DNA of 64,000 nt from Yuukianura sp. NJ FZ-2021 (GCA_046563655.1 CM102285.1:14694001-14758000), one strand, 5' to 3'. Shown: positions 1-64,000, counted from the first letter of the stretch. The notes: generated by a model from the sequence alone, not told the origin. Numbers and translations: made by a program.

Positions 1-189
1 ATGCTATCAAGTGATTTTTGGTAAATGAAAGACCCGGTTTATTGCCGGGATAGATACGATTTACAACGTTTTTAGATACATGCACGATTATTTTTATGAA
101 GTTGAATATCACAATTTTTACGAAAACGTTTTTGTTAGATTTTGATTAGTTTTGACTTTTAGTATTTTTGGAACTTTTTGATGAAGATT

Positions 190-1048
190 TTAAGGAGCAG
201 GCGCAGCTCCTCCAACTTGAGCTGGACGGGGAGCAGCAGCAGCGACATTACCAGCAGCAGCGACATTACCAGCAGCAGCAGCTTGGGCTCGGGTTACACG
301 TTGGGCTTGACGATTGGGCATGAAGTCCTCAAGCCGAGCACGGCCGCTGTTGATGTCCTCCAGCATTCTGTCGTAGATTCGCTTCGCTTCGTCAGCCTGG
401 GCTTTGAACGGTGCTTGTTGTTCTGGAGTCATTGCGCGCCAAGCTTGGCTGCCAACCCGAGCCATCTCCGAAATTGATCGTCCATTGCCCTCACGCTAAA
501 AGCAAGAGAAATCAGGTGAGCATCTTATCTTAACTTAAAGCAATAGTAGTTCAGCACAATTTAAATGTTAACTTACATGCCAGAGGTCCTTGGCAAAACA
601 GATGAAAGCGTTTCCAGGACGTTTGAGCAACGTTTTCTTGGCTTGGTAATCTGCATATGCACGGCGGTAACGAGCCAATTCTGGACGAGCCTGGATCTCG
701 TAGCGTTGTCGTTGAACCGGATTGTTGCGCCAGATTTGTCCAGCGTACGGCATGACAGCAGGAGCCTACAATTTACAATCACAGATGATTATCGATTATC
801 GGATGCCTGGAACAACGAAATGATATACAGTCTTGTACGGTATGCCTTACCGTATGAAAGTTTCGAGCCATGGCTGTCCGGAAGTAGTCACGAACAAAGA
901 GGTTGAATCCTGATGGAGGTTTCCGTGGTTTCGGTGGCATGAGGTTCGCCACTCGTCGTCCTTGAATGTGCTTCCGACGACGACGAATGAGTCGTCCACC
1001 ATCTCTGGCACGAAGAAGGTTTCGCATTGCCAGTGCTCGTCGAACCAT
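190..1048 (-). CDS. Two-HMG-box DNA-binding protein with Arg-rich N-terminus (230 aa, 3 exons: 1048-851, 765-577, 495-190)
   Basis: HMG-box starts PPKPRKPPSGFNLFVRDY and KRPGNAFICFAKD, each followed by a W...helix-3 pattern (GQIWRNN..RQRYE; SQAWRAMTPEQQAPF). GT-AG introns 850-766 and 576-496 join three separate ORF-track fragments in phase 0. Confidence 0.85.
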
Positions 1049-1197
1049 GTTGACGGAGATACTTGTTGAACTTGGTTTTTTGAGTAAAGGTCACTCGAAA
1101 GGTCGATGTTTTTGATTTGAAAAGGAAGTTGAGTCGGTGTGTCCTCACTGGTTGATGTACAACGTAGACCTGAAGGCCAAAAAGTCCTTGTCTCCAG

Positions 1198-1361
1198 TAT
1201 TTATAGGGTTTCAAAATGACGTCAGAAGACTCCTCCCCCGGGAGGCTGTGCAGAATTCCAATTGGCTGGAAGATGTTGTGAAGTTTGCAGCGGTCATTGA
1301 CCTCATATCAGCTGTTTAGCTGCGAAACCGAGGTCAATCACCTACACACAGGCCACGCCCC
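1198..1361 (-). promoter_or_regulatory. Core and proximal promoter of the HMG-box gene
   Basis: TATAAATA on the minus strand (1205-1198) about 30 nt upstream of a TCAG initiator-like site near 1172. Also palindromic CRE TGACGTCA (1217-1224), CCAATTGG (1258-1265) and GC box CCACGCCCC (1353-1361). Confidence 0.55.
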
Positions 1362-1677
1362 TTGATGCGAACAAACAACTTTCTGCCAAACAATTTCACT
1401 CTCCGCAGCGGCCAAGGTTGCTATGACGATGTTTGGAACTGATTTAAACAAAAACGAATAAGTTAACGACGACGATTACCGGTAAAATTTAAACCTTCTT
1501 CAAGGTCTATCAATCATTAAAATTTGAATCGCTGATCCTGTAATTTTTGGAACTTTAGAATTTGAGGTCTTCAATCACTTTAATTTCAAATCCAACATTA
1601 ATTTTTCATCATCTTTACAAAGATAAACATTAACTTTAAAAAATTAAGTTTAATTTTAACTATGTCATGCTTGTGGT

Positions 1678-4175
1678 CTAGTGTTTGGTACGTTTTAGTG
1701 AAATTGTGGTGGAGAGAGGAGGTGAGGCAGTGAGTGGATTGAGGATTGGACTGGACGGAGACTGATATAGAGTTGCAGAACCAAAACCTGAATTAAACAG
1801 ACAGTAATTAAAGTTAAAGTTAAGTAGTTAACTTTATGTAATTATGTAATTGAACTAACCTGGATAGTAAGATGGTTGGAATCGTGATGAAAACATAGAA
1901 CTTCTACCAAATCCTTGTGGAGTTCCGATGTAAGGATTTTCAAATGAGGGCCCACCACCAGCATAACTATTGTACAATTTAGCAGGGTCTCTCATACCTG
2001 TTTACAAAAAGATTTAAAACAGAAGTTTTTAGAAAAACTGTTCAAAATTTTTGAATTTTGAAACAAATCCGACTCCTTACGAGACGAAAAAGCTGAGTCT
2101 TCGTCTGATTGTTGGTCCCACCTTTGTCGTTCATCTTTGAATCTGTCGCCAATACTACTGGCAGTACTTGGCCCCTCTCCCTGCACAAAGCGCAGAAGAC
2201 TCTTGTGTGTCTCTACTTCAGCGTTCACTTTCTCATGAACTGTCTTCACTTTGGCAGCGATTACTAACAGCGAATCCTTAATTGCTTTCAGCGACATGCA
2301 CAAATCTACGGAAAAAAAAATCAAGTCAGAAATCATAAAATTTACAGTTTCATGTTAGAAATCGACAAAAAGTTGCTGAATTTAACACATTTTGATGAAT
2401 TTTTACCTCTTGAGTTGAGCGAAGTATTTGAATCTAATGCAGCAATCGCTGATTCAGCTTTTCGGATTTCCCGCTTGTAAAGAGCCATACGATTTTCGTA
2501 GTCAGCGAATAAGCGATAGAAGAACTCTGTCGGTAAGTGATTTTCGGACTGCAGGACGGCTGGAGTCTCTCGTGTGATTTGGGCCATTTCAGCGTCTCTG
2601 ATGTCCTACATAAAAACATTTTCGAATTTCAAGTTTTTAGTACTTTTTTTAAATTTTGAAAACTTTTTGAAAACTGGAAGTCTTACTTGACTCATTTGCT
2701 GTTTGAATATTTCAAGGTTGTGCGTATGTCGTTGAATTGTATTTGATGTATTTAGAATCATACTCCTCGTTTCTTCAATTCCAGTCGTCACTTGCTCAAC
2801 AGTTTTGTATGAAGCTCGAGAAACTTCGGCCATGATGACCTTGTCGTTTTTTACACAAGTCCTGCAAAAAATAAAATAAAAATTTCCTAATTTCATAAAA
2901 GTATTGAACTAATTCCATTGCTAATTACTTCAGTTCATCCACAAGTTCGAGTAGTTCATTCGGAATTGGCAAGTCAACGACACTTCCATTGAAAGTAGAA
3001 GATGTTCCTCCCATTGTCGTTGCACTTCCAGCTCCGAGTCCGAATCCACCAAAAGTTGGTGCAGAGGTGGCAGGTCCCCCGCCAAGTCCGAAGCCACCAA
3101 GACTCGGTGCTGGTGCAGCAGTTGCTGTTGGTGCAGTTGACGTTCCGACACCAAAACCACCAAAAGTAGGAGCCGCTCCTGTCGTTGTTGTGGCCGTTCC
3201 AGTTCCGAATCCACCAAAAGTAGGGGCAGCAGTTGAGGTTGTCGCGGTTGTTGTAGTTCCAAATCCACCGAATGTTGGAGCTACTGTTGTCGCAGTCGAA
3301 GTTGTCGTGGCTCCTATTGTTGTGGCCGTTCCGGTTCCAAATCCGCCAAAAGTAGGTGCCGTTGTTGTGGCAGTTGCTGTTCCGAAACCACCGAAGGTTG
3401 GTGCTGCTGTTGCAGTTGGTGTCGCTCCAAACCCTCCGAATGTCGGAGCCGCTGTAGTTGTAACCGTAGGTGCTGCTGTTCCCGCCATTGGATTAGTTGT
3501 AGCTCCGAATCCACCAAAAGTAGGGGCTGCTGCTGGTTGTGCCGTCGTGCCAGTACCGATTCCGGTTCCGAATCCACTAAATGCTGGGGCTGCTGCTGCT
3601 GCAGTTGCAGTCGGAGTTGCTGTTCCGAATCCACCGAAAGTAGGGGCTGCTGCTGGTGCTGTCGTCGCAGTCGAAATCCCAGTGCCCAGACTACCAAATG
3701 TAGGGGCTGTTCCAACCGTTGGAGCTCCAGTACCAAAAGTAGGAGCTGCTCCAGCCGTTGTTGCCGTTCCAGTTCCGAAACCACCAAAAGTAGGGGCTGC
3801 GGCTGGTGCTGCAGAGGTTCCAGTTCCGAAGGCACCAAAAGTAGGTGCTGCTGTTGCCGTTGTAGCTCCAAAACCGAATGCGGGTGCTGCTGTTGTCGTC
3901 GTGGCGGTACTGAATCCGCCAAAGCCGGTTGAAAATCCAGTTGCAGCGGCTGTTGTCGTTGGGGTTCCGAATGCAAATGGAGTCGCGGTGGCTCCTGCTC
4001 CTGGTGCTGTCGTTCCGCCTCCAAACCCTGAAATAATCAATTTCATCAAACAAGCAGTTTAGTTTTCATTTTCAATCAACAAAACCAAAACGTGTACTGG
4101 AAAAAGAGTAGAGTGGATCGTATAAATCCGTTTTCATAAAGTAATTACTAAAAAGAAGAACAACTTACAGCTCAT
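1678..4175 (-). CDS. NUP58: FG-repeat nucleoporin p58/p45
   Basis: A 7-nt first coding exon (ATGAGCT|gtaagt, 4175-4169) is followed by a large exon of AAPTFGGFG repeats, then coiled-coil exons (ETPAVLQSENHLPTEFFYRL..). The C-terminus is basic (SLKRTKH*, stop 1680-1678), as in Nup58. Confidence 0.85.
3030..4027 (-). repeat. Coding FG repeat array (about 15 copies of APTFGGFG with Thr/Ala spacers)
   Basis: Repeated ccgaatccaccaaaagtagg unit on the plus strand, which translates as PTFGGFG on the minus strand. Confidence 0.9.
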
Positions 4176-4481
4176 GTCACTTTTTTATGAATTTGCGTAG
4201 CGAAACAAAAAAAGATTTTATGTAAACTTCTTATTAACCTTAGCGTTAATTTTAATTTAGAATTTCTAAATTTTCACCGAATAAAATTTATGCAAATTTA
4301 GTACATTACGGTTGTTGTAAAATATCCTGACGCACCCAAGCCATAGCTGGGCACTCAAAACTTTGAATTTACTTAGTCGAATTATGTAAATCTTTATATA
4401 ACAACAAACCAATTGTAATCTTAATGTAAATACTTTGCAAAAGAATCAACTATACCAATTAGTTTAGTTATTAGTAATTAG

Positions 4482-5108
4482 TTAATGGACTTGTCAAATT
4501 AACAATAACAATTTACCTTTTGTTTACGATTTGGTGTCAGCCATTGCCGTTAGTAACAAAGCAAAATCACTGCTCAAACGTACGAAAGTCGGCACTTTTT
4601 TGAATGGTTGATGAATCAAAGTTTTCAAACTACAACATTTCAAATCATCTGGGACTCAACAATCACAGTGTTCCCATGGAGACGGCTAATTTCAGTGCCG
4701 ACTTTTGCTAATTTGCAAATTACTATAGAATTTCATCTACTTTGGCTAATTAGATGTTCATTATAAGACCTAGAAATGCGTTTGAGGTGTCTAAAAATCC
4801 GGAAGACCATGGCGCTTAAGTCGCCGTGACCAAATTCCCGAATTTTTGTATCATTCGACGCTTAGAAAAAATTGAACTTTGTATTCAATTTTAGTATCAT
4901 TTCGCAACAAAAATTCAAATTCGGATCACTGCTCTGTATTCTACAGATAATGTCGAATTTTTAGAGCCCTTGTACGCATTTCTACGATATACCTGTGAAT
5001 TCTAATTAGACCTTAAAGTTAATTAATTTGAGGCGAAACGAGACACCCCGTTGCCATGTGTGATTCCTTCTTAATGGACTTGTCAAATTAACAATAACAA
5101 TTTACCTT
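4482..5108. repeat. Perfect 38-bp direct repeat (4482-4519 and 5071-5108) flanking a segment of about 550 bp
   Basis: ttaatggacttgtcaaattaacaataacaatttacctt occurs twice, identically. Confidence 0.9.
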
Positions 5109-5577
5109 AATAGTTTGTTTTTCGTGGGAATTTTAAAGACTTTGGCGGTTAGGATTTACCACCACAAAAAATAAAAAAAAAATCAACAAATTCTTCATTC
5201 ATTGTTCCGCTGAGGTTTGACTTTATATTCGCTTGATTTCATGTAACTTTTTTTACCTTCTTTTTTTTTACAATTAATTGTTAATCTTCGTAAATAAACA
5301 ATCAATTAATAATGAAATGATAACTATCACAATTGAGTTGTGCTAAATCCTCTGTCAATCGCTATATTACCATTTCCTGGTCCTGCCGTGAAGAAATTGA
5401 AAAACAAAGCAACAGGTCAATCTCTTCACTTTTAGCCCTTGCAGCTGCTGGTGAGAGTGAGACTACGAAACCGACACCCTTCAACGCTTAACGGTAAACT
5501 AATTAATCAAGGGTTGTTAATTTTCAGTTAGAAGAACAAATCGTCTAACTGTTTTTTTTTGTTTTGGGTTTTAGATT

Positions 5578-6741
<1,164 letters not shown>

Positions 6742-7433
6742 AAGAAACTTAAGACTGGAGAATGTTCCTCGGTAATACTTCAAGCCCAACCATCACACTG
6801 CCAATTTCCGGCAAAAAATGAACAAATGCTGCTCACCACTTTACATTTTCTACTCCAAAGCTAAACAGCTGATAAGTTTCCCAACTCCTGGAAACTTTTT
6901 TAAACTAAACTTAATGTTAAATTACTTGTGTGTTCTCGTAATTACTTCAATTTGTGACTACTATTTGTTATAAGCACTCGTGCTCTGCACTCTTTTTGTA
7001 ACTGGCACGTTGGTTCCTTCAATTCCAACAATCGGCCTAATCGTCATTAAACTTAATTTTAAAATCACTTTGCTGTTGAATGTAGCGAAAACATTAGAAT
7101 TAGAATTTATTTAACTTTGATGAGCAAAACTACTGCTAAATTGCATTTCAAGAGTTGCCAGTTCAGTTCATTTACAACTCAAGAGAAAATGACAACTCTA
7201 AAATGCATCCAAGAGATGAAGAGCAAAGTATTTACAGGACTAAATCTATCGCTACTTTCCTAACATCAAGAAAATGTCTAAAGATTTCTAGATTCCTGGC
7301 GCTCAACGAGAAGTTGAAGGAGAAACTTAAAGTTACGGACAGAGGAATTGATAAATAGTGAAGCTGTATGTTGTAAAAAGTTCTTCTCGTGAAAAGTTGG
7401 GATCTTGCGATGATGTTCGAAGTATCGAAGTGC

Positions 7434-9779
7434 TTAGACAGTTTCGTAACTGTAGCGAACGCTGCGAGCGAGAAAGCAGGCACACAGAACACCCAGAAGT
7501 TCGATGCCAGCCAGGACGAGAGCAATCACTCCAAGAGTTCCAACGGCAAAGTCATCAATTGCCTTTTGCAAGCATCCCTGCATCAAAACAAACGAGCAAA
7601 TCATGTAAGTAATGTAAATACCACAATAACATAAGTAATAGTACCAATAGTGTAAGTTATGTAAATGATGTAGCTTACATCAACATAGATAGTCTTTGCA
7701 GCCTTATCAGGGTCCATGTCAGTTGTAATTCCAAGGGAACAGATGACCGTGTCATCGTGGCAGCACGAGGTGGGAATGTCGAAGCGCACTGTCGGGTCGT
7801 TGTGCTCGAGGATTCCTTCCCAGTCGGTAAAGTTATTCGTTCCACAGCAGTGGAGCTACAAATACAACATAAGTTGAGATTAGAGTTTAACAAACTAATT
7901 GCTTTTTACTTAATTTTAAATAGCTAATTAATTAACTAACGATTGGCTATCTATGCTGGATGCTTCTTACCGAGCTCTGCAAAGCATCCCAGCTCTTGGT
8001 GGCTTCAATTCCGTCAGGTGTGTTCTGTCCATAGAGTTTTTGGGTTTTGGTGAGTCCATCTTCCAGCATGCTATGAACATCATCTTTGAGAGCAAAGGCA
8101 GCAAATGCTGCTCCCAATTCCAGAACCAGAATGAATCCAACCAGGACAGAGTACTGGAAAATCAGAACAAAAAAGACATATGTCACTACGCAATCTTAAA
8201 TCTTCATCAATTAATCGATTAATTCATGGTATGAAGTTCATACGGTCATGATCATGCAGTGGTTTTCTTTGTATGCACCGCAACATCCCAGAAAAGCAAT
8301 AATGAAGATGAGACATCCGACGGCAATCAGAAGATTTGGTGGAGCAGCGAATTCGTTGACGTGTATAAATGCCAAGTACTTCTCGTTCCATCCAGCCTTT
8401 GTCGAAACTCCAACTCCAAGCAAAACTGCTCCGATAATCTAAACAAGAAAGGAATTCAAAATTTAGCACTTTTCATTTTTGTAATAGCAACTCTCTCATG
8501 TCTCCTAGTAGTACTCAAGTCAAAAAGTTTTGAAACACGCCATAGACTTGGACATGCGACTGACTCATCTTCCACTTAACGACGTTTACATCATGTCCTA
8601 CGTCCTATTTCAACTGAAAACTGAAACTATTCATACAATTGTTATTCATTCGACCAAACAAACCAATTACTTATGTCCTTAAACCGACTTTTACAGTAGA
8701 CGGGAACAATGGCAATGCCATTATGGCATTCTTTTATCATGTTTATGTTAAGTCTGTCCATAAATCATAAACAAACTTCAATGATCAGTAAGAACCACTG
8801 TTATGTGAGTATCCCATATCGATGTTATCTCTGAGCTACCCGGAACTTAAATTTTGCAAGTAAACAAAGTCAGCTTTTTCGTAACGAAATGTTCACAACG
8901 TTTTGTACTTTGAACAGTTTCGATTATCGAACGATTTTCATTCCAGACACAAAATTATGAGTTGACATCCCCCCAAGCCGATTAATGTTTACAGTTACGA
9001 CCATAAGATTCTTAGCTCTTCCATTGTACATTTCTGTAATCTGAGATACTCTTTCCAATGTAGCAGAGATTACTAATCAGATAAGTACAAATGAATCATC
9101 GCTTGTTATCTGTAAACCATTCACGACAGCATTTTCAACATAAACAATCTCAATCGGTCCGGAGAATTGACTCGACCTTTGGCTATCCTTGTCCTTCTGG
9201 GAACGTTATGACGGGAACCAGATGTAAAACCATGCAAACTAAAAACTAAACTTACCCAATTAGATTAGATGATCATGATCAGAATGACCAGGTCAACGGC
9301 CTATCCCAATGCAAACGCTTAGCAATAACCGTAATACAACTCATTTAGTACCTCAACGTCAACCAGTTAGTCATTGCAATTTCCAAATTCAGGTTGCACC
9401 AACAACTTCCTACCCAACCCACCGGCAAATCTCTCTATAATAAAAAATTCCCTAAAGTAAGTGTTTCCTGCTTTCACCTAACCTGATTGCTGCTTTTACA
9501 ACGTAACCTAAACCATTAATCAATGATTAGATTGTTCAATGTTCATGTCAGCATACGAAACAATCAACTAACGTGAAATCACATTTGTACCCACTCCCCA
9601 CACAACTAACCGTTATCGTTATACCTTACCAGCTACAGAAAACGACGTGATCTCGATTTGGGTCACTAGTGAAAGACAGAGTAGAGGTCAAGGTCAAAAC
9701 AAAACGTTTAACTTACGACGAAGCAGAAGTTGAAGAGGAACAGCAAGTATTTGATCAGTTTCATCCCGCCTTGAACCAT
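7434..9779 (-). CDS. CD63: CD63-like tetraspanin (5 coding exons)
   Basis: Exon 1 MVQGGMKLIKYLLFLFNFCFV (9779-9717, not in the ORF track), FLGCCGAYKEN, HCCG and PTSCC in the large loop, and a final exon ending RSVRYSYETV* with a Yxx-hydrophobic lysosomal sorting motif. Confidence 0.85.
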
Positions 9780-10350
9780 CGTGAGACCGTTCTTCCGCCG
9801 ATTACCGCTGTGTAGTGTCAATTAATCAGTACTCAATTCAGTAGACAAATTGTTGAAGATGTAAGCAAACGTCCGTCCTTTGTCCTTCTACTGCCAATTC
9901 TGTCCGTCTCCTTCCTCTGTTTTCCTCTTTTCCACTTTCTTGTATCATATGACTGATATGCTAAGCAAACAACCCAATAGTCTATGTATCCATGCCTATT
10001 TCCTCCCCCTCTAAAGTCCGAACCAACATGTTTATAGGCTTTACGTCGCATGTGAGCATGAGTGTCCGAAAGACAATACTTGAAGAATGACTCACGGCTA
10101 AGCGTCATCGCACATGGTCTGGCCACAACTAAAAACACCCGGAACCTATGCTAGCATTAGGAATTAGCAAGTACATACAGTACTGGCAAGCGTTCCAGCA
10201 TTTGTTACACTGAAAATGTTGGGATAGTTGTATTAAGTCATATAAAAGTTCAATAAACCTAATTTTCAGGGAGTTCAGGGGTAGATCATGATCGCTGATG
10301 CTTGATCAATAACAAATCGCTGAACCAATGGGTGGAGCAATTGGCAGTTC

Positions 10351-13300
10351 TTAATTGATTTGTACTTCGATTTGCATCACTTTGCTGTAGACGTCTCCCG
10401 TCATGAAGTAGGGGACGAGACCGCAGTAGGTGACAAGTGCCTTGGCCTTCATCTTCACTTGTTCCAGCACTTGAGAACTGTCTCCCTTTGGTCCAATAGC
10501 TCCAGGTCGACCTTCCTGCTTGGCCTTCTTGTAGCGCGTATGCAGAGACTCCATTGTGGCTATGATCACATGCGGAATGTTCATTCGCACTTCGTCACTG
10601 TAGTTGTGGAAGTTGGACACACAGCGCTCAATCTCATCTTTATGAAACGGAAGGATTCGGAGACGCTCAATCAGCTAAAAACACCAAAATTGGTTGACTA
10701 CTTACACGAAAACTTAAAAAAAAACTTAAAAAAAAATACAAGAATTGAAGTTTTTTGTTTTATACCGTTAGAGCATTTTCGGTCCTTCGATGGTGAAACT
10801 CGTCGAAGAAGGTCATGAGGTCAACCAACAAGTAAAATGTGCTGGGAATAAGACGGTTGGAGAATTCAGGCTCTTGAGCATGGTACCTCTCAGCAAGAAT
10901 GAGAGCCAGTGCTTGGATTCGTGTTCTAGGAGAATCTTCTTCCGGTTTCAAACTCGCATGCTAAAAAGTTCAATTAACGTCAATTACTTTCTAAATTAAC
11001 GAAAAATTCCTAAACTTCTTACCCTTGAAATCAATCGGTTGAGAACAGTCAAAGCTGCTTCTGCTTTTCCACCCAAATCGTACAGTATAACAGCATCTTC
11101 CAGCATTCCGTTATTTTCTGACTCCGATGCACAATGATCCAACTGTCAAAGGCAAAAAGCACAATTTAGTAAAACTTTTCAAAAAAAAGTACTAAATTTT
11201 GAAAAAAGTACATATTTTGAAAAAAGTTCTCACAATTGGTCTGATGTTGATTCCCATTCCTTCCAGCATTCCAGGAGTGCGACATCCATCGGTATTGATT
11301 CCACCAAACAAAAGTTCAAAATTCTTACTCTCAATGGCCATGTTGCTCACACACACTGAAAACAAGTTGGCTCCACTCTGATCCTTGATGTTTCTACAAC
11401 AAAACATTAATTTTATATTATTATTATTATTATTATATTAACTAATTATTGATTAACTTAAACTTACTTGAGCAAGTAAAGGTAGTTGAGAGCTTCACGA
11501 GTATTGGATCCTTGGAACGTTTTGGCATACTGGGCCAGCACATGGCAGTAGTTCAGTCGTCGGATCCCCGGAGGATCAGTTTTCAATCGGCTCACTAAAA
11601 ACCAAACCATTTTCATTTCAGAATTTCTCAAAATTTCAGAAGAACGTTTGAAATTTTGAATGTTACATGGGAGACTGTTGACTTCTCCGGTGACAAGGAG
11701 TCCCATTTCGTACATGACAATTGCCACATGGACAGCATGAGTTCTCAAGTGCCCAATTCTATACATAAACTCCAAAGCAGCCTCAAACTGTCCAGTGAGC
11801 AGCAGTGCTTGGAAGTATGTAAATGGTTGATTGTAAGCATCGAAGTGCGTTTCTCCATACTTTTCTAGAATCATATCTTGGAAGGCAGAGTAGCTCAGGA
11901 AATCCGTTTGGATTTTGGATTCTGTCGGTGGATTTTCCCTGATTTGAGACAACTTCAGCCACAAGTAGTCGTCCAGTCGGTTACAGATTTCTGAATGGTC
12001 GTTTGTCACATCACAAGCTGCTAGAAGGCAGTAGACAAGTCTAACGACAAAAAAAAATTACGAACTCTTCAAAAATTTCAAAATTTCGAACTCTTCAAAA
12101 ATTTTCGTTTTAGTGAATTTTACTTTTTGAACGGATCCGTGCTGGTGGTTCGCATCACTCGCATGTACTCCAAGCGAACTTGGCTTTCCAGCTCCTTTGG
12201 TAGCCCAAGCGATCCCGAATTCATGTCGAATTTGACATATTCTGACAGGATTGTAGCGAAATCGAGGTTTCCAGCTTCGTTGCGCATGTAAGGAATGGCT
12301 TCCTGGACATGTCCACTGCGCAGATACAAGTAAGCCATGGCCCAAACTGGGCCACAGTCACCCGGTCCGACTTCCAATCCAGGAATTTCCAGAATGTTCT
12401 TCATAGAGACAAAGTTCTTGAGGATGGAAGTCACAGTCGGTATCCCACCTTACAAAAAAGAATGAAACAGTTAGATTTTTTTTCTAATTTTGAAAAAAAA
12501 TTAGAGTTTTAGAATTAAGTTGTTTCAAAAACTGACCAAGTCGTCCACCACCAAGGTTTTTCCAAACATCGCTCTGCACTTTGGCAAAATAAGTTTTCTC
12601 CAGATACTGTTTGGCGCTGAGAATTAAAGTTTTTCTCATTCGTGGACTCGACCGTTTCTCGATCACTGATTGGCCAGGATTCTGTGCAATTGGATTCAGC
12701 ATGGCAGAGACACTTTCCCACAGTTCTTGTACATTCTAACAAAAAAAGTAAACAATTAGACATAAAAAGCAAAAGAGTAAACAAACAAGTTAAAAAAAAG
12801 TAACTCACCTTATCGTTGATGTTGCGTGCGATGACCTCGAACTTTTCCAGAAGATTTGGTTTTGGCTGGTTCGTCACGAGTGTTTTGACATAAGAATCAA
12901 CTTCGTTGCTATAAGTAAGCTCCGTTTTGCTGAGAATGCTTGATCCTTCCGGTCGAGTGTCACTAAGCGACTGTTAAAATTGGAAAAAAAACTTATAATC
13001 CAGTGAAACCTGGATTGAATTTTTTTTTCTTACCCGGAACTCTGCTCCACTTGGAAAGTCGCCCAGTCCAGTGGAGTTCAAGAAAGACAAATTGCCAGAA
13101 GAATTGAGGTTGCTCAGAATGATTTCCTTTTCTTTAGCCCAAGCTTGTTTCAGTTCTGCTCGGACAGTTTCTCTGAGTTGGTTGAAGAGCGATTTAGAAA
13201 CTGCTTCTACTGAACTGTAAATGATGTGTGTCCTTTCGCCGCGGAGAAACCCATCTAGGTCGCCATCAGAAGCACAAACTCCTGCGGAAGGTTCGGAACT

Positions 13301-13641
13301 AACAATGTTGAAAAATGGCTCCAGTGTTTCTGTCATCCGGGTAATGTCTACGCCTCTTGTTCCAAAGAAAACTGACCTAAAAATGAAATATTGACGTATC
13401 AAATAAGAAAACGATTTGATGTCGTTTAGTTGTTTATTAAAGTTTACGCTTTTGTCTCCACACTTGGACCCGGCTCATCCCTTGTGCTTATGTTTCGATT
13501 GACGAGGAGTTGACCAGCTTCTAGAACTTGACGAAGATTCCTCTGAACTCTGGGCATATCAGTGCTTCCTTCAATTTCACATGACAAGGCCTCTGCTTCT
13601 TGAAGAAGCTTGCTAAAGTCAAGATCTTCTAACGTTCCCAT
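10351..13641 (-). CDS. NUP93: Nuclear pore complex protein Nup93 (Nic96 family), multi-exon
   Basis: N-terminal FSKLLQEAEAL..MPRVQRNLRQVLEAG, QYLEK, VWAMAYLYLRSG, TDPFKK, DDYLWLKL, LLTGQFEAALEF, HAVHVAI and C-terminal QIEVQIN*. Confidence 0.93.
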
Positions 13642-15819
13642 CTTGTGAAATGGTCGAGACTGAAACAGCGAATGAAAATTCCAATTTGAAATCAAATTAG
13701 TCCAAGTATCAAGAATACCCAAATGGTCAATTCCACTTACTGATTTGGTAGTGACGAGGGAGAAATAAGGCTCGAGGTCAAAGGTCACTCAACAATGAAA
13801 TCCTTGAGTATAAACGATGAAAACAAAAACAAAAATCGTGAATTTGAAATTCAAAATTGAGAAAAGACAATTCAAAAATTACTTTTTTGTTTATTGTTGA
13901 ACCACTCATGTGATTTGTTGGTGCGCAACTTGGTGTCACGCAAAATACGTTTGCGGTAACGATAAGCCAACCCGGATTATCTCGTAAGTTTATACAATAT
14001 TGTACCTATTTGAATAGACTTTTCAAATTTTGACAACAATCAAATTTACGATTTGGATATTATTTTCAAAATTTGGAAAGGGTAAATTTTGTTGTCCGAT
14101 GGATTTCCAAAACCGATGCGGCGCGTTAAAAAAAAACATTTGTGGAGCCACAAAAATTTGCCGGATTTAATTTGATTTTGGCGCCTCTTGAACTTTTAAA
14201 ATTTTTCAAAATGAGACAAAATATTTTTACAAAAATGTTCAGTACATTAGCAACAATTATTTCTAATTATTGTTCCTTAGCTATTAATTAGCTATAGTAA
14301 TTCGCAGTTCTTAGAAACCAATTCATTGGTGTAATTAATTAGTTTAGGACTAATTGAACACTTAATTACATGTCTTTATACATGCGGAGAAGTACGAGTG
14401 TCTCCCTCCTTTGCCTGTAGCCTCAACAACGTTACTATTTGATTCCCTTCTCTTTTTTCCACACATTTTTTTCCATACATTTTGCAACATTATCCACTTC
14501 AATTTTACTCCTCTCATCAGTCAGTTGCTGCGAAGACGTTGCCCTGGTTTGACCTTTGAAGGTATGTTGCTCAATTCAGTTAATTCATAACCTAAGAGGA
14601 GTCTTATTCATATCCATTTTACATCAATCGTTTCAATTTAGTACAAAATACTCTTATTAGTGTACAATTTGTGTTTGTTTTCAGCCAAGGTCAAAGTGCA
14701 TTGACGTTTGTCCAAGGACACGGAATCAACCCCTTCGAATTACCTCATCACCCTGGAGCTACGACTGTAGCATAAGCCGGACGGATTCTAACGGGAATAC
14801 AGTAACTGTATGTCAAGTATTCACAAATTCACATTTCAAATGTCATCGTATGAGAGAGTGAGAGAGAATGGTGACAAGGAACATATGGTTTCTGTCTAAA
14901 CTTTTCAAATACCGGCTGTTCATGTGTTAAATTCTCAACTAATTACTAGTTGACTAATTCAGAGTTCAGTTAACTTTAGAACATCTTCCCCGGTACAGAC
15001 TTTATCCTTGTTCCTACTTCCTGGAAGCAACAAACGCAGAAATACCGGGATTTTGGACCACAATGGACGAAATCATTTTTGGACGTTTTTTTTTGTCTTA
15101 ACTTCGGTCATTTTCTACTTCTCGGAATCAAAGTTCCATTGACGTTGTTGGTTTTGAATAACGTGAGCCGGGTTCGGGTATGTCCAAGAAGATATACTCG
15201 AATCTCCTCCTTCGCATTGTTGCAATGTACCTAAGATCATCTTCATCATGATTTCTTTGAACAATGTACGAAGGGGGAGATTTTAGTGGGTGTTTGTTGC
15301 GAATCGGATTAACAACGTCTCCTGCTGACCATATCGTTGCCAAATTCCTATCCATTCCCTTCCTCATTACATGGACTCATCTTCTTCATCTCCTCACTTT
15401 GACATCCACGTAGAATTTTAATTCCACAACTCTAATGCTATTGTATTCATGGTTTAAGGTAAAAATCCACCACACATTAGTTTCTGTTGCGGTTGAAGGA
15501 AATGACTTATAAGTACTTTGTTCTTAATTAATTCTAGCATAAACCCACATGCATATTCATGGTTGATCAAAAACAGACGGCAGGACACCTCACCCTCTCC
15601 TACATCAATCACACAACCAATCCAAGTAAAAGTATCCTCTGCGTCTGCATCTCCTCCATTTTTATAGACGTAATTTTTATGTCTCTTTCCTTATGGGCGC
15701 ATGAATTATAAAAGATTCGCTCAATTTCCATCTATAATTCGGCATTTCCACTCCCATTTCCTTTATTTCAAAATTTCACCTTTATATTTCCCAAATTTCC
15801 TTCTAATATTCCAATATTC

Positions 15820-16096
15820 GTACCAGGTCATTAGCGCGAAAACAATATGTCCTAAACCAATAAGCGCGAATTGAGCAAATTGGCAATGGCAACAGTGGAA
15901 TGCAACTTATTGGCGTTAGGCTAGGTTTTTTAAAACTGTGGGTTAAGTGTAATTGGTAATGTAGGTACAGTGTTGCCAACTTGTGAAATCGGTAATGTAG
16001 GTACAGTGTTGCCAACTTGTTTCATGGTTAATGTAGTTTCGGTGTTGCCAACTTGTGGAATTCGCGGCTATTGTTTTCGCTCTAATGACCTGGAAC
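15820..16096. mobile_element. MITE-like element with about 28-bp terminal inverted repeats and an internal triple tandem repeat
   Basis: gtaccaggtcattagcgcgaaaacaata pairs with tattgttttcgctctaatgacctggaac (2 mismatches). The internal unit ggtaatgtaggtacagtgttgccaacttgt occurs about three times. No clear target-site duplication. Confidence 0.65.
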
Positions 16097-17993
16097 TCCC
16101 ATTTTTCGAAATATGCTACCCATTTTGCAACTTTTCTTTTCAATTTTTACTTTTAGAATTTTTAGTTTTTAGTTTTAATCGGGAGTGACATTGATCAAGT
16201 GGAACTAATTTTTTTTAAATGCTGGTTTTAAGCTGATCTTAGCACAGACTGACTCCAACCTGTGAATGTTGACTATGACAAGTGTATTTCACTTTTTGTG
16301 AGAAGACAAAGACATTTAGATTCAAGAATCCAGCCACTTTAAAACCCGTTTTTTCCTCCATTGTTTGACAAGAGAATAGACTGGGGCTCTTTTTTATTAA
16401 ATGTTAAATTTCTGACAAATTCAAACTTCAACTTCAAAATTTCCTTTGAAACGAACATGTTTTTCATGCATGTTGCCAAAATAAGATTAGGAACTTGGAC
16501 TTAACATTCTCCTTTATCCTCATCTTTCAACTTTAAAAGTTGAACATGGACTTTTATAGCTTAAGGATTCAATTTCTGTGTAACTACAGTGGATATGGAC
16601 ACATGGCTAAAAAGTTAAAAGTTACAAAGTTACGCAAGTCCAACTCTTCAAGGTTGTCCTTGTCATATGCCACCGACCGGAGTTTGTAATCTGTCTTTTG
16701 ACTTTTTAGTTTTGAGGATGCAATGCACTCTTTTAAACTGTAAAATGTACAGCGACAGAACAGGAGACTAAAATGCTAAGGTGATAAGTTTGTGCTGAGT
16801 GGACAATAAGAAGATAAAGTTCTCAAAGTCAATTGGATTTGGAGTTGGTGTTAGATTTAACTTTTTGGGTTTAGGTCAAAGTGACACGTTGACATGACAT
16901 GGACGTGGACATGGTGACGCTACACTTTCTGGCTTATCTTATATTTCAGTTCCAACTTTTTAAAAGTAAAAAGTAACTTTTTAAAAGTTTTAACATCTCC
17001 ATTCAATTTTTACTTCTGCGTAAATATTTTATTACACAGGTTGAAGTCGTTCAATTTAAAAACTGAGCAAAAACAATTTCAACTGCACTTGGGTTGTTAG
17101 TTACAAGCATTTCTGTAGCTTTAAAAAACTTTTTTTGAATTTCGAAATTTTAAAATGTATGAATTATTTTGTTGCATGGAGCTAAAAGAATAAGGAGGAA
17201 AAGAAATTTTGATAAAGTGGACAGGAAGTTGTAGATGTAGGGGAGACGAAAGAGTTTAAATTTTAATCAATTTTTATTGTTGTCTAATTTAAGCGTTGAA
17301 GAATCAAAGTAGTTGAGACTTTTGTTCATTTGTGTCCATCCTTATTCCAAACTACTATGTCTTTTTTTGGTTCACTTTTTAGTATATGCCGTTACTTGGT
17401 TGAATAACATAAGAAGAGGGGAGATGAAGAACTTTTGGAATTGGAACAATGAACTTCAAAAACTTAAAATTTACAAAAGAGTAATTAAGTCTGAGGAGCT
17501 CAAGAATGAAAATGACGTCATTAGTTTTGCAAACACGAAGCATCTCCTGCTGTTTCCAATTCTAATTCATTTTTGGCTTTTTTGCAATGTACGACGGTTT
17601 TAACAGTTGCAGATTTTGGTTTTGCATTGGGGAAGGGGTGAAATTTAAGAATTCCACACTGAAAAGTTAAGGATTGACTGAAGTTTGGCCTCGGGCGAAA
17701 ACTGTCAATCCACTATGACTTGATGAGACTTTGGATTTAAGAAGGAGACGAGAGATGTTAGGATGGACTTTGCTTTTAAGTTTGGAATTGGCTTTCAAGA
17801 GGTGTGAAGAACCTCTTAGGGAGGAATTCACTTTTAAGTGTTTTTGGATTCTGAAATAGTTTTGGTCAACTGAGACACTTATTGATATGCTTGAGAATGA
17901 CACGGATGTCCACTTTTGGATGTTAAATTTTGAAATTTTGTGGTTTTTGGTTTATTTTCAGAGTTACTGTAACGACTCGGCTCCTGTGTAAAA

Positions 17994-20900
17994 ATGGACC
18001 CAGGATCCTCTTCATCATCCTCCATGGACTTCCATGAGCCAATTCTTCAAGATCATCACCAGAGACAGGATATGCAGTGAGTTAAAAATAAAGTTAAAAG
18101 TTAAAAAAGTTAAAACTTTTAACTTCAAGTTTCTCCCTTTTTTTATGTTTTGTCTAATCTAAGTTGCTTCCAGTGCACAACATGAGGACACTGGAAGCGT
18201 CGAATGAGAGAATGAATGGAGGGAATTTAATACGGATCGCTTCCTTTTCAAACATGATTAATTTCGCAGAAAGCAGTGCAGAAAAAAATGTTTGCGCTGT
18301 TGGTGTTTGCTTAGACTCGTGTGTGCGAGTTTTCAATTTGGAGTGACATGTGGTGCTAAGTATTGAGTTTTACGACGACACGGTTATGCAGTTATGCTGT
18401 CCACGGTGATGTGACGTGGAAATTGCGGAGATATAAAAAAAAGAGAGGATCTTGCTGAGACAAGGTCGGATGATTTGTGTTTTTGTGGTTGGTGAACAAT
18501 GCGAATAGTAAAAAAATTGTTAGTTTGCGGGGAGATGCGGTTTTAACATGAATATAACAGGAAAAATTTTGCGCATGTCAAAAAAAAATTCAAAAGAAGA
18601 AGTTTTATTATGCCTTTGTGTTTACCGAGTTCATTTTAGTAAGAAGATGAAAATGAAAACTGAAAATTTCAGATTAGAGTTGATTTTGGAATTTTTGATT
18701 TTTTTTTAGATACGACGAGGCATTTCCAGCGCTACCACCAAACCCATCGGGCCAAAGTTCCGGACCGACTTCTGGCCTAAGTTCACCGGGTAACTCGTCG
18801 AAATGGACGCAGAAGATGCGTGTGGGAACGACCGTGACGAGTGTGTTCAACATTCCATTTGAAGAGCGGAGTGACCGTAACCAAGGAGACCGATTTGGAG
18901 AGTTGGATCCCATGAAAGTATGTGCGGAGATCACGAAGCAGACGGACGCTCATATTGAAATGTCCAGTTCAGCCAAGGACCAGTCTCTCACTTTTTTAAT
19001 CACGGGGAAACAGGTTAGACATATTCAGAAATTTTTAAGAATTTTAAAAAGTTTTTGTCAAAAAAGTTGAATTTTTTGTTTGTTTTTGTTATTAGGCTCA
19101 TGTTCTTGCTGCAAAGCGTGAAATCTTGGCTCGGTTCCAACAACAAGCTCAAAAATCAATTACAATTCCAAAGGAACATCACCGATTTTTGTTGGGACCG
19201 AAGGGGTCGCTCCTGGGAGAACTGGAGAAGAATACTGGGACTAAAATCAGCATCCCACGACCTGGAGAGGATTCGAACGTTATCAACATCACTGGCACGA
19301 GAGAGGGAATTGAGAAAGCCGTCCATGAGATTCGCCTTATTTCTGACAAGCAGTCTAAACAAGCCTCTGAAAAAATTAGTATCCCCAAAAAGTACCACCC
19401 ATTTATTTTTGGCCCTTACAACGAACGAGTTCGTCAGTTGGAGACTGAGCTCAATGTCAAGATCAACATCCCACCGCCACCAGTCATGAAAGATGAGATC
19501 CACATCTCTGGAGAGAAGGAGGGCGTGGCCAAGGTCCTTGACATCCTCAACAAGGACCACAATGACTATGTAAGATGAGAAATTTAAAAGTTACAGTAGA
19601 ACCTCTCGTTTCGCAACTTGTAGCTCCGCCTCTCCTGAAGTTTTTAGAAATTTAGTACAGCAGAACCTCTCATTTTGCAACTTACAGCTCCGCCTCTCCT
19701 GAGTTTTTAGGGAATGTATTCCTTACCCCCTCCCTACTGTGGACGGGGATGAGGTTTAATGGGTTTTGCCGAGCCTTCGGGGTGGGGATTACTGGGGTTT
19801 TATACATCTCGCAAGTGGGAATTGTGGGGATTTCGTTTTTCTGCCAAAAACGCCTAGTCAGATTACAAAAACCGGGTGGGGATAGCGTAAAAGTTAAATT
19901 TTTGGTTATTTAGAGAATCCACTGTATTGGGGTTTACAGAACACTTGAGTTTACAGAAAAAAAGTTAAAGTGGCGGGAGTTTACTGAAAACTGGAGAAAA
20001 AACTGCAATATCTCAGATGTATTGGAATTTAGAGCCCTACGGTACCCGTAGAAATTCATGTAAACCAACCAATCACAGCCAAGCGTGTTGCGAAATGAGA
20101 AATTCTACTGTAACTTTTTTTGGAAACTTTTTTTGAATGTTTTAACTTATGAAATTGATTGATTGTAATTTGATTTTGAGCAGAAGCAATACAAGACTGT
20201 TTCAGTGGAAGTTGCGAACTCTCAGCACAAGTATGTAATTGGGCAAAGACGGGCCAACATCTACGAAATTCTGCAACGAACTGGAGTTTCAGTGGAGATG
20301 CCTGCTGCTGGAGACTCGGATACCATTACACTGCGTGGTCCTGGAGAAGTCCTTGGAACGGCCTTGACAATGGTTTATGAAAAAGCAAACAGCGTCTCCA
20401 CAAAAGTCGTCCAAGCTCCAGACTGGTGTCACAAGTACATTGTCGGCAAGAAGGGAGTCAACATTCAAAAGATGACGGCTAATTATCCTAAGGTAATCAG
20501 CTCATTTCAAAACTCAAATTTTTAAAAAGTTCAAAAGTGGGGATTTCAAAATTTTGAAATTTTGTAGGCTCACGTGGAAATCAAAGACAATCAAATCGTA
20601 ATCGAGGGTCCAACGGAGGAAGTAGCCCCGCTAACTGCTGAGCTTGAGGCCTGTGTTCGTGAATTGCTCGACTCTAAAACTTTTAAAGAAATTGAAATTG
20701 ATCCAAAGTTTCACAAGTACATCATAGGGAAGAAGGGAGCAAGTGTGAACAAACTGCGTGATGAAACTGGAGTGATCATAACCGTCCAAGACCTCACTTG
20801 TCCAATCATCAAATTGGAAGGATCAAAAGCTGGAGTTGAAATTGCGGCTGAACGGCTTATGGAACAAGTTGCCAAATTGGAGAATGAGAAGGAGAAGGAT

Positions 20901-23900
20901 TTGATCATTGAGCACCGATTTCATGGAAATCTCATTGGACCGAAAGGAGAAAAAATCCGAGAAATCAGGGACAAGTTCAACCAAGTTCAAATCAGTTTTC
21001 CACCGCCAGGAGAGAAGCGTGACGTGGTGACTATTCGTGGACCGAAAGAAGATGTGGACAAATGTGCTCGCTATTTGACAACTCTGCATAAAGAGATGGT
21101 TGACAATTCGTACCAAATCAAAGTGCCAGTCTTCCCTCAAACTTATCGACTTGTCGTTGGAAAAGCGGCGGCCAACATTCGACAAATCCGAGAAGAGACG
21201 GGAGCGAGAATTGAACTTCCGCAGGTTCCTTTAGATGATCGAACGACTAAAAATAAAACGGAGGCGGAGATCATTGTGATCACGGGGAAGAAAGAAGTTT
21301 GTGAAAAAGCGAGAGATAAGATCCTGAATTTGCAAAATGGACTAGCGAATGTGGTGGAAGTAGATGTGATGATTCCGAATAAGTTTCATAATACGCTGAT
21401 TGGATCTGGAGGGAAAATGGTTCAGTCGATATCGGAAGATTGTGGAGGAGTGCAGATCAATTTTCCGGATGCGAAGAGTAAGTCTGATCGTGTCATTCTG
21501 GTTGGACCAAAGGAGGATGTGGACAAGGCCAAGGCAACTCTGTTGGGTAAGTTTCAAAATTTTGAAAAAAAAAAGTTTTGAAAAAAGGTTTTTTTTAGAG
21601 TTTTTGAAATTTTGGAACTTTTGAAACATGAATTTTGGTGTTTGTTTTAGAACTGAGTCGAGAACGGGAACAGAACAGCTACACGGACACTGTAGAAGCC
21701 AATGCTCAACAACACAAGTTTTTGATTGGAAAAAACTACTCTAATATCAGACGAGTAAGAAGGTTTTACTTCTTGGGAAAAGGATTTTGGAAGTTTTTTG
21801 AAATTTTTTTGAAAATGTCATTTTTTGAAAACGTTTGTGATGTTTTTAGATCCGGGATGCAACTGGTGCTCGTGTAATGTTTCCTGGAGAGGGCGATGCC
21901 AATCCCAACCTCATCACGATCATGGGCCGCAAAGAAGGCGTCAGTGAGGCCAAACAGCAGCTTTTGAATGTAAGAGAAATTTTTGAAAACTTTTAGAAAA
22001 TGTATTTTTGAAAATTTTGAAATTTTTTGATGCTTAGATGCTCAAGGACTTGGACAAGGTGACAGAAGTTGAGATGGACGTGGATCCACAGTATCATCGT
22101 CACTTTGTCGTCCGCAGAGGAGAAGTCATTCATCAGATTTCGGAAGAATTCGGCGGAGTCCAAATTTCTTTTCCAAAAATCGGTACCAATTCGCACAAGG
22201 TTGTCATCAAGGGTAAGCGATTCAAAAAAAAAGTGTGGTTTTTTTGTTTTGTTTTTTATGTGGAATTTTAAGGACGTGTGTTATGCGCCTAATAAACAAT
22301 GTTTGTTTTAATTAGTAACTACGGTAATAGCACTTGTTTAGTTTGTAAAAGTCGCAAACATCGGCAAAAGAAAGCGCTGTCGCTCAAGAAACCTGGGAAA
22401 GTTTGAATTCGGGTGGGAAAAAATTGCCGCCTTTTGGTTTATGTAAACAACTTTTCCGAGACAGTGACATTGAAATTGAAAAATGGCGTGGCTCAGCGTA
22501 GGAAGGTCGTACAATGACCAACAATATATCAAACTTTAGGAAAAGACTTGATCTAGTACCCTGTCGGAGAAAATTACACAATTTTAGTTCTAACTGTGAA
22601 AAAATTGACTCAAACATTCCACCTCCATATTTACATAGATAGAACTAAAATTTAGTAATTTTCTCCGACAGGGTACTAGATCAAGTCTTTTCCTAAAGTT
22701 TGATATATTGTTGGTCATTGTACGACCTTCCTACGCTGATCCAGACCATTTTCCATTTGATGAGTTACAGCCGCATTTTGACCCCCCGTTTCCAGGGTGT
22801 TCGCACACCTTAAAATGTGAATTTTGATTTTGATGTTTAGGAGCTCCGGAGTGTGTGGAAGCAGCTCGGAAGAGAATCGAAGGGATTGTTGATGATCTGG
22901 TTCAGCGCGTGTCACTGGAAGTCGTGATTGAGCAGAAGCATCATCGGACGATCATGGGAGCCAAAGGTATTTTATTTGTTTTATAAAAATTATAGAAATT
23001 ATGGCTGAAATTATGGAAATTATGGAAGTTATAGGAAATTATAACTGGCATTATGCAAGTTATAAGAAATTATAGAAGGTATTGGAAATTATAGTCATTA
23101 TAATTGCAATTATAGTTAAAATTATGGAAATTGTAATTGAAATTATGAGAATTGTAATTGAAATTACGGAAATTATAGTTGAAATTATTGAAGTTATAGT
23201 TTAAATTTTGAAATTATAGACTAGTAATGATTCTTTTTGTTTGATTTAGGTGCTAAAGTCCAACAGATCCAAATGGACCATAATGTGGACATAAAGTTCC
23301 CAGAGCGTCAGGACGATCCGGAGTACGTGTCTGAGCAGAATGGGAACGGTGTTCGGTACTCCGACATCATCACGGTGTCTGGTCGCCGTGAAAACTGTGA
23401 AGGTGCCAAAGAGGCACTTCTGTCCCAAGTGCCTGTCCGAGTCGAAGTGGAAGTTCCCTACGACCTCCATCGTTTTATTATTGGTAAGTTACTGGGATTA
23501 ATCTAAGTTTAACTAATTAATTAACTAATTAATGAATGTATTTGCTACTGACAGGGTCCAAGGGAAAAGACGTTCGTGATATGATGCACCAATTCGATGT
23601 GAATATCACCGTTCCACCACAGGACCATCATTCGGACATTATTGTGGTAAGTTTGAATTTTTGAAAAAGTTTTTGTGATTTTTTTCAAAATGTGATGACT
23701 TTTTTTGTTATCCAAGTACCCGAACTCATCGTGTCGAGATTAAGTAGCTGATTTGCTAACTTTTTAAAGAAATTTTAGTTCTTTGGGGCGGTTTTTTTTA
23801 ATTTTGAATTGTTTTCAGATTATGGGTTCTCCGAAGAATGCTGCTGCTGCAAAGGATGCTCTGTTGGCCAAGAAAGATGAGCTGGAAGAAGAGAAGAAGA

Positions 23901-24912
23901 CGAAGGAACTCAAATCTTATTGTGTCAGTGTCAAGGTTGATCCTCAGTATCATCCCAAAATCATCGGTAAGCAAAAATTTCATGCTTTGATACGTTTTTG
24001 AAAAAGGAAATTTCAATTTTGAAATCGATTTTCAAAATTTTCAGGGCGCAGAGGAGCAGTCATCACTGGACTCCGGGACAAATACCATGTTAATATCCAA
24101 CTTCCACAAAAAGATGGAAGTAACACGGAATTTGATGTCATCACGATCACTGGATTTCAGGATGAGGCCAATGCTGCTCGTGACGAGATTTTGAGCATCG
24201 TCAACGAATTTGTAAGAGCAAAAGGGGAAAAATGCATTTTTTGAAGAAGTTTTTGAAATTCGTGTTTCAGTTTTTGACTAAAATTCTGTTTTTTGTTTCA
24301 GATTGACATGGTGAAGGAGGAGGTTGAGATTGACCATCGTGTCCATTCGCGTATCATCGGCACGCGGGGCAAGAACATTCGTGAAATCATGAAGGACTTT
24401 GATGTAAGTTGGCAGATTTTGAAAGAAAAATTCAAAAAATTTTGAAAATGTTATGTAAAACGGTAGTAATTGATTGTGAATCGTCTGTTTTTTGCTTTGT
24501 TAGGTTGAAATTCATTTTCCGCGTGACCATCCAGAGAATCCGAACTTGGTAGTGATCAGTGGGAACAACATGGACAGAGTTCTGGATGCTCGTGATCATC
24601 TGCTCAATCTGGAAGAGGAGTACATGCAAGATGTGAAGGAAAATGAATACATGCAACAGTATGTGAGAGATCCAAAACAAGACAAGGACAAGGCTTCCAA
24701 AGAGAAGAAAAACAACGGATTCGTTGTCACGGGTGCTCCTTGGGAACAAGCGCCGGATACTCAGGTAGGTCAAAGGTCAACTATAATTTAGATTAATCGA
24801 TTAATTGTGATTTATGTTTTGACAGAGTAATGAGGAATTTCCGTCAATGATGGGCAACGGAGTGAGTAACTCGAGACCAATCAGTTCGGCCTGGGGCGGC
24901 CGCAAACACTAA
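17994..24912 (+). CDS. HDLBP: Vigilin / HDL-binding protein (multi-KH RNA-binding protein)
   Basis: The start exon 17994-18076 splices in frame to YDEAFPALP. Many KH GxxG loops follow (HRFLLGPKG, HKYIIGKKG, HGNLIGPKG, HNTLIGSGG, HPKIIG). C-terminal APWEQAPDTQSNEEFP..SAWGGRKH*. Non-coding 5' exons probably lie at about 14400-14800. Confidence 0.95.
19594..20110. mobile_element. Tc1/mariner (pogo-like) non-autonomous MITE in a vigilin intron
   Basis: Terminal inverted repeats CAGTAGAACCTCTCGTTTCGCAAC and GTTGCGAAATGAGAAATTCTACTG, flanked by TA on both sides (19592-19593, 20111-20112). The left end is duplicated at 19658-19702. Confidence 0.8.
22272..22809. mobile_element. TTAA-flanked non-autonomous element with a long internal palindrome (foldback; Kolobok-like GG..CC ends)
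   Basis: TTAA|GGACGTGTG ... CGCACACC|TTAA. Internal perfect 85-bp inverted repeat at 22493-22577 and 22655-22739, with imperfect extensions. Confidence 0.6.
22980..23225. repeat. Degenerate AT-rich intronic minisatellite (gaaattatg/gaaattata, about 9-nt unit)
   Basis: Visible tandem units. A similar array lies at 44580-44790. Confidence 0.75.
23692..23751 (+). ncRNA. Candidate intronic box C/D snoRNA (18S rRNA guide)
   Basis: C box GTGATGA (23692-23698), D' CCGA (23720-23723), C'-like GTGTCGA, D box CTGA (23748-23751) and a short terminal stem caaa/tttg. The 12-nt GTTATCCAAGTA is complementary to metazoan 18S UACUUGGAUAAC. The D box is 67 nt from the 3' splice site. Confidence 0.6.
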
Positions 24913-26110
24913 ATGAAGAACTGACGACGAGGAATTCAAAATAAAACGAATTGGGCTTCTTAAGATTCGATTTTTGTTCAGTTTTTGGTTAAGGCTTATC
25001 CATTTTTGCTTCCTTGCAATTTTTTGACTCAATCTGCCCCAGAATGAGTGCTAAAATTTGTTAAACTTATGTTTTTTTTTGTCGAAACCCAAAGTCTATC
25101 CCAGTCTAATGTTAGTCTATGATTTTAAATTTAAGGTTCTCTCTTTGTTTTTCCGCTTACTCAAGTGTCTCCTGTGCTTAAAACTTAAATTTGGTTTGAC
25201 CTTTGACCTTATTGATAATTGCCAACTTAATTAGTAATGTAAGGATTGAGTTGATGATGGAACTCAAAGGCTGCTGCTCCTGCTCACATCAATCGACTAA
25301 ACTTTTCATCTTTTTTTCACACTGAAAGAAGAGAAAAATTGTTAAAAAACAGTGAATTTAAAGTTAAACTAAAAAGAAAAGGTGAAAAACAGACTCCTTA
25401 TGAAGGGTATTTTTGTAAGTCGGGAAAATCAAAGATTATTATTATACATACATTATGCAGAAAATAAATATATCGAATCGGGAATAAACTGGTTTGTTAA
25501 TTAGTTGATTTGTTGATTAACTTAAGTTAATTCATTAGCTTAATTGTGATTTATTTATTTATGAGTCATGGCCGTCTAAAAACTTAAATTGGTCTTCCGC
25601 ATTGTTGCTAAAAACGAATTTTTTTTTTTTGACGAGTGGAGTTGAGTGTGTGCGCTGAAGTTCACTTTTTCTTCGAATGTAAGAATCACCTGATCGGTTG
25701 ACATTTGACAATCAAGAATCAATTAATCATTAATCAATTAACTAAATCGAAGATTTTACAATTTGTGTCATTTGTGATTAACATTTAAGCAGAAAGTCAG
25801 TTCTGGATTAGTGGAGACGGAGAGAAAGAAGGTGAAAACGAAAAGTGTGAATCACCTGGACAGACATTTGTTAATTTACTGTACAACTCAAGGAGCACAG
25901 CTGATCAATCAGGTAAAATTAATTAACTAAGGTAATCAAATTCTTCATTAGTTAGTTAAAAAAATTTCACTGTCGTTATCGTAATCCAGTGGCTCTAATC
26001 TCTGGATATCACGCAAACAGTAAAGGTCAACGACATCGAAACGTATTCAGTTCAATTTTTCTAAAAAGTTTCAGTATCTGGAGAAATAGTGCTGCTGTGG
26101 AATTAACGTC

Positions 26111-29100
26111 ATGGAAGGAGTACCGAGGATCCCGATGCTGTCGTTTTCTATTCGTCGAAGTGCGGATACTCCATCATTCAAAGGAAAACTTCAGAAGGTA
26201 CGTTGATTGTTGACGAAGGTCGAAGGTCATGAAATGTCAGAAAAGTTGCTAATGGTTTCCTTTGTTCTTCAGTTCATTGCCGTTCAGTATGGAGAAAGTC
26301 CAAATTCCTACAGTAAGGAGATTAACGAACTGGAATCGTTGAGGGCTGGAGCAATTCATGCGACGGCTGACTACAGTGGTTGTGCCACTCTCAAAAAGTA
26401 CTACTGCCAACTCCATTTCCTCAAATCACGGTTTCCACTCAACGAAGGGAGTCCAGTAGCCATTAACTTCTCGTGGTACGATATCTTTTCGGATCAGATC
26501 CACTCTTGGTCTGACATTGACTTTGAAGTGTCTTGTATCCTGTTCAATGTCGGAGCACTTCATTCCAAAGTTGCTGGAGCTGATTCTAGAACTACTGTTG
26601 ATGACATGAAGGTTCGTCACAACATTTTCCAGCATTTCTCATTCTCAACATGATGAAATTAACATACTTGATTGTTATTCTAGAACTGTGTAACACATTA
26701 TCAATGTGCTGCTTGGGCATTTGAGCATCTTCGGTCCAACTACGCTAAGTTCTTCACTCCCGATGTGTCTTCGGATCTTCTTGGACTCATGTCCAACATT
26801 TGCCTTGCCCAGGCTCAAGAATGTGTTGTTGAAAAGAGTCTAGTGGACAACCGCCGGTCAGTCATTACTGCTAAACTGCTTCTTCAAATTGTTGACTACT
26901 ATCAATTGGGACTAAAGACTGTTGACCTCTTGCTCAAAGATGCTAGTCACCACTCTGACAGAATGGTCAAAGCAGTACGGGTGAGTTCACTTTTCTAAAA
27001 CATTGAATGCTGATGCTTGTTGAGTACTTGTAAGCATCTTTGTTTTTTCAGAAATGGAAGAAGATGATTGAACTGAAGATTGCTTACTATTCGTCTCTGA
27101 CTTATCTGTACCGTGGTCAGCAAGCAGAAGATCAGAAGCAGTATGGAGAAAGAGTCACTTTCTACAAAGCAGCACAGGAGAAGATTGAACTTGCCTTAAA
27201 AATGTCCAAGACTTTTGAAAAGTCAGACGTAAGAGATGTTGTATTTTTGAAATGTTTGAATTTGTTGGTGTTTTGAGTTCGTTTTTGATGTTTTGAGTTG
27301 GTTTTTGGTTTAGGGTGTCCATGAAACTTTGAATTTTGTGTTGGATGTTGTTGTGGGGAAGGCTACAGCGGCTCAGAAGGACAACGAATTCATCTACCAC
27401 CAAAAAGTGCCAGCGATAGACGCAATTGGAGAAACCATCAAGGGAGTGGCCATAGTCAAACCGATTCCTTTGAAAGTCGATGATCCTTCGGGTGACATTT
27501 TTGCTCGTCTGGTGCCAATGGAAGCCCATGAAGCTTCGTCACTCTATTCAGAGGAAAAGGCAAAACTACTCAGATCCTACGCTGAGAAAATTGAAGACAA
27601 AAACATCGCCCTTCAAAAGTTTCTTCTGGCAATTCAGCTTGAAAGTCTTCAAATTCACGATGCGGAAAACAAATTACCGGAGGTGAGGTTCAGAAATTGA
27701 GAAAAACGAACTCTATTTAGATTTTTTGGGTTAATTTTTTTAATTTTCAGGAATTGGTTGATTGCTGTGCTGCGATGAATGGAAAACCGGATGCTGTTAA
27801 GAAATTGGTCGAATTGATGGGAACGCTTTCTACGATGTTTATGGATGTTGACGAAAAACTGGAAGATATCAAGAAAATATTTGAGGTAAAAGGATTAATT
27901 TCAAAATTTCAAAAATTTTTGAACTTCAACGTTGAAAAATCCCGTCCATTTTTTTTCGATTGACAGACACAAGCTGAGAAAGAAGCCGAACATGGTCGGG
28001 TATTTGGAAAACAGCCTCCATCTAACGTTTTTGTTGAACTTCGTCATGAATTTGAGAAATTTGACAAAGCACATTCACTTGCCAAGGGGTCAAACGAAAC
28101 GCTAAGAGAAGCGATTGGGGCTCACGTTAAGAATCTTCGGATTCTCATGAAACCACTTCCAGAACTTATAAAACTCATTCCAGCTCCACAGCCGATTGGT
28201 AAATATCTTCTTCAAGTTTTCAACTTTTTCAGAAATCTGTTTCAACTTGTTCAAATTTTTTTTAGGTGAGAGTGACAAAGAAGCGGTGGATGAAATGAAG
28301 CGACTGGCTGGTAAGGTTGACGAAATGCGGAAGCAGAGGATATCGCTGGAGAAGGACCTGAGAGAATCTGTGCAGCAGGACGACATTACACAAAGGGTGG
28401 TCGTAACTGCCGACGACGATGTCGAGGCGTTGTTTCGACAAGAGATTGCCAAACACAGTAAAATTGTGAGTGAAATTAATCGATTAATTGATGATTAATT
28501 GGTAATTAATCGATGATTAGTTTGTGATGATTGTTTTCATATATTTTTCAGACCCAAATTATCGACCAGAATTTGCTGGCCCAAGAGAATATCATGAGAG
28601 CTCTGACGGAAGCGAACGCTCGATACGCTGGGACGAGAGAAGTTACGATGAGAGAACTAGCAGAAAGGAATGCATTTGTGCAGAATCTGCTCACTTCGTA
28701 TGAAGCATATGATGAGCTGGTGGAAAAATGTACTGGCGGTATTGACTTCTACAAGAAATTGGAAGAAGGTGTTGGGAAACTGCATGGCAGAGTGAGAGGA
28801 ATTGCTAGAGTTCAGGATGAAGAAAGGGAAGCCAAGTTGAGTGCAATGCAGACAGTCTACGCCAGACAAGTTGCAGGTCCACCGACTACTCCCAGTATCC
28901 CACCGCTTTCGTCCATTCCGTCTCCTGCTGGACCTGTTAGTGGGCATCCCAAATTGAAGGACTACTTGGCAAGTCGCAGGATTGCGGGTGGAGCTCCAGC
29001 ATCAGCTCCAGTATCAAGTTATGCACCTTCGGCTCCCTTTCACGGTTCAGTGCTACCACATTACGGATCCCAAGCTGCGTCAACTACACCGAACATCGGA

Positions 29101-30642
29101 TCGCAAGCTGTGTCATCCACTCCAAACTATGGGTTGCAACCTGCTTCATCTACACCAAACTATGGACCGCAAGCCTCAACAACATCAAATTACGGATCAC
29201 AAGCTGCTTCGGCTACACCATATTACGGATCGCAAGCTGCATCAACTACACCGAATAACGGATCGCAAGCTGTGTCATCCACTCCAAACTATGGATCCCA
29301 ACCTTCTTCAACTATTACACCAAATTATGGATCGCAATCCTCAGCAACATCAAATTACGTATCGCAACCTGCTTCAACTATTACACCAAATTATGGATCG
29401 CAAGCCTCAGCAACAACATCAAATTACGGATCGCAAGCTGCTTCAACTATACCATACTACGGATCGCAAGCTGTTTCAGCTACACCATATTACGGAACGC
29501 AAGGTGCGTCAACTGCACCTAATAACGGATCGCAAGCTATGTCATCCACTCCAAACTATGGATCGCAAGCTGTATCATCCAGTCCAAACTATGGCTCGCA
29601 AGCTGTATCATCCACTCCAAACTATGGATCGCAAGCTGTACCATCCACTCCAAACTATGGATCGCAACCTGCTTCAAATACACCAAACTATGGATCGCAA
29701 GCCTCAGCAACCTCAAATTACGGAGCGCAAGCTGCGTTAACTACACCGAATAACGGATTGCAGGCTGTGTCATCTACTGTAAACTATGGATCGCAAAATG
29801 TTTCATCAACATCGGATTATGGATCGAAAGCTGCTTCAACTGCACCAAACTATGGATCGCAAGCTGCGTCAACTACACCTAATTACGGATCGCAACCTGC
29901 TCCAACTACAAACTATGGATCGCAAGCCTCAACAACATCGAATTACGGATCGCAAGCTGCTTCAGTTACACCAAATTACGTATCGCAGGCTGCGTCAGCT
30001 ACACCGAATAACGGACCGCAAGCTGTTTCATCCACTCCAAGCTATGGAACGCAAAATGTTTCATCAACACCGGATTTCGGATCGCAAGCTGCTTCAACTA
30101 CACCAAACTACGGATCGCAAGCCTCAACATCTTCAAATTACGACTCGCAGTCGCAAACAGCTTCTTTCATCCCAAATTACTACGGATCGCAAGGTTCATC
30201 CACTCCAGCTCATGGTTCACAGTCTGCGTCGTTCATACCAAACTACTACGGAGCACAAGCTACTGCCTCCAACGACTCTGAGCCAACCTCTTTCATCCCA
30301 AATTACTACCGGTCGCAACCTGCTTCAACCACACCAAACTATGGATCACAAGCCTCCACGACATCAAATTACGACACGCAATCAGTTTCTTTCATCCCAA
30401 ATTACTATGGATCGCAAACTTCTTCATCCGCTCCAGCTCATGGTTCGCAGTCTGCGTCGTTCATACCAAATGAGCCAGCCTCCTTCATCCCGAATTACTA
30501 CCGGTCGCAAGCTGCTTCCTTCACTCCAAACTACGCTTCACAAGTTTCTTCATCAACACCAAATTACACATCGCAAGCTCCGTCATCTACACCCAACTAC
30601 GACGCTCACCAGGCCTCAACTACACCAAATTTACTAGGTTGA
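26111..30642 (+). CDS. PTPN23: PTPN23/HD-PTP (myopic)-like BRO1 + ALIX V-domain protein with a long repetitive tail and no PTP domain
   Basis: N-terminal MEGVPRIPML (compare MEAVPRMPM of PTPN23), KKYYCQLHFLKSRFP, ILFNVGALHS, LAQAQECVVEKS, KDNEFIYHQKVP, DIFARLVPMEAHEASSLYSEEKAKLLR, DDIT, QENIMRAL, GIDFYKKL and PKLKDYL. Confidence 0.85.
29057..30630 (+). repeat. Coding tandem repeat, about 33-nt / 11-aa unit (STPNYGSQAxS), more than 40 degenerate copies
   Basis: Repeated acaccaaactatggatcgcaagct in the terminal exon, with the frame open throughout. Confidence 0.92.
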
Positions 30643-30794
30643 AATTTACACTTGATTGTACCTGAACAAAGGTTAACAAGGAACACATTTAAATTAATCC
30701 TCTCAGGTATTAACTAATTCCATGTTCAGTAAAATATTTTACACGCTTTAAACAAAAATCTACAAAAATTCTGCTCAAATTCTGTTGTTTTCTT

Positions 30795-31050
30795 GAAAGT
30801 TCTCTCTTCAGTTTCTGCGAATCTCCTCAGAAATTCTAAATTCCTAAAAACTCTTTCTTCACTTTCTGCAAATCTCCAGAAATTCTTTCCAATTTAAATT
30901 CTTTCCAATTTGTGAAATTCTCTTTACAGTTTCTGCAAATCTCAGAAATTCGTTTAGATTCCTGAAAATTCTCTCTCCAGTTTCTGCATATCTCCTCACA
31001 AATTATAAATTCCTAAAAATTCTCTCTTCGGTTTCTGTAAAGTTCAGAAT
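30795..31050. repeat. Degenerate tandem repeat of about 50-55 bp (about 5 copies)
   Basis: Recurring aaattctctcttcagtttctgcaaatctc..agaaatt. Confidence 0.7.
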
Positions 31051-31651
31051 TTTTTTTAAATTTCAAACAACATTTTTTAAACGTAGGTCTGGAATGAAGG
31101 GTGGAGTTGTTAAGTATGATGAAGTGTCTTATTCCCCTGCATGAGGTGAAACTGACTTTTCCGTGTGGAAGTCCCGTAGTTAACCCGCTTCTTGGCAAGT
31201 GGATCCTTGAATTCCATCCCCCACCTCCCCCTTACTTCAACAATTGACTTCAACAATGGATTTTGAGTACAAGAATCCCCAACTCTTCGTTTGTTGGATC
31301 CAAGAACCTCCAATCTTGTTCTCAGTCTCAATTGTCAGAAGGATCGAGAAACAAGTTAAGAACAAGACTATCAGTTGAGGTGGTGGTCTACTTCTTCCGT
31401 AAAGTGGAACTCTTCACACCTCTCCAAGTGCCTTACTCATAGCATTTGAAATTTTAGTCCTTTTGAAATTTTAGTCTTCTGAAATTTTAGTCTTTTTTGA
31501 AATTTTTAGTCTCCCAGCAGCTCCATGTATTTTGGAACTTAAAAAGCCGAGACACTTGCTGTCTGGAGTGAAAGTGTCAAAAACTAAAGTTTTTCGGGAT
31601 TTTTCCCCTTCGAGGAAACTTTTTGTGTGCGTGCGGCTTAACGCGGAAAAA

Positions 31652-34600
31652 ATGTTTCGCACGGTTTTTGTGACGCTGATTCTAGGCCACTTTTCCAATT
31701 TAGGTAAGGCTTTAATTAATTAAGTTTTAAATAATTAACTTAATTAAGTGTTTAACTTATTCTTAATTAATTAATTATAAGTATAATTATTGTGTATAAG
31801 CATCGGTGTTTGACATTTTAAAAGGAAGAGTGAACCTGCTTATTTCATGGGAGAATCTAGTGACCTGGATTTGAAAATTTTAATTCCTTTCTTCCGGATT
31901 TTGTACTTAAAAAAGTTTTTTCTACTCATTTTGAGAAAAAAATTGCACAAAAGAGACACTGTGTAAGTGAAGGTGCTTAAAAGTGTCACGGTCAAGGTGG
32001 TTCATTTGACATGGGAAAAATCCCTCAAGGTGGTATTACGCATGTGTCAGATTAAGGCTTAAGTGGATAAAAATATGTTCACTTTTAACACTAACTTTTA
32101 ATGTTAAAAGTTGAAATGTTAAAAGAAACTGAAATTGTAAGGATTTGCGTGATTTTTGTTTTACTTTTACAGAAGTAGCTTTCAGCAAAACAATTTTTGC
32201 AAAAGGTGAGGAAAAGTAAGCCAGCAGGCAGTTGGTCTAAATTCATCAAGTTTTTTTTCACTTCAAAGCTTAAACAACAGAAGGTTAAAAAAGTAGGATT
32301 TCAACTTCTGTAAAAACAAAAAATCACAATTCAATTCAACTTGATTTCATTTCCGTCTTTTTTCGAAATACAACCAATGAACTCTATTTACATTTTACAC
32401 GAACTACTTTAACTGTAATGCTAACTACAGTAAGTTTAGGACAACAAAATTCGAATTTTGAAACAAAAATTTCAAAAAACACATCAAATTCTAAGTTTCC
32501 GATTCTACTCAAAGTTTAATATATATTTTTTCGAAATTTCAAATTTCTTAAGTAGTTTCAACTTAAATAAACCACAAATTCATTCATAAAACTTTAACTT
32601 CATTCATAAAACTTTAACTTCATTCACAACTGGAGAAATTGAAATTCTGAGTTTCTTGATTTAAAATTTTCATCAAAAAAGTATGTGGCGTCGTCATTTT
32701 TTGACTTTTTTGTTTTTGCTTCTTTTTTTTTGATTTCGCAATTTTGACAACCACAATGAAGACATAAAGCGGCAGAAATAAAAGGATTTTGACAGTTTCT
32801 GTCGAAATTTTCGTTTTTTTTTCGTTTTATGTTGGATGTGGACACAAAACGGGATCCAGATGTGGACATGTTGTCAATTACGGGCGATGGCGGTTTGGTT
32901 TGAAGTAAAAAGTTAATGTTTTTTGTGGTGCTCTGCAATGCGCAACTAATAATTTTAAGGAGACGGTTCTGCGCATGTCTTTTGTGTATTACTAAAAAAT
33001 ATACGACAATTTCTGCTGTTACTTCATCCAGAACAAAACTGCTTCCTCAAACTGTAATTTGAGAAGACTTTTTTTTTGAAATTGTGAAAGCAAAAAGTAG
33101 AAAACTATCAATTTTTACTTTGCAACTTTGCCAATTTGAAAACTTATTCGCAGAAGCAGGAGATTCTCAACTTCCGTGATTCAGACGTGTTCAATTGTTC
33201 AAATCCGTGTCGTCTTTAGGAATAAGTGTTAACAATTGAATGGAATTCCAATTGGTTGACGTCACTTTTTAGTGTAGGAAGTTACAAAAAGCAGGTCATG
33301 CACTTCTTCAAAATGACACAATTTTTAACAATTCAAGTGTAACGAAAATGGAAAAACAATTTTTTAGAAAGTCAAATTCTTCGAATTTTGACAAAGTGAC
33401 AAAAGTGTGAAAGTTTTGCGTTTAAGGACGCCTACACACTGGTTTAACACGATGTCGTTTTTGCTTAATAGTCAAAACAAAAGACTTTTTTACGATTTGA
33501 AGCATGATGTGTAAAAGATGCAATTTAACTAATTGATAATTTAATTAACACCGTTTGAGTCATTGTTAAGCCCTGTGCAGACAAAAGAGAGAAAGTGGCG
33601 TAAAAACGTGAGTATTTTTAGGAAGTTTAGAGATTTTTGAGAGAGAAAGTTAAAAGGATTAGCTCATTAGTCATCTTCACTTGGATTAGACAATTGCACC
33701 TCTTTTAATTTAAATGATGAGTTAAAATTCAAAAAATGTTATGTTAACTTTAATTTCATGTAATGTTAGGTTGTGCATAATTAAGTTAGGTGTTGACGTT
33801 GATAACGGTGCTGCCCCGGGGCAATTCCTGGTGCATCTCGGTCACTTCATTTCAATTTTTGGTAATCCCTCTGACCGGATCGTAGCATTTCCCCTGCGGG
33901 GGTATCATGTAGGTAGTAATTGCAAAATTTTTATGCAAAAACTGACGCATTTTTACACAAATAAAAATTTTAGAACAATGATTTTAAAATTGAAAATTTG
34001 TAAAAATTATTATTGATTTGAAAACTGTAAAATTGTGGAGATATTTTTGGAAAGTGGAGCACCCAAGATGTCGGTCAGAACAAAATTAGGTTCGGATATG
34101 GATATTTCCTGGGAGAAACTGAGCAGATTCCTGTTCTTTCTCTAATGCCCTTTGTACTAACTGTACCCTTAAGGGTCAAGGAAAGTGTTCGTCTACTTAT
34201 GTTGAAGGGTCCATTGCTCCCTTGGAAAGTCCTTGAACATATTTCTGATGTTCAGACTTGGATACTTGAAGGTGTATACTTCTGTAATTTGGGAGATGCT
34301 TTTAGTAAGAATGCAGAAGATGAATAATACGAAGAGTCCCGTTACTTCATTTGCCCTCGGCCTCTCAAGCGTAGGCCTTAGCAGGACATAATCAACTGCT
34401 CAACTCAGATGATTAACACTACAGTTTCAGCTACACACAATTATAGCTACATCCAATCAAATCAACTAACAATAATAGCTACAACCAATCAAATCAACGC
34501 TAAGAAGAACTGACAACAATCGCTTGACGAATCAACTAAATAAATATCAAATTCATTAAACAAAAATTACCAATCAATACTCACTTTTTGCTTTTTACGG

Positions 34601-37600
34601 AACTAAATTCCTAATGCTGTTGGTGCAGTTGTCTATCAAGTCCCAATGTTACACCTGAGTAGAACAAACTAAAAATTGAAAAGATCTAAAAATCAAAATT
34701 ATTGCAAATGACGATGAAATTACAAAAATTGAAAAATTCAACCTTTTCCTACACAATTCAACTTGATTTTAAAATTTAAATTGAATTCTACCGTTCTAAA
34801 TGCCAAACCATCTTTCCTAAATTCTCAGAAGCTGTATAAAAAACAAACCAAAGTTTAAACAAAAATCTTCTTTTTTTAATTTGGCGTGTGAGAAGTTAAC
34901 ATGGAGTAGAAGTTGTATAAGTGTTTAATGGCTTTTGATATTTGGTGTGAAACGGTACTTAATTGACACTTGTCAAGAGTACCCGGCGGCTCCTTACAAC
35001 TTACTAACTGGACTCAACATGTCAATTCTGGAGGTTAATTGGATTCAATGTCCACTTCATATTGTTGAACATCCTGTACATTCTGTACATACAGCGTGTA
35101 CAACAATGTTAGGACAACAACGTGTAAATTGCGTAAACATTATAGTGGTATACATAGTGCATTTTAATTTACATGGTATGCTTAAATCCAATTGGACTTT
35201 GAGTTTATTTCGTGCTGTACTTCGTGTTAAACTCATCTTTTTCATTGTTAAGGACGTGTGCTAAGTAGACTGTGAAATTTGACAAACGCACAAGAACGTT
35301 GCACGTCGGCACAAAAAAAAATTGGGAACCAGCCTTAACCTTTAACAAAACTTTGGAAAATTACAAAAACTTCAGAAAAAAAGTTCTAATTTTTTTTTTC
35401 AAAATTTTTTAAAAACGTTTTTTTTTCAGTTTCTTCCTGTGGCTACCCTGGAGCTCCAGCACACTCGTCCTTAACTTTTTCAGCTCTTGAATTAAGTCCA
35501 GGCGTCGTCGCTACTTACGCATGCGAACGTGGATTTGAACTACTCGGACCTGCGCGAAGAGTCTGCCAAGAAGACGGGAAATGGGCACCAGAAGGCATTC
35601 CTTTCTGTGGTAAAATTCAAAATTTTTACATTCATTTCAAAAACATAAAATGATTTTTTAAATTAACAAAATTTGAATTCCAAATGACCTTATTGTTTAC
35701 ACTTGGAATTGGAAATTCATTGCGCCGTTAAATTATGAATCATCATAACTGCAATTTCCAAAGTTCAAAAGAAGACACAAATCTTTTTATTTTGCATAGT
35801 ATTATAACCTTAAGATGGTAAAGATAACAATAGAGTGTGATTGGGTAATTGCGGTAAAAAATTTAGCGGGAGTTTTGCTCATGCATTAATGTATGACAAA
35901 GTTCTGCAACATCCTGTACATTCCAAACTTGTTTCCACACACCCTGAACATTTAAAACACTCTCCAATCAATTTCCACTTTCCAACGGAAGAACTTAACA
36001 ACTTATCATCATCATCAGTCTTCCTCTTAACTTTTAAAAAGCTATGATTTTTAACGTATTAATATTTTCTAACATTACTCATACTGCTCAAATGTAATAA
36101 AAATGGGTGCAGTGTGTGCCGGTCTACACAGAGTGCGAATTGGCCCAACCCAAAACGGCTGTAACTTGTCGCACTTTCTCCAATTAAAAACTTCAGACGT
36201 CATAAAAAGTTCAACTTCCTCTACGGAATGCCAATGTGCAAAAAAAAGTGAAAAGTACGCAGTACGTCCCAAAAGTTTTATATTTTTACCACCATTTTTA
36301 CCATTTTTTACCACTGTTATTTTTTACCACTTTTGGCAAAATTAGTCCAAAAATGGGGAGGAGACTTTATGTCACTAACGCAAAGTTTGAAGTTGTCACC
36401 ATAACCATCATAACTGTAACATTATTTCTCATGAGTGCGCATGTGTTGATGGGTAACCACTTGTCAGAATGTGGTTACGTTACGTTAAAAACGTAACGCT
36501 TGAGTTGATTGATCATAATAATGTTAAAAAATAAACTGTAAAAGATGACTTTCACCTTTCAGAAATCCGTGGGAAGTTGAACTGCACCAATTTGTTAGAT
36601 TAAGTTGCGAATTAATTCGCAATGTCTTAGGTTTAGTGTCTCGTACCACCGTGTCTTAAGTTTTTCTTTACCGCATTGAGCGTTAAGGGAGGATGGTAGA
36701 CAAGTTCTTGGGAAATTGAAAATTTTGGCACCTTGACAAAGTTGGATCCCCGCTGCTACCTTTACAATTGTTATTGTTATACATTGTGTTTACCACCATA
36801 CTGTAATTTTTTGAGTACACCTCGTGTAGGTTAAGGGTGAATTTTTCTTTAGAGAGTTCAAAAAACCCAACATAGTCTCTCAAACCGATCTGCTCTAGTT
36901 CCTCTGACTCTCTTTTGTCTTAAACACCCATCGCACATCTTAAAAACATAACAGCATCAACATGAGTTAAGAAAAGGTCAAAATGTTTGCACTGGAACGG
37001 TTGCGTTAACAAAGTTGCGATTTTCTAAAGTTACCAGAATTTCGAGTTGCGACTTCTTGGTTGGTAGGTGTCCAGGCAACTTTGCAATGGGCAGGGATTT
37101 ATAAGTCTGCCTCCACGCTAGGATTGTTATTCGGTACCCTTAAGGCTTTTGATACCTCCACCTTGAATTCTGTATGATTCGGTTCGGTACCCATACGATT
37201 TATGGTATCTCTGCTATAAAAGCGGTATTATGGTACCCTTAAGGTTTATGGTACCTCCGCGATGACATCAGTATTGATTTCGTATCTTTACGGTATCGTA
37301 GCATGAGTTACGTCGATTTTCTGTTTCTTTTGGAGAAGTGAATGGAATTATTTATGAGGTTTCGGATTCTTTAACGGTACCAAACGGTAAAGGGGTGCAG
37401 AAAAGCTGCAATTAAATTCTAAACAGCCACTTATTGTCCTTCTTCAAGCTTCCGGTTTTTCAACAATCTTCATCTTACCTTCAAAAACTCAAAAAACCTG
37501 TTTGAACACAGTCATTTCCATTCGACCTAACTTGACCTTCCGCTTTTCCCTTTGCAATCGCAAAAACAAGATTTCAGTTGATTGTTGTCTCCTTCCTCTG

Positions 37601-40600
37601 TGCAAAAGTTTTCACCAACATCTCACCAAAAAATGCAAACTTTGCCAAAAAAAATCACGCACCCATTCAAGCCATCCGGCACCGCAATTTTTCAGAAAAA
37701 ACGACACGAAAATCTTATCTGTGCGAAATCTCCCACAACTTTTTTTTGACATTCTTGCAAGAAAGAAAAAACTCGTGAAAAAGTGAAATTTTTTTCTCTC
37801 TCTAAACTTTGCGAACTGATTGACTTTTGACAAAATTTTCTTTAAAATCTGCGGGTTCCGTGCCGTGGGAGACTGAAGGTTAATAAAAAAAAATACCAGA
37901 AGAAGTTTTCGTTTTTGAAAAAGAAAACACACTTTTTAGAAATCTTTACCACATTTCGATTTTATCACATCATCAGTCATCACCCCGCCTTAAGGCTGAT
38001 GCACACTTAATATGTGTCCCATTTTTAAAAAATTGACAATATCTCTTACCACATCCCAAAATACATGTTTTCAAAACCACAATTTCATTTTTGTTGGATC
38101 TCATAAGTATCACTTTCACTTTCTTCAAATTCTTTACACAAATTCATAGTCATCATCTCTGTCTTCATAACTTTTTGTTTCTGAGAATGACTTTTGAAAA
38201 ATAAATAGGCTTTTCGAACAATCCTTTTTGGATCTTTTAGTTCCTCGTGGGTGCTAATGTTCTTTAGATTCAAAAGTTATGGGTCATTTCCTCATTTCTC
38301 AATTATTTGCCTCAAGGAGAGCACTTAAGGGCTCTCCTGAAGTGATAATAGGCACTTGGCCTAAATATATACCAAATTAGTACTTTACCAAAGTACTAAA
38401 AAGTGTAGGCGCCGATTTCAAATTGTTACTAATTATAACATAAGAATGCTTTTTAGGAAAAGAAGATTAGCGGAAAGTGAAAAAGAAGATTTTGGGCGCT
38501 AGGAAGTAAAAGTGAGAAGTCGGCTTAAGCTCCTACTTAAGCCAACTTCTCACTTTTTTGTCACTGACAAGCACTTTTTCAGTGTTTATCTTTTACTAAT
38601 GACACGACAGCCACTTTTTGAAATTTGAAATTTCAAAATGGCGGCAAAATTTGTTTACGTGACTTACTACTTGGTGGTATATCCGTGACTTACTCGGTGG
38701 TTTCTCAAACATTATGGTTTCGGGCAATTGCCATTCGCCAATTGCAATTTGCCAATTGCCAATGGGCATATTGCACATGCAAATGTGCTAATAACCAAAA
38801 GTGGTAAAAATTTTGAAGTGTTTTGAGGTCAGGGGTCAACTACGCATCCAGAATATAAGGCCACCATCATACATGCGTATAAGATGAATGTGTTGTAAGG
38901 GAATTGCTCCAGGGGAAACACCTTGTATACTGGCAGTATAATACTGGCAGTATACTGGCAGTATTGTTGGTGGTAACAATTTGCAACAATTGGTTTTGAA
39001 GTAGTCAATTGTTGTAGTGCCTGCATCATCATCGTCTTCCCCTGCGGTGGCATGATGATGCTGTCCCACTTCCCTCATTTCACTCACTCATTCGTTTTTA
39101 ACGTTCTTTCCTAAGTGAGTAACCGCCTTTAGTTTTAAATTTTCCTGTGCATACTGTTCAAGTTGGTTTCAATTAACGACGAATGCTAATCAGCCGCAGT
39201 TCCTTTAATTTCTCTTCTGCAAATACGTTTTATGAATTTTTAAACATGAATTTATTAACCAATTTATACGCATTTGACACATCTTCAATCACTTTCTTTG
39301 AATGATGAAAGAATTTCCGTTTTCAGTTTTACCCCTGCAGCACAAAGTGTATAAATTGTGACATTTTTTACATTGGGAAATATTAATCTTCTGAGAAGAT
39401 TCTTCTCGAGTCAAAATTTGTTTGAGGATAGGCGGAGGTGATTGTCTTCAAGCCATTTCCGTTTCATCTTGACACATCTTTGAAAAGTCGTTAAGTTATG
39501 GAAATATACACCATGTACCAAATGTTTTTCAAGAATTACCCTATGTACCTTATTTATGAAAAATTTATGAGGCCTGGTTTAGCACGAAACTGAAATAGTG
39601 ACAGTTTAGGCACCATTTGGAGTGTACTGCATTGTTTTAAACTCTTTTTTTAAGTTTTAAACTTTTTTTTATTGTTGGCTCAATTCAAGAAAGTACCCTA
39701 AATTCCGGCTATTAAATCTTAACTCGCCGGGATTTAGGGTACTATTTTGGCAACTTGTAAACTCATGTCCTGGTCACTGTACTGATGACAATAAACATGG
39801 CGTCGTGCCCATATGCCGGTTAGTTACCTGTCATCTGTCCTGTTTTTCCACTTGGATGATCCGCACTTAAGCAAGGTGCACACTGTCCATTTTTGTTCCC
39901 GCTGACCACGGGGCAGAACGTTAGTGAGATGGGAAATTAATGACAATTTTAATAGTGGAAATGAACGGATATCAGCATCATCCTCTGCTCCATTCATCTT
40001 CTGCTTCTTTTTAATGTTCAAATGTTACGAGATTTCATAAGTTGAACAAACTACAAATTGCATTTTAACATGATTTTAGTGCATCGTATATGTTTTGGTT
40101 GACAGGTCACAAAATTAATTTTATTTTTTACTAGAGTTCCGCTGATATCACCCTCATTTACAAGCTCAGTCACTTCTTAAATCTCAATTTTTGAAAATTA
40201 AAATTAACTAACGAATTAAAAAAATATTGTTAATAAATAAATAAATAAATATAAATAAAAATGAAATAAAAATTTTGAAAATAACGGTGTATCTCCACCT
40301 TAACTTTGTGTCGGTGGAAATAATTTTCACAAAAAAGTTTATATTTTCGTTGTAAGTTTTAGGTTTGATGACGCGAAAGATTCACTGTAAGGTGTGAAAT
40401 TCCTCAGCACTTTTAAAAAGTCAATTAAAAGAGTGAGTTTAAACTGGGTGTTAATTGTTAATTGACGAGGTGCTTTGACTTACAAAAGAGGGATAATTGC
40501 AAAGAAAGTGGTTAAGAGTGGATCATTTGAATTGATCTAGTTAATCAAGACAGGAGTGGCAGGAAGTTAAGGAGGACACGCACTGTACTTATGTACAGTA

Positions 40601-43600
40601 TGCTCAACAAGTCAAAATACTTACAAACATTGTTCTCCTTCTTAAACTTACTTTTAAAGTTAGTTGAACTCAAAATTAAAAGTAAACTTTCTTTTCGTGA
40701 CGTGTTTGTGCCTCCATACAAACAACTTGAATTTATAATTTTCCCATTTGGTTTTGCCAATTACGCACCGTGAAACAAGACTTTATGAGCAATTTGAAAA
40801 TGAAAACTGTTTCATTTGCATTTCCTCTGACCTTTAATGAAATGACATTTCACCGAGGAAATGAGGAAATGAAATGCCATTCCGGCAAGGAAATGAGGAA
40901 ATGAAATCTCAAAGTCAAAATACCTTAGTTTTTTTTTCTTTGTTTTTTGACCTTGTGTTGACAGTTATTGAAAAGTCATTGAACTGGAAAAGTATTTAAA
41001 CAACAATTAACTTTTTCCGGTAACAGTTAAAGTGATTTGGTAATCATTTTAAACAACCAATTTTTGAAACAACAATAGTTTTCAAAATAGGAGGAAATGA
41101 TTATTGAAATTGTTGTGATTGTTGTTGATTTGGCGCCTGATTAATTTCTTCACACATGGTTTAAAATCAGTTTGAAATCAACTTTTCAATGATGTCCATT
41201 TCCTTTGGCCTTCACTTATTTTTGAAACAAGAAACAATTGGTTTGAAACGTTTAAATTTCGTAACAAAGTGACAACTGAGGAAGTTCTGTGGCATTGACA
41301 CCCACTTTTTATCATGAATTTTAAACGTTATTGCATTATGTAGAATTTGTTGTTAACGTTTTGCTAAAAGTACTTTTGTATTTGGTAATTTTGGTATGAT
41401 AATATAAGGAGCATCTTCTTCGCTTGAATACGTTTGTGGGTCGTTATGCAATGTGGAGTTCAAAAAACCGTGGAATGGCAACGCTCAGTGCGTCTCCGTA
41501 CAAAACTGATAAATCGGAGCACACTGTGGAAAAAACGAAAGATTTTTTCTCCTGGGAAAGCAAATGACTTCGGCATTAAAAATTTTTTTGACAATTTTAG
41601 AAAAATCAAATAATTTGAAGAGTAGTTTGTGGATTTTTCGTAGAATTTTTCTGATTTCTGAATATGGAAGGTTGGTTGGGTGTCTGATTCCTAAATTCTG
41701 TTTTCTGTTTTCTGATTGCTGATTTATTATTTCGATTTTCTGATTGCTGATTTTTTTTACTGCTGTTTTCTGATTACTGATTTTTTTTTATTTGAGTTTT
41801 CTGATTGCTGCTGTTTTCTGATTCCCGATTCTTGATTTCCGATTTTTTTTTCTTGAGATTCCTGAGTACTAATTTTGTTTTCTGCTTCCGGATTGCTGAT
41901 TGCTGATGTCTGTTTTTCTGATTGCTGATTTTTTTCTGATTTGCAGTGTTGAATGTCGCTGCTGGGAAGGCTCCTATGCAATCCTCAGTTGCTGGAGGTG
42001 GCGTACCGCAAAAAGCCGTTGACGGCTCAGCCGCAAACTTTTTCAACCCGAATACTTGTACCTTAACTCAACCAGAACGTGCTCCTTGGTGGTACGTCAA
42101 CCTACTGGAACCTTACATGGTCCAACTCGTGCGTCTGGACTTCGGTCGTCCATGTTGTGGTGATGGCCAAGTAGCCAACATTGTCGTTCGAGTGGGCAAC
42201 AATCGACCTGACCTCGGGGTCAATCCAGTCTGTAACAAATTTGTTGGAGTCATTGAGGAGGGGAAACCGCTGTTCCTGCCTTGCAATCCGCCGATTGCTG
42301 GAGCCTTTGTGTCTGTCCAGCTAGAAGGACCACCAGGAAATGCTTTGTCAATTTGTGAAGCATTTGTGTATACTGACCAAGCATTGCCAATTGAAAGATG
42401 TCCGCAGTTTAGAGACCAACCGCCAGGCAGTACTGCCACTTACAACTCCAAGTGCTACATTTTCTACAATCAGCAGAGTTTGAGATTCGAAGAAGCCCGG
42501 CAGTTTTGTGCCAGTCGCGGCGGCAGTTTGGTTGACGACAGCAATCCAGCATTGCAAGGATTCCTAAGCTGGGAAATGTGGCGGGTAAGCTTAAACTAAT
42601 TAACACTAAGCTTAATTTTGATTAAAGTTAATTAAAACCTAATCAAAGTTAAATTTTAGTGATTAGTAGCAAGCCAGCAGTCATAATTTCGGTTGGGGTA
42701 AGGTTGGACGACTTGTATGTTGCCACTGTAGGTGGCAACTTCAGTTGCCAACCAAATGTAGCCAGTAAAAATGGCAGAGTGGCTACACCGTATGGTTACA
42801 ATGACGGTAGTTAATCCTTAGTTCGACCAAAATTTCAAACGTTGTCAAATCCAAATTGACCTGTCAAAACCCAAACGCCATTCAAATTTTTGAAACTGAA
42901 AACTTGCGATGAATTTCGATATTTTCAAAAGTTGGGCAATGTAGAGTGTCTTTTTAGCAAATTTTTTTTATTAGCTACCAAAATTTGTACCAAAAAACAA
43001 ATAATTTGAATTTCAGGGCCACTGAAACACAGAATTTCAACTTTTTTTTGAATTTCAGCGCCACCGCAGTGATCCTTCGGCTCAGTACTGGTTGGGAGCC
43101 GTGCGTGACACAAAAGACACGAATAACTGGAAGTGGCTGAACGGAAAAGATGTTACCGTGTCATTTTGGAATTTGCCGGCGGGTCGCGGGTCCTGTGCCC
43201 GGTTCGACGGAGCCAAGGGGTGGCTCTGGTCTGACACAAATTGCAATGACGCCCACAACTTCATCTGTCAACATGGGCCACGGGGCTGCGGGCGCCCAGA
43301 GCAACCGCCCAACTCCACCCTCTTGGCCACAAGTCTCGAAGTGGGCGCCAGAATTGAGCACCGCTGTGACCTAGGTCACTTGCTCATTGGACCAGACACG
43401 AGAACATGTCTGCCCAATGGCTTCTACTCCGAGTTTCCACCTGTCTGCAAATGTAAGTTCACTTTCATTTCTAACGTAACAATTACCGTATTTTCTCGCA
43501 TAGAAGACGCCTCTTGTCTCAAAAATTTAGGTAAGTTTGGGAAGGGAAAACAATTTTTTGCTGAAAACGGACGATTTTTGTTAAAAATTTGTATGAATTG

Positions 43601-46600
43601 TCGGTAAATGTAAGGTAACTTTAATTCCTAATTAACAGGGATGCCAAAAATATTTAGTATCCATGCCCGTAATGCACAGTGCGAAAAGAGTCTTCCGTTT
43701 GAGACAGGAAACTAAAATTTGACTTTTTTGTATACTATGTAATGTTAATAAAAAAAAATATCTCCGTGTTTTTCCTTATTAAATATTTATTTATTTGCCC
43801 ATGCCGTTAATGTCAAATTAGTAAATATTTGGGCGATTTAAAAAAAACATTTCTGATCAATATTTCGGGCGTTTTAGCACATATTATTTTTTATTTTTTG
43901 ACAAGATATTTTTGACAAGCATGCGAATCAATTTAACAATTAGTCTAACAACTACAGATAGATAACGCGAGTGTTGTACGCCGATAAATAGGGTAAATGG
44001 TTCTTGGCATGTCAGCTTAACGTCAGTCAACATTGACAAGGATAATTTGAAAGTATTTAGGGGATGCTGCCAGTAGTACTTGTGCTTGTGCTCCTAGAAA
44101 GTAACCTCGATGGTACCTCAACCACTAAACTCATTTTGTCAGCATCTGTCAAATTTTGACACAAAAAATAGTTTTGCAAAACTTTTGTTTGCAAAGTTTT
44201 TGAAAGTTTTGTTCCATTTTAAAAAATCGAACCAATTTTGAATTGCAAAATCCTCCTGATCTGGGGCAATATTTTATTTGGAAATGAGCTTTTCTTTAAA
44301 AAGTGTTCAAATCGGTGTGAAAACTAAGAATTGCTAATTTTGACAAACTTGCGTGTCAGCAATCAGCATGTCAGCATGTTAGGATGTCCCAATTGCAAAG
44401 TAATAATAGACTTGTCCGAAATGTCAAGTAACGGTGGATTCCCCACTGCGCACACTCACAAAAATTACCGTTACGATCATAATTGTTCAACCGCCTCCTT
44501 TTAACGATTTCTGACAATTAAATTATTATAATTTCTATGATTGATTGTTTACATCGCTCATGAATTCTGATTCGTTTTTATGAAAATGAAAATTATGAGA
44601 TTATGAAAATTTATGAAAATTATAAAATTTATGAACATAGAAAATTATAGAAATTAGAAAAATAGAAAATAATGGAAATTATGAAATGTATGAGAATAGA
44701 AAATTATAGAAACTATGAAAATAGAAAATCATGGCAAATATGAAATATAATGAAAATAGACAATTATGAAGTTTATGAAAATTATTAAATTTTGATCTCT
44801 TGTTTTACAGTTTTGGAATGCGGTCTTCCCGCTCAAGTACCCAATGGAGAATACCTTCTGCTCAATGGTACGCGAGGGTACCAGAGTACCGTTCGGTACG
44901 TTTGTCACGATGGACATGTCATGGTTGGACGAAGAGACTTGTCATGTGACCTTGACCAGAAATGGGACGGACCACCGCCGAGATGCGAAGCTCTAGCGTG
45001 TCCCGAACCTCCTCCGATTGTCAATGGCCAGTATGAAATTCTAGAAGAAAATGGACATGCGTCAAGAGTCGGATATGACTGCGCAGAAGGCTATGTTCTA
45101 AGTGGACCAGCAGTACTGACATGTATCGACGGAGCATACGATAACCTACCACCGACATGCCGAGAGATTCGTCCGACTTCGAACATTCCGGATCCGACGG
45201 TATCACTTCCACCCCCAACGACCCGCAGAGTTCCGTTTGTCACGGCTCCAAGTACAACTGTACCCACAACTACTCCGTTCCCAGTTACCGTACCGAAAGA
45301 AGACGAAACTTATGACGAAACGAACCAATATGAAGATCCGATCTATGGAGACGAACAGCCACTAGCTCCGGTTCCAGAAGTCAAGTCGACTCCACCCCCG
45401 ACTCCGCCTCCTCCACCTCCTTATGTACCGCCAAGAAAAGATGTAAAACCGAACAAACCGAATTCGGAAGTTCGGAACAACGGTATCGAATCGGATCCGC
45501 CGCTAAATACTGAGGAAAGCATCAACGTCAATATTATTCACAAGGGGAAGACACCAAATGCTGATCTTCCGAGGAATTCCGTTGATGTCCACACCAAAGT
45601 ATCTGCTGTGTCCAGACTTAACCTTGGTACGAAAACATAATAATATGAAATGCATAAAATACATGATACATAAAACATAAAATACATTATTCATAATACA
45701 TAGAACATAAAGCATAAAATACATAATATACATGACTTTTATTTTTATGTCAAAGGTGGAATCATTGCGTTGGGAATTTTTGGTGGGATAATCATTTTGG
45801 CGGCAATCATCATCCTCATTGTGTTTCTGGTCAGACGGTAAGTGAAATATTTTAATATAAAATTATATATTATATAAAATTACATAATTTATTTTAATGT
45901 AGTACTAACAAAGCGCATGCGTGATTAGTTGACTTTGACCCTGTTGCAGTTAAGATATTAGCTGTTAAGCCCTAGTCACACTGACCGCGACTTTGCTTTT
46001 GCTGGACGCCGATAATTTTTTATACGAATCCGCGTGGCGCCGATTTTAAATATTTTAGATCCGCTGACCTGTTACGTATTTTTCTGTCCTTTCGAACCAA
46101 CATTCTTACTTCACTATCCACAAAAGTAGAATTTAAATGAAACTTAATTGAAGTTTAATTGTGATTATCTGAAGATTATCTAATTTACTTAGGATTTAGT
46201 TAGTTACTGTTTATATTTTTCACGCCGTATGAGTCTCCATTTTGTGGAAACTTGTTCTAACTTAGAGACGACGGTCAAGATTTTCTGTACTCCTACTCTT
46301 CAACACCTTGCAGCGACACTGTCGTTCCGTCACCACGCCTCCAAGCCAGGCTCCACCCCCAGCAGCGTCGACGGAATTCCAAAGTGTTTACGCTTCTAGC
46401 GCTCCCATTTCCAGACCAGCGTGTGGGTCGAAGATACTTGGACTCACCGACTTCTAGAAAGTGGGCGGGATTCTTTTCCGAACAACCACATTGAAAAAAT
46501 TGGAGGGATTTTTTGAAATTTCAAAAAAAGAAGTCACGTGCCATAATTGAAATTCCGAAAACGGGTTAACATCCAGCCATAACGTAAGCGTCTGTTGTCG

Positions 46601-47297
46601 GATCACGGTCACCATCAGTTTCACGTCACGTCACGCAGGGCTATTTCAGCACACAAAAAAATTCACGCCGCGTACTTTGTCACTACGCCGCGCACTTCAT
46701 CACTTGTATAAAAAATTCACGCCGCGAGACTACACTTGTACAAAAAATTCACGCCGCGGACGCTTCTATTTGTTAAACAGCACCACAAAACATGCATTTA
46801 GAGGCAGAAAAAATTCTTGGCACTACTAAAATCTTTTACCTTTGACCTTTCAACTTTGAAAACTTTTCAAAAAATTCTGGAATTTTGGCTAAAATTTTTT
46901 CATTTTGCACAGGAATCGTGTGAAACGGAAGCATGATCGCCATCGTAGTTCACCGGACAACCATACCATAACTTCAGTTGACTCTGGATCGGACGTGGGT
47001 CTTGGCCGACTGTACCGCAGGGCATGGGACACTTTGGCTGCAAATGGCGGTGGGCCACCCACTGGCTCCACCACGATTGGCTCCACCGCAAAAAGTCTCA
47101 AGGCCAAGGACACTTTGGACTTCAGAAGTCGCTTGAGCTCCATCGAGGGAATGCGGGACGACGGAGAAATTATTGTGCACGACGCTTTGCCACGCAAACA
47201 TCATCACCATCACCACACCGTGGGACACCATCACCATGGTCACCAAGAACCCGGAGAGTGGGGGAGGTCAGTCAGGTCACACCGAAATCGATACTAA
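31652..47297 (+). CDS. CG9095-like type I membrane protein: signal peptide, CCP, fucolectin/FTP, C-type lectin, 3 CCP, Pro/Thr stalk, transmembrane helix, His-rich tail
   Basis: Exons 31652-31703 (MFRTVFVTLILGHFSNL, signal peptide), 35430-35609 (CCP: CGYPGAPAHSS..YACERGFELLGPARRVC..W..GIPFC), 41947-42584, 43059-43452, 44811-45626, 45756-45837 (transmembrane helix) and 46913-47297. The junction phases I checked are compatible. The first exon is less certain than the rest. Confidence 0.85.
37132..37290. repeat. Degenerate repeat of ggtacccttaaggtttatggtacctcc (about 3 copies, about 50-nt spacing)
   Basis: Copies near 37132, 37185 and 37232, rich in GGTACC palindromes. Probably internal repeats of a transposon remnant. 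Confidence 0.55.
41690..41940. repeat. Intronic tandem repeat (ttttctgattgctga) directly upstream of a splice acceptor
   Basis: Multiple visible copies ending at the acceptor at 41946. Confidence 0.75.
46655..46760. repeat. Short tandem repeat aaaaaattcacgccgcg, three copies
   Basis: Copies near 46657, 46711 and 46742, plus a partial ctacgccgcg. Confidence 0.65.
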
Positions 47298-48009
47298 AGT
47301 GACCAAAGGTCAAAGGTCACGAGGTCAAAGGTCAAACAATGCAACAAGTTCAAGGTCAGTGACCTCCTACCAATCACCATCATCGTTCCAGATAAAGGGC
47401 GCCGTCGCTGTCCTAAACTGTCAAAAACCTAAATTATTTAAGTTAGTTAAATTTTTTTTTTCAAAAAACTGAAAACGAAATTATGTTTTATAAGGTTTTT
47501 CGAAAATTTTTAAATTTTGAAAATTAGAATTTTTGTGCAGTTTTATATTTTGTAAAGTTAACTTTTATAGGGGAAACTTGACTGATTGAAGGTAGAGGAA
47601 GAAATACCTCCTTTTAGAGTGTAAAAATTAATTAATTGTATGAAAATTAATTAATTGTAGTGAAATTAATTAACTGTACTACGTTTTATACAAAATATTT
47701 TTTAACTCCCCATCAGACATCCACTTAACATAGAATAGCCCATGACCTCTCTGAGACCACGGTCAAGGTCACGAGAGGTCAAGGTCACCAGAGGTCATTG
47801 CCCTTTAAGATGTGAATTAGACTTCAGCACAACTGAAGTGAATTCAGCGTTTCTTTTTAGTATGTAAAAGTGCCAATTTCAAATTTTGACTTCAGGGCCA
47901 CCCTAACTGCTTTCCCCAGGTGAAATTTTCATGATTTTTAATAAAATATTTATAATTTTTTTAATTTCTAAAATTGAATTTCGAAATTTTTTTTAATTTC
48001 GAAAACAGT

Positions 48010-50957
48010 TTATGCGTACCACTTTTTCTTCTTAGGATTGCTTGACTCATCGTCGTCATCACCATAATTTTTGTGTTTGTAAGCAGCAAGTCGTTTTTCA
48101 AAATGGTCGTCACCTCCTTTCTCCTTTGTCGGCTGTGATTTCTTTTCTCGTTTTCTGCGTGGTAGAAGTTTTCTCGTTTTTGGTTTTGAAACTTTCAAAA
48201 TTTTAGCAGCTTTTCCTTTGGGTTTTAAACTTGGAATTGTGGAAAGGCCTGCTTGCGATACCAATCCGCCAAAATCTGGAACTGCTTGTGCTTCGTCATT
48301 TGCATCTTCTTCAATGGATTTCTCCGTTTTACTTGTTTCTTCTGAATCTTGATCAACATTGCCTACTTTCTTGCGTTTTCGTTTTTCTTTTCTGTTGGAC
48401 CTCGAAGTTTCTTCGTCTTTTTGATCTTTGATTTGCTTCAACTTTTCCTTGCTTCTCTCCAGTCGCTTCTCTTTGGCTTTCAGAGCTGCTTTCTTCTCCA
48501 GAGAAAATTCAACCACAGGACGCTAGCAGAAAAGTAGAAAAGTTCAAATTCAACTTTTTTGAAAAACTTTCTGAAATTTTGAAATTTTAAAAAAGACACT
48601 TACACGATGTTTGGAGAAAGTGTGAGGGTTGTTGTTGAGTGCTCTAAGGGCGGTCAAAGCATGCTGATGCTCCGAAAAAGTGACGAATCCAAAACCTTTG
48701 GACTTGAATCCATCCTGTGTCACTTTTGTCCTGTCTCGCATTACTTTGGCCTTGAAAAAAATGAAAAATTTAAACACAAAAAGTCAATTTCATTTCAAAA
48801 AAGTAGTTCGAAAAGTTTAGGTTTTTTTTTAACTTACCTCAGTCACTTTTGCATCAGGTCCGCCGTGTTTTAGAACAAGAGATCGAAGTTGCTTGTCGCT
48901 AAATTTTTCTGGAAGGTTGTGAATACATAGTCGTTTGTCTGAAATGAAGTTGTTCAAGTCCTTGAGCATTTGACGCTTGTGGTGATGAAGTGTCGCTCGG
49001 AGAGCAATGTCACTCGGCGACATTCCTTCTGCTGCTGGTGTTCCAGGTCGGACAACTAAAAATATTTCAAATTCTACGTCAAACTGCTTTTTCGATTCAG
49101 TTGAATACTTGATCTCAGTCTTTGAAAAGTAAAAAATTTAAAATTTTGAAAACACTCACATCCTTCCCTCACAAGGTACAAGTTCCGTTTGTCCTTTGGT
49201 TCTTTCTGGACAGTCGAGGTCAACTTCTCAGTCAACCGTGACCTGGACATGGCTTGGGACATGTAAAACTGACGGTCATCTGCAACAAAATGGTCTGGAT
49301 CTTGTTCGTACTTTTCTAAACATTTAGTAAGTGTCTCCTCTGACTAAAAAACACAAATTACATTTTAAGAAAACGCTCAACATTTTCAGAAATTCAGTTT
49401 TTGTTTTGGGTATTTCAAAATCCGTGAAAAAGTTACCCGAAATTTGATAAATGCGGTGCCTTTTGAGTGTTCCGTGAGCCGATCTTTGCAAATGACTGCG
49501 TAGTTGACAGGGCCAAATTCTTCAAAGAATTCTTTCAGTGTCGCTGCTGTTGTATCAAAGTTGAGGTTTCGGATAAAAAGTGTTTTTCCTTCGTCAGCGT
49601 CGTTTTGATTCAATTCCCGAGGTTTCTTTTCCTCCACTTTCGACTTTTTGTCTTTCGACGTTTTTACATCCTCGTCTTCAGTGTCACTACTATCGCTGCT
49701 GCTGCAAAACACAAAGAATTGTTAACCGAGAATGCTAAAAAGTTGCATTTTTTTAAGTTCTTGAAAGTGAAGCCTAATCTATAAAATGAAATTTAAAAAA
49801 AAACTTGTCAAGTACGAGTCGGTTTTGCGACGTTTTCTTTTCGGTCCGGACTTCGTTTGCACTGTGTTGTTGCTAACTGGTGGCTTCTCATCGTCTGAAA
49901 GTGGTTCCTCCTTAATTTCAACTTCCAAATTGTCAACGTCGGGCTTTTCTTCCTTAACTTCAACCTCTTCTTTAACTTCTGCTGCTTGTTTGCTTCCTTC
50001 CTCGAATTTAGTTTTTGGAACTGCCCAATCAATGGTGATTGGACGACCTGTGAACGAATAGGAAGAGATAAACTAAAAATCTGACGTTAATTACCTTTAA
50101 ACTTAAAAATTTAACTTAAAAAAATGTCATCGATTAGTAATTTAGAAGTTAAGTTACCCAGGAACGGTTTGGAATTCAAGTCCCGTAGGGCTTTAGCAGC
50201 TTGAGAAACTTTGACATACTGGACGAAGGCGCAACCAACCAATTTCCCACTCGGTTTCTTCAAAATGTTAATTTCCTTTAGATCTCCGTAACTTCCAAAG
50301 TGCTCCTTCAACTTATCCTCGGTCACCTGTAAAGTATACAAAAGAATACACAGTGAACAAAAAGTTTTGATGAAAGTTTTAACAGCAGAGTTTTAGTGTT
50401 GGTTACATTGAACGATAAGTTTCGAATAATGAGTCGAGCTTTCTTCTTGATTGGTTTCTGACGAGGTGGTTTGGGTTTCGGTACTTCCGGTTCTTGCTGG
50501 CTGAATTGAAATCTTGGAGGTTTGGGTAACCTTGGTCTTGTTTGCTGAGTTTCAATATTCCGAGTTTTTGTTAATTTGACTGTCAGTTTGTTGTTTCCAA
50601 ACGAGTAGCCTCCTTTCTTGGCTGCTGCCGCTGCAGCGTCTTCTGACAGGGCATAAGTTACGTATCCAACGATCGACTCAGGAGCAGCATTTCTATTGAC
50701 TTCATACAAAACAAAAACGTTTTTAGGAAATATTTCAAAAATAAGGCATAAAGAGGTTATCTGTGAGGTCACTTACAACTTTTAGGATACTGAAAATGGA
50801 TTCGTTTCAAAGGGCCGATTTCTCCAAAAATGGATTCGATATCATACTTGGCAGCATTCGAAGGAATGTTGCCAATAAACAGTGTTCGAGGCTTCTCATC
50901 TTCTTCTGACATATCGGTTTTTGGTGCAGGAGCAGCTGACTGAATGTTGGTGTCCAT
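48010..50957 (-). CDS. RBM28: RNA-binding protein 28 (Nop4-like, 4 RRMs)
   Basis: RRM motifs TLFIGNIP, RLIIRNLSF/GCAFVQY, TLFIRNLNF/SKGTAFIKF and RLCIHNLP/SKGFGFVTF. Also GRPITIDWAVPK, DKRNLYLVREG, ALRALNNNP, VEFSLE and C-terminal KKKWYA*. Confidence 0.92.
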
Positions 50958-51519
50958 GTCCAATGTATGCCAAGGAAAGTCTCCGACTAATCTTAAGAAT
51001 CAACTAAAATTAATTAATTAACTTCAAAATTTTCGAAAATCATAAAAATCAAAATGAACAAGTAAGTTCGTTTTCAATTTCAACTTTTTAGAAAAAAAAA
51101 AGACATAAAACATAAAAGAAACCCACGAGGATTTTGAATCCGAGCAGAAGATTCCCGCCGTTCAATAAAAATTAATTTTTTTTCATGGGAGTTTTCTCAG
51201 AGATACACGTTAGTTCTGAAGAGGATACTTTGGTATTCAGTTAAATTGATTTATTAACATTCATCAATTAACATTAATTAATTAATTAGCACTAAAGAAT
51301 TGTCAAGCAATACAACATTACTATTTGGTGTTTCTAATTTATTTTTATTCGTGTTGCCTTTAGTAGACAAGGAGAACGGAAAATGGGAGTCTCGGTATTC
51401 AATTTTGTTTGGACTTTACGTCACATTGCTCGTCCGACTCACGTAACTGGCAGTTGATAAGTTGAGAGAAGCTACTAAAATTACTAATCGATTACTTCGG
51501 TTCTAGGCTACTAAGATGT

Positions 51520-52159
51520 CTAAGCCCACTTGTGGTAGTTGGACCAATGTCGGTAGTACCAAGGATCGGCATGGCAAAATAGTTCTCCCGAGATGACATC
51601 GATCCATTCCTCGGGGTCACGACTTTTGAAAATCTTTTCGCCATAGAGTGTTCCAACTTCCCACCCAGGCACGTCCTTCATCAATCGCTCTTCCTCGTCT
51701 CGATTCTTCCGAAGTTGAATTAGATACCTAAAAACATAAAATACAAACTGAGAAGACTAAATTACTAAATGCTCATTCTAAACTGGACTTACGCTCTATC
51801 CTTTTCTGCATGGAGCATTGGATGTAAAGCCAATCGAGCAGAACGCATTTCAACTTCAAGCCTCGTCGTTTTTCCCTGCCGCCATTTCCATAGATAAAAT
51901 CCACCGATAGTCAATCCGATAATTCCAGCTACGATAGTGCGCGCTAAAAACATAAAAAAAGTAATTTCAATTAGTACAATTCATCTTCAGAAAACTAATT
52001 AGCTTTATTATTATTAGAATTACAACACACAATGCTCCAATGCTCAATTCAACTGAACTTACGTTTGAGCACTTGTTTTGCAGCAATTCTTTCGAATGGA
52101 ATTTGTTTGTAGCCTCCGGGTGGCGGCATATCTTGACGATACGCTCCATTGGAACCCAT
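51520..52159 (-). CDS. NDUFA13: NADH:ubiquinone oxidoreductase subunit A13 (GRIM-19 / B16.6), 3 exons; the correct frame is absent from the ORF track
   Basis: The spliced translation reads MGSNGAYRQDMPPPGGYKQIPFER..TM..EMRSARLALHPMLHAEKDRAYLIQLRKNRDEEERLMKDVPGWEVG... Confidence 0.93.
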
Positions 52160-53121
52160 TGTTATCGTTAGCTGTTAATTGCGACCTCTCTAGGTCTGAT
52201 TAATTGGATAGAAATTAGTTTCAACAATTAGCGAATTTCAATTTACAAACACAAAAACAAATATTTTCTTCTAAAATTGCAAATTACAGCTGACACTCGG
52301 TAAGACTAAAAGTCACCAGCACGACCCCTAAGACAGGGAATTTTGTGCATAGCTGGGCACATAGATGATTTCAAAGTACATTTCAATTTTTCGTATAAAA
52401 GTATTTCACACTGATTAGCATTATATTTACAATTCAATATTATTTAACTTAATTAAATATGGTAAAAGTTAAGCAAATTGTGTTTTGTGGAATAAAGTTT
52501 GAACAATAGATTGAACTTCGTTATTGTTCTGAAAATGAAGCAGCAGTTCTCAGCCTTGAATCATGGTTTGTTTTTAAAACAAAAGGCGGGAATCCCAGAT
52601 GAATTTAAATTTGGCGAAATAAACAAGCTGAGCTGAGCTGCTGAGCAGAGCTGAGCTGGATTTAAAAATATTTTTTTTGGCACTTTGCTCCTCAGTCACG
52701 TCATGTCACATTTGTTGTGATTTCTTCATTTTTTCAGACGCACATTTCTTCACGTAGTTAATTTTAATTAGTTAGTTGGTTTAGTCACTTCCGATCAACT
52801 GTCATTTATACTTGATTTAATCCTTTCCTTGGCAGAGGGACGTCTGAGGGAAAAGAAGAGTCAAAAGATCAAATTGTTTCAAAATTTCAAGGTCAAGGTC
52901 AACTAATTTGGGGGAGTGGGAGTAGGATTTTGCATAAATTCTTGTGTGGGCCGGGAAAAGGGCGAACGACGTCCGATCCGATGATAATAAACCACAGAAC
53001 AGTTTGGAACGATTAGCACACGTAAGTTCCTAAGCTCTAATACGAATATACACATTGAATTATCGCTAATTTTTGTATGATTGTTTTTAGAAAACGAACG
53101 CAGATCAGCACATCATCCGGA

Positions 53122-55286
53122 ATGTCTTGGGTTGAGGGTAAAGGGGATGAAATGAATCACAACGAGGCAAGGCCAGAAGAGAAGTCTCGCAGTAGAACCG
53201 TATCGGAGACGTCGTCAGTGAGCTACTCTTCTGAAGATGATGGAGACAGAGACTCTTGCGACAGTGATTTTTCTCCATACGATTGGCAGAGAGAGAAGCA
53301 ACGCAAAATTCAGTTTTTCGACGATGGCACCATGTCGTATTTCTGGTAAAACTACTCAAAAACTCAACATTTCGAATATAAAACGTTTTGAAATGAATGA
53401 AATTTGTAGGAGAGCTCACACGCTGACAGTCCTGGTGCTAATGATTGGAGTGTTAATTTACGTTGCATTGGTAGAAGATACACAAGAAGACTCCGACTAC
53501 AACACCAAACGCGGCATGATCGCCTGTCTCTGTTTCTTCATTTTACTCGGAGTGACTGTCATTCCAGACGGCCCTTTTCTCCGTCCACATCCAGCTTTCT
53601 GGAGACTCATGTTTTGTCTCTCCATCGTCTACCAACTCTCTCTCATCTTCATGCTCTTTCAAGTAAAACGAAAACTGAAATTGGAAATTTTGAAAACTGA
53701 AATTTTGAAATTTTTGGACTTTTCAACATTTTCTGATTCCAGAGTGCCAACGATGCTCGTCTTTTACTGCGCCACGTCGATCCGAAACTGGGTCGTCGTC
53801 TGGAGGAAATCAGCTACGGAGATGACTGTTTGATCTACGATCCGTCTGTTCCGGAGGATCCATTTCACAATGTGTGGGGCAAACTGGACATGTTTGTGCC
53901 GACCCACTTCTTTGGATGGTGGCTCAAGACGATTGTGCTCAGAGACTGGTGGCTCTGTACTGTGATCTCTATTATGTTCGAAATCCTCGAGTATACACTC
54001 GAACATCAGTTACCAAACTTCAGTGAGTGTTGGTGGGACCACGTAAGTTTTTCATCTCGTGACCTTTGGCCTCGTTCAATTTATGACTTTTGATTATGAT
54101 TACCACGTGATTTGACAGTGGATAATGGATGCGTTGTTGTGCAATGGGCTTGGAATTTACGTTGGGATTAAGACGCTGAAATACTTTCAAGTGAGGACGT
54201 ACTACTGGCGAGGGCTATGGACAATACCAGGCTACAGGTGAGTAATTCAAGTAATTTATTGGCTAATTCAATTAATTTATATTAATTAAGTAAGTAATTC
54301 AATTAATTCGTACTAATTAAGTAAATAATTCAATTAATTCGTACTAATTAAGTAAGTAATTCAACTAATTGATGGTAGGGCTAAGCTGAAGAGAATTTTT
54401 GCACAATTCGGTCCGTACTCTTGGATAGAATTTGACTGGAAGCCGACTTCTAGTCTTATCCGATGGGTAGCTGTTCTTGGAATTATATTTGTGGTGAGTT
54501 TTTTTTTGTTGGGAAATTGAACATTTTTTCATGAAATTTTATTTTTTCATGAAAGTGTTTTTTTAAATTTTCAGTTCCTGATGGCTGAACTGAACACTTT
54601 TTACCTAAAGTTTGTCCTCTGGGTTCCGCACAATCACTGGATCAATTTAGTTCGTCTCTTTGCCATTCTGTTCTGGGGTGCGGTTAGCCTGCGTGAAACT
54701 TTTCAGTATTTAGACGATCCGTAAGCTCCGCCTTTTTCAAATTCAAAATTTTGAAAGTTTCAAATTGAAACTGTCACAATTTTCCTATTTTTTTCAGGGA
54801 TTGTACAACATTCGGTCGACAATCATGGATAGTTTTATCAATCATAACCACAGAATTTCTAATTGTTGCCAAATTTGATATGGAGACAATCATGAAACCT
54901 TTACCACAGTAAGTTCAGGGACCATAAATCATTTCAGAAATCTTCAATTTTAAAAAAGTTTTGCTCAAAAATCTCTGTTTTGTTCCAGGCACATTTCGTA
55001 CTTTTGGTTGCTAGGACTCGCTGCTCTAATTTTCTGGACAATCTGGAACTTCCGTCTCTACCGAATCTCATTTCGGTCTAAACGGGTTGCCCGGATATCC
55101 AAATCCGAAAACGACGCACTGCATCACCACCATCACAAAACAGGTCAAGGTCACCAAGGTCATGTCCAGGCGAGTCCCAGAAGTCAAAGTCTGGATCCAA
55201 TGAAAGTCCGTCTGAGACGCAAAGACTACCAGAGTTGCTCTTGTTCTTCTGATGGTGGAGATTCCATTCTCAAAAAAAGTCAGTAA
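53122..55286 (+). CDS. PTDSS2: Phosphatidylserine synthase, PTDSS2-type
   Basis: [80 protein letters not shown] and [13 protein letters not shown]. Confidence 0.9.
54240..54370. repeat. Intronic tandem repeat of about 31 bp (aattcaattaattcgtactaattaagtaagt)
   Basis: Three to four visible copies filling the intron. Confidence 0.75.
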
Positions 55287-55721
55287 GTCAATGTTTTGTG
55301 CTAAAAAGGACGTTTTTGCCAAGTAACAAACACTTTTGGAAAGTCAAAACCTGAAACGGAAGTTCAATCGCATCTAATTAATAATCAATCAATTGCAATG
55401 AAAAAGCAGCCTTTCTGTTAAATAGTCGTAGTCTACCATGTTAGTAGTGGAGCTCAACTTTGCAAGTTGGAGAACAAACAAGCCAAAACTGATGATAATA
55501 ACTTTGTTACATTAAAAATTGTTAATTACATTATAATAATGTATTTATTTAATTAATTAACAACTAACCAAAACTGGTTTAAACGCAAAGTCATTAAATC
55601 TGAAAATTTAGCTCTTGTTAAAGGTTATTTTAAAAGCCCTGCTTTGGATTATTGCGCGTAGTAAGTAAAAAGTTAATTTCTCTGCGACTCTTGATTAATT
55701 AACTAACTAATTAACTTTTGT

Positions 55722-58208
55722 TTAGACAGTCTTTGTCTTGTAGAGTCTCACAAAGAAAGTGATGAGTTCTTGGTCATACTTGAAAATCACAAAGAGATTC
55801 ATTCCCAGAATCACCGCACCAATCACAACAGGAACAAATCGTCCGCCAATCACAGTCTGCAATCAAAAAAGTTCAAAATCTGGAAACTTTAACTTTTTGA
55901 TTATTTTTTTAAAATGTTCAAACTTACCATAACTAGAAGGATCCAAAGAAAGGAAAGTAAGTACGAAACTGTGACGGCTATTTTTGGAAACCAGTTTCCA
56001 AATGGATCGACATTTGCATCCTGAAAAACATTTCTGATTGTTTGGACACTCTGGGCCACGCGGAGTCCCATGTTGATGGAATTGGCAATGTAGAAACCCA
56101 AACTTCCGAAGATTCTTGTTGCCACAAAGGAGGAGATGATGAACATTCCAGAGAAAAGGAGAAGTCGACGGTTGAAACTGTAAGATTCAAAATTAGAAAA
56201 TGAAAATTATGAAAATTTTAGTCAAAATTATGAAAATTTTAGTCAAAATTATGTAAATTTTAGTCAAAATTATGAAAATTTTATATTTTTGTGACCTGGC
56301 CATCTCTTCCTGTGTCATGGCTGCCTGGGTAAATGCTTCCGTGACTCCGTTGATGGCCATGATGAAAATGTAGAGACAGTTGCCTTGGAGCAGCATTGTT
56401 CCCGGTCCAGTGTCACTCAGCCCTTTGCCACCGTAGAGAAAAAGTAGAGTGGAACTGTAGGGCAGTCCGAACACAACAATCGTCAGACCAATCAGAAACA
56501 TCAGACGAACCACGTTTCCAAGAACATACGACGCACGTTCAGCCATAGCCTAAAACAAAAGTAAATCAAACAATTAATCAACTAATTAATCACAAAGTTA
56601 ACTTAATTACTTGACATTTGATTTGTTACCTTTTCACGGCGTTTGAACGAGCACCGTCGTTGCAGCGTCTGAGCAAAGTAGGTGTAAGCGTTTTCTTCGA
56701 TGGGCTGGAACACAAATCTGGCTGCCAGCGATCCAAGATTGGACACAAGATCGTAGACTCCTTGTTCCTCAAAAGTCAAAATGTCAAAGAATGTCATCAA
56801 GTATCGCTCCCCTTCAGTCAAAAGTTGTTTCAAAACGCTTTGTTTGTAGAAACTCAGAGTGAAACTGGTCATTTCAGGTGAAACTTCCTACAAAAAAAAA
56901 CATTTTTCACAAGTGTGTAAGTTTTTTTTCAAAAAGTTTGTGATTTCTAAAAATTGTTGCACTTTTTACCAGTTTGCCAGAAGGGAGTAAGTCTTTGACG
57001 GAACGGAAAGGCATTCCACAATCTTTCTTCAAAGTAAAATGAAAGAATGCATAGTAAGTGACGCAAACTAACGCAGCACCACAGACAGAACCAACTGCGT
57101 AGCCCAGCACAGAAAACTGAGGAAAGAAAAGTACTGCTGCACAGAGGAAACAGGAACGCACCACAATCAGCAACGTTTCGCCGACGATCTGAAAAATTTT
57201 TAAAACAGAAGTTTTTTCAAGGTTTTTGACTCGAAAGTTGGATTTGTACGCTATCTGCCAGACCGTAACAAGTGAAATGGTCAAAAACAGTTTTATCAAA
57301 AATTGAAATGGTCAAAAACAATTTGATCAAAAAGTGAAAAAGTCAAAAGGAAAAAATATCGTTACAAATAGTGAGACAGGTTTGGTTAGACGAGGCCTTG
57401 CTTATGTTTGATCTTTTCACCTTAAAACTTTTTCAGTTTTCGACTAATTTTTTTTCGACCATATTACGTGTTGAACCTACCCGAAGTCTGTAGTACAGAA
57501 AATACTTGGCAATGATGTATGGTACTTCGGTAATTGAGTCCAGAATGGTGGCCAAGCATATGAGACCGACTGACAGTCGATACTGCGATGCCAGTTGATC
57601 GTCTCCAGGTTGTGACAACACATAGCACCAAACCGGTCCAAGTAAAACCGACCACAACACCGTATTCGGTACTCTGGAATCAAAAATGTGTCAAAATTTT
57701 TGAAAAATTCAGAAATGAATCAAAATTTTTGAAAATTTCAAACTCACGCAAACCAGATGAGATTAATAGTAGCTGCCCATGATTCTTTTGAAGTGTGGTT
57801 GACACGATGTGATGCTCTTCTGAAGGGCTCTCGACTCAAGAACATAATCGACGAGTACAGGAGGAACAAGCGGACATTGCAAATTCCAAGCACATCGTGA
57901 CTCACGTATCGCAAAATAAATGCATTTAGACCAAAAGTAAACACCCGAATGAACACCTTCAAAGTAATTAAAATGATCAATTATTAAGATTAATCAAGAT
58001 TAGCAATTAGTTTAAGTTAATTAACTCACTTGGAAGACAATATTGAAAGAGGCACTGCGGACACTTCCCGAGAGGAGATCCGCTTCTTGTGTCGGAGGTT
58101 GCAAAACTACTGGACGTTTTCTGGGCGTGTCAGTGATCATGTCATCTTCATCTGACGAATCAAGCAAATCGGCGTCCAGCACATCAGGAGTTACTGAACG
58201 CCGTCCAT
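55722..58208 (-). CDS. RFT1: RFT1 (Man5GlcNAc2-PP-dolichol translocation protein); the first exon is open from its splice acceptor at 58208, and the first in-frame ATG is at 58140
   Basis: [84 protein letters not shown] and [10 protein letters not shown]. The C-terminal KTKTV* is a KxKxx ER-retrieval motif. Confidence 0.92.
56195..56285. repeat. Intronic 21-bp tandem repeat (aaaattatgaaaattttagtc), about 4 copies
   Basis: Direct tandem copies. They produce the spurious IFIILTK repeat in the ORF track. Confidence 0.85.
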
Positions 58209-58446
58209 CTAATTTACATAAAATTTTGAAACAAGATTTTGAAAAAAATTAGGTTTTTCAATTTGGTGAAATGTAAATAAGTGAAGTGTAGTAGTTTATT
58301 GCCAGATCTTAAATTAAATTAATTGCAGATACTAAACTAGAACGTAAGAGTAACGATATGGATAGCGCTGGAAGAATGCTGGATGCTGGAACAGCATTTG
58401 ATGCTTCTCAAGTATTGTTGCATGGTGGTGATACAAAGTTAAGGTT

Positions 58447-59142
58447 TCACGGAAGATGGGATTTAAAAATGCCCAAGGTGAAGTTTCCCCGTTTTTGAAC
58501 CAAACAGTATCTGCAAAACCAATGAGGCAAACAATTATCTAATTGATTTAACTTTTTAACTGTTGTTGAAAGTTAAAATGTTGAACTAACCCTTGATCAG
58601 ATTCCAATCGAACAATTGGGATTGCAGTACTGTTTGGCTCAAGTTTTGTTGCCTGATCTGCAATGTTACGAATAGCTCCCGCTTGATCGGGATGCCCAAC
58701 ACCACGAGCTTAACAAACAATACAAACAGCTACATTTAGCAATACTTTGACAAAACTAAACATCACATTCACACCCATTCCAGCATTCAGCATTGGGTTA
58801 GGTTCTGGCAGTTTCTAAGCTGAAGTTCACGCAGATTAGCAAACTGAAGTTCGAAATCATTTTTCAGTTTTAATAGTCGATTAACACTAATTGTACAAGT
58901 GTGACGACAGTAATCGATTACATTTACGAAGATTAGCTTACCAGAAAGGCACAGGCCACGTTGATCTGCACACACGATTCCAATTACTCCGGGTTTTCCC
59001 ATTCTGTGTACACAAAATTCATAAAGATCAATGATTAGTTGACTTAATTAATATTTTCAGTGCTATTTGAACGATTCATGGTCCACTAAATTCCTGATTA
59101 CACTCACATAGCATCGAACTTGTCTTCTAATTCCCTTTCCAT
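58447..59142 (-). CDS. LAMTOR5: Ragulator complex subunit LAMTOR5 (HBXIP), 92 aa, exons 59142-59108, 59003-58942, 58708-58591, 58510-58447
   Basis: Spliced translation MERELEDKFDAIMGKPGVIGIVCADQRGLCLSARGVGHPDQAGAIRNIADQATKLEPNSTAIPIVRLESDQGYCLVQKRGNFTLGIFKSHLP*. AATAAA on the minus strand at 58300-58295. Confidence 0.92.
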
Positions 59143-59701
59143 TGTTACAGCTGTTTTACCGTAAAACTTTTACGGACGAGAAACCTTGGTCGATACGACC
59201 TTCTAGTACTATTGCGAAATGTCACCAACAGACAGGAAGTAAAGTAATTGAGTTCTTTCAGGCCAAACCAACCATTTAAGGTGAAGGTACTCGATTAATT
59301 AATTGATTGATTGACGAAAACATAAAGATAAAAATCAGCAACACAATCAGCTGACAAACACCGTCGTTGGTTATTTTTATTTAAAAAAAAAGTGTTTGTT
59401 TACCCGTGTTTTATTAAAGAAAGCGCGGGAACTTGCAAAATTCAAATTTCAAAAATTCTTTGACATTGGGAATTTCAAAAATTTAAAAACTCAACACTGA
59501 AAAACTTGTTTTTATGAAAAGAAAACGATCTGCTTCCTGATCAGTCAGTGGTCAAACTTTTAGTCAGGACAGCGTTGTTTGTCGGACTGAATACTAATTA
59601 AAGACAGATTTTGAATATAATACGTAAGTTTCGACAATGAAATGGTCTGAATCATCTAACAAATATCCTTTTCTTAAAAAATTTTTCTTTAGAATTTCGA
59701 C

Positions 59702-62527
59702 ATGGCGTCCAGACGTATGAAAATGAAAGTTGCTGTGAATGTTGGCCGAAGTGGAGCTGCTGGAAGATCTAGCAGTGGTGGACCTTCCTCGGGAAGCGAC
59801 AGGCCACGTCCAAGTACCCCTGTAGGGACAAGCAACGATGGTTGCAGTAACGATTCTATGCTGGCCATTCCGTCTGACAGCACTTCTATGATAGCTCCTC
59901 GTTCACCTACTAAGCATTTTTCATCACTACACTTCCCTTCGTCACCTACTAAGAGACATGCTTACTCAATTGAATCCCCGACACCCCGAACTTTATCGGA
60001 ATCTGAAGCAGAAGAGGATTCTAGTGCTTTCCAAGAGGAAGATGAGTCTGCCTTTTGCCTCGTTGCAGTGTCGCCTCTAGATTCTGAAATTGCTAGGTAA
60101 ATACAAAATTGTAAAATTAAACTTAAGAAGGATCTCATCGTTTCATTTTAAACGTTTTTTAAACGTTTTTAGTCCGGCAGCCTCCAGATCTTCATCTCCC
60201 GTCAAACACGGACCAAGCACTACTTGCACCACGGTGGCTTTAATTGACCAGTTCAGAAGAGGACCAGGAACAGGGCCACCGATTAATCCTTCCACCAGTT
60301 CCAACATACTGAACAACATCCAGAAGGAAATTGGTCCAGTTCATGTCAGTCACGTTGCAAGTAATGACACTCTTCGTCAACGACTTCAAAAGGGAACGGG
60401 ATCTGTTAATTCAAAGTACGCAGTGCTCAGGAAAGAGTTTATGGCTACAACGAAAAACAAAACTCCAGACAAGAAGGACCTCACTATACTCCATTTCACT
60501 TTCTGGAATCCACCGTAAGCCTGATATTTTTCAAAAATTTTATCGTTTTCGTAAAGTTTTGATTCGAAAACGTTTTTTAGGGGTGACGATGAGCCGAAAA
60601 CGTCGGATGTGGATACTTTGTACGAAGGAATTGACACTTCTACTATGAGAGTTGCTAGATTCCATACTCCCGCTAGTCCTCCACCAATCGTTGTGGATCT
60701 CGAGGAAGAACCACCGAAATCTATTGGACCCCGTGTCAAAGTTGGTCCTGACGGGGAGCTGATCATCGATGAACAAAGTTTGGTAAGTTTGTCGAAATTA
60801 ATCTTTCCGAAATTAGTCTTTCCGAAACTATGATGTTGACTTTTTTTCTTGTTTCACTGCAGGTTGTGGAAACGAGTGAAAGCATCAGAGCAAAAAAGCA
60901 ACTGGAAGACATGGAGACTGTGATGGCTGCGGGGTCTGGATACTACAGACACAAAAGATTTCCAAAACGAGGTTACGACTGGACAGTTAAAGGTAATTTT
61001 TCGAAAAAATTTCAAAAATTCTGAAAACATTTCCGTTTTGACTTTTTTCAATTTGGTTTAATTTTGGTTTTTAGAAACTGTCCGATTTTTCAAGGCTCTG
61101 ACGATGTGTGGCACTGATTTTTCCATGATGTCTCATCTTTTTCCAAATCGCAGTAGAGCCGAACTCAAAGCCAAATTTAAGCGTGAAGATCGCAAAAATT
61201 CTCAACTTGTGAGCCAAGCCTTGGCTTTTCAAACTTTTGATCCAATGGAGCCCTTGACCGATTCGGAAGAATCCGATGACGAAGATGCTCCTCCCAGAAA
61301 ACGCCGATTTCAATCAAATCATGCAAGACTCCGTACTTCTAGTGAAATCAAGAAAGTAGAGGGCGTTCCAAGCTCAGACACAGCTCAACCACTCACAAGA
61401 AAGAGCGATGATGTGATCTCAGATACTGCCAGTAGTCCTCAAGATACTGCCAGTACCCCTCTTGCCATTGAATATTATCCAACTAAAGTCAAAACAGAAA
61501 AGAAATCAGCTAAACTTTTGAAGAAAAAGGGAATCAAGTTAGAAAAAGTTTCAAATCTGCCGGAATTTGTCCCTGGAAGGCCAATGGGCCTTGGGGATTG
61601 TACCAAAATTAAGAAACTGTTCAAAAAAGACAAGAAGGAGAAGTTGGCTAATAAGACGCTGGACGCTGATTCGTCAACTGAGTAAGGCTACGAGTTCGAT
61701 TCAACCTTGATTTTAAAAATTCTTAATTTTTCTGGATTCTTTATTTCAGAAATCAAGATGAAGTCTCAGACAAAAGGAAACGTAAAACGACAAAGGCTGA
61801 AAAGAAGCTAAAATCGGAAAACCCTCAGAAAAAGCCTAAAAATGAAAAGAAGAAAGCTGGAAAACGAACATCTAAAACTGAAGAAGATACGGAAGCGATT
61901 TCGAATTCTGTTGAGCAAGAGCCCATCGCTGATTCGTCGCTTGAAGTTTCTAGTCCAGTTGTGAATGAAAATACTCGAGAAGCATCTCCAGATCCGAGAT
62001 TAGCCTTGCTTCGATTCGATGCTGATGACCCCTTGGGGTTGAAAGTAGTTCAAGGTCAAGGACAGGAAGAGGTCACTGCTCCAGCTCCAGGTCAGAATCA
62101 AGACGCCACCATTTCAGAAATCGCTGAAACTTCGAGTTGCAGCGAAGATGCATTGACAATTGACTTACCAGCGACATCCAACACAATCGAACTCGAAATC
62201 GAATCTGATTCGCTGAAACAGGCCCCGCCTCCTGCTGAAGCTCCGCCTCCCAAAGAGCGAAAATCAGTCAAAGTCAAAGTAAAACCAAGGATTCCTCGAG
62301 TTCCGGGTGGTGGAGGTTAGAAATTCTAAGAATTTTGCGAAATTTTTAAAAACTTTTGTTAAATTTTTTTTTTAAGTTGTGAATAATTTATTTAACTTTT
62401 TTTTATATAATGCTTGTGCTTTCATAAATTTAAAAGATTTTTGTCATTTGTAGGCCCTTTGCCGCGTGGTGCTGGTGACAGTCAAGTGCAAGGAGTTGAT
62501 GAAATAGAAATTGAAATTTCCTGTTGA
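59702..62527 (+). CDS. BDP1: TFIIIB component B'' (BDP1), SANT-like domain
   Basis: GPRVKVGPDGELIIDEQSLVV and WTVK|ETVRFFKALTMCGTDFSMMSHLFPNRSRAELKAKFKREDRKN. The inferred last exon ends EIEISC* at 62527. Confidence 0.85.
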
Positions 62528-62938
62528 TTGATCAGAAGAAGAGTAGTTCTGGACGTGTAAGTTTTTGTGGTTTTAGATGAGAAGCGTATTGAAAGTGGCG
62601 TTTTAATAAAGTTTTAAAGTTTTGTTTTTTAAGTTTCTTCAGGCTGGAATTGGAATTTTTTAAAAAGGAGTCTTAGTTTTGAAAGGCAATGATCAAGAAA
62701 GTTAGGAGTTTTCAAGAATTTTAAAAATTTCAAAATTGACCCATTTGGCCAGAGTTTTCTCTCTTTACCGCAAATTCTCCAGAATTTTCATCTTTTGGCC
62801 AAAAAGTGTCAAGGATTTTCATATTCTTCTTGTTTTTACTGAAAATTGTGAAGGACTTTCGTGTCTCGGCCGAAAATTCTCCACAATTTTGATCTTTTGA
62901 CCCAAAATCTTCCATGATTTTGTCTCTTTGACGAACTT

Positions 62939-64000
62939 TTACTTGTAGAGTCCAAATTTTGAAGTTTTTGTTCTAGGTTTTCTCGAAGTTGGAAAAGGAT
63001 TGAACGCAGTAGCTCGACTTCTGTGGAACGATTTTGATTTGAAAGCTGCATCTTCTCCAGACGACGATTCTCCAGAAGATTCTCCAGAAATGTTTTCCTC
63101 GTCTTCAATTCCTTTCAGTTTTAATCTCCGTAGAATTTCCAAATTTTCTCGAATGAGGCTTGTAATTTCATCTGTCGATTCGATCATTCGAGAAACTGAA
63201 ATAACTTCGCCTGGACCGTGACAGAGATCGTCATTCGGTCCACCAATTTGGTCACTCTCAACTTCTTCCGTGTTATCTTCATTCCCAGTTCCGGAATCCG
63301 AAACTTCACGAACCGACGGCGTTGAACCGAACGTTGTCGTTTCGGAATTGTCGGTACAAGGAGACTGGGGACGACTCAAGTTATGACTTGCCGGACTCAG
63401 CGAACCGGTTGACGAAACCGGTATCGGAAAGTGTTCGTGAAACGATAGAATTGGACTGATTGGGCTTGGCAGGGGTGACATGACCGGAATCTTGGCAGTA
63501 TCGTCACGTTCCGTCAAATGTGTCAAAAGTGTTAAATTTTGAAATTGGAGTTGACATATTCTCTGACTCAAATTTTCATAAAAGTTGTCATCAATTTGTC
63601 CATCGGTGGTCATTCCATATGATTTCCGAAGTTGATCAATTCTGGACAGTTCGTCCAAAAAGTACTGGCTGTCTGAAGCATCCAGCGGTTTCGAACCGGT
63701 ACCGATACCGGAATTCTCTGTCAGCATCAGCAGTTCGGCTTCCGTTTCTTCAAACGACAGAGACCGAGTTGGAGTCGGCGTTATAATGATATCTGGCGGT
63801 TTTGATATGATTTTGGTTGGTACCGGACGCGAACCGGACCCGTCCGGTACGTCACTGTCTTTGTCACTTTCGTCATCTGTGTCACAGAGTTCGGTTGACG
63901 ACGACGATGTCGTCATTGACGACGCTGACGGTCGCCGTTTCCGAACTTTCTTGGGTTTCTTTTGAGTCTTGTCCCACGTGAGCGTCACTTGTTGAGTACC
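62939..64000 (-). CDS. Unidentified Ser/acidic low-complexity protein, 5'-truncated by the window edge
   Basis: An open frame of more than 350 codons runs to the window end, with two short helical/coiled-coil segments. No domain recognised. Confidence 0.6.
   Translation of the reverse strand, partial: GTQQVTLTWDKTQKKPKKVRKRRPSASSMTTSSSSTELCDTDDESDKDSDVPDGSGSRPVPTKIISKPPDIIITPTPTRSLSFEETEAELLMLTENSGIGTGSKPLDASDSQYFLDELSRIDQLRKSYGMTTDGQIDDNFYENLSQRICQLQFQNLTLLTHLTERDDTAKIPVMSPLPSPISPILSFHEHFPIPVSSTGSLSPASHNLSRPQSPCTDNSETTTFGSTPSVREVSDSGTGNEDNTEEVESDQIGGPNDDLCHGPGEVISVSRMIESTDEITSLIRENLEILRRLKLKGIEDEENISGESSGESSSGEDAAFKSKSFHRSRATAFNPFPTSRKPRTKTSKFGLYK

What the first reader, a model, noticed from the sequence alone, without database searches (positions are those of the whole stretch)
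58030..59142. RFT1 appears to borrow the promoter and first two exons of LAMTOR5 (shared-exon or bicistronic locus)
Seen: LAMTOR5 ends at 58447 with AATAAA at 58300-58295. Only about 85 nt further on is a typical acceptor (cctaat branch site, T-rich tract, AG at 58210-58209) opening the first RFT1 exon, leaving almost no room for a separate promoter plus upstream exon. That exon is open from its first base in phase 1 and encodes 23 coding-like residues ([23 protein letters not shown]) before the first in-frame ATG. LAMTOR5 exon 2 ends in phase 1 (TCT G|gtaagc, 58942), so a 58942-to-58208 splice gives an in-frame protein MERELEDKFDAIMGKPGVIGIVCADQRGLCLS-D-GRRS...RFT1. Exons 1 and 3 end in phase 2 and would hit a stop. 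Inference: one transcription unit makes either Ragulator LAMTOR5 or an RFT1 carrying the first 32 aa of LAMTOR5, through a splicing versus polyadenylation choice, coupling mTORC1 signalling and N-glycan precursor synthesis. Spliced-leader trans-splicing of an operon-like transcript is an alternative explanation.
Basis: partly seen in the sequence, partly recalled or inferred. Interest (0 to 1): 0.72.

Follow-up and report, generated by a model that had tools for sequence, protein, structure and literature searches.

The report
Springtail RFT1 borrows LAMTOR5's first exons
In this springtail the glycosylation gene RFT1 begins with a splice acceptor just behind the nutrient-signalling gene LAMTOR5 and likely takes its promoter, start codon and first 32 amino acids from it, a join also found in the predicted proteins of two distant springtails and resembling a known rare gene-sharing arrangement in insects.

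Summary
The genome is a springtail's. The first RFT1 exon opens at an acceptor 84 nt behind LAMTOR5's poly(A) signal. Its 22 codons before the first in-frame ATG are conserved coding sequence, and four out-of-frame ATGs precede that ATG, so an upstream exon very probably supplies the start. LAMTOR5 exon 2 has the best-scoring donor of the region and the right phase. The public RFT1 models of Orchesella cincta and O. dallaii (about 55% identical to this RFT1) begin with LAMTOR5 residues 1-32 at the same donor position; Allacma fusca and one unnamed record start independently. No junction read could be examined, and the Orchesella proteins are predictions. A real rival exists: a weak ATG-G|GT mini-exon inside LAMTOR5 intron 2. 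Best reading (0.72): one unit making LAMTOR5 or RFT1 by splicing versus polyadenylation, as with Su(var)3-9/eIF2gamma. Functional mTORC1-glycosylation coupling and spliced-leader trans-splicing are unsupported; the shared head is a third of a fold and probably a passenger. A new, apparently unpublished member of a known kind, and a possible marker for springtail phylogeny.

The parts
59108..59142 (-). LAMTOR5 coding exon 1 (35 nt, ends in phase 2); likely also first coding exon of RFT1; ATG in strong context (A at -3, G at +4)
   Evidence: matches residues 1-12 of P0001/P0002
58942..59003 (-). LAMTOR5 exon 2 (62 nt, ends in phase 1); its donor at 58941 is the predicted branch point of the choice
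   Evidence: Pfam LAMTOR5 13-32; tblastn of P0001/P0002 residues 13-32; top-ranked of 98 GT sites in 59720-58235
58709..58941 (-). LAMTOR5 intron 2 (233 nt, the longest of its three)
58775..58847 (-). Rival: possible own RFT1 first exon nested in intron 2 (TCAGTT at 58847, in-frame ATGs at 58793 and 58778, weak phase-1 donor at 58774)
   Evidence: no transcript evidence
58591..58708 (-). LAMTOR5 exon 3 (118 nt, phase 2), LAMTOR5-specific
   Evidence: Pfam LAMTOR5 34-72; matches spliced mRNA L005
58447..58510 (-). LAMTOR5 last coding exon with TGA, LAMTOR5-specific
58295..58300 (-). AATAAA, predicted LAMTOR5 poly(A) signal; the only one between the LAMTOR5 ATG and the RFT1 acceptor
58209..58253 (-). 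Branch-like CCTAAT, T-rich tract and AG of the RFT1 acceptor; the T run at 58248-58242 is also where a downstream poly(A) element would lie (inferred)
58030..58208 (-). First RFT1-specific exon (179 nt, starts in phase 1): 22 conserved codons, four out-of-frame ATGs (58208, 58184, 58151, 58145), first in-frame ATG 58140
55722..57956 (-). Remaining seven RFT1 exons: 57956-57748, 57673-57481, 57188-56970, 56887-56630, 56549-56296, 56177-55928, 55856-55722 (stop)
59143..59701 (.). Region between the LAMTOR5 ATG and the divergent BDP1-like gene (ATG 59702, + strand); presumed shared promoter, start sites not mapped
   Evidence: Myb_DNA-bind_7 hit at 61062-61682; the name BDP1 is recalled

Best explanation
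LAMTOR5 and RFT1 lie head to tail, and one promoter likely drives a single pre-mRNA in which the LAMTOR5 exon-2 donor would splice either to exon 3, giving LAMTOR5 (92 aa) polyadenylated behind 58300, or across 733 nt to the acceptor at 58208, giving a predicted 597-aa RFT1 whose first 32 residues are those of LAMTOR5 and are probably a passenger. Shown: exon structure, phases, lack of a usable start in the RFT1 exon, conservation of its pre-Met codons, single copy of each gene, the same donor position in two Orchesella gene models. Inferred: that the splice is made in this species; that cleavage behind 58300 competes with use of the weak RFT1 acceptor, whose branch site and T tract lie 40-50 nt behind the signal, so that LAMTOR5 is the major and RFT1 the minor product; that the head has no function of its own; that the arrangement arose by capture of an existing phase-1 donor.
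For: (1) 2 of the 5 RFT1 relatives found carry PF16672 as well: ODN00220.1 of O. cincta and CAL8102717.1 of O. dallaii begin with 32 LAMTOR5 residues, then Asp, then the RFT1 exon; this forces the same tandem gene order in both. Their heads are identical to each other and 31 of 32 identical to a free full-length LAMTOR5 from an unnamed record (P0017). The two models differ by 8 residues behind the junction, so one is not a copy of the other; both pipelines used RNA-seq evidence (PMC4987106, PMC12693562, passages read). (2) This RFT1 is 55-58% identical to all five relatives, no closer to Orchesella than to Allacma, so the order has lasted across a deep split. (3) Pre-Met codons are conserved and coding-like only in the RFT1 frame (+13.0 against -9.6 and +4.4; the 66 nt upstream score -15 to -20 in all frames). 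(4) Four out-of-frame ATGs precede Met 58140, the last three ending in a stop that overlaps it; in 4 of 4 members of an unnamed springtail-like cluster the matching exon has Ile there and no Met behind the junction position. (5) Donor 58941 ranks first of 98 GT sites; no GT with 6 or more of 9 consensus matches lies between the exon-3 donor and the acceptor. (6) Each gene is single copy. (7) A spliced, polyadenylated full LAMTOR5 mRNA exists in another springtail-like record (L005). (8) Human Rft1 has a cytoplasmic N-terminus and works with an N-terminal fluorescent tag (10.1101/2024.04.03.587922, passages).
Against: No junction read was seen. Allacma fusca RFT1 and the unnamed record P0005 start with their own Met-Asp and no LAMTOR5 sequence, and the Allacma genes lie on different contigs (20,283 and 3,724 nt); the Folsomia model starts at the internal Met. 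No fused protein appeared among 6 hits of the representative search or 18 hits of the LAMTOR5 search of 11-228 aa. An ATG-G|GT lies in LAMTOR5 intron 2 where 0.08 are expected by chance in 734 nt. The splice-site model is noisy: it recovered 0 of the 8 known short introns of this locus.
Confidence: 0.72

Rival explanations
1. RFT1 has its own promoter nested in LAMTOR5 intron 2; a short first exon ending ATG-G splices from 58775 to 58208 and gives an RFT1 that starts Met-Asp like those of Allacma and P0005. The genes overlap but share no exon (or this is a second isoform beside the shared one).
For: The only ATGGGT in 59720-58235 is at 58778, in good context, in phase 1; 0.08 expected in 734 nt; TCAGTT (initiator-like, recalled consensus) at 58847; intron 2 is 233 nt against 104 and 80. 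Allacma reads M-D-Q-R-R-S where this exon reads D-G-R-R-S.
Against: Donor matches 5 of 9 consensus positions and scores -0.6 bits, below all ten homology-supported donors (6-8 of 9; -0.13 to 3.53 bits), though only slightly below the weakest; its hexamer is 1 of 304 training picks against 10 for the exon-2 hexamer. The motif was sought after seeing the Allacma start. TCAGTT is expected 0.4 times in 734 nt. It must still skip two acceptors and the poly(A) site. Both Orchesella models use LAMTOR5 exons instead.
Confidence: 0.17
2. RFT1 is translated from the internal Met at 58140, either from a read-through dicistronic mRNA holding all of LAMTOR5 or from a transcript with a non-coding first exon inside LAMTOR5.
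For: Met 58140 aligns with a Met in both Orchesella, Folsomia and P0007; the Folsomia model starts there. Dicistronic units are a known class in flies (PMC4528330, section 8) and earlier unchecked notes report several in this genome.
Against: Four out-of-frame ATGs come first; the codons before Met 58140 are conserved as protein; Allacma, P0005 and the P0006 cluster have Ile at this position; no good donor in the 3' UTR.
Confidence: 0.05
3. LAMTOR5 exon 1 splices to 58208 and RFT1 is translated from the out-of-frame ATG at 59114, which this join places in frame, by leaky scanning.
For: ATG 59114 lies 7 nt before the exon-1 donor in phase 1 with no stop.
Against: The LAMTOR5 ATG upstream has a strong context and ATG 59114 a weak one; the Orchesella models include exon 2.
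Confidence: 0.03
4. Operon-like transcript resolved by spliced-leader trans-splicing at 58208.
For: Short spacing of poly(A) signal and acceptor, as in nematode operons (recalled).
Against: The first ATG after the acceptor begins at its first base and opens a 5-codon out-of-frame ORF; pre-Met codons are conserved; neighbouring genes show ordinary 5' UTR donors; one literature search found no report of a spliced leader in Collembola (1 paper listed, on a nematode).
Confidence: 0.02

Closest known systems
Su(var)3-9 / eIF2gamma unit of true insects (Krauss et al. 2006, PMC1435931; abstract, sections 6 and 8 read)
   Same: Two unrelated, conserved single-copy genes; shared promoter, first exons and N-terminus taken from one partner; the shared part is not a closed domain; choice by alternative splicing with a weak acceptor for the minor product; patchy distribution usable as a phylogenetic character; read by the authors as an accident.
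   Different: There the guest is one large exon inside an intron of the host, 79-84 residues are shared and cDNA evidence exists. Here the guest is an 8-exon gene wholly behind the host's poly(A) signal, 32 residues are shared, and the evidence is genomic and gene-model only. That fusion is absent from the springtail Allacma.
FlyBase class 'genes with CDS overlap' (10 pairs and one triplet in D. melanogaster; PMC4528330, section 8 read)
   Same: Functionally distinct genes that share promoter, first exon and translation start in one frame; some also have isoforms from their own promoters, which would fit the intron-2 rival as a second isoform.
   Different: LAMTOR5/RFT1 is not named in the section read (its File S2 list was not opened); transcript support is missing here.
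Splicing-versus-polyadenylation switches such as immunoglobulin mu secreted/membrane and calcitonin/CGRP (recalled, no call)
   Same: An internal poly(A) site competes with splicing to a downstream acceptor.
   Different: Those are regulated isoform switches within one gene; no regulation is shown here and the products are unrelated proteins.

Membership tests
Genes with shared N-terminal coding exons (FlyBase CDS-overlap class; Su(var)3-9/eIF2gamma type) | Two functionally and evolutionarily distinct genes, each the genome's only orthologue | tested here: met
   PF16672 and PF04506; all 4 Rft-1 matches at this locus; the second of 2 PF16672 matches is a different roadblock-type gene
Genes with shared N-terminal coding exons (FlyBase CDS-overlap class; Su(var)3-9/eIF2gamma type) | Shared exons are read in the same frame into both products | tested here: met
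   Exon 2 joined to 58708 or 58208 is open in both cases; same junction position in P0001, P0002. This tests frame, not use.
Genes with shared N-terminal coding exons (FlyBase CDS-overlap class; Su(var)3-9/eIF2gamma type) | Transcripts of both genes really begin with the same exons and start codon | tested here: inconclusive
   Two RNA-seq-informed gene models say so; no reads or fused transcript contig were obtained
Genes with shared N-terminal coding exons (FlyBase CDS-overlap class; Su(var)3-9/eIF2gamma type) | No isoform holds the full characteristic domains of both | tested here: met
   P0001 and P0002 match only positions 1-41 and 1-35 of the 88 of PF16672; the head covers helix 1, strand 1 and most of strand 2
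Genes with shared N-terminal coding exons (FlyBase CDS-overlap class; Su(var)3-9/eIF2gamma type) | Products chosen by alternative RNA processing from one promoter | not testable with these tools
   Needs 5'-end mapping and long reads
Dicistronic mRNA (two separate ORFs on one mRNA) | The second ORF has its own usable start codon | tested here: not met
   Conserved coding sequence runs 22 codons upstream of the first in-frame ATG, which follows four out-of-frame ATGs
Spliced-leader operon | A spliced-leader RNA gene in the genome | tested here: inconclusive
   Rfam SL1 gave no match, but no control genome rang either; a springtail leader would not be in Rfam
Spliced-leader operon | First ATG behind the trans-splice acceptor opens the gene | tested here: not met
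   ATG at 58208 opens a 5-codon out-of-frame ORF

The most novel reading that the evidence does not exclude
A fusion as old as the split of springtail orders has been kept because it does something: the LAMTOR5 head, which holds 7 of the 13 human residues positions listed as contacting LAMTOR1, sits on the cytoplasmic tail of RFT1 and links the ER scramblase candidate to Ragulator, or a nutrient-regulated splicing-versus-poly(A) switch trades Ragulator subunit for glycosylation capacity.
Probability: 0.07. Interest if true: 0.8.

Novelty: new member of a known kind. Interest (0 to 1): 0.5.

Why it matters
Units in which two essential, unrelated genes share coding exons are rare (11 cases in the FlyBase review) and only one is well studied; this would be a second deep arthropod case, with a different anatomy (guest behind the host's poly(A) site). 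It has practical weight: annotation of springtail genomes loses either LAMTOR5 or the true RFT1 start, and RNAi or editing of the first two exons would hit both genes. Present in this lineage and Orchesella and apparently absent in Allacma, it is a candidate rare genomic change for the unresolved relations among the four springtail orders (10.64898/2026.07.05.736609, abstract read); it can be scored in existing assemblies. It would matter much more if the head had a function, which nothing here shows.

Tried and rejected
Sequencing runs: no RNA holder was listed for 55600-59300, so no reads were laid; this is no evidence either way. Homologue search with the first RFT1 exon alone: 0 of 88 candidates. 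Rfam scan of the window: 0 matches; SL1 in the genome: none, control silent. Metagenome scan with a LAMTOR5 alignment: 1 of 90 stretches, a spliced mRNA, no genomic contig for gene order. AlphaFold2 of the O. dallaii fused model: mean pLDDT 43, uninformative. ESM Atlas on its first 110 residues: best score 0.80, chance level. Two first attempts at a genome-trained donor model failed on known donors or had 9 introns only and were discarded; the third is reported as noisy. CpG and a GCTGA motif count along the locus did not mark promoters. The bacterial promoter scan does not apply. Second PF16672 match on contig C7 rejected as a LAMTOR5 paralogue or retrocopy on reading its sequence. Idea of a weak exon-3 acceptor favouring skipping rejected: it scores 4.41 bits. 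Idea of a one-base assembly error that would put ATG 58208 in frame rejected: the present frame already matches Allacma's residues behind Met-Asp. The trees do not place this species in an order. No complex prediction was run. Earlier findings by place, words and sequence held nothing on this pair.

Full report
Source and anatomy. The window lies on contig C3 of a 98.7-Mb genome; its RFT1 has springtail proteins as nearest relatives (70-75% over exon 2), so the organism is a collembolan. I did not determine the species. On the minus strand LAMTOR5 has four coding exons (35, 62, 118, 64 nt; phases 2, 1, 2) giving 92 aa; Pfam confirms exons 2 and 3. AATAAA follows 146 nt after the stop, and 84 nt later an AG opens a 179-nt exon that is open only in phase 1 and leads into seven further RFT1 exons. 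All four Rft-1 matches of the genome are here; of two LAMTOR5-family matches the second is another roadblock-type gene. From memory, human LAMTOR5 has coding exons of 35, 62, 118 and 61 nt; if so the phase-1 intron is ancestral and no adaptation to RFT1 (recalled, not checked).

RFT1 needs an upstream start. The 22 codons before Met 58140 score 153 against the matching segments of five relatives (P0002, P0004-P0007; P0001, P0003 and three near-duplicates of P0006 were left out), against 100 +/- 14 for shuffles (14 of 5000 reach it) and 0 of 16,356 sampled genomic 22-mers. A codon model trained on 690 kb of this genome scores them +13.0 in the RFT1 frame, as high as the post-Met part, and the 66 nt upstream negative in all frames. 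Four out-of-frame ATGs precede Met 58140. In Allacma, P0005 and the four members of the P0006 cluster the matching residue is Ile. The acceptor has a 97-nt AG-free run (0.9% of 7,058 AGs) but is the weakest of 11 in the locus. Neighbouring tandem genes leave about 300 nt (GRIM-19 to RRM gene) and 630 nt (KH to BRO1 gene) between the last AATAAA and the next ATG. With introns of 71 nt or more in this locus, any RFT1 first exon must lie inside the LAMTOR5 transcript.

Which exon supplies it. Of 98 GT sites between 59720 and 58235, the exon-2 donor ranks first (3.53 bits; the model is noisy and recovered 0 of 8 known short introns here). Phase-1 donors with an upstream in-frame ATG are few: exon 2; exon 1 through an out-of-frame ATG; and weak sites at 59101, 58830, 58774 and 58354. 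The site at 58774 deserves weight: it follows ATG-G directly, would give a Met-Asp start like Allacma's, occurs where 0.08 are expected, and lies in the longest LAMTOR5 intron behind a TCAGTT. Its donor is weaker than all ten homology-supported donors.

Comparative evidence. Five RFT1 relatives passed among 11 candidates. Two, from Orchesella cincta and O. dallaii, begin with LAMTOR5 residues 1-32 followed by Asp and the RFT1 exon, which is the junction predicted here. This proves the same tandem order in Orchesella, whose RFT1 is only 55-56% identical to this one; Allacma and Folsomia are 56 and 58%. The annotations used different pipelines with RNA-seq evidence (MAKER2, PMC4987106; Funannotate, PMC12693562; passages read) and differ by 8 residues behind the junction. 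That both dropped LAMTOR5 exons 3-4 in favour of this join, though an internal Met was available, suggests junction evidence (inference). Against this, they are models with visible faults. Allacma fusca and the unnamed record P0005 (584 aa on a 1,892-nt contig, hence probably a transcript) start with their own Met-Asp; the Allacma genes are on different contigs. The Folsomia model is uninformative. No fused fragment turned up in the representative search (6 hits; full-length fusions would be hidden in the 50% cluster of P0004) or the LAMTOR5 search (18 of 255). Free full-length LAMTOR5 exists in related records, one as a spliced mRNA with a poly(A)-like run. No RNA run was listed.

Mechanism. 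Most likely one pre-mRNA: exon 2 splices to exon 3 (strong acceptor, 233 nt) and the RNA is cleaved behind 58300, or cleavage is missed and exon 2 splices 733 nt to the weak RFT1 acceptor. The branch-like site and T run lie 40-50 nt behind the poly(A) signal, where a downstream cleavage element is expected, so the two events probably compete (inferred). LAMTOR5 would be the major product. This is the pattern described for Su(var)3-9 'parasitizing' eIF2gamma expression through a weak acceptor (PMC1435931, section 8). The shared head is helix 1, strand 1 and most of strand 2 of the roadblock fold (model of P0017, pLDDT 67; human LAMTOR5 aligns without gaps). It lacks helix 2 and strands 3-4, which pair with LAMTOR4, though it holds 7 of 13 listed LAMTOR1 contact positions (PMC5742854, passages). 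Human Rft1 has a cytoplasmic N-terminus that tolerates a large tag (10.1101/2024.04.03.587922, passages). A harmless passenger is the simplest reading; coupling beyond a shared promoter is not shown.

Known and new. It works like the Su(var)3-9/eIF2gamma unit and fits FlyBase's class of genes with CDS overlap (PMC4528330, section 8); the decisive membership feature, shared transcripts, is inconclusive. Searches for LAMTOR5 with RFT1 and for HBXIP with RFT1 found 0 papers each; the library lacks most subscription journals, and supplements (including FlyBase File S2) were not searched. A search for spliced leaders with Collembola listed one unrelated paper; a review passage says most arthropod-type candidates were unproven (PMC3795323, one passage). 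Relations among springtail orders are unresolved (10.64898/2026.07.05.736609, abstract), which gives the presence/absence pattern some value. Earlier notes on this genome mention other tight two-gene units (unchecked).

Verdict. Observation confirmed; shared-exon unit likely (0.72), nested own first exon the main rival (0.17); functional coupling unsupported (0.07). New member of a known kind; interest 0.5.

Noticed in passing
window 58206-58080 (minus); P0001-P0007: Springtail RFT1 proteins carry a roughly 45-residue basic, then Ser/acidic, then Ser-Pro-Lys-Lys type extension ahead of the Pfam Rft-1 domain (the domain starts at residue 49-72 in four of five); possible kinase sites (inferred).
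   Followed up: partly
window 59143-59701: LAMTOR5 and a BDP1-like gene are divergent with start codons 560 nt apart; the BDP1-like gene appears to have a 5' UTR intron. If the shared-exon reading holds, three genes depend on this stretch.
   Followed up: no
L002:2842-3204 (G000:C7 near 9562464-9562700, minus): Second PF16672 match reads like a dynein light chain of the roadblock family (identity recalled, not scanned), convergent with a ribose-5-phosphate-isomerase-like ORF.
   Followed up: partly
P0010, P0014, P0015: A group of unnamed springtail-like LAMTOR5 proteins has a roughly 40-residue Ser/Thr/Asn-rich insertion between helix 2 and strand 3.
   Followed up: no
P0002, P0003, P0004: Public springtail RFT1 models look faulty: O. 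dallaii and A. fusca end early, F. candida lacks two internal stretches. No full-length LAMTOR5 named for Orchesella or Folsomia appeared among the 18 hits.
   Followed up: no
L005:735-1291: Behind the poly(A)-like run the contig continues with unrelated sequence that looks like large-subunit rRNA: probably an assembly chimera.
   Followed up: no
P0006, P0011, P0012, P0013: The residues just ahead of the conserved exon (Ala-Val or Thr-Val) are compatible with a CAG acceptor in phase 1 at the position homologous to 58208; the DNA could not be fetched, and an own Met a few codons upstream is not excluded for these records.
   Followed up: partly
window 28531-30639 (+): Long exon of a BRO1/ALIX-domain gene holds a repeat that matches the Spt5 C-terminal nonapeptide model.
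   Followed up: no
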